Assembly (NCBI RefSeq): GCF_963921235.1
Contig: NC_086107.1
Coordinates: forward strand, 102,488,001 to 102,552,000
Direction of reading: 5' to 3'
Length of the DNA: 64,000 bases
Source: Mobula hypostoma
Taxonomy: Eukaryota
Shown here: one piece after another, positions 1-64,000 of the stretch
How the letters are laid out: each line of letters begins with the position of its first letter
Position numbering within the stretch: the first letter of the stretch is position 1
Notes under the pieces: model-generated
Told to the model about the DNA's origin: nothing
What the model saw: the letters and a program-made list of their open reading frames with translations, nothing else
Database searches by the model: none
Position numbers and translations under genes: made by a program

Positions 1-1255
1 GGGTGTATAAAGAGTCAAACTGGGCAAAGGGCAATGAATTAAAAGGTGAGGGTGTGGCAGATGTAGCAGTTTAACCATACAATCATTAATTCTTACACCA
101 TGGCAACAATGAGCATAGCAACAAGATACAAGGTGGCCATCCTGCATCAGCAACATCTCTCCCAGCAGAAATTTCACGGCAGACAGGACTGCCAAGATGT
201 GCTATCCAAGCTCTCCTGAAAAAGCACAAAGAAATGGGCAAGGTGGAGGACCAGAAATGCAGTGGTTGGCATGGAAACTGAGTGCAGCAGACGAGAGATC
301 CATCAAACTGACTTCCCTTCTAAATCAGAAGAATCCAGCACTGCTATCAACTCTGAACTCACTGAAACCACTGGAACCCAAGTGCACCCCTCTATAGTTC
401 AGAAAAATCTTGTCAGAAGTGGTCTTCGTGGAAGAGTTGCTGCCAAAAAACGTTCCTCTGAAGTGGAAACAAAGCCAAGAGACTCAACTGTATACAAAAG
501 CACAAGGACTGGGGTGCTGAACAATGGCAACAAGAGCTATGTCTGATTAGTCAAAATTTGAAATTTTTGGCTCAAACAGGAGGCAAGTTTCCATAGAAGA
601 GCTGGAGAGTGCTATATGGACGAATGTCTTCAGCCAACAATGAAGCATGGTGGAGGTTCCCTGCAGGTTTTGGGCTTCATTTCTGCAAATGAAGTTGGTG
701 ATCTGCTCAGAATTAATGCAATCCTCAAAGCTGAGAAGTACAAGCAGATTCTCATACATCATGCAATACCATCAGGGAGGCGTCTGATTGAATCCAACTT
801 CATTCTGTAGCAGGACAATGACCCCAAACACATGGCTAAAGTCACAAAGAACTATCCTCAGCAAAAAGAAGAACCAGGAGTTCTGCAACGGATGGTATGG
901 CCTATACAGAGCCCTAATCTCAATGTCATTGAGGCTGTCTGGGATTACTTGGAGAGACAGAAGCAAGTGAGACAGCTGTCTACAGAAGAACTTGGCAAGT
1001 TCTCCAAGATACTGTACTTGGAATAACCTACCAGCTGATTTTCTTATAAAACTACAAAACAGTGCACCTACGAGAATTGATGCAGTTTTAAAGGCAAGGA
1101 TTGGTCACACCAAATATTGATTTGATTTAGTTTTTTTACTGTTTACTGTTCTTTATAGTAAAATTTTGATATTTAGAAACATTTCATTATTTTTGAAAGC
1201 ACCTTCGCTTTACAGAATTTTTTTTACATGTACCTAAGACTTTTGCACACTACTG
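1..1255 (+). mobile_element. Degenerate Tc1/mariner transposon (left end outside window)
   Basis: Frameshifted transposase fragments: KHGGGSLQVLGFIS (616-810), QDNDPKH, WPIQSPNLNVIEAVWDYL (832-1026). Right TIR TGTACCTAAGACTTTTGCACACTACTG ends at 1255, followed by TA. Confidence 0.9.
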
Positions 1256-1400
1256 TATGATGTAACAAAAATGGATCAAATAGAAATAGATACTGTATGC
1301 TTCTGAGTGAGTCTGACAAGATAGAACAGTGGAGATGTCATTGAACAGAGATGGATTCAAAGGGCCGATTGTCTACTAATAATTCCAACATTACCCAATA

Positions 1401-1500
1401 TAAACCCCGACCTAACCTAACATAATCCTACCCTACCATAACCCAACCCTACCCAAACCCCAACATGGCCTAACCCCAACCTAATACCCCTAACCATAAC
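1401..1500 (+). repeat. Degenerate (CCCTAA)-like tract
   Basis: Repeated cctaac/ccctac/cccaac units; similar patches at 1800-1833 and 2073-2137. Confidence 0.55.
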
Positions 1501-1840
1501 TGACTTGGTTTTCATTGTCTTAGTCCTCAAATACCTATAGAAAAGCCAAGATACCTGAGAGGCAAGAAGGAACCATAAAGTTAAACACAAGCTAGGACCA
1601 TGGAAAACAACAGCCACCAGAAAATAAGATAGATGATTATTAAACATGGATTCCAAGAAAGGCAAGTGTTGTTGGACCAGGTTAATGAAGGCGTGGACCA
1701 GATCTAAGTGGCAGGGTCCACTAACACTGAATCTCCAGTAACTAATGAGATCAATAAACTCAAGAGGGATTATTTTCCCACTGCCTGTACACGAACATCC
1801 AACCTAGCCTAACTCCAACCCTAACCCAACCCCTTAGTTC

Positions 1841-2066
1841 CATTGTTCCCTCTAAGGTGGTTAAATGCGCAGCGGCTCAGTAACTGAGATGCACCCCCCG
1901 CATTTAGCCTTTGTTGCTGCACAGCTATTCAATGTAATTATTCATAGTATGCATATTACAATAAAAAACATTTTAAGTGCTGCACAGTTTTCAGGCAGTG
2001 TAAAAATTTCCTGCTCAGAGCAATGGTTGATCTGTGCAACTGTAAAAAAAATTAGAGGGAACGCTG
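1841..2066. mobile_element. hAT-type MITE
   Basis: TIRs CATTGTTCCCTCTAA / TTAGAGGGAACGCTG; 8-bp flanks CTTAGTTC / CCCAGCTC differ only by C/T changes. Confidence 0.65.
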
Positions 2067-2137
2067 CCCAGCTCTAACCCTCCTCTATTTCTACCTGTAC
2101 CCTAACCCACCCCTGCACTAAGGGTTAGGATTAGGAT

Positions 2138-2505
2138 TGTCCTGGAAAGGAAAGCCTCATCCTGGGAACAAATGTGATGGAGACGAAGGAACTGAGAAAA
2201 AGGAATAGCATTTTTACAGGAGACAGAGTGGGAAGAGGTATAATCAAGACAGCCTTGGGAATCGGTAGATTTACAATACAAAAGATGTTGGTAGATAGTT
2301 TGTCTCCAGAGATGGTGACAGATATTGAAAAAGGGGAGAGGGGTGTCAGAAATCAACCTAGTGAATTGAAGGGCAGGGTGGAAGTTGGAGGGAAAATTGA
2401 TGAAATTGATAAGCTCAACATGGATGCATGAAGCAGCACCAATGCAGTGGTCAATGTCGTGAAGGAAGAATTGGGGAGCATTACTAAGGAAGGCTTGAAC
2501 CATGG
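2138..2505 (-). mobile_element. Penelope-like element RT fragment
   Basis: ORF 2102-2503: DHCIGAASC..ELINFINFPSNFHPALQFT..LDYTSSH..CKNAIPFSQFLRLHHICS, typical of the PLE RT thumb region. Confidence 0.8.
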
Positions 2506-3609
2506 ACTTAGAACATGCTGCAGAATTATCCGATTCTAATCTTTAGAGCTGACTCCCCAATCTTGAGCACACAAGCCAGCAGAAATAATTTACCATCAGT
2601 GCATGATACCATGGAGTCGCAGACTCCCAGGACAATGACAATGGTTCCTGAACTGCAAACTCATCAGTTCAGTTGGGCCACAGGGCATTGCAGTGGGCAG
2701 AGGTCAAACAGCAAAGGTCAATGAGCAGAGGCCAAGTACAAGTGTGAGCATTGAGAAGTTTAACATTCATGGACACTGATCATTTCATTGAAACCTTCAG
2801 ACTGGCTCTCACCACCCACATGAATGCAGAAGCAATGAGGAGTACTGTAGAAAAATAAAAATTGTTTTGTATAAACAACCAATAAAGTGCTCTGAATTAT
2901 AGTGAGCCTACAGCGAGATCCTGAACATTTTATCTTGAAGTGCATAAACTAAATACTGTAGTGTTTGATAACACAAATAATCAGGATGTGTTAATAATAT
3001 GTTTGCTGAAGATATTTCCATTCTGAAATGTGATTTCAGTTTCCTTACAAACCAAAGAAATCATCGTCAATATTCCAGACGACAATTCCAGAAAACCAAG
3101 GCACTGTGTATGGGATCCAGTGATGGGACATTTCGTGTACAGAGATTTTACTTGCAGTGTGACTGCCACTTTAAAAGAACGAGTCATCTCCAAACCTGAA
3201 GGAAGCTTAGCCTGGAAATCAACATCATCACTATTATTAATTCTTCATTGCAGACAATGTCATGTCTCCTTAATACAGATGCCACTGGATCGTGGGGGCT
3301 TCTTCCTACAGATCCACTCATTGCTTCTAACACAATCGCTCTACATCTTAAAATCTAAATTACACTTTATTCTGCATCGTTTTACCTTGTTCTTCCTCGA
3401 TGCACCGTGCAATGAATGGATCTGTGTGAACAGTATGCAAGAAAAGCTTTTCACCGTAAACCAATTCCAAACCCAACTGCAGCCCTTCTAAAACAGCAGA
3501 TATACAGACTAAGCACAAGGGTCAGGGGATAAACACAAACCATTTAAGTACGCCAGCTCCACCTCACTCTCTGCCACGCCACTCTCTGTTCACGCAGTCT
3601 ACCACTGGT

Positions 3610-3850
3610 CTATTGTGCCCTGGACTTTCTGCTTTTCTTCACTGCCTTGTCTGTTTGCTTTGATTTCTTCCTGTTGATGGTTTTGCGCGTGTCTCCCATT
3701 CCACTTGCTTTACTCTTCTTTGAGGAGTTTTTCTTCTCAGGTAGGTCACCTTTGCAGTTCTTAAAGGGAGCGTTTTTCACACTCACGCCTGTCATGTTTT
3801 GTGGGAGGTTACACACAGCACGGACCTTCAGATTGGTGTTTTCAAGCCAC
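3610..3850 (-). CDS. CHADL: CHADL last coding exon (second LRRCT plus basic tail)
   Basis: Acceptor tttatctttaaaag|G at 3851/3850; phase 2 matches the previous exon; reads (R)WLENTNLKVRAVCNLPQNMTGVSVKNAPFKNCKG...SRKSRAQ, TAG at 3612-3610. Confidence 0.88.
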
Positions 3851-4439
3851 CTTTTAAAGATAAATTATAAAGATAAAATCAGTAAGCAAAACAAAACCAT
3901 GGAGAGACACACTAGAATACTGCCAATACAACATAGAAAAAGACCTTTCATCCCATTAAATTTATGCTAGCCCACAAAGCACTCCCATCCCTACTAATTT
4001 TTCACTTGTTCACTTTCTTCAGTGCATTGTTTGACAGTTTTTGCTTTTCACAATAAACCTATCCAACTTTATTGAAAGTGTTGACTCTTGCTGGGGTGCA
4101 TTTCCACTGGTAGCCCAACGTGACACCCAGGGATCTTCTCTTCATCTTCATCAACAAGCTTGTGTCCAAGGGATATCCAGTGAAGGATGGTTGGCAACAT
4201 GCAAATGTTAACACTTCAGCAGGGCTCTGCATTCATGAAAGCAGGAACCAAGACTTTTTTTTTAGCTGGTGGACACTGGACCCAAATATAATTCACACAA
4301 CAGAGATAAAACTAATCCGCAGAAAACTTAATGGAAATCTGAAATACAGTTTCTTATTTGTCTTAGAGTTGAACCAAGCAGTGCAGGATATATATGCATT
4401 TATTCAGAAGGAAAACTTCAAGCTCATTCTTTTAGATTT

Positions 4440-5975
4440 TCTGATAGTTTGTGACAAAGGAGGTAGCTGTAGAGATTGTGGAGGCATTAGTAGTAATTTT
4501 CAAAAATTTTTGGAATGTTTCCAGGGGACTGGAAAATTGCAAATGTCACTCCACTCTTTATGAAGGGAGGGAGGCAGAAGAAAGAAAATTATAGGTCAGT
4601 TTGTCAGACTTTAGTGGTCAGGAAGATGTTGGAGTCCTTTACTAAGGAAGAGGATTCAGGGTACTTGGAGGAACATGATAAAATAGGCCTACGGTCAGCG
4701 TGGTTTCTTTAAGGGAAAATTTTGTATGACATATCTGTTGGAGTTATTTGAGACAGGCAGGAGAGTCAGTGGATATTGTTTACTTAGATTTTCAGAAGGC
4801 CTTTGACAAGGTGCCGCTCATGAGTCTGCTTAGCAAGTTAAGAGCCCATGGTATTACAGGAAAGACACAAGCATGGATAGAAAATTGGCCAGTTGGCAGG
4901 AGGCAGAGAGTAGGAATAAAGGAGGCCTATTCTGTTGACAAGTGGTGTTCCATAGGGGTCAATATTGGGACCGCTTTTTTTCACATTATATGTCAACAAT
5001 TTGGTTACGTGGTTATGTGGACAAGTCTGCAGATGATATAAAGATGGGTGGAAGGGCGGGTAGTGTTAAGGATGCAGGGAATCTGCAGAAGGACTTGGAT
5101 AGATTGGAAGAATGAGAAAAGTAGTGGCAGTTGTAATATAGTGTAGGGAAGTGTATGGTCATGCACTTTGATAGAAGGAATAAATGTGCAGGCTATTTCC
5201 TAAATGATGTGAAAAATTCAAAAATCAGAGGTGCAAAGGGACTTTAGGAGTCCTCGTACAGGACTCCCGAAAGATTAACTTGTAGGTTGAGCCAGTGGTA
5301 AGGAAGGCAAATGCAATGTTAGTATTCATTTCAAGAGGACTAGAATAAAGAGCAAGGATGTACTACTGAGGCTTTATAAGATATTGCAGTCAGACGACTG
5401 CACTTGGGAGTATTGTGAGCAGTTTTGGGCCCCTTATCTAAAAAGCAATGTGTTGGTATTGGAGAGGCTCCAGAAGAGGTTCACGAGGATGAAAGAGTCA
5501 ATGTATGAGATGCATTTGATAGCTCTGGGCCTGTACTCACTGGGGTTTAAAAGAAAGAGGGGGGGTCTCATTGAAACCTATCGAATATTGAAAGCCCTAA
5601 ACAGAGTGGATATAGAGAGGATGTTTCCTATAATGGGTGAGTCTAGGACCAGGGGAGACAGCTTCAGAATAGAGGGATATCCATTAAGAACAGAGATAAG
5701 AAGGAATTTCTTTAGCTAAACGGTGGTGAATCTGTGGAATTCATCGCTCCAGAAATGGAGACAGAATTTGTTGCCACAGACGGCTGTGGAGACCAAGTTA
5801 TCGGGTATATTTAAAGCAGAGGTTGATAGGTTTTTGGTTGGTCAGGGCGTCAAAGATTACAGGGAATAGACAGGAGAATGGGGTTAAGAGGGATAATAAA
5901 TTAGCCATGATGGAATGGTAGAGCAGATGATAGGCCAAGTGGTCTAATTCTGCTCCTATGTCTGGTGGTCTAATA
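4440..5975 (+). mobile_element. CR1-clade (HER1-like) LINE, degenerate ORF2 and 3' tail
   Basis: DWKIANVTPLFMKG, VDIVYLDFQKAFDKVP, EYCEQFWAPYL, TRGDSFRIEG; CR1-type 3' tail. Confidence 0.9.
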
Positions 5976-6559
5976 TTAATGAACAAATAATTCTAAATGC
6001 CCCTGTATAAAGATCAGTGATAACAATCACAGCCAACAGGGACAGAGGAAATAATTCCCCTGTCACTGTGAGGCTCTCTTTCCTTGCACTCATTATAGTT
6101 ATTGCAGCTTCTCTGAGTGAGGCTGCTCATTAGATTCCAGTTAGTCCAAATTACAGGCCTTTTATGACTGGTGATTCCATCCAGCGGCGGTCCAGAGATG
6201 TGCTGGGGGGGTTAACTGGCTCCTTGTGGTGAGAAGGAAACAGTCACCAAGGAGCTGATGGAGATGTGAGCAGGAATGAACTGACGGCTACAGGGAAATG
6301 AGGGGTCGGGGGGAGGCAGTAATAGGACTCAAGGGCTTGCACTGCTGGGAGAAAGCATTGACCTGATAGGCCAAATGGCCTCCTCAACTAAATAAACTGT
6401 GTTGATAAGGTCCAAACCAATTTTATCTATCTGCTTGTTTATTTATTTATCTATCAATCAATCTATTTATCTATTTCTTTATTTATTTATCGAGATACAA
6501 TGCGGTATTGGCCCTTCTGGCACTTCGAGCCGCCCAGCAATCTCCCGATTTAATCCTAT

Positions 6560-6740
6560 CTTAATCATGGGACAATTTACAGTACATCTTTGGACTATGG
6601 GAGGAACCCGGAGCATGTGGAGGAAACCAACATGGTCTTGGGGAAAACGTACAAACTCCTAACAGGCAGTAGCGGGAATTGAACCCGGGTCGCTGGCACT
6701 GCAAAGCGTTGTGCTAACCACTACACTACCGTGCTACCCA
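6560..6740 (-). mobile_element. HE1-like tRNA-derived (V-)SINE; related copies near 7740-7900, 9790-9949, 18265-18420, 21500-21640, 35513-35682, 40320-40520, 48770-48880, 50347-50600, 59080-59200
   Basis: Minus strand has A box GTAGTGTAGTGG and B box GGTTCAATTCCC, then the conserved GGAGTTTGTACGT..GGTTTCCTCC..TCCTCCCAT/CA..CCAAAGA core. Confidence 0.8.
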
Positions 6741-7137
6741 TTCCCTTATACCGTGTCATCAGTTTGGTTTGGATATAAACCTGGTTCACAGGAATAGACA
6801 CAAGAACCAGCTGTGGTATTAAGGAGTCCCCTTTCTATCCTGACTCTTCTTCCTGCAACTTCCTCAATGAGCACAAACCCCTTTATGGTATAATGGGGTT
6901 TTGGAGGGGCTTTTGGCTCCTCACTGCTCTCTAACATAGAAACTAATGTAGAAACAGAAGGCAGCCATCTTGCCCTAAGCCTTTTCTGACTTTCATTGAG
7001 ATCAAAGTTGAGTCAGTGAGGCTATATCTTCAGCCCATTAAGTCTGTGCCAACCATCAACAACCTAATCCTATGTTAATGCCTTTTTATTCCCCACATTC
7101 TCATCATCTATCTCCACTCACCCACACACACTATAGG

Positions 7138-7700
7138 AGGGGTGGTGAACCAATGGCACATGTGCCCAGGATGGCATATGCAAACATTTTGTTGACATGC
7201 GGCATGCAGTGCCACCCATCAATTCTTTAAACCCCACCCATAATAAAAAGATACATAGTGATTATCTCTACTGCCAAATAAAGCAGCAATTATTTTTACA
7301 ACTGGAGAGCAATGAGATGTTTTCACAGGAAATGTCGGCTTGGCGCTAGCTAGACACTTGCGAGAACATTGACATGTAGGCCTAGTATTTGTGTAGCATT
7401 TGGATAATAAGTGGCTACAAATAGCAATTCTATTTAGAAATAATGTTATTTTCAATTGTTTTTTAAAAGATTAATATTAATTTTTGAACAGATTTTCTAA
7501 AATGCTTCTTTCATTTCAATCTGCCTTTGTAACACATTTATGAATAATTAAATAAGGAGTACATGTATGTAAGCAATAGGATGTATCCTTTTTCCTAAAA
7601 GAAATCTTTAATTGTTGTTACTAATTCATTAATCAACGATAATCGCTGCTCAAAATTACCATGCCATGCAGAGAATTTTAAGGTTATCGCCAATTCACCT
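7138..7700. mobile_element. Non-autonomous hAT-like DNA element
   Basis: Left end GAGGGGTGGTGAACCAATGGCACATGTGCC and a degenerate inverted right end GGTTATCGCC..CCTTG; AT-rich interior. Confidence 0.5.
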
Positions 7701-7999
7701 TGCTGGAGCTAGCAGCAGGTTAGAATGGCCAACTAACAACCTACACATCTTTGGGACGTAGGAGGAAACCAAAGCACACAGGAAAACCCATATAGTCCCG
7801 GGGAGAACTCCACATAGACAGCGCCCGAGGAGAGGATTGTATTCCTCCCCATCTCCGCGTCAAGAGGCAGTGGCCCTTCTTGCTGTGCCATTTTGCCGCC
7901 CTAGATCTGAAACCTAACTCCAAATCCCTCAGATCCTTGAATACCCTTTGCTTTCAAAGTCCAAACAACTTCCAATCTAAAATCAACTATATCAATTAT

Positions 8000-8580
8000 C
8001 ACAAACACAAGGAAATCTGCAGATGCTGGAATTTCAATCAACACACGTAAAAGTTGCTGGTGAATGCAGCAGGCCAGGCAGCATCTCTAGGAAGGGGTAC
8101 AGTCGACGTTTCGGGCCGAGACCCTTCGTCAGAACTAACTGAAAGAAGAGCTAGTAAGAGATTTGAGAGTGGGAGGGGGAGGGGGGAGATCCGAAATGAT
8201 AGGAGAAGACAGGAGGGGGAGGGATGGAGCCAAGAGCTAGACAGGTGATTGGCAAAAGGGATATGAGAGCATCATGGGATGGGAGGCCCAGGGAGAAAGA
8301 AAGGGAGGGGGAGGAAGCCCAGAGGTTGGGCAAGGAGTATAGTGAGAGGGACAGAGGGAGAAAAAGGAGAGAGAAAGAATAAATAAATAACAAACAAACA
8401 AACAAATAAATAAATAAATAAATAGATAACAGATGGGGTACGAGGGGGAGGTGGGGCATTAACGGAAGTTAGAGAAGTCAATGTTCATGCCATCAGGTTG
8501 GAGGCTACCCAGACGGAATATAAGGTGTCGTTCCTCCAACCTGAGTGTGGCTTCATCTTGACAGTAGAGGAGGCCGTGGA
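8000..8580 (-). mobile_element. Penelope-like element 3' end (GIY-YIG remnant plus terminal region with hammerhead motif)
   Basis: Minus strand reads ..DEATLRLEERHLIFRLGSLQPDGMNIDFS..; followed by a hammerhead core at 8100-8137. Related fragments at 32670-33190, 33380-33590 and 53500-54030. Confidence 0.8.
8100..8137 (-). ncRNA. Minimal type I hammerhead ribozyme motif (PLE-associated)
   Basis: UAGUU-CUGACGA-A-GGG-UCUCGG-CCC-GAAA-CGUC-GACUG: intact core, stem I and stem II. Confidence 0.7.
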
Positions 8581-9136
8581 TAAAATATCAATTATCATTT
8601 GAAGAAAAGGTTTTCAAAGTTCCTCCAGCCTTTGCACATGGAAGTGTTTCCCAATTCACAACACACCATATTGTGTGCCATCCGCAAAATTCTCTGCAGC
8701 CAGTCACTTAACAAACAGGTCCTCTCAAACCACCAGGGAGGGCAAGGACAGCAGGTATGAGAGCCCCTCTATATATAGTGATAGCTTAACCCCAATTACT
8801 CACATTGATTTCAAAATCGTAATATCTTTACCTAATAAAAAGTCATTAGATCCATTTATAAAAGATTCACTTGATTATCAACATCACTAGTTTCATGACA
8901 AGAGGGATTCCAGACCACTGTTACCCTTGTATGATTTTTATTGTAAGATTATTCCCCATCTCATCACTTACAAGCTCCTTAAACTCCCATCTTTGCTCTG
9001 ACCTCTCAAAAGAATCCTTCAAAATTAGAGCAGTGGAAAATGTGAAAACTGAAGTTGTTGAATTTTTAGTGGATCAGGTTGCTTGGCAGCATTCCAAGGA
9101 CCAAAATATGACTAGTGGAAGTCACAGACAGGTTAC

Positions 9137-9303
9137 CTGTGGAGGTGGAGGAGCGGGCAGTCACAGTGCCAAGGATTGTTGGACAGGTCGATGGTGTGCA
9201 GGCTTCTGAAATTTTCCAAGCTGGGGATGTAGCTCAGCTTGTTGTTCCCCAGGTAGAGGCTCTGCAGCCCTGTGCTCACTCCATCAAAGGCCCCATCAGA
9301 AAT
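9137..9303 (-). CDS. CHADL: CHADL coding exon 3
   Basis: ttcccatttcag|ATT...CACAG|gtaac; 167 nt, ISDGAFDGVSTGLQSLYLGNNKLSYIPSLENFRSLHTIDLSNNPWHCDCPLLHLH(R); two LRRs and the start of LRRCT; phases 0/2 fit the neighbouring exons. Confidence 0.92.
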
Positions 9304-9949
9304 CTGAAATGGGAAATCAAAAGCCCAGCATTACAGGAAAGGGCACGCCACCTCTGAGTCCATCTTGGCAAGTGGACACTGTTAGCATTTAAATAATATC
9401 ACCGGCATATGTCGTGAAATTTGTTAACTTTTACTCAGCAGTATAATGAAATACATGAAAAATATAGAGGAAAATATGGACTTACATAAAGTATATATAT
9501 ATGTCTATTAAATAGTTAAGTTATAATAAGTAGTGCAAAAAAAAAGTAGTGACAGAGTGATCTTGTGTTCAATGTTCATTTGGAAATCTGATGGCAGAGG
9601 GGAGGAAGCTGTTCTTGAATCGCTGAGTTTGTGCCTTCAGATTGCTATCTCTCCTTTCCGACAGTAACAGTGTGAAGAGGGCAAGTCCTGGGTGGTGGGG
9701 ATCCTTAATGATGGACGCCACCTTCCTAAGGCACCACTCCTTGAAGATGTCTTGTAATTAGCCACCCTGAGGTGCTCTTGTTCAGTTAGTGCGGTTGTCC
9801 TAGGGACCCAAGTTCGATCTTGACCTCTGGGTTTGTCCCTGTGGAGTTTTCATGTGCTCGCTGCGTCTGTGCAGGTTTCTGAGTGCTCTGATTTCCTCCC
9901 ACGTCCCAAAGAAATGTTGGTAGCTTAACTGGCCATTGTAAATTACCCC

Positions 9950-10850
9950 TGTTACATACCCCGTAACTGGGTTGCCAAACCAGCAGAAATGGATCACTCA
10001 GTTGGAGTCTGGATTACTAGAACTAAGAAAGTTTTATTAAAGAAACAAGCAACACAGTACTCTAATCAAAAGGATAATAAATGCAACAGTTCAGCAATGA
10101 TAAACACGCATGTACACAGAATTAAGATAACAGGATCAATCAAGCTCTATCGTTGTCTAGGAGTAAATGACCAGTTTCAAAGTGACGCAAAATTCAGTTC
10201 AATTTAGTTCAGTTCAGTTTGCGGTAATCGCTGCCGTGGGAGATGGACAGTGGGGGGAAGGAGAGAGAGAGCAAAATGAATGAATATTCAAACGGCTTCC
10301 ACACAGACCTTCGACATTCTTCTCAGTCAGCTTTCGTGCGAGCCTTTTGTGATGTCCTCTGAGGTCATCGACCGTGACCCCTCCGTTTCCAGATACGATC
10401 GTTTCTCTGCGGTGAACCTGGCACCCAGGCAAGGGTGGACACACACCAGGTTCCCGCCGATCGTACCTTTCCACCCTGTGCATCTATGGCTTGGTCCCGC
10501 GATCAGCCGTCCAAAACTTCCCACCGACTTGTGGGCGACGCACCGCTTCCAGGGTCTCGTTACCTCGGGGTGTCGTGTGTGTCTTGCCTTAGTGAACCTG
10601 TCCCTTTTTATCCCCCTGCTGGGGTATCGCCTGTCCATCACTTCAAACAGTTCAGGGTTCAAAGGGGGAGCCGATCTTGACAGCTCTCCTTCTGTTACTC
10701 TCTCCCGTCCCTTCATTAACATCTCCAAATGCTGCTCCATTGTTTTCCTTATCTCTTTTTCTCCTGAAGACAGGTGGCAGACCAACTGCTGATCCCACTG
10801 GTGCCAGCCCAGGCCAGCTAACATCTTAATCTATGTGTATTCTCGTCACA
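9950..10850 (-). mobile_element. Solo LTR (901 bp) inserted in a SINE
   Basis: TGTTAC...GTCACA termini, 4-bp TSD CCCC (9946-9949 / 10851-10854), minus-strand AATAAA near 10035; the host SINE resumes after it. Confidence 0.8.
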
Positions 10851-11024
10851 CCCCTTACTGTAGATAAATGGCAAATGAAATCAAGATGGTGTTGATGTGC
10901 ATATGGGGGTGAATGAGTGTAAGGTGTAGGGAAATAAAGAAATAATTTACCTTCCCCTTTGCCTCCTCATCCTTTGAACTACAGTCTCCACTGGAATTAA
11001 AGGGGTACTGGTTCTTTAAAGTTG

Positions 11025-11602
11025 TTATAACTGGGGGTGGTAATGGGGACAAGCTCCCACTATCTATTAAATGCTCCCAATGGCATGCGTCTCCAATAGC
11101 CTTTGACAACCAAGTCCAGCTCCTGGCCTTCACGTGTGGTTTAGATACTAAACCTGGCAGAACCATTTCTACTGACAGGAGAAGGAGCAAAGGCGGGTTA
11201 CTGGTGCCTTAAAACCAGTTGCTTCATGCGGATGGAGCTCCTCATCCATGGTTAGCCCCTCATCTCAGAGTAGGAAAACTCTGATCTTAAACCTCCGCTG
11301 CCTTCTGGCTATCCCACTCATGGGAAAGGCTTCGGGAGTAAACATCGAGGGCAAAATCCAGAGCTGGAGTCCTTAAGGCAGTCCTACATTGAGTTCAATG
11401 CCGACTGGCAACTCCTGCAACACTGTTGGTGCCAAACTGTATCGGTCTCTGCCGTTCCTTTGGGTTCATCAGATGTGTGGAGGGGGTGAGCCTGCAACAT
11501 GGGCAACAGCTTGGTCTCTGTGTCGTACTGCCCAGGCTTATGTATCTAGACAGCTAGGACGCAATATCCACAGTCGACCCTGACCGATAGAGGCCTCATC
11601 AT
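11025..11602 (+). mobile_element. Non-autonomous RTE-like retroelement
   Basis: RTE-like 5' region and short CATCAT tail; no ORF. Recognised by pattern only. Confidence 0.4.
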
Positions 11603-14600
11603 GGGTTCCTGAATTAGCTATACCTGGTGAGATTGTGGACTGACAGAGATAGTGCATTGAATCCATCAGTAAAGCCACAACTTCCATGTTTGACAGTGCA
11701 CACACAATCGTCTGTTCCCACTTCTGATTCTGATCGGTCCTATCAACAAGAAGCACAAAGGTCTGACCCGAGGTTACACAAGGTGCCGAGGGTGGTGAAC
11801 AGATTTATGGGGGAGAAGGAGGCTGCAGGTACACAAGGCCACATGCTGGCAAAAGTACTTCTTCCTCTTGGAAAAATAATCCACTGCCCGGGCAGCTGTC
11901 ATTAACAGAAACAAATCTCGGCTGCTGTTTTATGGTCGGGCTTTATAAGCAGAAGAAATTTCATTTGGGCATTGGTCAAAATAGGTTGTTTTAATGTCTG
12001 CACAAAACTAGTTCAAACCCATCCCAACTTCAGAGTTTATCAGCATCCAGTGGTTATGTATCTCCCCCACAGTTGTTTTCCTCACACCCTTCTCACTTAG
12101 ACAGAGGTGCTGGCTGTGTAAACATTCTTCAGGCTGTGAAATTTAAACCACAGTGCACTTTACCCTGTGTTAATGACCTGACCAATCGCATTTCACAGTT
12201 TAACTCTCCCTTCCTGTCACAGGCGGCAGCCAATCGAATATGGATTATTTGTCTTTGCGAAAAGGAAGGTTGGCATGGCAACTGTTGCTGGCAATGGTAA
12301 GCAAAGCTCAAACAGCAAAACAAAGCCATTAAAAATTAAAGTCCTGTCCAGGAGTGCATGACAGTTGGGATGCTAAAACAATCCCATTCACTGGGGCCTT
12401 GGTTTCTGCACTCTTTTCTCACTCACCTGGGCCCGGTTCCCTTGATCCCTTCGAACATACCTGGACAATTTACTAACGAATTGTATGACATCTAAAGGAT
12501 CAAGAATCGACTTTATTCACCATAACCCCTGTTAATAATTTGCTGTGGTGTGTTGGTCGGGGCACGATATCGAACAAAAAACAACAACATTCAACAATAA
12601 TAAAGTATAAAGAATTATATATAAAAAGTTTGAGGTTAAAGTACAGATATGGAATAAAATGTGCATAAATACTAGCATGCATTTACAATTAAAAAAACGT
12701 CAATTAAAGAGAAATAAATAATATCTGAAAAGTCTGGAAAGTCTATTAATCTGTCACACTAAACTCCCAAATGTGCTGGATTGTTGGAATCTCCTGGTCT
12801 TTCATAATAACCCTGGAAAATGTTTCCTTCTTCGGTATTTAGCAATTCCCTTTTGAAAGTTACACTAATTCTGTTTCCCTGTCCTATGGGACAATGCATT
12901 CCAGCTCAAATCAAGTGTCAGCAAGTTTAAAATATTCCCGAAGACTGGGGTTTTCTCGTCCATGTTTTTTTTAACGTTGACCCTTCTAATACTGCAAGTA
13001 ACTTATTAATCTTTTTAAAAAAAAATCCCTCCAAGAGTTTGAGCCCTCTATGAAAGTTTTCCTTGAATGAAATCATTCGATTGGTTGCATCACGGCCTGT
13101 ATGCTCCAATGCACAGAAGCACACGAGGCTACGGAGAATGGTGCACTCAGCCTCTTCTGTTGTGGGTACGGCTCTGCCCGTCATCTAGGGTACCCACACA
13201 GAAGCAATGTCTCAGGAAGGTGGTATCCATTTCCACCATCAGGACCCTGTCCTCTTCTCATTGCTGCCATCAGGCAGGAGGCACAGCAGCCCGAAGACCT
13301 TAGAGTGCAACAGCATCTCCTTCCCTCTGCCCCCAGCTTGTGGACCTGGCCCAAGAAACTCTAATTTTACCTTGGATTATACTTCCCTCAAGTTGCACTA
13401 ATGTCATTTTATATATATTTTGTCAATTTAAATATATGTAATTTATGTTTGTGGGGTTTGTAATGTACTGTGCTGCTGCTGCTGCAGCAAAAAAGCACAT
13501 TTTCTGGCATTTATGCCCCAGGTGTATATGCCCATGACAATAAACTTGAACCTCAACTTGAACGTAAAATGTTCTACTCTGAGAAAAAGGATCCTACCTT
13601 TCCCTGTCTCTGCAGGTAATTGAGGTCTTTCCTCCCTGCAGCAACTTGACCAAATTTCTGTTTCACTCTCTTGTAGGTCTGGACATACTTTCTAAAAGTT
13701 TGTGGTCAGAAATGTAGCTGGGTTTAAGCTGTGATTTATACCCAAGAAGCAGTGTTTTCTAACCAATATCAGTATTTTTTTTGGGAAATCCAATACAGTA
13801 CAAGCACCTTAAGCACCAAACAAAAAGGTGCAATCAAATTTCTAGGCACAGGGAGCTTTCATTACTCAGCTACAGGGAAACACCAAGAATTTCAGGCCCA
13901 TTTCAAGGTACACAATAAACCCCACATGTAGATTTTAAATCACAATACAAGAATGCAGGAGCAGGAAGAGGCCTTCAGGCCCCTTGAACATGACCCGACA
14001 TTCAGGACGATCACAGCTGATCTCAGTATCAGATTCAGATTTTATTTATCACGTGTACATCAAAACATGCATTGAAATATGTTGCTTGTGCTAACAACCA
14101 ACATATTCAAGGGTGTGCTAAATGTCGCCACACATTCCGGTGCCAACATTGCATGCACTCCATGTTCAGCAGAACAACACAGAACACAACAAGCTGCAGA
14201 GCAATACCAGCAAAACAAGCCCCTTTCCTCTTTCCTATCCACCAACACACAGAGACCTCTAACCCCAGCACAGACCATCTTTGGCCTCCAACCTCCAGCA
14301 GACATGATCTGTGCCGGCCTCAACTACTCTTTGGAATCGGAATCAGGTTTAATATCACATGGCATATCTTGTGAAATGTGTTGCTATGTGACAGCAGTAC
14401 TTTACAACAACTGTTCCAATCATTAGCCTTCAATTTTTAATCTTTCAAATATATATCTATCTGCACCTGGAATCTACAGTAGTTGGCCTCGACCTTGTCT
14501 TCTTGTGACTATTGTCCCCTTTGTCACTCTGCCACCAGTGGAGACATCTCAACGTCTGTCATGTCAAGCCCCATTAGGGCCTTACCTGTTTGAATAAGGT

Positions 14601-14616
14601 CACTCCTCACCCTTAC

Positions 14617-16296
14617 CTGCTCCAAACCCATGTCATTCAGCCATAGATGTTGGAGAGACCCTGCCATTGGCAGGAAGGCGCCACTCCCGATCTGCTTAAT
14701 GGGATTGCTGGATAGTTTCAGTTCATTCAAGGCAGACAACTTCATCAGCGCGACGGTGGGAACTGCCGTCAGCTTATTCTCATCCAAGAACAGCTTCTGA
14801 AGCTGAACCATGGGGTGGAGAGCAGTTGGGGAAATGTAGGTGAGGTTGCTGCCGTTCAGGTAGAGCCATCGTAGCTTCTCTGCCCCTTGCATGTTCTCGT
14901 CAGTCAGCTGAGGGACGGGATTGTACTCGAGGTGAAGAGCAAAGAGGCCGGGCAGGAGCCTGAATGCACCCTTGGGTATCGATGACAGCTCGTTATGGTC
15001 CAGATAAAGGTACGTCAGCTTGGGAAGTCCTTCAAAGGTTTCCGGCTGGAGACTGGTAATCTCGTTAGAAGACAGGTACAGGTAAATGAGCTTCTTCAGA
15101 CCAAGGAACGCGCCGGCGTGAATCTCGTGAATTCTGCAGTTCTGTAAGTGAAGGGAAACGAGCTGCTTCATGTCCGGGAAGGAGGCCTTGGGCACGAGGT
15201 GGAAGTCATTGTAGCGCATGTCCAGAAGGTGAGTGTCAGTGGGAAAGCCCCTTGGGATCCTGCGTAAACCCTTCCCCTCACAGCTGGCGTGCTGCAGGTC
15301 ATGCTTGCAGATGCAGTGGTCTGGACATGGGCCACTGTCCTGATTATTTGCTGCAGGCTTGTTCGCCTGGGTGAGTTCCTCCTCCTCCTTAGGGTCTACC
15401 GGTCGGCTGTCACACCTCAGGTCATCTGGGCGCAGAGAATCCAGCCTATCCCCTTCGTACAGTCCCGGGGCACCGCAGAACACTGCGGCTTTCAGCTTCG
15501 TGTGGTTGGCCATCCATTCCCTGAAAGGTCTCATGAAGCAGTTGCACTGGACCGGGTTGCCCGTTAGGTTGAGCACCCTCAAGGACTCGAGCCCGACCAG
15601 GGGCTGGATCTTCTGGAGCTGGTTGTTGTGTAAGTCGATAACTGATAACATTGGGCTGTGCTGAAATGCAGTGTGAGACACATCCTGAAGGGCCATGTTG
15701 TCCATCGTCAGGTGTTTCAGCGAACGCATCCGCAGTGATTCTTCACCAAGGTAGGTCATTGGATTCTGGCTGAGATCCAATCTGGTCACAGTCGTGAGCC
15801 TGGATAATGCTTCTGTTGGCAAAAACTGCAGCTCGTTTTTGTCCAGGTTCAGTCTCTTTAGTGTCCATAGGCCAGCGAAGGCTTCATCTGCAATATTGTT
15901 GATCATATTCTTGGACAAGCGCATGTACTTAATCTGCTGGAGACCTTGGAAGAGCAAAGGAGGCAAGTAGACCAAGAAGTTCCCTTCCAGGTTTAAAAAG
16001 TTTAGAAATCCCAGTTGAGCAAATGCGCCGGGTTTGATCTCCTCGATCATGTTGTTGTCGATGATGAGTTGTTGCAGAGAGAAGAGCCCATCAAAGGTCT
16101 CCTGGTAGATGAATTCTATGTAATTGGACCCCAGATTGAGAGTGACCAATCGGCCAAGGCCACGGAAAGCACCTTCTTGAAGCTGCTTGATCTTACACTT
16201 CTGGAGGTTGAGGTGAGTAAGGTAGGGAATAGGAAGGAATGCCCCAGTTGGAACTTTTTCAATGTTGTTCCCTCTGATGTCAAGCTGCTTAGTACC
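14617..16296 (-). CDS. CHADL: CHADL large coding exon 2 (LRR block 1, LRRCT, linker, second LRRNT, LRR block 2)
   Basis: tctattttgcag|GGT at 16296, GAGCAG|gtaagg at 14617; 1680 nt, within the 598-aa ORF; GNPVQCNC..FCGAP LRRCT, then CPDHCICKHDLQHASC and the chondroadherin-like LVSLHLQNCRIHEIHAGAFLGLKKLIYLYLS. Confidence 0.95.
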
Positions 16297-16419
16297 CTGC
16301 AAAATAGACAGAAGTGTCACCTACTTTCTTAGACTTATATTTTATTTATCTTCTTCATTATACGCCGTGTCATATGATGTGGCAATCACGGTCTATTTGA
16401 CCATGCTTGTTCTTGGCAA

Positions 16420-16777
16420 CTTCCAAGAGGACCACAACCTTGTCGAAGGGTTTGGAGGTTTGTGTGCCTCAATGACCTGGAGAGCTACATTGGCTGGAGT
16501 CAGGGCTTTATTGCTTTGGCTCTTGGTAGGGTCACCCATGCCAAACAGGTCAAAGGGTGGGGGACAGACGAAGAGTAGTCCTCCAGTCCTCCAGGTTCGG
16601 GGGTTCAGCTCAGGGCTAATAACCTTGACAGTTCAAACAAAACTATTATGGAAACAGCAATGAAGAATCTGTGTGCTGACAGCAGCTACTGGAACGATGA
16701 AGGAAGCCCTGAACACTGTCAAGGAGATGGAGTATCTTCGTTGCTGCCCTAAACACAAGCAGGAGGAAAGGGCAATA
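16420..16777 (+). mobile_element. Internally deleted (bipartite) RTE element inserted into an older minus-strand repeat
   Basis: 12-bp TSD TGTTCTTGGCAA (16408-16419 / 16778-16789); RTE-like 5' UTR joined to an RTE-like ORF end (WSIFVAALNTSRRKGQ). Confidence 0.7.
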
Positions 16778-16965
16778 TGTTCTTGGCAAATTTTTCTATA
16801 GAAGTGGTTTGCCATTGCCTTCTTCTGGACAGTGTCTTTTATCTATTTATCTATTATCCCCCTTAAGTAGCATTAGTGGACCACATCCCATTCCCAAGAG
16901 GGGCATAGATAAGGGGAATGCACACGGGGATAGGGGAGCAAACACTAGAGGGCCAAGGTTTAAGG

Positions 16966-17045
16966 CTGGGCTTCCCAATCTTTTTTATGCCATGGACCAA
17001 TATCATTAAGCAAGTGGTCAGTGGACCCCAGGTTGGGAACCCTTG
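16966..17045. mobile_element. 80-bp hAT (Charlie-type) MITE
   Basis: TIRs CTGGGCTTCCCAA / TTGGGAACCCTTG; perfect 8-bp TSD GTTTAAGG. Confidence 0.85.
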
Positions 17046-18826
17046 GTTTAAGGTGAGAAGGGAAAGATTTAAAAAGTGCTTGAGGTTGGACTGTAAGTTG
17101 ATACTGCTCCTACAACATAGAAACGGGCCCTTCAGCCCACCATGTCGATGCTGGAATCCCATTTTTCTCTCCCAACATTTGGATCAAGTACCCCCTAGAT
17201 TTTACCCACAGTCCACACACTAGGGACCATTTTCTATATCTGAGGTGTGGACCACAAAAACCGACTGAGGGTGCGGTTCAGGTCACCACCTGACCAGGTT
17301 AGAGTCTTTGGCTGTCTTAAAGGAGAAAGAGACCAGAGTGAGATTTAGAGAAGGGAGAAAGGAAGAGCTGTTTTCAACTCATTGATTTGAAGAGGCTTTG
17401 GGAGGGTTGCTTCAGTGTGTGAGGAAGACGAGTAGGGTTGAGGATACTAACGTCTTCAATGGTTTCAGCCCAGTTAGGAGTCGTTGCCTCAGCAATGGTC
17501 TTCCCATTACTTGGCCACTCTTCCCAATGGGTGTTAGAAAATGCTGGTAAAACTGCCCTTCAGTTCACTTCCTCTGCATCTGATTGTGCATCACCCTTTC
17601 CTGAAGAGAGAGGAAAGAATGTAGTGATATTGGGCCATCCATTTGGACGCTGGTAGCCATCTCCGGATTTGTCATTTGGATGCCCCCTGTCTCTGAGCAT
17701 TGTTTTGCGGCCCACTTTCACTAGCAAGGCCTCAGTGCAATGACTGATAGAATTGGTCAATTGAACTCAATAGAATGAACTTTGAGGTAAAAGGAGTGTT
17801 CGCTCATTGGGAACCTGCTGAAGGGCAGAGAATGAAAGACAGATCTCCCCATTGTAAAAACATAACAAGCAGTGGTAACTAACAGAGAACGTAACGATGG
17901 CCGGGCACACAGCAGGTAAAAATTAAACCACAGAACTGTCCAGTGATTTTACAATCATAGAGTCAAAGAGAGAACAGGCACAGAAACAGGCCCTTCAGCC
18001 CTCTGGATTCTTGCTGACAAAAAACAATACAGACGTAATCTGAAACTAATCCCACTGGAAATAACTTGGAAATTGTGTAGCTCGGGTGGTAGATGCTTGG
18101 GCTGAGTTGTTCTCCGATCTTGGCAATCTACTCGCACGGTGACAAAACGTTTGCAAATAAATTGCCAAGATCGGGGAACGTCAACCCAACTGCTAATCTT
18201 ATTTTTTATCCTCCCCACATCCCCATCAACTCCCCGCAGATTCTATAACTCACCTACACACTATAGGCAATTTACAGTGGCCAATCAACCTATTAACTTG
18301 CCTGTCTTTGGGATGTGGGAGGAAACCAGAGCACCCCGAGGAAACCTGCACGGTCACAAGGAGAACTTGAAACCTCCACTCGGAGAGCACCGGAGGTCAG
18401 GATTGAATCCAGGTCTCTGTAACTAACTGGGCTCCTGTAAATTGGGCCTACTGTGTGTTAGGATCTGGTTGGCATCTGACAGGAATGTGGTGAGGATAAA
18501 AGGGAGGTTAGTGTAGGATAAATGTAAATGGGGAGGTGGTCAGCACCGACTCAGTAGGCCAAAGAGATTGTTAATGTGCTGATCTCTCTGCAACTCTAAG
18601 ATGTTTGACATTCTTCCCCATTTTCACTTCAAAGCAATAATTTTGTTCCATATGTCTTCATTACTCCAAACACATTGTCCGGCCTGCTGAGTGAATCCAA
18701 CATTACTGCTTTGATTTCAACCTTAGCTTGCTGACTACTGCCCCCTGGCCCTTGGGAGCAGAGCTGCCAGAATTGGGAAAAACGGCACCCGCTTTTGATC
18801 CCTGCTGGTTCTGTAAGGTTGCAGAC

Positions 18827-19006
18827 CTCTGGTATGGTGACGGGGATCTCCGTGAGCTGTTTCTTTATGCAGGTCACCACGCCCTGGATGTTGTCACAGA
18901 TGCAATAGGAGGGGCAGGCTGCTGTTCCCACTGCAAGAGCGGAAAGTATGGCCAACAGAGTCCAGTGTGGAGGAGCCTGGTTCTTACTGGGACACCGAGA
19001 AGGCAT
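18827..19006 (-). CDS. CHADL: CHADL first identifiable coding exon (signal peptide plus LRRNT)
   Basis: ttatttttgcag|ATG at 19006; MPSRCPSKNQAPPHWTLLAILSALAVGTAACPSYCICDNIQGVVTC...TIPE|gtctgc; 180 nt, phase 0. The four exons sum to 756 codons including the stop. Confidence 0.9.
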
Positions 19007-19052
19007 CTGCAAAAATAAAAACATCACATAGTGTAGCTAAAATAGGAGATAA

Positions 19053-19440
19053 AAGACCACAAGACATAGGAGCAGAATTAGGCCATTCAGCCCATCGGGT
19101 CTTCTCTACTATTCATTCATGACTGATTTATTATCCCTCTCAACTTCATTCTCCTGTCTTCTCTTTGTAACCTTCGATCCCCTGACTAATAAAGAACTTA
19201 TCAACCTTGGCTTTAAATATACCCAATGACTTGGCCTCTGCAGTCTTCTGCGGCAATGAATTCCACAGATTCACCACCTTTTGGCTGAAGAAATTCCTCC
19301 TCATCTCTGTTCTCTAGTCTGAGACTGTGTAACCTGGTCCAAGACTCCCCCACGATATGAAACATCCTCTCCACATCTAGACCTTTCAATATTCGATATG
19401 TTTCAGTGAGATCACCCGACATTCTTCTAAATTCCAGTGA
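19053..19440 (-). mobile_element. CR1 LINE 3' fragment; further CR1 fragments at about 22880-23240(+), 27625-27915(-), 28850-29445(+), 37870-38450(-), 38560-38890(+), 46886-47225(-), 59215-59640(+)
   Basis: GDLTETYRILKGLD..RMF..GES motifs and the shared CR1 3' tail; ORF 37896-38525 LVRPHLEYCWQFW..RGDLIETFRMLKG. Confidence 0.85.
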
Positions 19441-19565
19441 GAAAATTTATGTCAAGAAGTTTATTTTTTAATTAATAAAAATGCAAGGGATATATTACTT
19501 CATTTAAAAATGTATCATTAGGATAGGTTGCTTTCTATGGTGCTTCTGTAAAAATGTTTCTACAG

Positions 19566-19647
19566 CAGGGGTTCCAAACCTTTTTTTTATGTCATGGATC
19601 AATACCATTAAGCAAGGGGTCGATGGACCCCAGGTTGGTAACCCCTG
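19566..19647. mobile_element. Second copy of the ~80-bp hAT MITE
   Basis: CAGGGGTTCCAAACC ... GGTTGGTAACCCCTG; TSD TTCTACAG / TTCCACAG. Confidence 0.85.
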
Positions 19648-22600
19648 TTCCACAGATATGTACATCATATCTGGATGCATCAGAGCCTGGAGTAGCAACT
19701 GCTCTGCCCAAGATTATAAGAAACACGAAAGTTGTGAATGCAGACCATAAATCAGCATCCCTCCACTGACTCTGTCTACACTTCACATTGCCCCTGGAAG
19801 GTAACCAAGACAATGAAGGACCTCTCCCACGCCGGCCTAGGCTTGAGTCGACGTAGTAGTAGTCTCCCACCCCAGTCATTCTCTCTTTTCTCATCTCCCA
19901 TCAGACAGAAGATACAAAAGCTTAGAAGTACATGCCACAAGACTCAAGGACAACTTCTATCTCACTGTTATCAGACTCCCACAGGCTAAAGATGAAATCT
20001 TGATCTTCCAACCTACCAGGTCATTGTCCTTGCACTTGTCTCCCTGCAGCATGCTTTCTACATTCTGTTACTGCAAAGTCACAGTTGTGTTTATTGCACC
20101 GTACACAAGTGTGTACATGCACAGGTGCAATGAAAGCTTTTCTAGCAGCAGTGTCACAGGTCATGATGTGTGCTGGCAATTACTGAAACCAAAATGCGGA
20201 GGAAAGACGGACTCCCCTGGAGAGATGGCAACCAGGGTTACTTAATTAGAATTCCAACAAAGCATCAGTGGCCGGCCGAGCAACACCATGAGTCGTAACA
20301 TTCTCAAAGCTAGGACCCTGTGATATTTGCTAATCAGGCATTTGCTTAAATAATGGCAGTACACAGAAAACTCACGCAGACAAAATAAACTTAACAAGAT
20401 TAGATAGAAAGCTCCAGGCATTACCGACTCTCACTGAATCAACAATTAATAAATTCAGGTGCTCTATAAACCTCGGAGCCCAGCGCTCTCCAGACAGGCC
20501 TGAAGAGCTCATGACAATAGCGCTCTCCAGACAGGCCTGAAGAGCTCGTAACAATAGCTTCAAGTAAGCAGCATTCACCAGATAAACATTTAGAACCAAA
20601 AAAAAACCCCTCTATTTTAGATGCTGGTTAACAGAGTCTCATAGCATTGCCAAACTGTGGTTGTGATTAGAGCTTTGATGGCTGAAGGGAAATAGGTGTT
20701 CTTGTTCTTCTGGACTTCAGGATTCTGTACCTTCTGCCCCATGGTAGCTGAGAAAAGATAGAGTGGCCTGAATGGGGAGATATTTGATGATGGATGTTGC
20801 TTCTAGGAGCAATGTCTCATGTAGATACTACTAATAATGGGAGGGGTGAGTCCATGATGTGCTGGCAGGATCCACTGCTCTCTACAGCTTATGGTTTGTG
20901 TATTCGAATTTCCATATCACACCATGACATGACCGGTCAGAACAATTTCAACAGTATTTCGGTAGAGGGTTGTTAGAAGGTTTGGTGACAGGCTGAGCCT
21001 CCTCAATCTCCTAAGAAAGTAGATACTGGCATGCCTTCCTTGATCAGCATCTCTGAGCTGAATTTAGGAAAATCGTGTGATATGTACTACCTCAAAGTAC
21101 TTATCTTTGATACAATCTGTCTGGGTGAAACCCAGAGGTTTTTCCACTGGATCTCAGTACACTTGACAATAAACCAATAACAAAAATAGTATCTGTTAAA
21201 AGCTGACACTTTATAAGGGAAAACAAGGAAATCCAAGACTGAGTCACTGTGACATTGGTTGACCTTAGTTGAACAATGACAGAGACAGTTTCATTGCCTG
21301 AATGGCTATTGCTTTACAGAAAAAAAAGAGTGCATTTACCTACTAATGCGTGGAAAGAGGCCAATCAGCCCATCAGGTCTATGTCAGACCCTAAAAGAGC
21401 AATCTCATCAGGCCCATTTCCCTGCACCCCTGCAACGTTTTCTCTCTTGTAGGCCCATCTATTCTCCTTTGATTCTATTTTTTGCCATTTGCTGACAGAA
21501 AAGGGTAATTTACAGCAGTAGCTAACACCCCCCCCCCTCCCCTACATGTCAGTGGGACATGGAAGGAAACCCTCGGCGTCACAGGGAGAACATGCAAGCT
21601 CCATATGAACAGCTTCAGAGGTCAGGGTCAAACTCGGCTCTATTTAGTGTTTGAGAAACTGTGCGGAGGGTGGGTGTGGTCATCATATCAGGACTGAGTA
21701 CAGCTCTCAGCTAGATCCATACTGAATCTGGCAGCAGTGAGGCAGCAGCTTTGCTCTCTGTCCTACTGTGCCATCTCATTAGCAAGCAGAATTCTCCCTT
21801 ATCTTCAGTTTGAGCTGTACTCAGCCCTGTTATGATGGCTGGTGCCCTCCCAACCCTCCCAAGGGTTCTGAAACACAGAACTCCCAAGCCCCACTGGAAT
21901 CACAATGGAACAAGAGGGAAGCTGAGAATTTCCTGGATTGCTTGTTCTGGGATCGGTCACCCCACAGCCACAGAGGGGCCAGGACAATAGGTGAATTGTC
22001 ATCAGAAAGGACAGGAAAAGGCAGGAGAAGCAGGGAATTTTGAGTGTGTGTCTCTCTCCCAAACCCATAAACACTGTGTTTGTGTTCCTTGCCTATAACC
22101 TGACTTACTGAACTCAAATGGATGCCCCAACTTCTTGAGAAATTATAGATTTTAGGACACTGCTGAAAGTAAAATTCAAGGGGCCAAGAAAATAAAGTTT
22201 TAAAAATAATCTTTGAAGATCTTCTACATTTGTCTACAGAGGTGCTGGAGATGGGAACAGGACTGGGTGGGGAATTTGGCTGTGGCAACACATTGGATGA
22301 AACATCCAGGAATATTCTCAGTCAGAAATAGCAACAGATGCATTAACTGAAGAGCAGAAAATCCCAGCTCTTCCTGTGACTTCCCTCAAACACACTCCAG
22401 CCCTGCGGTAAGTTACAGTGTGCGTATTAGATGGAGTGTAAAGGTAAACGGACTGCTGCTTAATTTTGTGATGCAGCCTTATTTGATTCGCTTGCCTCAT
22501 ACTGCAGCCAGTCAGGCACCTGTACTTCTGTGATGTTGTTTATGCTGAGTTACACAGGAAAGAGGTACAGCTGGAAACTTTTAACTGTCAACTTCACTCT

Positions 22601-24899
22601 GGTCTCTGAGACAATGCAACCGCAGAGGCAGAGATGTCTACTCAACCAAGACTTGCTATTGAAAAGAGCGGTGAGGGGCTCTGTACTGCCCAGACTTTGA
22701 ACTTGATTGCAACAGGGTTGCTGACTTGCGATCACCAGCATCTCTTTGCTATCTCCCTTTTCTCTCCTCAGATGTGAGAATGCCTCCCAACCCAGCACAC
22801 ATCTTTCCTGTTAATCCATGTTAGAACTCCACCAATTCTTCAGTTTTGTCTCCGAGAATGATACAACAGTGCTTCTCTAAGTTGGAAATTCATGAGAATG
22901 ATCCTGGAAATGAAAGGGTTAACGTATGAGAAGCATTTGACGGCTCTGGTCCTGTACTCTCTGCAGTTTAGCAGAATAATGGCGGATCCCCTTTAAAACC
23001 TATTGCATATTGAAAGGCCTAGAGTGGACATGGAATGGATGTCTCCAGTAGTGGGAGATTCTAGGACCTGAGGGCACAGCTTCAGTATACAAGGAACAGA
23101 GATGAGGAGGAATTTCTTTAGCAAGAGGGTGGTGAATCTGTGGAACTCATTGCCACAGGCAGCTGTGGAGGATAAGTAATTGGGTCTGTTTAAAGCAGAG
23201 GTTGATAGGTTCTTGATTAGTAACAGTGTTAAGTGTTAGAGCCAGAGCCAGTGACCACCGTGACAGAAAGAGTCCTCCTCACGTGGGTCCAGTCCTGCGA
23301 GCGCGCAGTGCGTCAATATCATCTACTACGACATTTCCACACTTGAGAACAAACTCTGACTGCCTGCCCTATCTTTACCTCTCATAGTTTTATATATTCT
23401 CAGCCTCTCATCCTCCAAATCTCGAGACAAAACAACCCAACCCAAAGTCCAACTTCTCCTTGTAGTTAATCATGTCTAATCTAGATGACATCCTGGTGAA
23501 CCTCTTCTGCACTCAAAGCCTCCACATCCTTCCTGTAATGTGGCAACCAGAACTATACACAATACCCCAAATGGAATCTGTTGTAACATGACAAAGTCAC
23601 CAGAGAGACACTGAAGCTAGTGGATATAGAAATGGTTTTTTTCAGCAAAAATGATCAGGAAGCCTCATATTGAGGAAGAGGCCGCCCGATTCAATCTTAC
23701 ATGACATTTTTATATGCTGAAGATCAAAGGAAACAGCAGGACAATTCTAGAATTATAATATATCTACAATGCTTCCTTTGAATTACATATAGTTTTCAGA
23801 CACCTCCTTCTTTTCATCCACACTCCAGACACTCAAAATGAATGTTAATCAGTATTGTCTGGTTTATAATCAATTCCATTCTACAGCTCCTAGAAAACCA
23901 TTGTTCAGTGCTACATTTTAAATTTAATCTACAATCCATGTTCATGTCTGAAGATTGATCACTCGAGAATACACCCCTAATGGAGCCTAACCAAAGTTTT
24001 ATACAGCCGCAACATGACTTCGCGACTTTTATACTCAACACCACAACAGATGAAGGCAAGTGTGCTACATACCTCTTTAATACCCAGCCCGCTTGTAATG
24101 CCATTTTTAGTGGGCTATGAATTTGTACCCCAAGATCCCTTTGTACATCAAGTTGGTAAGTTAATTGGCTATTTTAAATAACCTTTGGCATATGTGGTTG
24201 GTGGGAGAATTGGAGGTCTGTTAAGAGGCATATGATCAAAAATTGGCCTCAGAGAAATACATGTGGAAATGGGATTGTCCAGAGAACTGGCATAGATCTG
24301 AGGGATCAACTGGCTTCCTATATCATAAAGAAATGAGTAAAAGGTTCTCCTGAATTCCTGACTGGACATATTAGTGACTGCTTTATATTTATCTCTCTTG
24401 GTCGGATCTGCCCAGCAAGTATAAACATCTCTACCACTTATGGAAAACCTCTAGATAATTCTGAAGTCCTCATTAAGGCAATGTTACAATTGAATGTTCA
24501 AAGGTCCAGAGGCCAGTTGGTACACCTTGCATCCTCAGTATACCTAGCCAAGAGTACACTGGATGTCTCAGCTGCATGGGCATCTCTCTACCTCCAGCCA
24601 CTGGGAGCTCAGGAACACTGGAATCTACATTAAAGGAATATGTCTTTCGTTTTCTTCAGATGGCTTTGCCTGTTTCAGCATTGTGGAACTTTAATAGGTA
24701 GATTCTAGGTGTTTTATTTATTGTGGCATGTTTGCCCTTCATTCTAGTCAACTGTGGAAAGAACAGTCCAAGTTCACCTTACTAACTCAGCCAGTAACTA
24801 TTATCCTTGGACCAGAACTCCTGTAGTTTATACAGAAAAAGATTGGTCTTTAGTCACTGGAGGTCATGTAGGATAAACTCTTTCATAATGCCTAAAGCT

Positions 24900-25500
24900 T
24901 CTATAGATTTCTAGTGGAGATTATATTGACTGGTTGCTTCACAGCCTGGTACAGAAACACCAATACCCTTGAATGGAAAATCCTACAAAAAGTTGATTTG
25001 GCCCAGTATTTCATGGGTAAGGCCCTCCCAACCATTGAGCATGTCTACATGAAACACTGTTGCAGGAAAGCAGCATCCATCATCAGGACCACCACCTCCC
25101 GAGACATGCTCTCTTCTCACTGCTGCCATCAGGTAGAAGATACAGGAGCCTCAGGAATCACACCACCAGGTTCAAGAACTGTTATGACCCCTCAGCCATC
25201 AGGCTCTCGAACCAAAGGGGATAACTTCACTCAACTTCACTTACCCCATCACTGAAATGTTCCCACATCTAACTGACTCACTTTCAAGGACTCTTCATCT
25301 CATGTTCTCAATATTTATTTATTATTTCTTCCTTTTGTATTTGTCTTCTGCACTCTGGTTGAAAGCCCTAGTTGGGCAGTCTTTCACTTATTCTGTTATG
25401 GTTATTATTCTATAGGTTTATTGAGTATGCCCACAAGAAAATGAATCTGAAAGTTGTATATGGTGACATATATATACTTTGATAATACATTTACTTTACA
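24900..25500 (+). mobile_element. Rex1/Babar-type LINE 3' fragment; others at about 9580-9750(-), 13075-13560(+), 20640-21080(-), 26020-26620(+), 31500-31850(+), 49690-50155(+), 56230-56530(-)
   Basis: EIILTGCFTAWY..KILQKV..LPTIEH..KAASII; LLPSGRRYRS motifs. Confidence 0.75.
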
Positions 25501-28002
25501 CTTTAACATGAGTTCTTCATTATAAAGGAATTGCACTCTGCCAGTTTCCCAGTCAAGTTCCATTTCACTGGAAATAGACAATAGGTGCAGGAGTAGGCCA
25601 TTCAGCCCTTCGAGCCAGCAAATGAATGTTAACTGTATGTTGGGCCCTGACAAGGAATATTGACAGCAGGAATAACATGCCATCTCACTTTATTGTGAGG
25701 TTCTCCTATGGGAAAAGGACTGCCGAACAATTTGGACATTGTTTCTTCTGACAAGAGAAGGGTGGGCTTGTCGCAGCTTAGAGCTCTTCAGAGGCATGGG
25801 GCTAATTGTCTTAAAGTCGAGATGATTCCCCTTGTGAGGGTTTCAAAATTTCTGCACAAGTAACGGGGAGTCACAATAAATCCCGTCAGGAAAGGCTCGG
25901 ATAAAACGAAAAATTCCACCTGGAGTGGCTGAGTTAATTAACAATGGGTCAGAGCCAGGGTAAGAGTTTGCCTCTCCTCAGGTCTATCACTGTGAACAAG
26001 GGCTGACGAGAGAGAGGGATCAGCAGTGGAAAGGGTGAACAGCTGGGTGTCGGCATCTCTGAAGATCTACCCTGGGGCCGACCTATTGATGCAATTTCGA
26101 AGAAGGCACCCAGTGGCTAGGTTTCATTAAGAGTTTAAGGAGATTTGCTATGTCACAAACAGTGGTTCTAGAAAATTTCTACAGATGGAGAACAACATGA
26201 CTGGTTGCGTCACCATCTGGTACGGAGGGGCCACTGCAGAGGATCGGAAAAAGCAGCGGAGGGTTGCAAACTCAGTCAGCTCCATCATGGGCACGAGCCT
26301 CCACAGCACTGAGGACATCTTCAGTAGGTAATCCGTCAAGAGGGTCCATCATTCAGGACCCTCACCATCCAGGACGTGCCTTGTTCTCATTGCTACCATT
26401 TGGGAGGAGGTACAGGAGCTTGTAGACACACACTCAATGTTTTAGGAACAGCTTCTTCCCCTCCACCATCAGATTTCTGAAAGTCCCATGAACACAGAAC
26501 ACCACCTCACTTTTTGCACTATTTAATTCTTTATACTTCTCTGTAACTGATAGTATTTTTTATGTACTACACTGTATTGTTGCCACAAAACAGCAAATTT
26601 CATGACAATGTTAGTGATAGTGGACCCATTGCTTCCCCTGGAGGAGAGAACCAGCAGTGTGATTTATAGGGCATTGAAGCCCAGACGCTGGGCTGGTGAA
26701 ATACTGGGTGACAGAGGAACTGCAGGAGAATCAGTAACCAAAGGTAATCAGCAGCAGAGCCCGCGTGGAAATCGGGGGAATCTCTATTTTGCTCTGAGTC
26801 CGATCAGAAAACACTGCCTGAAGAAAGAGTGGAATGTGATTCAATGATAACCCTTGGAGCGAACCAGGAACCGAGGTAAATCTAGGAGGAATTGATTAGC
26901 TCTTTCAAAGAGCTTGAAAAGGCATGAAGGGTTGAATGGCCTTATTCCTTACATGATACACGGTGAGGGAGGGGTGGGGTAGAAAGTAGAAAATTCACAC
27001 CAAATGGAATCCCCAAGAGAATCTTAGGGAATCACACGCAGGGAAACAGGCCCTTCGGCCCATCTTGCCCATGCCTACCAAGATGTCTTTGTAAGCTAGT
27101 CCTGTTTGGTTCATAACCTGGTAAACCCTTCCCGTTCAAACCCATCCAAAAGTCTTCTAGATATTGTTAAAGTACCCACCTCTAATACTTCTGGCAGCTA
27201 GTTCCATATCCTCACCTCCCTCTGTGTGAAAACGTTGCCCCTCTGATCCTCATTATATCTTTCCTCTTCCACCTTAATCATATGCCTTCTCTGTGCCTTG
27301 GAGAAAGACTGTGACCCTCATCATTTTATAGACCTCTGTAAGGTCGCCTGTCAGTCTCCTTCAGGGGGAAAAGACCCAGCTACCTAGTCTCTTCTTATAA
27401 CCCAGTCCAGGCAACATCATGGTGGCTCTTTTCTGCACCCTCTCTAGTTTAATTTCCCCCTGTGTGCTCACAGGACAACTAGAGAGGGGTGTTGACAGAC
27501 AGGGGTCTCTGCACATTGGGGCTGCGGCTGTTGTGGGGTATCTTGAGTCCCCAGCAGGACGGGTTCACCTGCAGAGTGTACACTGTGAACCTCAGGTCTG
27601 TGCGCGGTGCCACATTAAATAGAAGCTGAAACATAGGAAAACCTGCAGCACAATACAGGCCCTTTGGCCCACAATGCTGTGCCAAACATGTACGTGCTTT
27701 AGAAATTACCTTGGGTTAACCATAGCCCTCTATTTTTCTGAGCTCCATGTACCTGTCCAGGAGTCTCTTAAAAGACCCTATCATATCCGTCTCCACCACC
27801 GTTGCCAGCAGCCCATTCCACGCACTCACCACTCTCTGCATAAAAAAACTTACCCTGACATCTCTTCTGTACCTACTTCCAAGCACCTTAAAACTGTGCC
27901 CTCTCGTGTCAGCCATTTAAACACGTCACTACCATGGAGATAAGAAAATCCAAGATGATATAACAAAATGTTACTTCTCCAATAATCGTTTTAAACACCT
28001 AC

Positions 28003-28130
28003 CTTTCTTCCTGGAACTTGAGCCGCTTCCGGAACTACCAATTTGAGAGGAAACAGGGAAAGCCTGTGTTCCTGGTATCCCTGCTGAGGCTTCAGATGAC
28101 TGAGCAATTCATGTGGACATGTCTCCCCTA
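28003..28130 (-). other. Candidate upstream (5' UTR) exon of CHADL
   Basis: Strong donor AAG|GTAGGT at 28003/28002 in non-repetitive sequence. An upstream exon is expected because the ATG at 19006 directly follows a splice acceptor. The 5' boundary is a guess. Confidence 0.22.
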
Positions 28131-30513
28131 CAGTTTTTGCTCAGAGTGATTTCAAGAGCAGAGTCTGGAGTGAGAAATTCCCAGCTCCGAAGGTGACGGA
28201 TCCCCCTTTTGATGTTTCCCCGTCCAACCAGAGATAGCAGCGAGGGACTGGAGGTGTCTGCTTGTGGGAGGGTCTGGGCTGGGGGAGCACGGCTTGGAAT
28301 TTTCCACTGCCTGAAGATTTATCCAGGATTTTGTTACCCAGAGCTGCTCCTGAGGTTGGGAGGAAGGAACAAAGAGGTCTTTCACCCTGCTGTTCATTTA
28401 TTCAGATCAGTAGGTTTCTGAGCTGACTTAAACCACGCCAAATACTGATGTTTCTGTTCAGACCTTCTTCCTGTAGGTACCGAGACCCAACGTACACAGT
28501 ACCGGACAGTGCCTCAGTCAACACACACTGTTTGGATAGGCTATTCCAACACAGGGTGCATCACCTGCTCTCTTGCTGAAGGGTTTCTGAGGGAGGGGTG
28601 GGCAGCAGACAGGAATCACGGATTTGCACACCAGCTGATATCCACCCTCCCCTTTGTAACACTGAGATGCGAGGCAAAACGGCTGTGAACTCCTGCCCAC
28701 TCTGCCCAAGGACAAATGGCTGGAACCATTCCCGATCCTTCCATGACCCTCCCAGTAACTCTTACAGCCATGTGGTCATCAGTACCTGGGCCAAGCCCTG
28801 GCAAGTCAACAACAACAACTGTCTGCATTTATATGGCACCCTGAACATACGCCCTTGATTTCTTACACAGTTAAGAGTTGCGATGTAATGATGCAGCTCT
28901 ATAAGACTCTGGTTAGACCACACTTGGAGTACTGTGTCCAGTTCTGGTCACCTCACTATAGGAAGGATGTGGAAGCATAGGAAAGGGTACAGAGGAGATT
29001 TACCAGGAGGCTGCCTGGTTTAGAGTACAGATTATGATCGGACATTAAGGGAGCTAGGGCTTTACTCTTTGGAGAGAAGGAGGATGAGAGGAGACATGAT
29101 AGAGGTGTACAAGATATCAAGAGGAATAGCTAGAGTGGATAGCCAGCGCCTCTTCCCCAGGGCACCACTTCTCAATACAGGAGGACATGGCTTTAAGATA
29201 AGGGGTGGGAAGTTCAAGGGGGATATTAGAGGAAGGTTTTTTTACTCAGAGAGTGGTTGGTGCGTGGAATGCACTGCCTGAGTCAGTGGTAGAGGCAGAT
29301 ACACTCATGAAGTTTAAGAGACTACTAGACAGGTATATGGAGGAATTTAAGGTGGGGGGGTTATATGGGAGGCAGGGTTTGAGGGTCAGCACAACATTGT
29401 GGGCCGAAGGGCCTGTAATGTGCTGTATTATTCTATGTTCTATGTTAAAGGAGGCTATTTCAGTGTCTATGCTGGCAATTTGATTCCCTGCTAATTTTTC
29501 CTGTATGTTAGTGTGTCAGAGAAAGATACAGACCCTTCAGCCCATCATGTCTGTGCTGAACATCAACCACCCATTTACACAAATCCTGTTTTCTTCCATC
29601 TCCCCACATTCTCATTAATGTCCCCCAGATTCTACACATAGCTACACATGGGGAGGGGGTGAGGGAGAGCAATTTGTAGTCGGCAATCAACCCCCCAACC
29701 TGCATCTCCAGGCTGCATCTCAGGCTGAGACCCTTTATCAGGACCCGTATGTCAGCAAGGTTTCCCCCATGGATATCAGAATACATGGGGGTGTGAGTCC
29801 TTGCTGACAGGAGTGCACAGTCTTCTGTGTCATAAGAAAATTAAGGAAATAAAAGGAGGCTTCAGCTCCAGTTCTGGGCACTGCAATTCAGAAAGAATGT
29901 AAAGGTTTGGTAGAGTCATAGAACACTACAGCACAGAAAAAGGCCTTTCAGCCCATCTAGTAATCTGCCTAGTCCCATTGACCTGCTCCCGGCCCATAGT
30001 CTTCCATTCCCCTCTCATCCATGTACCTATGCAAACTTCTCTCTTAAACGTTGGAATTGTCCCCCGCATCCACCACTTGCACAAAGAAATTCCCCCTCAT
30101 GATCCCATTAAACATTTCACCTCTCACCCTTCATCCATGACCTCTAGTTCTAGTCTCACCCAACCTCAGTAGGAAAAGCCTGCTAGCATTTATCCTATCA
30201 ATACTGATAGGGGGGAGTGGCCCGACTTGGATTAGAACTCGGGAGCCTTTGCTCCGAAGTCCGTCGCTGATGCCACTGTGCCACCAGTCGGCCACCAGTG
30301 AGTAGTTCAGTTCCCGGCGCTGTCTGTAAGGAACTTGTATGTTCTCCCCGTGACCACATGTGTCGCCTCTGGATGCTCCGCTTTTCCTCCCACATTCCAA
30401 AGACATACGGGTTAGTAAGTTGTGGGCATATCATGTTGGCACTGAATGCGAGTAGACACTTGTGGACTGTCCCAACACATCCTTGGACACATTTCAGTGT
30501 GTGTTCCGACACA

Positions 30514-31056
30514 AAGCGCTGTGCAAAAGTCTTAGGCACATATATATCGCTAGGGTGCCTAAAACATTTGCACAGTACTGTATTTGTCAACGTGGAGCGG
30601 AGAGCGAGTTTGTAAATCCGGCGGGAGCAAAGGATGTTGGGAATGGTGAGAGTGGAGCACCATGGGAGGGGTGTGGGACAGGTGGCAGAGAAGCAGTGCC
30701 AGGGGTTGAGGGTGGCACGGGCGCAGACGCACCCAGCTGAGACACCAGGCAAGGTCAATTGATTCCAAACAATTGGTTTATTGATCATTATAGAATGGCT
30801 CTCCGGCGCTTCCCGCCTCCTTCCCCTTTTCGCAACCACAATTCCCCTCTCCCTGCCCCCTTCCCACTCTTAACCCACAAGAGAGACCCATATCACAATC
30901 AGGTTTATCATCCTCACATGTGTTATGAAATTTGTTCATTTTTATATGTTAGCAGCACAGTGCAATATATAAAATTACTACAGTCCTGTGCAAAAGTCTT
31001 TGGCACCCTGGCTATATATATATATATATATTGCCTCAGACTTTTGCACAGTTCTC
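30514..31056. mobile_element. Composite element bounded by two inverted Tc1-derived mini-MITEs
   Basis: Hairpin MITEs at 30514-30580 and 30981-31056, both with CTGTGCAAAAGTCTT(A/T)GGCAC ends matching the Tc1 TIR at 1229-1255. Confidence 0.7.
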
Positions 31057-33807
31057 TACATGTGACAATTAAAGTTAATCTCTAAATCTTTCAGAACACA
31101 ATAGCATAGGAACTGGCCCTTTGGATCACAACGTCCATACTGACCATAATGGCAAATTAAACTAACCCCATCTGCCGTACATGATCCCTATCCCTCCATC
31201 CTCTGTATGTTCATGTATCTGTCTCAGTACCTCTTCTGATTCTGATTCTTAAACGCCGCTATCGTTTCCCTTGGCAGCCCATCCTAAGTTACCTACTGCT
31301 CTCTGTGTGTAAAAAAAAGGTTGCTTTCATAAATCTCCTTTAAACTTTCCCCCCACCCCCAACTTAAAGCTGTACCCTCTAGATTTTCTGCCCTGGCGAA
31401 ATATTCTACTTATCTATCATGTGTCCCCTCAAGTTTCTGACACTCCTGAGAAAACAACCCAAGTGTGTCAAACTTCTCCTTACAGCTAATACTCACTTTT
31501 CATCCCTTTTCCCTCCGGGAGAAGGTTCAGGAGCTTGAAGACTCATACGGCCAGATTTGGGGACAGCTTCTTTCCAACTGTGATAAGACTGCTGAACGGA
31601 TCCTGACCCGGATCTGGGCCGTACCCTCCAAATATCCAGACTTGCCTCTCAGTTTTTTTTGCACTACCTTACTTCCCATTTTTCTATTTTCTATTTATGA
31701 TTTATAATTGAAATTTTTAATATTTACTAATTATAACTATTTTTAATATTTAATATTTGTAATCCAGGGAGCGCGAAGCGCAGAATCAAATATCACTGTG
31801 ATGATTGTACGTTCTAGTACCAATTGTTTGGCGACTATAAAGTATAAAGTATACTCTGTAGTCCCAGCGACACCCTGATGAACTACTTCTAAAAACTCCA
31901 CATCCTTCCTGTAATCTGGTGACCAGAACTGCAGACAACACTTCAAATGCAGTTTAAACAAAAATTCATATGGTGGCAACATGATTTCTGAAATTTTTAT
32001 ATTCAGCGCTATGCAACTTCCCAAAGGGAATCAGCAATATGCTGAAAAGGGGAAAGTCAGTTGCCGAGAAATTGGGTAAGAGGAGATGGGACGAATTTTG
32101 CAACTAGACCTTCCAAGGGTAATAGACTGTGGGCTCTTACTGTGTTATATGGTACGCACCATGGATAATCAGGATTTACAAGCTGTTGTTGACAATTTAC
32201 GATTAAGTAACGTTATGGTGATAGCGTAGAGTGGGCATTTACTCTAAGGTGCCTTTCAGAAACTCTTGTGGAGTTTAAAAGAATCCTGGACGTGTTGACA
32301 GTGGCTGTGTGTCTGTGCATACAAAACTCCAGTACAGAGTGCCCATTGTCCAGTTAACCCTGCCGTTACTTGGCGATCACTGTCTGTGTGTGCTGGGCAA
32401 ACACCCAGCAGTAAATAGACCATGTGCGAACCGAGACAGTGTACCACACATCCAGTCACGTGATGGAGATTGAAACATAAGGAGGTACTTATAGTGACAT
32501 AAGGTCACAAGAGGATGAATTTTGAGCATAAAGCACACATCAGTTGCCTATGGTACGTGGATCCTCGCAGCCAGCTTGGGAGGTCCATCTTGTTCAGGCC
32601 GTACTCTGTAAACTGCATAGGGGCAGGCCTAAACCCTCAAACCAGAACCTTGAATGCACTGGAGATCCGACATTGACCTCAGGCGGGACTTCCCCGTGGC
32701 CAAACATTTTAATTCCCATTCCCATTCTGGCATGTCGGTTCATGGCCTCCTCTTGTGCCAAGATGAAGACACACTCAAGGTGGAGGAGCAACACCTTATA
32801 ATCTGTCTGGGTAGCCTCCAACCTGACAGCATGAATATCAATTTCTCCTTCTTGTATACAAATCCTTTCCCGCCCCCCCCCCGTTCCCCACTCTGACCTT
32901 TTACTTCTCACCTCCTATTACTTCCCACCCCCACCCCCCCACGAGTCCCCTCCTCCTTTCTTTTCTCCTCTGGTCCACACTCCTCCCCTATCAGATTCTT
33001 CCTTCTCCAGCCCTTGACCTTTCCCACCCACCTGGCTTCACCTATCACCTTCTAGTTAGGCTTTCTGTCCTCCCCCACCTCTATATTTCAGCATCTTCCC
33101 CCTTCTCTCTCAGTCCTGAAGAAGGGTCTCAGCCCAAAACGTCGACTGTTGACTCCCCTGGCCTGCTGAGTTCTTCCAGCATTTTGTGTGCGTGAAATTG
33201 GTCTAACAGGGATCAGGCCTTTGGTTAGACACCCTAGTGTTACCCGAGCTCGAAGATTTGGTGTTAACAGATACTTTTCAATGAAAAATGTAGAGCAATG
33301 AGGCAAGCGGAAGTGGGAAGAATTTTGCAAATGGACAATCCAAGGATTATAGACCCTGGCCTCTTTGCTGTATTATGTGGATCAGGCAGTATCTGTGGAG
33401 GAAATGGACCAGTGACTTTTCGGGTCAAGACTCTTCACCTGGGCTGAAAGATGGAGGGCCGATGGGCAGTATAAAGAGAGGGGGGGAAGGGTGCGCATGA
33501 GCTGGCAAGCGATAGGTGAATCCAGGTGAGGAGGGGAAATAAGCGGGTGGAGGAGGGAAGAGTAGACACCATGATGGAAGGTGGGGAAGTGAGATGATAG
33601 GTGGAGGCTTTCTATCTCGTGTATGCATCAAGCTTTTCCTTACATGGATACTTTGAAGATTACCTGTGACAGGTAGTTCACCACTCTCAGCTCTCTGTGT
33701 ACTGAAATTCATCCTTAATCTTTTATCAGATTAGTTGGTGCATCCTTATACTAGTAAAGTATAACGCAAACACGAGGAAATCTGCAGATGGTGGAATTTC
33801 AAGCAAC

Positions 33808-33986
33808 ACACATAAAAGTTGCTGGTGAACGCAGCAGGCCAGGCAGCATCTCTAGGAAGAGGTACAGTCGACATTGCGGGCCGAGACCCAGGAGTCCTGA
33901 CGAAGGGTCTCAGCCTGAAATATCAACTGTACCTCTTCCTAGAGATGCTGCTTGGCCTGCTGCGTTCACCAGCAACTTTTATGTGT
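33808..33986. repeat. ~180-bp foldback made of two inverted Penelope-like termini
   Basis: ACACATAAAAGTTGCTGGTGAACGCAGCAGGCCAGGCAGCATCTCTAGGAAGAGGTACAG... is mirrored by ...CTGTACCTCTTCCTAGAGATGCTGCTTGGCCTGCTGCGTTCACCAGCAACTTTTATGTGT; 15-nt loop at 33890-33904. Confidence 0.9.
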
Positions 33987-36055
33987 CTTACTAGTAATGT
34001 ATACATATTTCATAATAAATGCACTTTGAACTTTGAACTTCCCTTTTTTTACTCAGTCCTTATGGAAACTGTAATAACTTTACATAACTTTCAAACTTTT
34101 CAAGGCAAGGATCTCCGTTGTCCTCAATCTTCCTTGTTGGGCCGCCTTCGATATTCTAGCAACATCTTCATCAAGATTGTTGGTCCTTTCCCCTGATCTT
34201 TGTGAGTCATTTCTGCCACTGAGGGACTGAACTGTACATATTATTCCAAGTGCAGAACATTCGAAGTTCCACCTAACTTTTACATTAGCTCCCTGTCACA
34301 GTGCACACTCGCAAGACTGCCCCCAAGAGCGGAGGAACGGCAGGCTTTCACTATCACTGGGGTCGGTGGTACCGACTCAACCCAGGAGTGGCGGACGGCA
34401 GGCTTGTGACCTGGCCCAGGAGTGGAGGACAGCAGAATCCCCACGAAGAGATGGAAACAAGTGGTGAGGCCTCGGAATACCAACAGAGCCTCAGAGGTAC
34501 ACTGCGAGACAAATCATTCTCGATAACACAGTCAGACTCTGCTAAAGAGCTTACTGGAGACCGCTTTAAATAATCATAGAATGCAGCAAACCTGCGCCAG
34601 TCACAATTAACTTGATAAGACCAAACAGAAAGCACAAGGGCTCAATGGCTCTAGTTAAGGTAGCAGTTAGTAAATATGGGTGCTCGAGAAACCTAGGAGA
34701 TCAAAGTTCTGTAGCAAGCCGCAGAGGCTCATAGTGCTCGATAGTGCAGGTAATACAAAGCTGGGTGGTAAGGGGAGCTCTGAAGAAGATAAAGGTTAGT
34801 TTTGAAGGCTCTTTGTCAATATATTAATTCATGAAATGAGCCAGAGCTATACAGCACAAAAACAGGCTCTTTGGCCCACTGAGTACATGCCAACCATTTG
34901 CACTAGTCCAATTTTATTCTCCGCACCTTCCCATCAGCTCAGCTGGGGATTGTGCAGACTCCTCATTACCGCTGCACAGAAATTATGCTTTAGCCCCGAA
35001 GAGGGTCCAGAGGTACGTTCGCTGGGAAGGAGCATTTCAGTTATGAGGAGAGACTGTTGAAGTTGGATCTACTGTATTATCACTGGAGCAGAGGTGGTTA
35101 AGAGGGGACACGATTGTGATGTATAAAATTATGAGAGGTATAGATAGGGCGGACTGTGGGAAATATTCCCCCATATCGCAGGCAGATGAAACTGGAGGAG
35201 ACACAGGAGGTTTAGGATAAAGAGTTGGAGATTCAGAGGGGATCTGAGGGGGTTTCTCTCACCCAGAGAGTGGCAGATCGGTGAGTGGAAACAGAGTCAT
35301 CAACGGCATTTAAATGGCTACACAACACTGTTTCCATACACTTTGCCTCTTTCCTAACTGTATGACTCACTGACTCTTGTCCTACCCCTCACCCACACAC
35401 TGGGGCAACTTAGAGGGCCAAGTAACCCACCGACAGCCCATCTTTGGGATACAGGAGTATGTATGTGGGAGGAAACTGGAGCACCCGGAGAAAACACGCC
35501 CTGTCACAGGGAGGACACGGTAGCGTAGTAGTTAGCACGACGCTTTACAGTACCAGCGACCCAGGTTCAATTCCCGCCACTGCTTGTAAGGAGTTTGTAC
35601 GTTCTCCGTGTGATCACATGGGTTTCCTCCGGGTGCTCTGGTTTCCTCCCACAGTCCAAAGACATACTGATTGGTAGGTTAAGAACATAAGAAATAGGAG
35701 CAGAAGTAGACCACTAGCCCGTCGAGCCTGCTCTGCCATTCAATAAGTTCACGGCTGATCAGGCCACGGACTCACCTCTACCTAAGCTGCCTTTTCCACA
35801 TAACCCTTAATTCCCCTACTATGCAAAAATCTATCCAACCTTGTCTTAAATATACTTACTGAGGTAACCTCCACTGTTTCATTGGGCAGAGAATTCTACA
35901 GATTCACCACCCTCTGGGAAAAGCAGTTCCTCCTCATCTCTGTCCTAAATCTACTCCCCCGAATCTTGAGGCTGTGTCCCCTAGTTCTAGTCTCACCTAC
36001 AGAGGAAACAACTTTCCTGCCTCTATCTTTTCTATCCCTTTCATAATTTTATATT

Positions 36056-37358
36056 ACTCACTCACATCCCCATCTACATCAACGGAGCTGTACTGGAGTG
36101 TGTATCAAGCTTCAAATTCCTTGGTGTCCACATTTCCGAGGATCTCACCTGGTCCCTGAACTCCTCCATCCTGATCAAAGAGGCGCAACAGCACCTTTAT
36201 TTCCTGCGGAGCATCAAGAAAGCTCACCTCTGTCCCAGGATACTGATGGACTTTTACTGCTGTACCATTGAGAGCATACTCACCAACTGCATCTCAGCGT
36301 GGTATGGCAATTGTCCCATATCGGACCGCAAAGCACTCCAACGTGTGGTGAAAACTGCCCAGCGGATTATCAGCACCCAATTGCCCACCATTGAGAACAT
36401 CTACCATAAACGCTGCCTGGGCAGGGCGAAAAGCATTATCAGGGACGCATCTCACCCTAATCATGGACTTTTTACTCTCCTCCCATCCAGTAGGTGCTAC
36501 AGGAGCCTCCGCTCCCACACCAGCAGGCACAGAAAGAGCTTCTTCCCTGAGGCTGTGACCCTGCTGAACCTCACATCACAGCGCTAAGCAGTATTGCATC
36601 CGTATTGTACTGTCAGTACTTTTATATTTGTGTGCTGTAGTGCTCTTTTTATTCACAGTTATTTTATAAATAACACTATTCTTTGCATTTCCTCGGGTCA
36701 AGAATGATGAGTTCGGAGAAGGACATAAAGATACGGGAGGCATTGGTGTGGAGGGCTATGAACGACATGAAGGAAATCTGGAAGTCGAACCTGACCAGGG
36801 GGCTTAAAAAGAGGATTTTCATAGCAATCACAGAGTCCGTTCTCACGTACGGATACGAGACGTGGACACTTACCAAGATTATGCGAAAGTCTCTAGATGG
36901 TTGCTATACACAAATGCTCCGGATGGCTCTTGACATGAGTTGGCAACAGCACATGACGAACGTCGAGCTCTATAACAACCTACTGATGCTCACCACTAAA
37001 ATCAAGGTGAGAAGACTGCAACTAGTGGGGCACTGTCTACGCCACCCCGAGCTACCTGCCAGCCTAGTCATCATATGGGAGCCCAAGCACGGGAGGATGA
37101 ACCCTGGGCGCCCTCCCAAGACTATGGTCAACCCGCTCCTAGAAGACAGCGGCACGGCCAATGTAGATGAACTGAACACACTGATGAGGGAGAGGGAGAA
37201 GTGGAGAGTCCGTCATCATGCCCGATGCCGGCCCCCTAGGCCTGAGTCAACGTAGTAGTAGTAGTTTGCATTTCTGGTCAGATGCTAAATGCATTTCATT
37301 GGCTTTGTATCTGTTCTCGGCACAATAACAATAAAGTTGAATCTAATCTAATCTAATC
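36056..37358 (+). mobile_element. Rex1/Babar-type LINE (split by an RTE insertion)
   Basis: ORF 36246-36587 TIESILTNCISAWYGNC..RKALQRVVKTAQRII..SHPNHGLFTLLPS..SFFPEAVTLLN; (AATCT)n tail; TTATAT duplicated at 36049-36054 / 37359-37364. Confidence 0.85.
36692..37264 (+). mobile_element. 5'-truncated RTE-clade LINE
   Basis: Uninterrupted ORF end (ESVLTYGYETWTLTK..GHCLRHPE..WEPKHGRMNPGRP), (TAG)n tail, 10-bp TSD TTTGCATTTC (36682-36691 / 37265-37274). Confidence 0.88.
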
Positions 37359-40300
37359 TTATATGTTTCTGTAAGATCTCCTCTCATTCTTCTAACTGGT
37401 CACTGTAAACAGTTGTGTGATTAGGCTAGAATTAAGTCGGAGGATTGCTGGGCCGAGTGGCTGGAAGGGCATATTCTGTGCTGTATTCCAATAAAAATTA
37501 AATTAAATTCACACCAACAGCAGTGGAGGTCAGGACTGAACCCAAGTCATTAGAACTGTATGGCTGCTGTGGACATTGCCAACACTTACTTGTCATCTCT
37601 GCTGTCCCCTGAACTGAGAGAGACCCCAGTGGCTGAGCGAGAGTGACATCTATGTCAAGGCAGCCCAGGCATGACCCCTGAGCCGGCCTCAGTTTGGCTG
37701 CCGTGGTCTGAGCAGTGAGTTGTCAGGATTGGCCTCAGAGACGCTGCGTCAGGTGAGAGGGTGACTGGTCAGCTGGAAGACGCAGAGGTCAGTCAAAGCA
37801 CGACAGCCCTCCCCCCCCACTCATCCAAATGGAATCGCCACCCCTCCAGGAATCAGTGACCGTGCTCTAAAGACCATAAGACAAAGGAGCAGAAGTCAGC
37901 CATTCGGCCCATTGAGTCTGCTCCGCCATTTTATCATGAGCTGATCCATTCTCCCATTTAGTCCCACTCCCCCTGGCTTCTCACCATAACCTTTGATGCC
38001 CTGGCTACTCAGATACCTATCAATCTCTGCCTTAAATACACCCAATGACTTGGCCTCCACTGCCGCCCATGGCGACAAGTTCCATAGATTCACCACCCTC
38101 TGGCTAAAAAAATTTCTTTGCATCTCTGTTCTGAATGGGCGCCCTTCAATCCTTAAGTCATGCCCTCTCGTACTAGACTCCCCCATCATGGGAAACAACT
38201 TTGCCACATCCACTCTGTCCATGCCTTTCAACATTCGAAATGTTTCTATGAGGTCTCCCCTCATTCTTCTAAACTCCAAGGAATACAGTCCAGGAGCGGA
38301 CAAATGTTCCTCATATGTTAACCCTCTCATTCCTGGAATCATTCTAGTGATTCTTCTCTGTACCCTCTCCAACGTCAGCACATCCTTTCTTAAATAAGGA
38401 AACCAAAACTGCCAACAGTACTCCAAGTGAGGCCTCACCAGCACCTTATAGAGACATGAAGGGGTAAAAGTGTAGTAGTGGACCGCACAAGATATTGGTG
38501 GGACCACACGGGGTATTGTGGGCAAGTCTGGTCACCTAACTACTGTATTGGAAGCTAAGGTTCACAAGGATGTTACCAGGACTGCAGGCACTGAGTTTTA
38601 AGAAGAGATTGGATAGGCTGGGGCTTTTTGTTCCCCTGAAGCGTAGGAGGCTGAGGGGTGACCTCAGAGGGGCATAAATAAGGTGGCGGGGTGGGTCAGT
38701 TTCTATCCCAGGGTAGAGAAGGGTAAAGCTAGGGCAGGAGGAGAGAAACATAAAGGGGAACTGAGGGATGATGTAATCACATGGAGGGTGGCGGGTATGT
38801 GGAGCGAGCTGCCAGAGGAAGTGGTAAAAGTGGATACGATTACAACACCTAAAAGACAGTTGGACAGGTATATGGATAGGAAAAGTTTAAGATTCAAATT
38901 ACATTTATTATCGAAGAATGTATAAATTATACAACCTTGAGATTTGTCTGCTTACAGGTAGCCTCAAAGCAAGAAACCCAAAAGAACCCAATTAAACAAA
39001 AAAAATAAAAAGACCAATACCCGATGCAGAAGAGAAAGAAAAAAAACACAAACCATGCAAACAATTGAAGTGAACAACAACATTCCAAACCAAAAATGAG
39101 TCCTCAGATCTGAAACCCCAGAGTAGGCCCAAAGCCTCGCTTATCAGTTCATCATACTGGGGAACACGGAGCACAGCAGCCGGGGCAGTCTTCATAGCCT
39201 CAGCGCTATGGAGAGAAGAGTGATCATCGTGGAGAGTGAGCAAAATTGGCTCACGTCTCAGATCCCGCCACCCCGTCTTTTCAGTCTATCTGGGCCGGCG
39301 TTTAAATTGACCAAACGTCGGAACAGCGAAAGGCTCCGGTGCCCTGGAGAGAGGAGTGAACATCGCGGAGAGCAGGCGAAATTGGATCTCACCTCCAATC
39401 TGGGCCGGAAAGGTTCTGGGTCTGGGGAAAGCTTAGAGAGAAGTGGACCAAACACAAGCAAATGGGACTGCCGCGGAAAGTCTGGTCTGCGTAGATGAGT
39501 TGGGGTGAAGGACCTGTTCCCATGACTCGATGACAAAAATAAGCACATTTGTTCAATTCTTTTTTTAACCACTGGTTAAAATACATTGGGCTGGGAGGGA
39601 AAGGTCAAACAGTCAATGACAAAACTTTTCCATTTTCCAACTGGAGTGGAAAAGTCAGGCCTTCTAAGTAAGTCGGACAAGGAAGAGTAGAAATACTGGA
39701 ACAGGGTGACTGGTGGGGCTCACATTGTAATTCCCTCTGGAATATGGCCAGTTGCCAATATCCCTGCCAGTGAGATTGGTTGTATGGTGCCTGGGCTAAA
39801 TGGTATTTCAGAGGGGAAACAGGTCTCACAGCAAAGTGATGGCACTTCTGAAAGAGGCATCAGAAAGCAACAGGAAAGGGGTAGATCCCTGTGCCCTGTA
39901 CTGGGTGCTCGCTCGCTCTCCGGACAACGTACTGCTCTGCTTTCTGGGTCTCCCGGTGCACTCAACAGTAACAAGACCTGCCCTGGTGTTCAAGTCCCTC
40001 CCCTTCCACAGCCTTAGACAATGGCAGGAAGCTCTCCACTTCCCGACCTCAGACTGGATAGGAGGCTTGCTGCACAGTTCGCCAGACCATTCGCTTGTGG
40101 CAGGAGCTGCACAGTTCGCCAGACCATCCGCTCGTGGCAGGAGCTAACCGCTGTGACAGGCAGCACCCAGGGCGGGCGGACCATCCGACCTGCCAACTGG
40201 CAGCGCCCACCGGCGGTCTAATCGCTCTGCAGGTCGAACCCAGCGGTGGAATTGACCCTCTTCCTCGCAGGTGAGTGAGAACTGGTTTGGCTTACCGTCA

Positions 40301-40695
40301 CTTTCCATGTGCGGTTTGCGTCTTGGCGTAGTGGAGCGGGCACGAGAGACCCGGTGAGAGCCACCAGTCACGGGTTCAATTCCTGCCTCTGATTCTGTCC
40401 GTGTGAAGTTTGTAGCCTCTCCCTGTGACTTTGTCTGTTTCCCCCTGGAGCTCCCATTACAGCCCCCCCCCCCACCCACCATCCCAAAGGGCTGTTAGGT
40501 TAATTGACTGCTGTAAATTGTCCCTCTTCCAGATGGCTTGAAGGCAATGTGGGGAGATTAAATGGTGAGGGTAATAAATTACTTAAGGATCTGTTTCCAT
40601 GCCCTCTTACTCTAAAAGGAGAAGCTGCGGTGTTGGCAGGCTGGGAGCACGGCAGGAGCTTAACTCAGAAATGTTTCCTGCTCCTCCTTCCAGCG

Positions 40696-40770
40696 GCTGC
40701 AGCTCGGTGGGTAGAACTGATGGCTCTGAACCAGGAGGGCGTGGGTTCAAGTCTCACCCCAGAAACCCAA
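40696..40770 (+). mobile_element. tRNA-like SINE head (not a functional tRNA)
   Basis: GCAGCTCGGTGGGTAGA (A box-like) and GGGTTCAAGTCT (B box-like); no paired acceptor stem. Confidence 0.5.
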
Positions 40771-41164
40771 GTTCTGCTGAGTTCCCGTCGAAGAGCTGAT
40801 TTAACCTCCTTCAGGGCAGGCATCCCTTGTTCGCCGTGGAACAATAAATCATTAACACAAGGAAGCCTGCAGATGCTGGAAATCCAGAGCAGCACACGCA
40901 AAACTCAGCAGGTCAAAATTTCAGCAGAGAGGTCACCGTGCACGAATTAGCTGCCAATAACTCAAAAGTAATGCATCCTGAGATAAGCTGATGTCCAATT
41001 AATTCCTAGATTCCAGCCAACTCACAACTAAAACTAGGGGACATAGCCTCAGGATTCGGGGAGGAAGGGGGTAAATTTAGGACAGAGATGAGAAGAAACT
41101 GTGAATCTGTGGAATTCTCTGCCCAGTGAAGCAGTAGAGGCTACCTCAGTAGATATATATTTTT

Positions 41165-41830
41165 TTTAGATTATGAGAACACTCGGTCCTCTTTTATTGT
41201 CATTTAGAAATGCATACATGCATTAAGAAATGATACAATGTTTCTCCAGAGTGATATCACAGAAAACAGGACAAACCAAAGACTAACACTGACGGAACCA
41301 CATAATTATAACATATAGTTACAGCAGTGCAAAGCAGTACCATAATTTGATGAAGAACAGACCATGGGCACAGTAAAAAAAGTCTCAAAGTCCCGAGTTG
41401 ATCAACTCCCGAGTCCCCGATAGCAGGCGGCAAAAGGGAGAAACTCCCTGCCATAAACCTCCAGGCACCGTCAACTTGCCGATACCTTGGAAACAACTGA
41501 CCACAGCCGACACCGAGTCCATCCATCTGAAAACTTCGAGCTTCCGACCAGCTCCTCCGATACAGCCTCCCAAGCACCACCGACCTCTCCCCGGCCGCTG
41601 AAACACGCAAAGCCGAAGATTTCGGGGTCTTCAGCTCCGGAGATTCTGGTTACCACACAGTAGCAGCGGCAGCAAAGCGGGCATTTCAGAAGTTTTCCAG
41701 ATGTTCCTCCATGCTCTCACGTCTGACTCCATCAAATCAGAATTGTGCACGGTCCCCTACTTGACAGATAACAGATATCATCACCGAAGTGGCCGCGTGC
41801 GCTGCCATCGTGCTGCCATCTTCTCCCCCC
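41165..41830 (-). mobile_element. Non-autonomous retroelement starting AAGATGGC with a Rex1-like tail; similar elements at about 38890-39495(-), 42270-42840(+), 44417-45222(-)
   Basis: Minus-strand start GAGAAGATGGCAGC and 3' TGACAATAAA tail; splits a CR1 fragment. Confidence 0.5.
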
Positions 41831-43992
41831 TCCCAGGAGGTTTAAGACAAGGTTGGATAGATTTGTGTATATTAGGGGAATTCGGGGTTATGGGGAAAAG
41901 CCAGATAGGTGGAGATGAGTCCATGGTCAGTTCAGCCATGATCTTATTGAATGGCAGAGCAGGCGCCAACGGGCCAGATGACCGACTCCTGCTCCTACTT
42001 CTTATGTTCTTATGAGTGGGTTGCATGATCCTTCAACATGGCAGCCATCTGCCCAGTTAACTCTTCAATCCCCAAACTGTGAACGTCTCCTCTGAGCTTG
42101 GTCCAGAACCCTGGTTTCAGCTTGTGGATAGCCATCTAGAGCTGCGAGTTCATTCTGCTGTAAAACCCATCACCAGTCGTACTTCTGTCCCTCTCCTTAC
42201 CAGGCACTAATCAGGTGTGTTATTGGTCAGTTCGATTGCTTCCTGCTCACCTGATTGGCTCCTTCAGTCCATATTGATGCAGCAGAGTCCAGTTTCTAGT
42301 ACGAGGGACGAACTGATGCTTGAATGATTTAAACGCCAGACCAGATGGATTGAAAAGGCTGGCTGTCGGGACCGGGGGCAAGGGTCGGGCCGATTCTGCT
42401 TGCTGCCCCTCAGTGTTTGCTCTGCTCTCTGCAGTGCTGAGGCTGTGGGCCTGCTCTGGCTTTGTGTCTGTGAGCTCCATGAAGGTTTGCTTCACTGTGT
42501 GATGAACTGAGGCTGAGGCTGTGGGCCTGCACTGGCTGCACTGGGCTTTACGTCTGCAAGCTCTGTGAAGGTTTGAACTGGGGCCGAGGCTGTAGGCCTG
42601 CTCCAGGCTCTGTCTCTATGGACTCACTTTCATGTAGAATGCTGTGGCTTGCTTTTATTGTTTGCACGATTTGTGTTTTTCCCCTCCTCTCTTGTTGCAC
42701 ATTGGGTGTTTGTTAGTCTTTCTTTAATGGGTTCTTTTGGGTTTCTTGTTTTGTGGCTGCCTGTAAGGAGACAAATCTCAAGGTTGTATGGTTGTATAAT
42801 TTATACGTACTTTGATATTAAATGTACTTTGAACTTTGAAACCCTCAGGAGTCGAGGCAGAATACAATGGGTTGACACTACTTTATTTATCATGGAGATG
42901 GCACCCTCAGCTCACCAAGTCTGCCCACACAGCAGCCTCACTTCCCACTCATTTTTTCCTGTAGTTGAGTGTCTGAGAAACACACACAGCAGGGAAACAG
43001 GCCCTTCAGCCCATCGAGTCCGTGCTGCCTATCAACCACCCATTGAGCCCATTTTTATTTTGCCCGCATTCTCAGCAGATCTAGCCTACCCCCACACCCC
43101 AGATTCTACCACTCACCTCCAGGAGTTTGTAGGGGGAGCTTGCAGTGGCCAATCAACCCTCCAGCTGGCCTACCTTTGGGAGGACCATCTGGAGGAGATG
43201 CTGCCTGATCTTCTGAGTCAGGATCTTTTTCTGTTTATCTTCCAAGTTTGGAATGGGCAGTGGGTGGAAGGAAGCTTGAGTGTAGAGTTAAAGATGTTAT
43301 TCTGTGGCTGAGGAGGAGATATTGTCTTGTGGCAGATTTAGACCATAACACCATAAGACATAGGAGCAGAAATAGGCCCTTTGGCCTATCAAGTCTGCCC
43401 CACCTTTTGATCATGGCTGATTTATTTTCCTTCTTAACCCCACTATCCTGCCTTCTGACCCAAACCTTTGATGCCTGTTATGTTTTGTAACTTTAAAACA
43501 TTAAACTAATTCGAAGAAAAGCACAGGAGTTCGAAATCCAGGTCTAACTTTGACTTTTACTTTAACCAAGGCGTGCATGTATCATGTGGTAATATGATGA
43601 CATATGCAATTACCATATTATCAAATGTAACCCAGAATTAATTTAAATGAACAAGAATGCTTAATCAAACAATATATATACAAGAGTATTTAATATTATT
43701 GAAATATTAAATACGTGGAGAATGCATCTCAGCTATATACACAGTATTTAATGCAACTACTATATACAAACATTCACAGCATAGTAAATTTTAAGTTCTC
43801 CCTTTTAGGCTGAAAGATTTCATCACTGTGAAGGTTTTCTTACTCTTGTGGGATAGTGTCCTTCCTGACAAAGGGGGATCCCCTCTGCTTGGCAGGTGAG
43901 ACTTGTGGCTGTGAAATAATCTCCGTGGTGGTTGTAGGAGTTGACTCAAAGACAGTAGGAAGTTGTTCTGACAGCTCTGGACACCTTTCTGC

Positions 43993-44416
43993 TCCTTCTT
44001 TCTCTGGATCTACTTTGATCCCTCTCATTTTCTTTCTCATGTTCCTTCTTTCTTTCAAACCAGCCTCTTTCTCATTCACCTCTTTCTCTCCATCTCTCCC
44101 TTCCTTTTTCTCCTTCTAGTTTGTGCACTTAGTTCACTGGAGTATCCTCCTATTAATCCTTCCATTGCTCCCTTTATGATCTGATCTCTCCTCTTAGTCT
44201 ACGCATCCACAACATCATCTGACGATTCCTCTGTTTTCGTATCTCCATTGACTCCTTTCTTTTTGGCCTTCCATTCATGCAGCTGGGTTTTGGTCTTTGC
44301 AGCTACTTTTACAAGCAGCTTTCAGTCTCCCATTTGAAGTTCATGCAATAACCTTAACGCTTCCAGAGTAGATCCTGGTTCTTTATACAAATTCCCAATA
44401 GTAGCAGCTTTCCTGA
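43993..44416 (-). pseudogene. RBM25: Captured RBM25 fragment, part 2 (RRM C-terminal half and start of the RE-rich region)
   Basis: SGKL..YKEPGSTLEALRLLHELQMGD*KLLVKVAAKTKTQLHEWKAKKK..TKRRDQII..YSSEL..KLEGEKG, versus recalled human RBM25 YKEPESTLRALRLLHDLQIGEKKLLVKVDAKTKAQLDEWKAKKK; stops and frameshifts present. Confidence 0.9.
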
Positions 44417-45222
44417 GTCAAAATCAAATCAAATCAAGTTTAATTGTCATTCAGACCATACACGGATACAGTCAAACGAGACAGTATTCCTTTGGGGCCA
44501 AGGTGCATAACAAGCATTCAAAATAGCGAGAGAGAGGAAAAAAAAACACATGAATAGTCCAAGTCCCTGAGCAACGTGCAAATTCGTGGTACAGTTCCTG
44601 GCAATCCAGCCTGTCATTCTATTGGTTGGACACTGGAGGGGAGCACTGACAGCAGAGGCCAGCTCCCAACCGAGCATGGACGCCACACTACACCGCCTCC
44701 TGTATTTTCTCACCTGGACTGCAACAGCAGGTAAGCCCGCAGCTTGAAGACTAGCCCTCACTAGAACCAAGGCCACGCTGCTGCCTCGTCACCTATCACC
44801 ACCGAACAAGGGAAACAGGCCTGCAGCATCTTACGTTATCAATGTCCATCAGGGTCTTGCAATCGCAAGAGAATTCTCCAAGTCAGTCACTGCACACTGC
44901 TTTCGTGCACCAACTCTGATGCCTTTGAGTAGCCGGCAGCAACAAGGTCTGCACCCAGGTCAGGTCCTCCGAACCATCTCCGGCCTGTCCGCCGGCTTCT
45001 CCTTCTCTGTCCCAAGTACCAGCTTCTCCTTCTCCAAACCGAGGGCTGGCTCCTTCGATACTCTGGCCAGCTGCTCTGAGCACCAAACATCTCACTGATG
45101 TGGTGGACCTTCTATACCCATTTTTCTTGGTGTCCACTATAGTCTTAAAAGAATACTTTTTAAAAAGAAAAATGCATCTTTGGTTGCCTCCTGAGAGGCC
45201 TTGCTTTCGAACACATTGCCAT

Positions 45223-45445
45223 CTTACCAGAAGCTTGTTGAACTTTCTTTCCTGCTTAAAACCAAGCCACATCTCACAAGTAACTGCCTGATTAACATAT
45301 CAGAATCTTTCTCAAGTATGTTGCCTACAAAAACTGTTGTAGTCGGACCGCTACTTTCGTCAGTTTCACAATCCCTCTGAGCAGCATGGTCCTTCCTTGG
45401 TTCAATATGCTTTCCAACCAGAGGCTCAGAGATTGACACCAATAC
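45223..45445 (-). pseudogene. RBM25: Captured RBM25 fragment, part 1 (RRM N-terminal half)
   Basis: VGKHIEPRKDH..DESSGPTTTVFVGNILEKDSDMLIRQLLVRCGLVLS, versus recalled human VGKHLGARKDH..DENCGPTTTVFVGNISEKASDMLIRQLLAKCGLVLS. Confidence 0.92.
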
Positions 45446-47596
45446 TTGTTTGTCCTCTGTAGGGCAAAGGTTTATGGTGTTCAGCTTGGAAACAGTTATG
45501 GAGAAATCCAGCACCTTTCTTAATTCACTTTCAATTGGCTTCATTGCAGGAGATATGGCATGCAACTTGTGGATGGATCTCCAATCACTTTGTAGATGTC
45601 TCAACCAATCACATCCCCAAAATGCTGGTCCTTCTGTTTTTACTACATACAAGCTCAATGCGGCTTGTTGGTTGTTGTATTTCACTGCCATGAATGTAAT
45701 TCTCAAAGGGGTTATCTTTTCTCCAGTATAAGTTCTTAGTTGGATCTTTGCAGGCTTCAGTTTAGTAGATTTGAAATGCCATTCAAACTCACTTTCTGGA
45801 ATGACTGAAACAGCTGAACCAGTGCCTAATTTCATTTTTAATTAATTTGCCGCTGTCTTCTGGCATAAGCCATATTGCTTGTCTCTTGCTAATTTTCACA
45901 TTGTAAATCTCAAGGCTACACAGTTCTGTGTCACTCTCATCATTGTCATATTTTTTCAACAGCGTACATATTAGTGCTCTTTTTGAAAATGCACTTAACT
46001 TTTCTCTTCACTGTGCAGGCCATTTATTTTTGTCTGCCAACATGCTCTTTGTATGTGTCCTATTTTGTTGCATTTTCTGCAAGTTTTACCTTTAAATCTG
46101 CATTTGTTTGGTCTATGTGAACCCCTGCCATCACAGTAACACAATTTGCTTGTCCAGGCTGGTTTCCGCTTAGACAATATAATTTGTTCACACTCACTTT
46201 TATTCCTGACGGCAACTCAATTGCATCCCTGTCTGCGGTTTCCATTGAAAGAGCGACTTCCACTGCTTTTTTAAATGTCAGTTGTGCTTCAGTTAGGAGT
46301 TGTTTTTGAAGGCTTTCTTGTAAGATTCCACAAACTAAACAATTTCTCAGTGCATCAAGGCCATTACCAAACTAACAATGTTCAGACAACCTCTTCAATT
46401 TAGTAATGTACATTGAAATGGACTCCCCTTATTTTTGATTCTATTTATGAAACCTAAAGTGTTCTGCAATCAACAATGGCTTCGGTTCTCAGTGTTCCTG
46501 CTTCACTCTTACAATATCAGCAAGGCTCATTTCTGCTGGTTTGGTTGGAGCAGTCAAACTTCGAAGCAAACTGTATGCCTTTAAACCTAATGTATTTAGC
46601 AAAATTGGTGCTCGCTTCTCATTGGCTGTTTCACTTGCTTCAAAATACTGTTCCAATAGTTCAGTATGCATGCGACAGTTATCTGTTGCGTAATCAAACT
46701 TGTCAATCTTTCCGATGTAGCCAGTCAATTCTGATTTTTTAATGATTATTGCCACCTGGTACTCACCCTTTATAAACCTGTAATTAATTACTTAAGTGAA
46801 CAAGAATGCTTAATCAAACTATATATATATACATACACAAGATTACTTTATTACAGTGTATTATTGAAATTTTAGATGCACAACAATGCCCTTGCTAATC
46901 AAGAACTCATCAACCTCTGCTTTAAATATACCCAATAACTTTACCTCCACAGTCGTCTGTGGCAATGAATTCCACAGATTCTCTAACCCTCTGACTAAAG
47001 AAATTCCTCCCCATTTCTGTTCTAAAGGGACATCCTTCTGTTCTGAGACTGTGATCCTAGACTCTCCCACTATAGGAAACATCCTCTCCACGTCCACTCT
47101 GTCTGGGCCTTTAAGTATTCAGTAAGTTTAAATGAGATCCCATTTCATTCTTCTAAACTCCAGCGAACACAGGTCCCAGAGCCATCAAATGCTCCTCGTA
47201 CATTAACCCTTTCATTCCCAGGGTTTACAGGCAGTCTTGCTGTTCTGGGCTTGGTGCCGAAAGGCCAAAGTGGAACATGTTCTCGGTATGGTATGTGCTG
47301 ACCTGTGCTTTTCAGACAAAAAGATGGTACGGTGTTGGAACAATGCTGCCCACAACTTGTTCCCGGACAGTGACTGAAAGACAGGCGCTTGCTGAATCAG
47401 GACAAAAGCAGGAAGCTGATTGTATCGGATACCAGCCGTAAACAACTGGAAATGGCTAACTCCCCGCACTGCCACCTGACCTCGAACTCCCTCAGTACAA
47501 ACTGTACCCTTCAGATAAACGCTGGCATGGCATCTGAAATAACAGCAGAAAATGCTGGCAACATTCCGAAGTTTCAGCCATCATCTATGGACAGAG

Positions 47597-48512
47597 TGAG
47601 GGGGGGAGGGAGAGGGAGAGAGGGGGAGGGAGAGAGGGAGAGGAGGAGAGAGGGGGAGGAGGAGAGGGGGAGAGGGAGAGAGGGAGAGGGAGAGAGGGGG
47701 AGGAGGAGAGGGAGAGGAGGAGAGGGGGAGGAGGAGAGGGGGAGGAGGAGAGGGGGAGGAGGAGAGGGGGAGGAGGAGAGGGGGAGGAGGAGAGGGGGAG
47801 GAGGAGAGGGGGAGAGGAGGAGAGGGGAGGGAGAGAGGGAGAGGAGGAGAGAGGGGGAGGAGGAGAGGGGGAGGAGGAGAGGGGGAGGAGGAGAGGGGGA
47901 GAGGAGGAGAGGGAGAGAGGAGGAGAGGGGAGGGAGAGAGGGAGAGGGAAAGAGGGGGAGAGGGAAGAGGGGAGAGGGGAGAGGGGAGGGGGAGGGGAGG
48001 GGGAGGGGAGGGGGAGGGAGAGGAGGAGAGGAGGAGAGAGGGGGAGGAGGAGAGGGGGGAGGGGGAGAGGGGGAAGGGGAGAGGGGGAAGGGGAGAGGGG
48101 GAAGGGGAGAGGGGGAAGGGGAGAGGGGGAAGGGGAGAGGGGGAAGGGGAGGGGGAGAGGGGGAAGGGGAGAGGGGGAAGGGGAGAGGGGGAAGGGGAGG
48201 GGGAGAGGGGGAAGGGGAGAGGGGGAGGGGAGGAGGAGAGGGGGAGGGGAAGAGGGAGTGGGGAGAGGGGGAGAGAGGAGGAGGAGAGAGAGGGGTGGAG
48301 AGAGAGGAGAGAAAGGGGTGGAGAGAGGAGAGGAGAGTGGGAGAGATTGTGGGAGAGGGGGAGAAAGAGTGTGGGAGGGAGAGAAGGAGGAGAGAGAGGG
48401 GTGGAGAGAGAGGAGAGAGGGTGTGGGAGAGAGAGAGGAGATAAAGGAGAAAGAATGTGGGAGAGAGATGGGTGAGAGGAGAGAGTGGGAGAGAGAGAGA
48501 AGAAAGAGAGGA
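47597..48512 (+). repeat. G/A-rich low-complexity polypurine tract
   Basis: About 920 bp of nearly pure G and A, with internal GGAGGAGAGGG and GGGGAAGGGGAGAG periodicities. Confidence 0.95.
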
Positions 48513-51500
48513 TAGATATATATATTAATGTTGAAGCTTAAGAATACTTCGACAGGACTGACAACTGTACGTCAGTTTGCCATGAACAGATAAAGATCAA
48601 AAGTAAAGATTACCTTTCTGTCACACATACTGTACATCAAAACCTACAGTGAAGTGTGCCATTTACATCAGTGACCAACACAGTGCAAGGACGTGCTGGG
48701 TGCAGCCAGCAAGTGTCGCCATGCTTCTGCCACCAATGTAGCACGCTTGCGACTCACTAACCCTAACGTGTAACGTCTTTGGTACGCGGGAGAGACTGGA
48801 GCACCCGGCGGAAACCCATGATGTACAGTCTCCTGACAGACAGTGGTGGGATCATTGGCTCCGGTGTAAAGCATTATGCTTGGCTTCCGTGCGGCCCCAA
48901 CAAATCAACAGCGTTCATACTCTGTCAGTTTATCAATCCTCCAGGCCTGCCCTGCACTATTAGTCCATCACAGGATACCAGTTCTGACACCACACAGAGG
49001 CATAGTCAGACACCATGCAAACAGGCCAGTTTGAATGTGCCAACCAACACGTCATCCTGAGCGAGTCTCATTTGCCTGTGTTTGGCCTGTATCCCTCTGA
49101 ACTTTCCTCTCCACATTCCTTTTCAAATGTCTTTTAAACATTGTAATGGAAGTCCATCACTTCCTCCGGCACATCTCCGGTCCACAGCCATGTCTTGTAT
49201 CCCATCTTGACCCCAATTCCCACCCCACCCCTTTCCCTCACCACAGGGTATTAGGGCCCGATCGGCTGCTTCATCAATGGCCTTCACTCCATCTTGGATC
49301 CAATAAAACTCTAATAATCCGCTTTGCAGCCATTCGGAAATTGCCCCTCGGTTTGTTCAGGCAATACTTGCTACACTCCTCCTCATGTACCAACACTTCC
49401 ACTTACTTACCCCCACCTAGGTTTCTGCTCTCCCTCCCATATAACGGGCCTCAGTTCCCGAGTTCCCCTTCCAAGCTGCTGGCGGGTGAGTGGGGACCCA
49501 ACTCCCACACTTCTGGGGCCCTGGATCCCATGTTCCCACCCATTCATGGAGACCCCTGGTTTCCATTGCTATATTCCTTTAAAATAACCAGGAGCTTGGA
49601 GCCCATAGGCTACTTGTTGTAATACTAAGCAACATCTATAAATAAAGAGGATTAAAATGTGTTAGGGTGTAAATAACGTCCAATAGTCTGGCCACATCAC
49701 TGTCTGGTTTGGGAGGTGGGGGAGGCTACTGCACAGGATCGAAGTAAGCTGCAGAGAGTTGAAAACTCATGGTCACTAGCCTCCGTAGTATCCAAGACAT
49801 CTTCAAGGAGCGATGCCTCAAAAAGGCATTGTCCATCATTAAGGACCCCTCAACACCCAGAACATGCCCTGTTCTCATTGCTACCATCAGGAAGGAGGTA
49901 CAGAAGCCTGAAGGCACACACTCGACAATTCAGGAACAACTTCTTCCCCTCTGCCATCCGATTTCTGAATGAACACTGAACCCATGAACACTACCTCACT
50001 ACTTTTGTTAATTCCTGTTTTTGCACTTCCTATTTAATTTAAGTATTTGAGATATATATAGTTTCTGTAATTTACAGATTTCTTCTGTATCATGTACTCC
50101 AATGTACTGCTGCGCAAAGTTCACGACCTATGCCAGTGATATTAAACCTGATTCTGAAATCTGCCGGTTTGGCACCAAAGTCTCAGGCCTGTTGGATTGC
50201 TGGAGATTATTGGGAACGTTTGCTGGTTATTTAAAAATGCTCAGTACTGTTCGCAATCCCTCAGATAACAGAGCCTGAAACAGGACTAGGACAACATATG
50301 ATAGGCTGTTACTGTTTGGTGTTTAAAATAACAACTATATTAATGGAGGCAGCGTAGCATAGTGGTTAGCACAACGCTTTACAGTACCAGCAACCTGGGT
50401 TCAAATCCCACTGCTGCCCGAAAGAAGTTTGTACGTTCTCCCCATGATCATATAGGTTTCCTCCCACAGACCAAAGTTGCGCCGATTGTTAACTTAATTG
50501 GTCATTGTAAATTGTCCTGTGATTAGGCACGGATTAAATCAGGGGATTGCTGGGTGCCCTGGCTCGAGGGGTGGGAGGAGCCTATTCCGTGTAGTATCTC
50601 AACAAATGCTCAATCTAAATGGCAAAACTGAATTGTATCTTCTGGCTACTTGATTAACTTCATAAAACACACAGTCGACTTCTAAATCACTGAATCTTTC
50701 CCAATGTCACACCTAGCCCAAGAACAAGTCACTAAAAAGAAGAACGGGATCCTTCCTGGGAATGAAGGGTCAAGGGGGATAGGGGTGATGCTCGGTTCAA
50801 CTTGATGTGGAGGGACATTGGTTGCAGAGTATTAGATGGGTCCATGACTGGCCAAGACAGTGTTGAATAAAGTTCAAAAGTTCAAAGTAAATTTATTATC
50901 GAAGTACATTTATTTCACCATATACGGCCTTGAAATTCATTTTCTCACAGGCATTTATAGTAGAAAAAAGAAATACAATAGAATCAATGAAAAACTACAC
51001 AGAAAGACTTGAAAATAACCAACGTGCAAAAGACAAAATGTGAAAATAAATAAAATAGTGCCAAATAAGTCAATAAATAATAGTGAGAACAGCAGCTGGG
51101 TTGTACGAGCAGAGTAGATTGGGAGGATGTGGAGTCAGAAGCCTCTCTGTACGTCAATTAAAATACCATACTGGGACACTGAGAGATTGGATATCTCTGA
51201 GTACTGATTTGACGTTCGCTAATAGTATTGACTTCTCAAGATTAAAGATGGTTTGCTTCCTGTTGAGATTAGCCAGTCGAACAGGAAAACGAAAACCACA
51301 TTTTGCAATCCCAGATAAGGGAATCTTGGCCATTTCAAGTCAAACCACTTCCTCCAGTGATTTCCCAGTGCTTTTTAAGCATGATGCGATTTGTGCATTT
51401 TGGACTAGAGAACAAGCTTTTGATAAATAACTCGCCTCACCACATCTTGTCCAGCAAGATTTCCAGCAGAACAGGGCAGAATTAAGGTAGGGCAGAGGTT

Positions 51501-51749
51501 TGGTTGTAATATTGACGAAGGCAATTCACGGGGCAACATTAATAGCAAAGTGTTTCTACAAATTAATCAGAAAGATTTTGGTTTCTCTTTTTAAATTCAC
51601 TTTCAACATGCCCGTGTCACTAGCAAGGATAGTATTTATTTGCCTTTTTTAATTGTCCTTGAGCTTCATTTGTTCTGGTGGTAATGTTCCCGCTATGGTG
51701 TTAGGCGGGATTTAAACCCAGCACCAAAAGAGGGCTGACAATATACTGT

Positions 51750-53086
51750 CAGTGGCCATTTTGTACACCTGCTCATTAATGCAAATATCTAATCAGCCAA
51801 TCATGTGGCAGCAACTCAATGCATTAAAGCATGCAGACATGGTCAAGAGGTTCAGTTGTTGTTCAGACGGGAGAAGGAATATGAAATAAGTGACTTTGAC
51901 TGCGGAATGACTGCTGGTGCCCAACAGATTGCTTTGAGCACCTCTTTGGATTGTCACACACAACAGTCTCTAGATTTTACGGACATAATGCCCTGGCTAA
52001 GACTTTTACTGCTGAGCTGTGAGGTATTTTTTATACTAGCTGTTTTTTGCAAATGCAACGTGCCCTGTTGGTAAACTTCATAGACTCGTGGTTTGGCTTC
52101 GGCCAAAGATAAGGAGCCATTTGCCCAACCTGGGAATGTTGTGTCAGACAATGGGGTTTGTCTTGGCAACATTTTGCCCAGTGGGACGCTATGGATGATT
52201 CGAGAGAGATGGGCGGGATCCAATGTCTGAAGGACAGTGGCCTGGTTTGGAGTCTTACTGTGAGGAGGCGTGGAGAAGAGCACAAGGGAAGACACTTAGA
52301 GGATCCCACCTGAAGGGGAGATCCTATTGCAAGGAGTACTTTGTGCAGATGAAAGGTTTCAAGGAGGAAGTGCCAATACTTCTGAGTTGGTCAGTTTGCT
52401 CATAGCGTTTTTCAAGGACAATTCTGTGGTCAGTGATAGGAATTCTGTGATACACCCAACTGCTATGGAAACGAGCTCCAATGTTTATGTGCACATTAAC
52501 TGTAATGGGCCCTTTTCTTTTCTTTTCCCGTTAACTGTCTGTTAAAGTCAAAATATCAGTAAATATATTTCCTTTGTAATTTTATTTTATACTGGTGTAC
52601 AATCTGTTATTTTTCTGGCGAGCGATAACTGTGCGTAGGGCAGTATTTACACAGCGTTCACTACTATCAATGTTCCTTAATCAGAACATCCCAACTTTCC
52701 TGTTTGGTTGAACCCTGGACATGTGATGCTTATGGAAGGTGGCCTTCTGACCACTAAGTCATGTGACTGTTAAGCAGAGTTAGCCAACGAGTTTGTATAC
52801 GAGCCCCTGTGAGAGGATTACACAGAGGTACAAAAGAAAACATCCAGTGAGCAGCCTTGTTAATGGGAGAGGTCAGAGGAGAATGGCCAGACTGGTTCAA
52901 GCTGACAGGAAGGAAGCAGTAACTCAAATAACCACGTGTTACAACAGTGGCGTGTAGAAGAGCATCTCTGAATGCACAATATATCAAAACTTGAAGTGGC
53001 AGGGCTACAGCAGCAGAAGACCACAGACATTATAGAGTGGCCACTCTAGTAGGTACAGGAGGGACCTAATAAAGTGGCTACTGAGT
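51750..53086 (+). mobile_element. Internally deleted Tc1-like element split by a probable solo LTR (51984-52822)
   Basis: Ends CAGTGGCCATTTT..GTACACCTG / CCTAATAAAGTGGCTACTG; SDFDCGMTAGA HTH remnant; the insert ends ..GGATTACA with flanks CGGA/CAGA. Confidence 0.65.
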
Positions 53087-54733
53087 TGACTTCCCAGGTC
53101 TGGATGGTTTGTGACTTGGATGGGAACCTGAAGCTGGAGATGTCCACAGGAACTTGCTGCCCTTGTCCTTCATGCTGGTAGAAGCTGTGAGGTTTGGGAA
53201 GTGTTCTTGAAGAGATCTGGGCAGGGAACTGCAGAGAATTTTACATCTGGCGCCCACTGTAGCCTCTGTGTGCCAGTGGTGGAGTGAATGCATTACTTTC
53301 ACTTGACACCAATCAAGTGGGCCGCCTGTCAGGATGAGTTTCTTGAGAGTTGTTAACATTGCACCCACCCAGGCACGTGGAGAGAAGACCATCATATCCG
53401 TAACTTGTGCCTTGTAGATGGTGGAAAGGCTCTGGGATGTCAGAAGATGTATTATCAAGAGCAGGGTACCCAGCCGCTGACCTGCTTGCACAGCTACAGT
53501 ACTTTTGTGAGACCTATCGTAAATTGGGGAACTGCTTCGTTGAGTACCTCCACACCATATGCCCCAACTGGGGTGCTTCCCAGTGGTCAAACGTTTTAAT
53601 TCCCATTCCCATTCTGATATGTGGGTCCATGGCCTCCTCTTGTGCCAAGACGAGGTCACCCTCAGGGTGAAGGACCAGTTGGCCTCCAACCTGACGACTC
53701 GAATATTGATTTCTCCTTCCAGTGAAAAGCAATCCCTCTCCCTCCCCTTATCCTCTATTCCCCACTCTGGCCTGAAACAACTTCTCACCCGTCTATCACT
53801 TCCCCCTGGTCCCCTCCTCTCTCCATTTCTCCCATGGTCCACTCACCTCTCCAGCCCTTTACCTTTCCCACCCACCTGGCTTCACCTATCACCTTTCAGC
53901 AAGCCTCTTTCCCCTTCCTCCTTTCCACTCAGCCCTGAAGAAGGATCTCGGCCCGAAACATTGACTGTTTATTCTTTTCCATAGAGACTGCCTGACCTGC
54001 TGAGTTCCTCCAGCATTCTGTGTGCGTTTGTATAGTATATTTGTATAGCTGTTTGGTTCAATTGAGTTTCTAGTCAATGGGGATCCCTAGGATGTTGATG
54101 GCTGGGGACTCACTGTTAGTAATGTCATTGAATATTAGTGGTAGGTAGGTAGATTCTCAATTGCTGGAAACAATCGTTGCCTGACACCTTTGTAACATAA
54201 ATGTTACTTGCCTCTTTCTTTTAAACAGTACATCTGATAGAGATCACACTGTCCAGTCTAAAATCAGTGAAGGTAGTACTTAAACAATCTCTTTCAACAT
54301 ATGTCACAGTCATAGAGAAATACTGCACCAAAACAGGCCCTTTGGCCCATCTAGTCCATGCTGAAATGCAATCTAATCTCTCTACTCCCATCGACCTGCA
54401 CTGGGACCATAGCTCTCCATACCCCTACCATCCATGTACCTATCCAAACTTTGATTGAAAACCGTTGAAATCGAGCTCACGTGCACCGCTTGTGCTGGCA
54501 GCTCGTTCCACACTCTCACCATCCTCCGAGTGAAGAAGTTTCCCCTCATGTTCCCCTTAAAATTTTCACCTTTCACTCTTAACCCATGACCTCTGGTTGT
54601 AGTCCCACCCAACCTCTATGTGAATGTCTTAAGGATTTAACAGCCAGTGAGGTACAACTGAATCGTAGTCCCAGGTACAAACTATGAAACAAAGCAGCTG
54701 GATCAATGGCTCTGGGGTCCTGAGATCCTCTCA

Positions 54734-55215
54734 CAGACATCCCACCCTGCAAAAACTCATTTCAGGGTGGTAGCACCATCAATTTGCGGGAGACTCCCAG
54801 ATCTTCCGGGAGAGGTGGAATGTCTGCAATAGAGTAGCTCCTTAGCAGCTAGCCAGCTAGTTTAAATAACGTTAGCTACGCTAATGAACAAATAACACCT
54901 GTTAAACTCACCTCAACATGCCTTTTACAGTCTTAACCCACCATGGGCAATAGAAAAGTCACTGTTGCAAACAGCGCAGTGAGCAACACTGTCATTATTT
55001 TTGACCCCTATTAGGCAGGGGTACACTTTAGGGTCGTCTGGGGTGACGTACGTTTTATATTTTCTTTTTTTTTGGATCCCTCCTCTTTCTTTCTTCCTTT
55101 TTCTTCTTCTCTCTCTCACTCTCACTCACTCAAAAATTCTGGGATATTGGGCATCAGGGAGACACTATTAATATGCGGGAGACTCCCGGAACTTCCGGGA
55201 GAGGTGGGATGTCTG
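54734..55215 (-). mobile_element. Non-autonomous hAT-like element with a zinc-finger transposase remnant
   Basis: TIRs CAGACATCCCACC / GGTGGGATGTCTG; flanking CTCTCA on both sides; minus-strand ORF AHCAVCNSDFSIAHGG (BED-finger-like). Confidence 0.75.
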
Positions 55216-55455
55216 CTCTCACTCACAGAAGCTGATTTCCAGCCCACTTCATTTACTCCAATGGCCCACAGCAATGGCTACACTCGGATTATTTCAACTG
55301 CTGTGCAGCAGATTTGTGCTGTAAAACGAGCTGTGTCGCCAGTCAGATCACCTGATAATGTGCCCAGTTATATCCCATACACAAATCCAACCCTGCTTAA
55401 TTACTGCCTGAGCACTCCCAGTCATGAAAGTGGTGCAAGCTGCTGACTCCATCTA

Positions 55456-56666
55456 CAGTGGATTCAACAGTTAATTGGGCCATCAGTTAACTGGGGAAGC
55501 CGCTTATTTGGACAACTCTTAAACAAACAAAAACTAATTGAGAAAATAGCCGGGATTCCCTTTGCTTATTTGGGACGCTACGCCGCTTAATTAGGGCAGG
55601 AAACTGTTCAGCAGCTAGACACCACACCGTGCTACAAGCGAGCATTTTTAAAATAGCAGCAGTTGTGCGTGTTTCTGTTCAAAAAGCAGCGATTTTTGTC
55701 ACTGAGAATTTGCAAGAAATAAGACAATTCAGAACTGTTTTGGTCACTGCAGTTTCAAGCATTCAGGCTCGGGGATACCAGAAACAGACAGGAGTGAAAA
55801 TGAATTAATTTCCCTACTTCAACAAGCTAGAAACTATGGAGAATTTAAGGTATTGACAATCATCTTGAATGTTAAATAAAAATGAAGATCATAGCATTGT
55901 ATGAAAGCAGTCCATTATCTGTACTATTTTGTTCATTTACAGCTAAAAGAACTCAACTCTGATGAATTCCTCCATCAATAAGTATAGGGAACTAATACAC
56001 AGTTTTATAGTACTGCAGTAGTACTGGCTGTGTTCTAATTTGGTTGTATTCCAGTTAGAATCAGAATCAGGTTTAATATCACTGGCATACATCGTGAAAT
56101 TTGTTGTTTTGTGGCAGCAGTCCACTGTAATACGTAATGACTTAAAAACCTGTAAATTATGATAAGCATATAAAATTTAAATTAATTAAGTAGTGCATAA
56201 AGAGAGGAAAACAAATACTGTGGTAATTTCATGGGTTCATTGTCCATTCAGAAATTTGATGGCAGAGGGGAGGAAGCTGTTCCTGGAATGTTCAGTGTGT
56301 GCCTTCAGGCTCCTAGACCTCTCCTTAATGGCAGCAATAAGACGAGAGCACGTTCTGGGTGATGGGGGTTCTTCAGGATGAATGCCACCATTTCGAGGCA
56401 TCGCTTTTTGAAGGTGCCCTGGACTCTGGGGAAGCTGGAGCCCACAATGGAGGTGGCAGAGTTTACAGCTTTTTCCAATCCTGTGCAGAGGCCCTTCCAC
56501 ACCAGACGGTGATGCAACCGCCATCTACATAACTTGTGACTCAGTTGGTCTTTTTTAAAAATTGCCTTTTTAACTATTTCCATGAAACTTCGGCTAATTG
56601 GGGAATCCGCTTAATTGGGCCAAAATGTACCAGTCCCGATGTGTCCCAGTTAACCGGAATCCACTG
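55456..56666. mobile_element. Tigger/pogo-like non-autonomous element with a nested Rex1-type insert
   Basis: TA|CAGTGGATTC..GTTAATTGGG ... CCCAGTTAACCGGAATCCACTG|TA. Confidence 0.8.
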
Positions 56667-57753
56667 TAATATGATACGCACCGTGTTCAGGCATGGGCTG
56701 AGAAGTAGCAGTTAACATTCGCACCACAGAAATGCCAGATGATGGACCATCTCCCTCATATCAATGTTCAAAGATTTATTATTTATGTGGTATACAACCC
56801 TGAGATTCGTCTTTCCCACCGATAGCCACGAAACAAAGAACAACCATGGAACCAACCTACCCAAAGAAAAACGTCAAACGTCAAACCCCTCCTCCCCACC
56901 CGCAAAACAAAAATCATGCAAACAGCAAAACACAGAATAGAAAACACAAGCTCAAAAGGCATTTTTCAGTGCAGTACATCATCAGTGATTCTCCCACCAT
57001 CAATATCCATGAACTATAAACTCATTTGGATCAGTTACATAAATACCCTGTTTACAAAAGCAGGACAGAGAATGGGTACCCTGTGGTGAACGACACACCT
57101 CCTGACATTACAAGCACTTTCCCCCATCTACAAGGCACAGGTCTGTGTTGGAACGCTCTTCACTTGCACTGGTGTTTGCAGTCCCAACAGATTTCAAAAG
57201 ACTTGGGACACCTTTTAGGATAAAGCAGCCTAGCTGGCCGACACACGAGAAAATGCAGATGAAGGAAACTGGAGCAAATCAAATCAAAGTTTAATTATCA
57301 TTCAAGCCATACATGGTTACAATCTTGAGATTTGCTTGCTTATGGGCAGCCACAAAACAAGCAACTAGAAAGAACCCAATTTAAAAAAAAAGACCAACCC
57401 CCAAAGTGCAGAGAGAAAGAAACAAAAACAAATCACGCAAACAACAGAAGCAAGCAACAACAACAACAGCATTCCGAACCAAATTTAGATCCAAATCCCT
57501 GGAGCAGGCCCAAAGCCTCGGTATTCAATTAATCATATTAGCAAATCTCAAACACTTCCACTGGCAGCCCTCACAGTGCATTCCAGGCACTCACTGCTCA
57601 CAGTGTAAAATAAACTTGCCCCTCGCCCACATCTCCTTTGGACTTTCCCCCTCTCACTTTAAATGCATGCCCTCTGGTATAGCTATTTCCATCCTAGGAA
57701 AAGGATGCCGGTTGTTTGCCCTATCTATGCCTCTCATAATATTATAATCAGGT

Positions 57754-57971
57754 GGGCACGTGGCCAAGTGGTTAAGGCATTCGTCTAGTGATCTGAAGGT
57801 CGCTAGTTCGAGCCTCAGCTGTTGCAGCGTGTTTGTGTTCTTGAGCAAGGCACTTAACCACACATTGCTCTAGTGTCTGTGCGAGGAGTGGCGCCCCACA
57901 CAGACCTCCAATCTGCGCCTTGTAAGGCATGAAAATGCCCGACGCAGGCCCCTCATGGTCTGAGTCGACGT
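57754..57971 (+). mobile_element. tRNA-derived SINE with a CORE-like segment and an RTE-derived tail
   Basis: A box TGGCCAAGTGG, B box AGTTCGAGCC, GTGTTCTTGAGCAAGGCACTTAACC (MIR-core-like); 3' 37 nt similar to the RTE end at 37218-37253. Confidence 0.75.
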
Positions 57972-58463
57972 CCCCTCACCCCTCAGCCTCTGCCATCCAA
58001 GAGAAAGCACACTAGTTTGTCCAACCGAGATTAGATGATGGAAACTTCCATATTCCACAATAATTGGACACTATGTGAAGTGTAGCCGGCCGGTGGTGTA
58101 GTGGCATCCACACGGGACTTCCCTGAAGCGAGTGGTCCCTGGTTTGAATCTGGCCGGCTCCTTGCACGCTTTCTATTTGTGCTGAGTTGACGGTCGAGCT
58201 AGCAACTGGGCCTTGTAAAAAGCAGACAAAATGCTTAAGAAACAGCAAGATTGCTGCTGAGAAGCACAGGGGGAAAAAAAATGAAATACGGTATACATGA
58301 GGGAACCTGGTGGATTTTCTTTCAGAAAACATTGTGCACATTGGTGAATAATTCCTTCCTTTTACGCTATCACTCCCACAGTGGTGATCTTGCACTGTGA
58401 ACTAACTGCTCTGTGCTGGTACATTGTGCATCTCTTACCAACTACCATTTGCCTTTGCAGAAG

Positions 58464-58905
58464 ATGTCGTTCCTCAGACTCGTCCTGTACTCGGTGGTGT
58501 TGGCGCAGTACCTCACTCGGACGGTAGTGACCTCGGCGAACATTCTGTGCCCCGACGGCTGCATCTGCTCTGCTCACAGCCTGCATGTCGGGTGTACCAA
58601 CATCAGCCTGGCCGACGTTCCCACCCGGCTGGCCGACACCACCACCCAGCTGCGGCTCAGTTCAGAGCACCTGCCCGAGATTCCAGCCGACATTTTTATC
58701 AACCTGTCTCATCTGGTCATCCTGTACCTGAACGACAACAACATCAGCAGGCTCGCGCCAGGTGCATTCAATGGACTGGGTGAACTGCAATACCTGCACC
58801 TCAATAACAACAGCATCGAAGAACTCGAAGTTGGCGTTTTTGAGAATGTAACCGCCTTGGAGTTCCTACACCTGGAAAACAATCTCCTCACTGATATAGT
58901 ACCAG
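58464..58905 (+). CDS. First coding exon of a secreted LRR protein, chondroadherin/class IV SLRP-like; gene continues beyond this exon
   Basis: Acceptor tttgcctttgcag|AAG ATG; signal peptide MSFLRLVLYSVVLAQYLTRTVVTS; LRRNT CPDGCICSAHSLHVGC; four 24-aa LRRs; donor CCAG|gtattt at 58905 (phase 1). Confidence 0.88.
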
Positions 58906-60036
58906 GTATTTGCGCATTTGTCCATCCCCCTTCCAGATTGTGTTAGTGGGGCTTAACTTTAGTTGTCTCATGTACGTCAAAACATACAGAGAAATGCACC
59001 GCTTTGTGTCAAATTAAATCAGCGGGGATTGTGCTAGGATTAGCCTGCACGACAAAGCCTGCCCACATTGCCAGCTCTAACTGTACGTCTTTGGAATGTG
59101 GGAGGAAACAGCAGCACCCGGAGGAAACCCACACCAGAACAGGGAGAACGTACAAACTCCTTACAGACAGTGGCAGGAATTGTACCCCATGGGCGATTGC
59201 TGGCACTGATGAAAAGGCTTGTCATATGAAGCGTGTTTGATGGCTCCAGGCCTGTACTCACTGGAATTCAGAAAAATGAGGTGTGACCTCATTGAACCCT
59301 ACCGAATGTTGAAAGGGTGTGATAGAGTGGATGTGGAGAGGGTGGGAGTGTCTAGGACCAGAGGGCACAGCCTCAGAATAGAGCGGCATCCTTTAAGAAT
59401 GGAGATGAGGAGGAATTTCTTTAGCCAGAGAGTTGTGAATCTGTGAAATTCTTTGCTGCAGGCGGCTATGGAGGTCAAGTCTTTATGTTTATTTAAGGCA
59501 GATTCTTGATTGTTCAGGGCATGAAGGGATACGGGGAGAAGGCAGGAGATTGGGGCTGAGGGGGGAAATTGGATCAGCTGTGATAGCAGACTCGATGGGG
59601 AAAATGGCCCAATTCTGCTCCTATATCTTATGGTCTTACACATTCATACATTAGTTCATTTATAGTCATTGTTCTTTATCAGTGCTTTTGATGTCGTTCA
59701 TTTCAGTACCATAGAGGTAGGGTAACTGTGTTTCTCTGTGATTTCCACCTATAAAATGGAACCTGTTTGTTAGCCTTGGACATCCTGTAGTGGAAGCAGA
59801 TTGCAGTTTGAGAGGAAATGTTTGCAAGACTCTGGGGAGAGGGCGGTTCAGTGGGTTAAGTGAACTGTGCTGGCACAGATAGGCTCTCTCAGTCTTTGTG
59901 TACACGACTGTGTGTCTGTGCATGCAGTTTGGTCATACGACAAAGATATGTGTGCTATCATTGCCCCAAACATACAAAAATAGACTTATTATTTGGTCAC
60001 AAAATGCCATAAGGGCATGGATAGAATTAATTCATA

Positions 60037-63000
60037 AGACCATAAGATATAGGAGCAGAATTAGGCCATTTGGCCCATTGAGTCTGCCCTGTCATTTCAT
60101 CATGGCTGATCCATTCCTCTCTCAACCACACTCTTCGGCCTTCTCGCTGTAACCTTTCATGCCCTGACTAATCAAGAATCTGTTAACCTACATCTTAAAT
60201 ACACCCAATGACCTGACCTCCATAGCCACTTCTGGCAAAGAATTCCACAGATTCACCACCCTCTGGCTAAAGAAATTCCTCATTGCCTCTGTTCTAAATG
60301 AACGTCCCTCTATTCTGAGGCTGTGCCCTTTGGTCCAAGACTCCCCCACCCCCATACATCCACTCTATCTAGGACTTTCTGCATTCAATCGGTTTCAATG
60401 AGATCCCACCTCATTTTTCTAAACTCCAGTGAGTAAAGACCCAGAACCATAAATTGTTCCTCATGTGACAAGTCTTTCATTCCCGGAATCATTCTTGTGA
60501 ACCTCCTCTGAACCCACTGTAAAGAGCACATCCTTTCTTAAAACTGCTCACGATACTCCAATGAGGCCTCACTAATGCCTTATAAAGCACCAGCATTACA
60601 TCCTTGCTTTATATTCTAGTGCTCTCAAATTGAATGCTAACATTGCATTCAACTTTCTCACCACCGACTCAACCAGCAAATTAACCTTCAGGGAATCCTG
60701 CACAAGGTCTCCCAAGTCCCTTTGCAACTCGGATTTAGAACTTTCTTTCTGTTTAGAAAATGTTATATGCTTTTATTCCTTCTACCAAAGTGCATGACCA
60801 TAATCTTCCTGTATTCCATCTGTCACTTCTTTGCCTATTTTCCTAATCTGTCTAAATCCTTCCGCAGCCTCCCTGCTCCCAGAACACTATCTCGCCTCCA
60901 CCTTTCCTGGTATCGTCCGTGAACTTGGCCACAAAGTTATTAAATCCATCATCGACATACAATATAAAAAGAGGCAGTCTCAACACAGATCCCTGTGGAA
61001 CACCTCTAGTCACCAGAAGCCATTAGAAAAGGTTCCCTTTATTCCCACTCTTTGCTTCTGTCCAATCAGCCAATGATCTATCCAAGCTAGTCTCTTTCCT
61101 GTAATACCATGGGCTCTTACCTTGTTAAGCAGTCTCATTGGTGGCATCTTGTCAAAGGCCTTCTGAAAATCCACGTACACAACATCCACCAATTCTCCTT
61201 TGTCTATCCCGCTTGTTATTTCCTCAAATAATTCCAACAGATTTGTCAGACAAAATTTCCTCTTAAGAGAACCCTGCTGACTTCAGTCTATTTTATCATG
61301 TGCCTCCAAGAAACTACATCCTTAACAATTGACTCTTACATCTTCCTAACAACTGAGGTCAGGCTCTCTCCCTCTTAAAGGGTGGAATGACATTTGCTAT
61401 CTTCTAGTCCTTCGGAACCATGCCCAAATCTAGTGATTCTTGAAAGATCATTACTAATGCCTCCAAAATCTCTTCAGCCACCTCTTTCAAGATCCTGGGT
61501 TATAGTCCATCTGGTCCAGGTGACTTATCTATCTTCAGACCTTTCAGTTTCCCAAGCACCTTCTTCTTAGTAATAACAAATACACTCACTTCTGCGCGCC
61601 CCCCCCCCAACACCCTTGAACCTCTTACTTCTTTTTTACTCTTTATATATCTAAAAAAAACTTTTTTTATCCTCTTTAATATTATTGGTTAGGTTACCTT
61701 CATATTTCATCTCTTCCCCTTTTATGACTTTACTAGTTGCCTTCTGTTGGTTTTTAAAAGTCTCCCAATCCTATAACTTCCCTCTAATTTTTGCTCTATT
61801 ATATGCCCTCTCTTTAGTTTTTATGCCATCTTTGACTTCTCTTGTTAGCCATAGTTGCCTAATCTTCCCTTTAGAATACTACTACTACTTTGGTATGTAT
61901 CTATCCAGTGCCTTCCGAATTGCTGCCAGAAACTCCAGCCATTGCCATCTTCCTTACTAGTGTTCCCTTCCAATCATTTTTGGCCAGCTCCTCTCTCATG
62001 CTTCTGTTATTCACTTTATGCCACTATAATACTGATAATCTGACTTCAGCTTCTCCCTTTAAAATTGCAGGATGAATTCTATCATGTTATGATCATTGTC
62101 TCCTTAGGGTTCCTTTACCTTAAGCTCCCCAATCAAATCCAGTTCATTACACAACACCCAATTCAAAATAACTGATTCCCTAGTGGACTCAACCACAACC
62201 TGCTCTTAAAAAGCCATCATGGGGCATTCTACAATTTCTCTTTCTTGGGATCCAGCACCAACCTGATTTTCCTCAATCTACCTACATATTGAAATCCCCC
62301 ATGACCATTGTAACATTGTTCTTTTGACATGCTCTTTCTATCTCCATTTGCAATTTGCAGTCCACATCCTGGCAACTGTTCAGAGGCCCAGCAAGGTCAT
62401 TTTACCCTTGTAGTTTCTTAACTCTATCCACAAGGATTCCACATCTTCTGATCCTATGTCACCTCTTTCTAAGGATTTGATATAATTTTTTAACCAACAG
62501 AGCCACACCACCCGCTCGGCATACCTGCCTGTCCTTTCAATACAATCTTAAGCTCCAAACTATTATCTTCTTTCAGCTAAGACTTCGTGATGCCCACAAC
62601 ATCATACCTGCCAATCTCTAACTGCACTACAAGATCATCTCCTTATTCGGTATACTGCATGCATTCAAATTTAACACATTCAGTCCTGTATTCATCCCCC
62701 ATTTTGATTTCGTCTCCCTTTTACACTGCAAGTTATCACACTGCCTGCAATTTTGCCTTATCATCAGCCTGTCCTTTTTGACATTTTCACTACACACTGC
62801 CTTTACTTGTAAACCGACAGCCCTATCCTCAGCCCTATGAATCCCAGTTCCCATCCCCTTGACAGTTAGCTTAGGACTTCTCAAACGGCTCTACCAAGCC
62901 TACCTGAAAGGATATTGGTGCCCCATGGGTTCAGGTGTAACCTATCCCTTTTGTAGAGGTCGTACCTTCCCCCAGAAGAGATCCCAATGATCCAGAAATC

Positions 63001-63900
63001 TGAAACCCTGCCCCCGAACCAGTTTCTCGGCCATGTGTTCATCCACAAATTCATTCTATTCTATACCGGCAATGTGGCACAGGCAGCAATCCAAAGATTG
63101 CTACTTTGGAGGTCCTGCTTTTCAGCTTTCTACCTAGCTCCTTAAATCCTCTCTTCAGGACCTCCTCACTTTTCCCATGCAGTTGTTGCCAATATTTACC
63201 GAGACTTCTGGCTGCTCACCCTCCTCTAGAACGTTGTAGACCCGATCCGAGGCATCCCTGACCCTGGCACCTGGGAGGACACATGCCATCCGGGTGTCTC
63301 GATCGCAACCCACAGAATCTGGTGTCTATCCCTCCAAGTATGGAATCCCCTGTCACTACTGCAGACCAGTACTGCCCCTTTCCCTTCTGAGCCACAGTGC
63401 CAGACTCAGTCGCTGTGGTTCTCCCACCCCCCCACGCCGTAGGTCACCCCCTCAACGGTATCCAAAACGGTACATTATTGAGGGGAACGGACACAAGGGT
63501 ACTCTGTACTGGCCGCCCATTTCTCTTCCCTCTCCTGACAGCCAGCCTCCTACAACTTGGGGCTCACCACCTCCCTGTAGCTCCTGGCTATCACCCCCTC
63601 AGTTTCTGTATAAGCCGAAGGTCATCGAGCTGTAGTTCCAGTTCCTTAACATGTCCTCTGAGACACTGCACCTGGTGCGGGCATGGTCATCCAGGAGGCT
63701 GGAGGTCTCCCACATCTCATGCAAAGACTCACAACACAGCCCCGGAGCCACTCTCACCGCTTTAACTATGCACTTACAGAAAGAGTGGAGAAGAAAGAAG
63801 AAGGAACTCGCCAGATGCTTACCTCGTCCAAGTTTGTTCTCGCCGAAGCCTGATGAGCCAAAGCTTCCCCACTCTAACACTGGTCCACTCACACAATGGC
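60037..63900 (-). mobile_element. Long, internally deleted CR1 LINE with ORF1 and ORF2 remnants
   Basis: Zinc-finger-like MWETSSLLDDHARTRC (~63700), esterase-like LPGARVRDASDRV (~63260), endonuclease start LNVLNLNACSIPNK (~62660), RT VDVVYVDFQKAFDKMP (~61160), CR1 tail near 60040. Confidence 0.88.
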
Positions 63901-64000
63901 CGCTCCCCTTGTCCCTGCCTTACTTTTATTTACTCAAGCTGAAATCCTACGAAAGTTCTTTTTAAAAATTTCTCGCTCCCGGACCCGCTCGAGTCCTCCT

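Follow-up and report, generated by a model that had tools for sequence, protein, structure and literature searches.

Acutely transforming retroviruses (v-onc) are replication-defective and helper-dependent, and carry spliced host cDNA that replaces pol in frame with gag. In the classical model of oncogene capture, the 5' junction arises by read-through or splicing and the 3' junction by template switching. A related process in animals, LTR-mediated retroposition, has been reported to generate chimeras of host cDNA and LTR elements (Tan et al. 2016, Genome Res, PMC5131818). In the relevant passages of that paper, these chimeras are described as single or few-copy, mostly young retrocopies, with a median microsimilarity of 6 bp at the fusion points. 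In maize, the non-autonomous LTR element Bs1 has host cDNA, pieces of three genes, in the place of its pol, and it occurs in 1-5 copies (PMC13317346, PMC5131818). The LTR-borne host-retrocopy chimeras that we found in print exist as single or a handful of copies (1-5).

Here, we describe an element in the window, which is the whole 64-kb stretch of DNA that was analyzed. The element is very probably an old, dead copy of a non-autonomous Ty3/Gypsy-type family that captured part of a host RBM25 mRNA by template switching and then spread to more than 1,000 copies. Unlike v-onc retroviruses, the family has no env and no sign of infection, and it spread in the germ line; its cargo is a splicing-factor fragment, and template switching seems to have produced both of its junctions, including the 5' one, which in v-onc retroviruses stems from read-through or deletion. 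The capture matches the model of Tan et al. 2016 (PMC5131818) in the features set out in the relevant passages. A partial copy of a spliced mRNA replaces internal ORF sequence, so that intron-less host cDNA is flanked by discontinuous parts of one element; both LTRs are kept, microsimilarity is found at both fusion points (TGCCACA and GAGAAGAAA), poly(A) is missing, the cargo is 3'-truncated, and "secondary retroposition" of the chimera is possible. Unlike the chimeras described there, the RBM25 chimera is an old family with at least 1,063 junction-bearing copies and a cargo in frame with gag-PR. Like Bs1 as described in those sources, it is a non-autonomous LTR element with host cDNA in place of pol, but it carries one gene in more than 1,000 copies in a vertebrate. 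Host-mRNA capture by LTR retrotransposons is already known; the scale of amplification is unusual. In the literature on RBM25 with LTR retrotransposons or sharks, on RRM-acquiring Gypsy elements and in shark transposon surveys, we found no report of an RBM25-carrying family.

Boundaries and Terminal Repeats

Positions 43476-46885 of the window form one LTR element on the minus strand, opened by TGTTATG at 43476 and closed by ACAACA at 46885. It is flanked by a 5-bp ATGCC duplication. An empty-site paralogue of the flanking repeat, at 60120-60210 of the window, holds a single ATGCC where the two flanks meet, a match judged after taking out one ATGCC duplicate. The TGTT...AACA ends and the short duplication agree with those of Ty3/Gypsy elements, and the single element with TG..CA ends and an ATGCC target-site duplication proposed by the sequence-only reading was confirmed by the sequence and the paralogue. 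The LTR sequence that it had described as shared is real but poor: identity reaches 95% in a block of 38 nt and 89% in one of 19 nt, and 105 aligned columns hold 78 matches. Since the two LTRs are only about 74% alike, the pairing of the ends rests mainly on the duplication and the family alignment. The LTR terminus motif was also found in other family copies. Compared with these, the 5' LTR is a 111-bp remnant whose 3' part has been deleted together with the primer-binding site (PBS) and leader. The features of the element are as follows:

43471-43475, no strand: target-site duplication ATGCC, left; one ATGCC in the uninterrupted repeat at 60120-60210
43476-43725, minus: 3' LTR, about 250 bp (length from L025 2619-2867), element-sense end ...AAAACATAACA, first bases degraded
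43750-43993, minus: pol C-terminal tail, the end of the pol ORF, past the integrase C-terminal domain
43985-43993, minus: 3' junction zone, RBM25 cDNA to pol tail, microsimilarity GAGAAGAAA
43994-44416, minus: RBM25 cargo, distal; end of exon C and exons D, E, G and H, with internal deletions
44417-45219, minus: nested non-LTR-type retroposon, 803 bp, with a duplication of about 12 bp (44405-44416, 45220-45231)
45220-45503, minus: RBM25 cargo, proximal; final bases of exon 2, the cassette exon of 48 nt, exon B (RRM start) and exon C
45497-45506, minus: 5' junction zone, pol (start of RT region) to RBM25 cDNA, microsimilarity TGCCACA, degraded in this copy
45504-46605, minus: gag, CCHC knuckles (about 46040-46087) and protease (LGTGSAVS, about 45815-45830), broken by frameshifts and stop codons; P0123 residues 3-375
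46775-46885, minus: 5' LTR remnant, first 111 bp only, starting TGTTGTG; PBS and leader deleted
46886-46890, no strand: target-site duplication ATGCC, right; same empty-site paralogue

Coding Content and Nested Retroposon

The gag-PR-RT-RH polyprotein P0123 (937 aa) matched the 64-kb window only with residues 3-375, at 46605-45491, and residues 376-937 matched nowhere in it. Thus, gag, the knuckles and protease are present and RT/RNase H is absent, as had been read from the letters alone (minus-strand gag, CCHC knuckles and protease, without RT, RNase H or an integrase core). The zinc knuckle scored 20.3 bits, just below the Pfam cut-off of 20.8, and Pfam profiles returned almost nothing on the broken ORFs of the window. 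The previously proposed pol C-terminal tail was borne out by homology to relatives bearing RT, RNase H and integrase. It showed 74-84% identity to L056 1702-1958, which comes after RT, RNase H and the integrase zinc finger, and in L057 the integrase C-terminal region (...HNDQLRRAESIVREERCPELSE) continues directly into the tail. The PR-RT-RH-IN order of Ty3/Gypsy pol was seen only in relatives that share gag-PR, tail and LTR with the element, namely in P0123 (gag-PR-RVT_1-RT_RNaseH) and in L056 (RT-RT_RNaseH-Integrase_H2C2-tail-LTR). Because RT, RH and IN are missing from the window element, it was filed as a non-autonomous derivative rather than an autonomous Ty3/Gypsy member.

The nested 803-bp retroposon was private to this locus, being matched by 0 of 29 family loci. 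It belongs to a separate repeat family, for which at least 3,514 first-look candidates share one 3' end and start at differing 5' positions. Host cDNA positions 312-323 align twice in the window copy, at the duplication of the insert. A retained GT..AG intron between the two RBM25 blocks was rejected because family copies join 44416 directly to 45220 and the insert is a repeat family of its own with a duplication of about 12 bp.

Captured RBM25 Sequence

Gar RBM25 (P0013) matched the window at 45445-45254 and 44387-44118. In a protein comparison of a better-kept family copy, RBM25 was the best match (E = 1.5e-57), and almost all of the 120 matches listed were named RBM25. RRM_1 in the cargo scored 29.2 bits against a cut-off of 20.7, and the RRM is followed by an ER-rich region, with RBM25 proteins as the best matches. 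The C-terminal PWI domain of a whole RBM25 protein is missing: the cargo reaches no further than cDNA position 1112, within the ER-rich part, and sequence coding for PWI was located at the host locus only. The cargo is an RBM25 fragment, not a copy of the RBM25 gene.

The host RBM25 is a single multi-exon locus (C1:99791418-99840648). The cargo aligned to its successive exons at 80-91% DNA identity, with introns of 1.7-8.6 kb missing. In alignments to the spliced host cDNA, all 30 copies began at positions 41-47 (21 of them at 41), five exon-exon junctions were crossed in one alignment by 22 of the 30, as expected if the cargo spans the joints of the host mRNA, and 3 of the 30 reached position 1112. 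The original cargo was 1,072 nt, in frame with protease, and included the ER-rich region. It is cut off in mid-exon at both ends, the 3' end lying 28 nt into an RBM25 exon, and neither poly(A) nor a LINE-type signature is present. In most copies, the low-complexity part has since suffered internal deletions. Skipping of the exon coding DDISAMEMEEDKRDLISREISKFRDTHK in the captured mRNA was rejected, as L005 and L027 retain this exon and L029 retains part of it. Open frames run over the junction in four copies; that of L026 is 228 aa long, and those of L017, L025 and L028 measure 193-197 aa. The distal cargo of the window copy corresponds to host cDNA positions 312-609, 799-889 and 1067-1093, and the copy has 87% identity with the host cDNA. 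The RBM25 blocks first delimited at 45445-45223 and 44416-43993 are real, but the cargo starts at about 45503, some 60 bp further upstream; likewise, the identity of the roughly 650 bp first assigned to RBM25 stood, but the original cargo was longer and also held the ER-rich region.

Junction Sequences

At the 5' junction, the family has GATGATGCCACAACTGTCTCC, compared with GATGATGCCACAGCAGTGTTC in the parent and CCTGCCACAACT/GTCTCC at the host joint of exon 2 and the 48-nt exon. At the 3' junction, the family has GGAGAAGAAAGGTGTCC, compared with GGAGAAGAAAAGGGAT in the host and TTAGAGAAGAAAGGTGTCC in pol. The microsimilarity measures 7-9 nt at the 5' junction and 9 nt at the 3' junction. The canonical host exon 2 ends in ...CCTGCCACAACT/gtaagt; thus, the family word TGCCACAACT/GTCTCC exactly reproduces the joint that splicing makes between exon 2 and the 48-nt exon. 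This word includes a T found in no sampled pol, and the 5' break lies 3-10 nt inside exon 2, within TGCCACA. All 29 loci carry ACTGT or a one-base variant at this junction, and none carries ACAGT. As read from these alignments, the microsimilarity at both junctions appears to be the signature of double template switching (LTR-mediated retroposition); it would also fit microhomology joining at the DNA level, as the switches are not directly observable.

Family Copies and Relatives

The 5' junction stretch gave 2,333 first-look candidates, and all 40 that were scored were 83-100% identical over essentially the full length. A 22-nt junction word, counted with up to 2 mismatches, occurred at 1,063 genome places (553 forward, 510 reverse, on many contigs) against 0 for the control, and the parental junction word at 2,223 against 0. 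Junction-bearing chimera copies are therefore about half as many as places of the parental word, both counts being lower bounds from short words. The chimeric junction was carried by 29 of 29 related loci fetched. Family copies stop at the LTR terminus, and the flanks beyond their 3' LTRs differ and are unrelated. The multi-copy junctions thus support the family that had been predicted.

A PBS-like TGGTGATGAGGTA lies 1 nt after the 5' LTR in 9 loci, and a polypurine tract (PPT) precedes the 3' LTR in L025 and L006 (AGGAAGGAG/TGTTGTG). PBS and PPT, as in Ty3/Gypsy elements, are present in the family copies, and the window copy is without a PBS. A tRNA scan of the region found no tRNA genes. The 5' LTR head of L025 and L006 was looked for in the duplication check and not found, and the target-site duplication is established for the window copy. 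The family has its gag-PR (74-87% DNA identity), pol tail and LTR in common with RT-bearing relatives, a favourable outcome for the search for a Gypsy with the same LTRs that had been proposed. Among the 8 sampled (L043, L044, L045, L049, L052, L053, L056 and L057), none was intact and none had an integrase core. L055, downstream of L043, is a truncated element without tail or LTR. A family with RBM25 cargo exists, as had been proposed, but the RRM copies it was thought to be spreading are all long dead.

Origin of the Chimera

In the most probable scenario, the founder would have arisen once, during reverse transcription of an RT-bearing parent element, with the enzyme changing template from element RNA to spliced host RBM25 mRNA and later returning. 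Working from the 3' end, the enzyme would have departed from the pol tail at GAGAAGAAA and landed 28 nt inside an RBM25 exon. It would then have followed the mRNA for 1,072 nt in the 5' direction, through the ER-rich region, the RRM, the cassette exon of 48 nt and the final 10 nt of exon 2, before rejoining pol at TGCCACA, just after protease. The resulting founder, LTR-PBS-gag-PR-RBM25 (about 357 codons)-pol tail-PPT-LTR, would have had RBM25 in frame with gag-PR; it would have lost RT, RNase H and integrase and kept the LTRs, PBS, PPT and leader. More than 1,000 further copies of it followed, presumably made with enzymes that RT-bearing relatives provided in trans. The window copy would have inserted into a high-copy repeat with a 5-bp duplication, later lost part of its 5' LTR and the PBS, taken up the 803-bp retroposon and decayed to 87% identity. 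The shared junction and the collinearity with spliced mRNA support the template-switch capture and non-autonomous family put forward by the sequence-only reading; the supply in trans is inferred.

Retrocopies are common, the genome holds many non-LTR elements, and one of these (803 bp) did land inside the window copy, so a LINE-made RBM25 processed pseudogene that fell into a dead Gypsy element, as a one-off without a family, was considered. This is extremely unlikely, as one and the same junction recurs at 1,063 genome places and in every one of the 29 loci, and the cargo is truncated in mid-exon at both ends, lacks poly(A) and replaces RT-RH-IN instead of interrupting them. Another notion, that the RBM25-like part is a native ancient domain of the Gypsy lineage, would fit its presence in frame with gag-PR in all family copies. 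It can be given next to no weight: the part is 81-91% identical in DNA to host exons and collinear with the spliced mRNA, it shares host-specific RBM25 residues that are missing in a Heptranchias RBM25-like protein, and the RT-bearing relatives have RT at that place.

In a hybrid route, an element inside an RBM25 intron would have given a read-through transcript, splicing would have joined a cryptic donor in pol to the 48-nt exon at its acceptor, and only the 3' junction would have been template-switched. This route drew on a GT in pol just after the break and on BLAST homology to the host that seemed to start exactly at the first base of that exon. A splice-made 5' junction was rejected once the canonical exon 2 was found, and we consider it very improbable: the family word copies the exon joint exactly, its T is absent from sampled pol, ACAGT occurs in 0 of 29 loci, and the break lies inside exon 2. 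Similarly small is the chance that the copies multiplied by DNA-level duplication or within a larger composite repeat. The target-site duplication is established for the window copy alone, which would suit such a process, but the copies are scattered over many contigs in either orientation, stop at the LTR terminus in unrelated flanks and conserve PBS and PPT, and a precise 5-bp duplication surrounds the window copy, for which an empty-site paralogue exists.

In this most probable reading, double template switching followed by retrotransposition brought part of an essential splicing factor, joined in frame to gag-protease, to more than 1,000 places of a vertebrate genome. The family marks both template-switch points to the base and offers a natural, highly replicated data set on what non-autonomous LTR elements need for mobilization. 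For annotation, the thousands of "RBM25-like" RRM matches in such genomes are transposon cargo, not gene duplicates. It also raises the question of whether a stolen RNA-binding domain aids the spread of a parasite. We regard it as unlikely that a Gag-PR-RRM/ER-rich fusion protein helped the chimera RNA to compete for the particles or reverse transcriptase of the parent, or to escape splicing and polyadenylation control through U1 snRNP contacts. If it did, an active fusion could explain a chimera at about half the copy number of its RT-bearing parent, set against the 1-5 copies of other known LTR-borne retrocopies, and the element would be a retrotransposon parasite armed with a stolen host RNA-binding domain.

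Occurrence in Other Genomes and Sequencing Runs

The window copy is old and is also present in a sister species. In organism C, only paralogue-level matches were obtained, with no junction-bridging contig among the contigs listed. Contigs of run X22, whose "RNA" label is a guess, covered cargo and gag at about 88-90% identity, a signal in which family, host mRNA and DNA carry-over are not separable. In organism A, contrary to what an assembly artefact would give, contigs from sequencing runs matched exactly across both junctions.

Structure of the Element in the Window

The single LTR element and the retroposon nested within it were delimited as follows.

43476-46885, minus strand: LTR element, TGTTGTG start at 46885, AAAACATAACA end at 43476
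44417-45219, same strand as the element: nested retroposon of 803 bp, with a duplication of ~12 bp

The sequence-only reading had claimed TG..CA ends and a perfect ATGCC target-site duplication. ATGCC flanked 43476-46885 on either side, and an uninterrupted copy of the flanking repeat at 60120-60210 of the same window carried a single ATGCC precisely where the two flanks meet, with one duplicate removed. Both the element ends and the duplication of 5 bp are thus genuine, as claimed. The repeat that houses the element (43300-43475 and 46886-47100) was of very high copy number, with a second copy 13 kb off at 60033-60307; the summed contig depth over it was 10-100 times that over the element.

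The 5' LTR of the window copy was a 111-bp remnant, of which 78 of 105 aligned columns matched the 3' LTR. Comparison with other copies showed that the remaining 5' LTR, the primer-binding site and the leader were absent. When the gag-PR-RT-RH polyprotein P0123 (937 aa) was compared with the whole 64-kb window, only residues 3-375 aligned, at 46605-45491, a span that takes in gag, the CCHC knuckles and, as far as LDGAT, the protease; its RT and RNase H had no match anywhere in the 64 kb. This agreed with the earlier description of gag, CCHC knuckles and protease lacking RT and RNase H. Gar RBM25 (P0013) matched 45445-45254 and 44387-44118.

The stretch 44417-45219 was unmatched in all 29 related loci that were fetched; alignments ended exactly at 44416 in 10 of them and began at 45219-45231 in 25. 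It therefore inserted later, at the window locus alone. Both of the RBM25 blocks that had been described were real, and the gap between them was this insertion. Relatives of the 803-bp retroposon numbered at least 3,514 first-look candidates (73-78% identity), whose 3' end was fixed and whose 5' start varied. Its 3' end bore a short TTTGA-type repeat, and no tRNA-like head was detected in it by ARAGORN. Near the element, a 356-codon stop-free frame of nearly all G/E/R codons (47374-48444, plus strand) was a GA-rich simple repeat and is probably not a gene.

Copy Number and Layout of the Family

A 201-base stretch across the protease/RBM25 boundary gave 2,333 first-look candidates in the 3.48-Gb genome of the window; the 40 that were scored were all 83-100% identical over essentially the whole length. 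The layout of gag-PR, RBM25, tail and LTR was common to all 29 fetched loci, and unrelated flanks adjoined their 3' LTR ends. All 29 also contained the 22-nt word of the 5' junction with at most five changes (exactly in 11). Genome-wide, this word was found at no fewer than 1,063 places with up to two mismatches (553 forward, 510 reverse; reversed control, 0), and the corresponding parental word of the RT-bearing lineage at 2,223 places (control, 0). The shared 5' junction supported the proposal that the chimera forms a family. A conserved TGGTGATGAGGTA-like primer-binding site lay 1 nt past the 5' LTR in nine loci, and the purine tract AGGAAGGAG lay immediately 5' of the 3' LTR in two (L025 and L006). 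In another locus, L004, a non-LTR element (2343-3200; C-terminal part at 1705-2355) cut the cargo off; it had a 286-codon, endonuclease-like frame, and the adjoining frame gave a weak GDSL-like Pfam match.

Identity of the Cargo

To characterize the cargo, we compared it with proteins and with the host gene. In L026, a 228-aa open frame ran from the protease end into the cargo, and its best database match was an RBM25 protein (E = 1.5e-57; top matches, 59-74% identity). The Pfam domain RRM_1 was recognized in the cargo at 29.2 bits against a cut-off of 20.7. The PWI-coding end of RBM25 had its sole genome place at 99791418-99802552 of contig C1, from where the host gene continued as separate exons to 99840648. 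The cargo matched successive host exons at 80-91% DNA identity, and the introns of 1.7-8.6 kb were missing from it. Together, the protein match and the exon mapping upheld the assignment to RBM25. All 54 scored genome matches of gar RBM25 were intron-less stretches. LTR-like pieces of the same element group were observed on C1 at 99876646-99876890 and 99906403-99906635; both lay upstream of the first RBM25 coding exon found, at distances of ~36 and ~66 kb.

A host cDNA was then assembled by script from exons that were all AG/GT-flanked, and was compared with 30 copies (the 29 loci and the window copy). The cargo started at cDNA position 41-47 in every copy, and exactly at 41 in 21. All five exon joints were spanned in one alignment by 22 of the 30, as expected from the suggestion that spliced mRNA had been captured. 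Position 1112 was reached by L009, L020 and L024. The exon coding DDISAMEMEE... was kept by L005 and L027 and partly by L029; the founder cargo was therefore cDNA 41-1112 (1,072 nt). Pieces of the low-complexity ER-rich stretch were lost later by most copies, including that of the window.

The cargo contained a 48-nt cassette exon, VSMLYTMNRCPTEGKQ, which was also found in P0124, an RBM25-like isoform of another shark, Heptranchias. In the host, this in-frame exon lay at C1:99832633-99832586, preceded by exon 2 and followed by the first RRM exon; P0124, as annotated, begins with its peptide. The residues HAAQRNRESDESSG were common to the family and the host gene, whereas P0124 reads HSGQRNRDNDENSG, which suggests that the capture happened on the branch of the host itself.

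The Two Junctions and the Pol Tail

The gag-PR DNA of the RT-bearing relatives L043, L044, L045 and L052 (partly also L049 and L053) was 74-87% identical to that of the family, and the similarity ended exactly at window 45506. The sequences at the two junctions were as follows.

5' junction, parent: ...GATGATGCCACAGCAGTGTTCAAGG (LDDATAVFKDG, continuing into RT)
5' junction, family: ...GATGATGCCACAACTGTCTCCATGC
Host, spliced joint of exon 2 and the 48-nt exon: ...CCTGCCACAACT/GTCTCCATGC
3' junction, host mRNA: ...GATCCAG/AGAGAAAAGCCGAGAAAAGGAGAAGAAAAGGGAT
3' junction, family: ...GGAGAAGAAAGGTGTCCAGAGCTGTCAG
3' junction, pol: ...GTTAGAGAAGAAAGGTGTCCAGAGCTG

From these alignments, the 5' switch appears to lie within TGCCACA, a similarity of 7 nt (9 nt against L049-type pol), 3-10 nt inside exon 2. 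Codon phase was kept across TGCCACA, so the RBM25 fusion is in frame. A 5' junction made by splicing at an exon acceptor was ruled out by locating exon 2. At the 3' junction, the common stretch was GAGAAGAAA, 28 nt into the exon.

Downstream of the cargo, a pol C-terminal tail had been proposed. In the relative L057, the integrase C-terminal region (...HNDQLRRAESIVREERCPELSE) continued directly into this tail, and in L056 the tail followed RT, RNase H and the integrase zinc finger; this order confirmed its identity. The tail-start word had 1,282 genome matches. Among the 100 listed, the upstream contexts, sorted by eye, were ~55 pol, ~40 RBM25 and ~5 integrase zinc finger. A lineage with RT and RNase H and no integrase core was observed in L056 (1545-1760) and L049 (minus strand, about 382-420). 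Its integrase zinc finger (...CQHIQ) was joined to the pol tail at AGAAGAAAGG, the same purine-rich site as that of the RBM25 cargo. This shared join could mean that switching recurs at the site, or that the two lineages have recombined.

Origin and Spread

LTR-mediated retroposition by double template switching is described in Tan et al. 2016 (PMC5131818). Two microsimilarities, an mRNA cut at both ends, no poly(A), and retained LTRs, primer-binding site, purine tract and leader are features given there for this process. The earlier reading would have yielded to single-copy junctions around an RBM25 segment with its own poly(A) and TSD; the 5' junction was multi-copy and the cargo carried no poly(A). 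One founder with a single pair of junctions most likely arose by double template switching and was then copied onward.

Because RT, RNase H and integrase are all lacking from the chimera, relatives must have provided them. The obvious donors would be members of the RT-bearing lineage, whose gag-PR, tail and LTR are homologous to those of the family; they presumably supplied the enzymes for the spread. A search for an autonomous Gypsy element with the same LTRs had been suggested: RT-bearing relatives shared gag-PR, tail and LTR, all eight examined were degraded, and none showed an integrase core. A second Gypsy lineage of the same clade (L046-L051, L054) was abundant in the genome and much better kept, its longest open frame among the fetched loci being 573 codons; it had no gag DNA in common with the RBM25 family.

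The chimeras of Tan et al. (PMC5131818) share with the RBM25 chimera two microsimilarities, a cut mRNA, no poly(A) and retained LTRs, and Bs1 of maize (PMC13317346, PMC5131818) has the same features. Those cases and Bs1 are given there as 1-5 copies, whereas the junction of the RBM25 chimera was present in at least 1,063 copies, roughly half the parental-word count. Its cargo also differs, being a splicing-factor RRM and ER-rich region in frame with gag-PR. The mechanism is already known, and the outcome, in amplification and cargo, is unusual. No report of an RBM25 LTR family was found in the papers searched on RBM25 with LTR retrotransposons or shark, on a Gypsy-acquired RNA recognition motif, or on elasmobranch transposons.

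Age of the Insertions

The copies were 80.8-89.7% identical to the host cDNA (mean 85.8%; window copy, 87.3%), and no other scored copy exceeded 85% identity to the junction stretch of the window. Contigs of organism B, the sister species, covered the window copy in five pieces with 16 differences in 980 bases, and one piece spanned the nested-insert edge at 45219/45220. Therefore, the element and the nested insertion both predate the divergence of organism B from organism A. In organism A, contigs spanned both junctions with zero differences.
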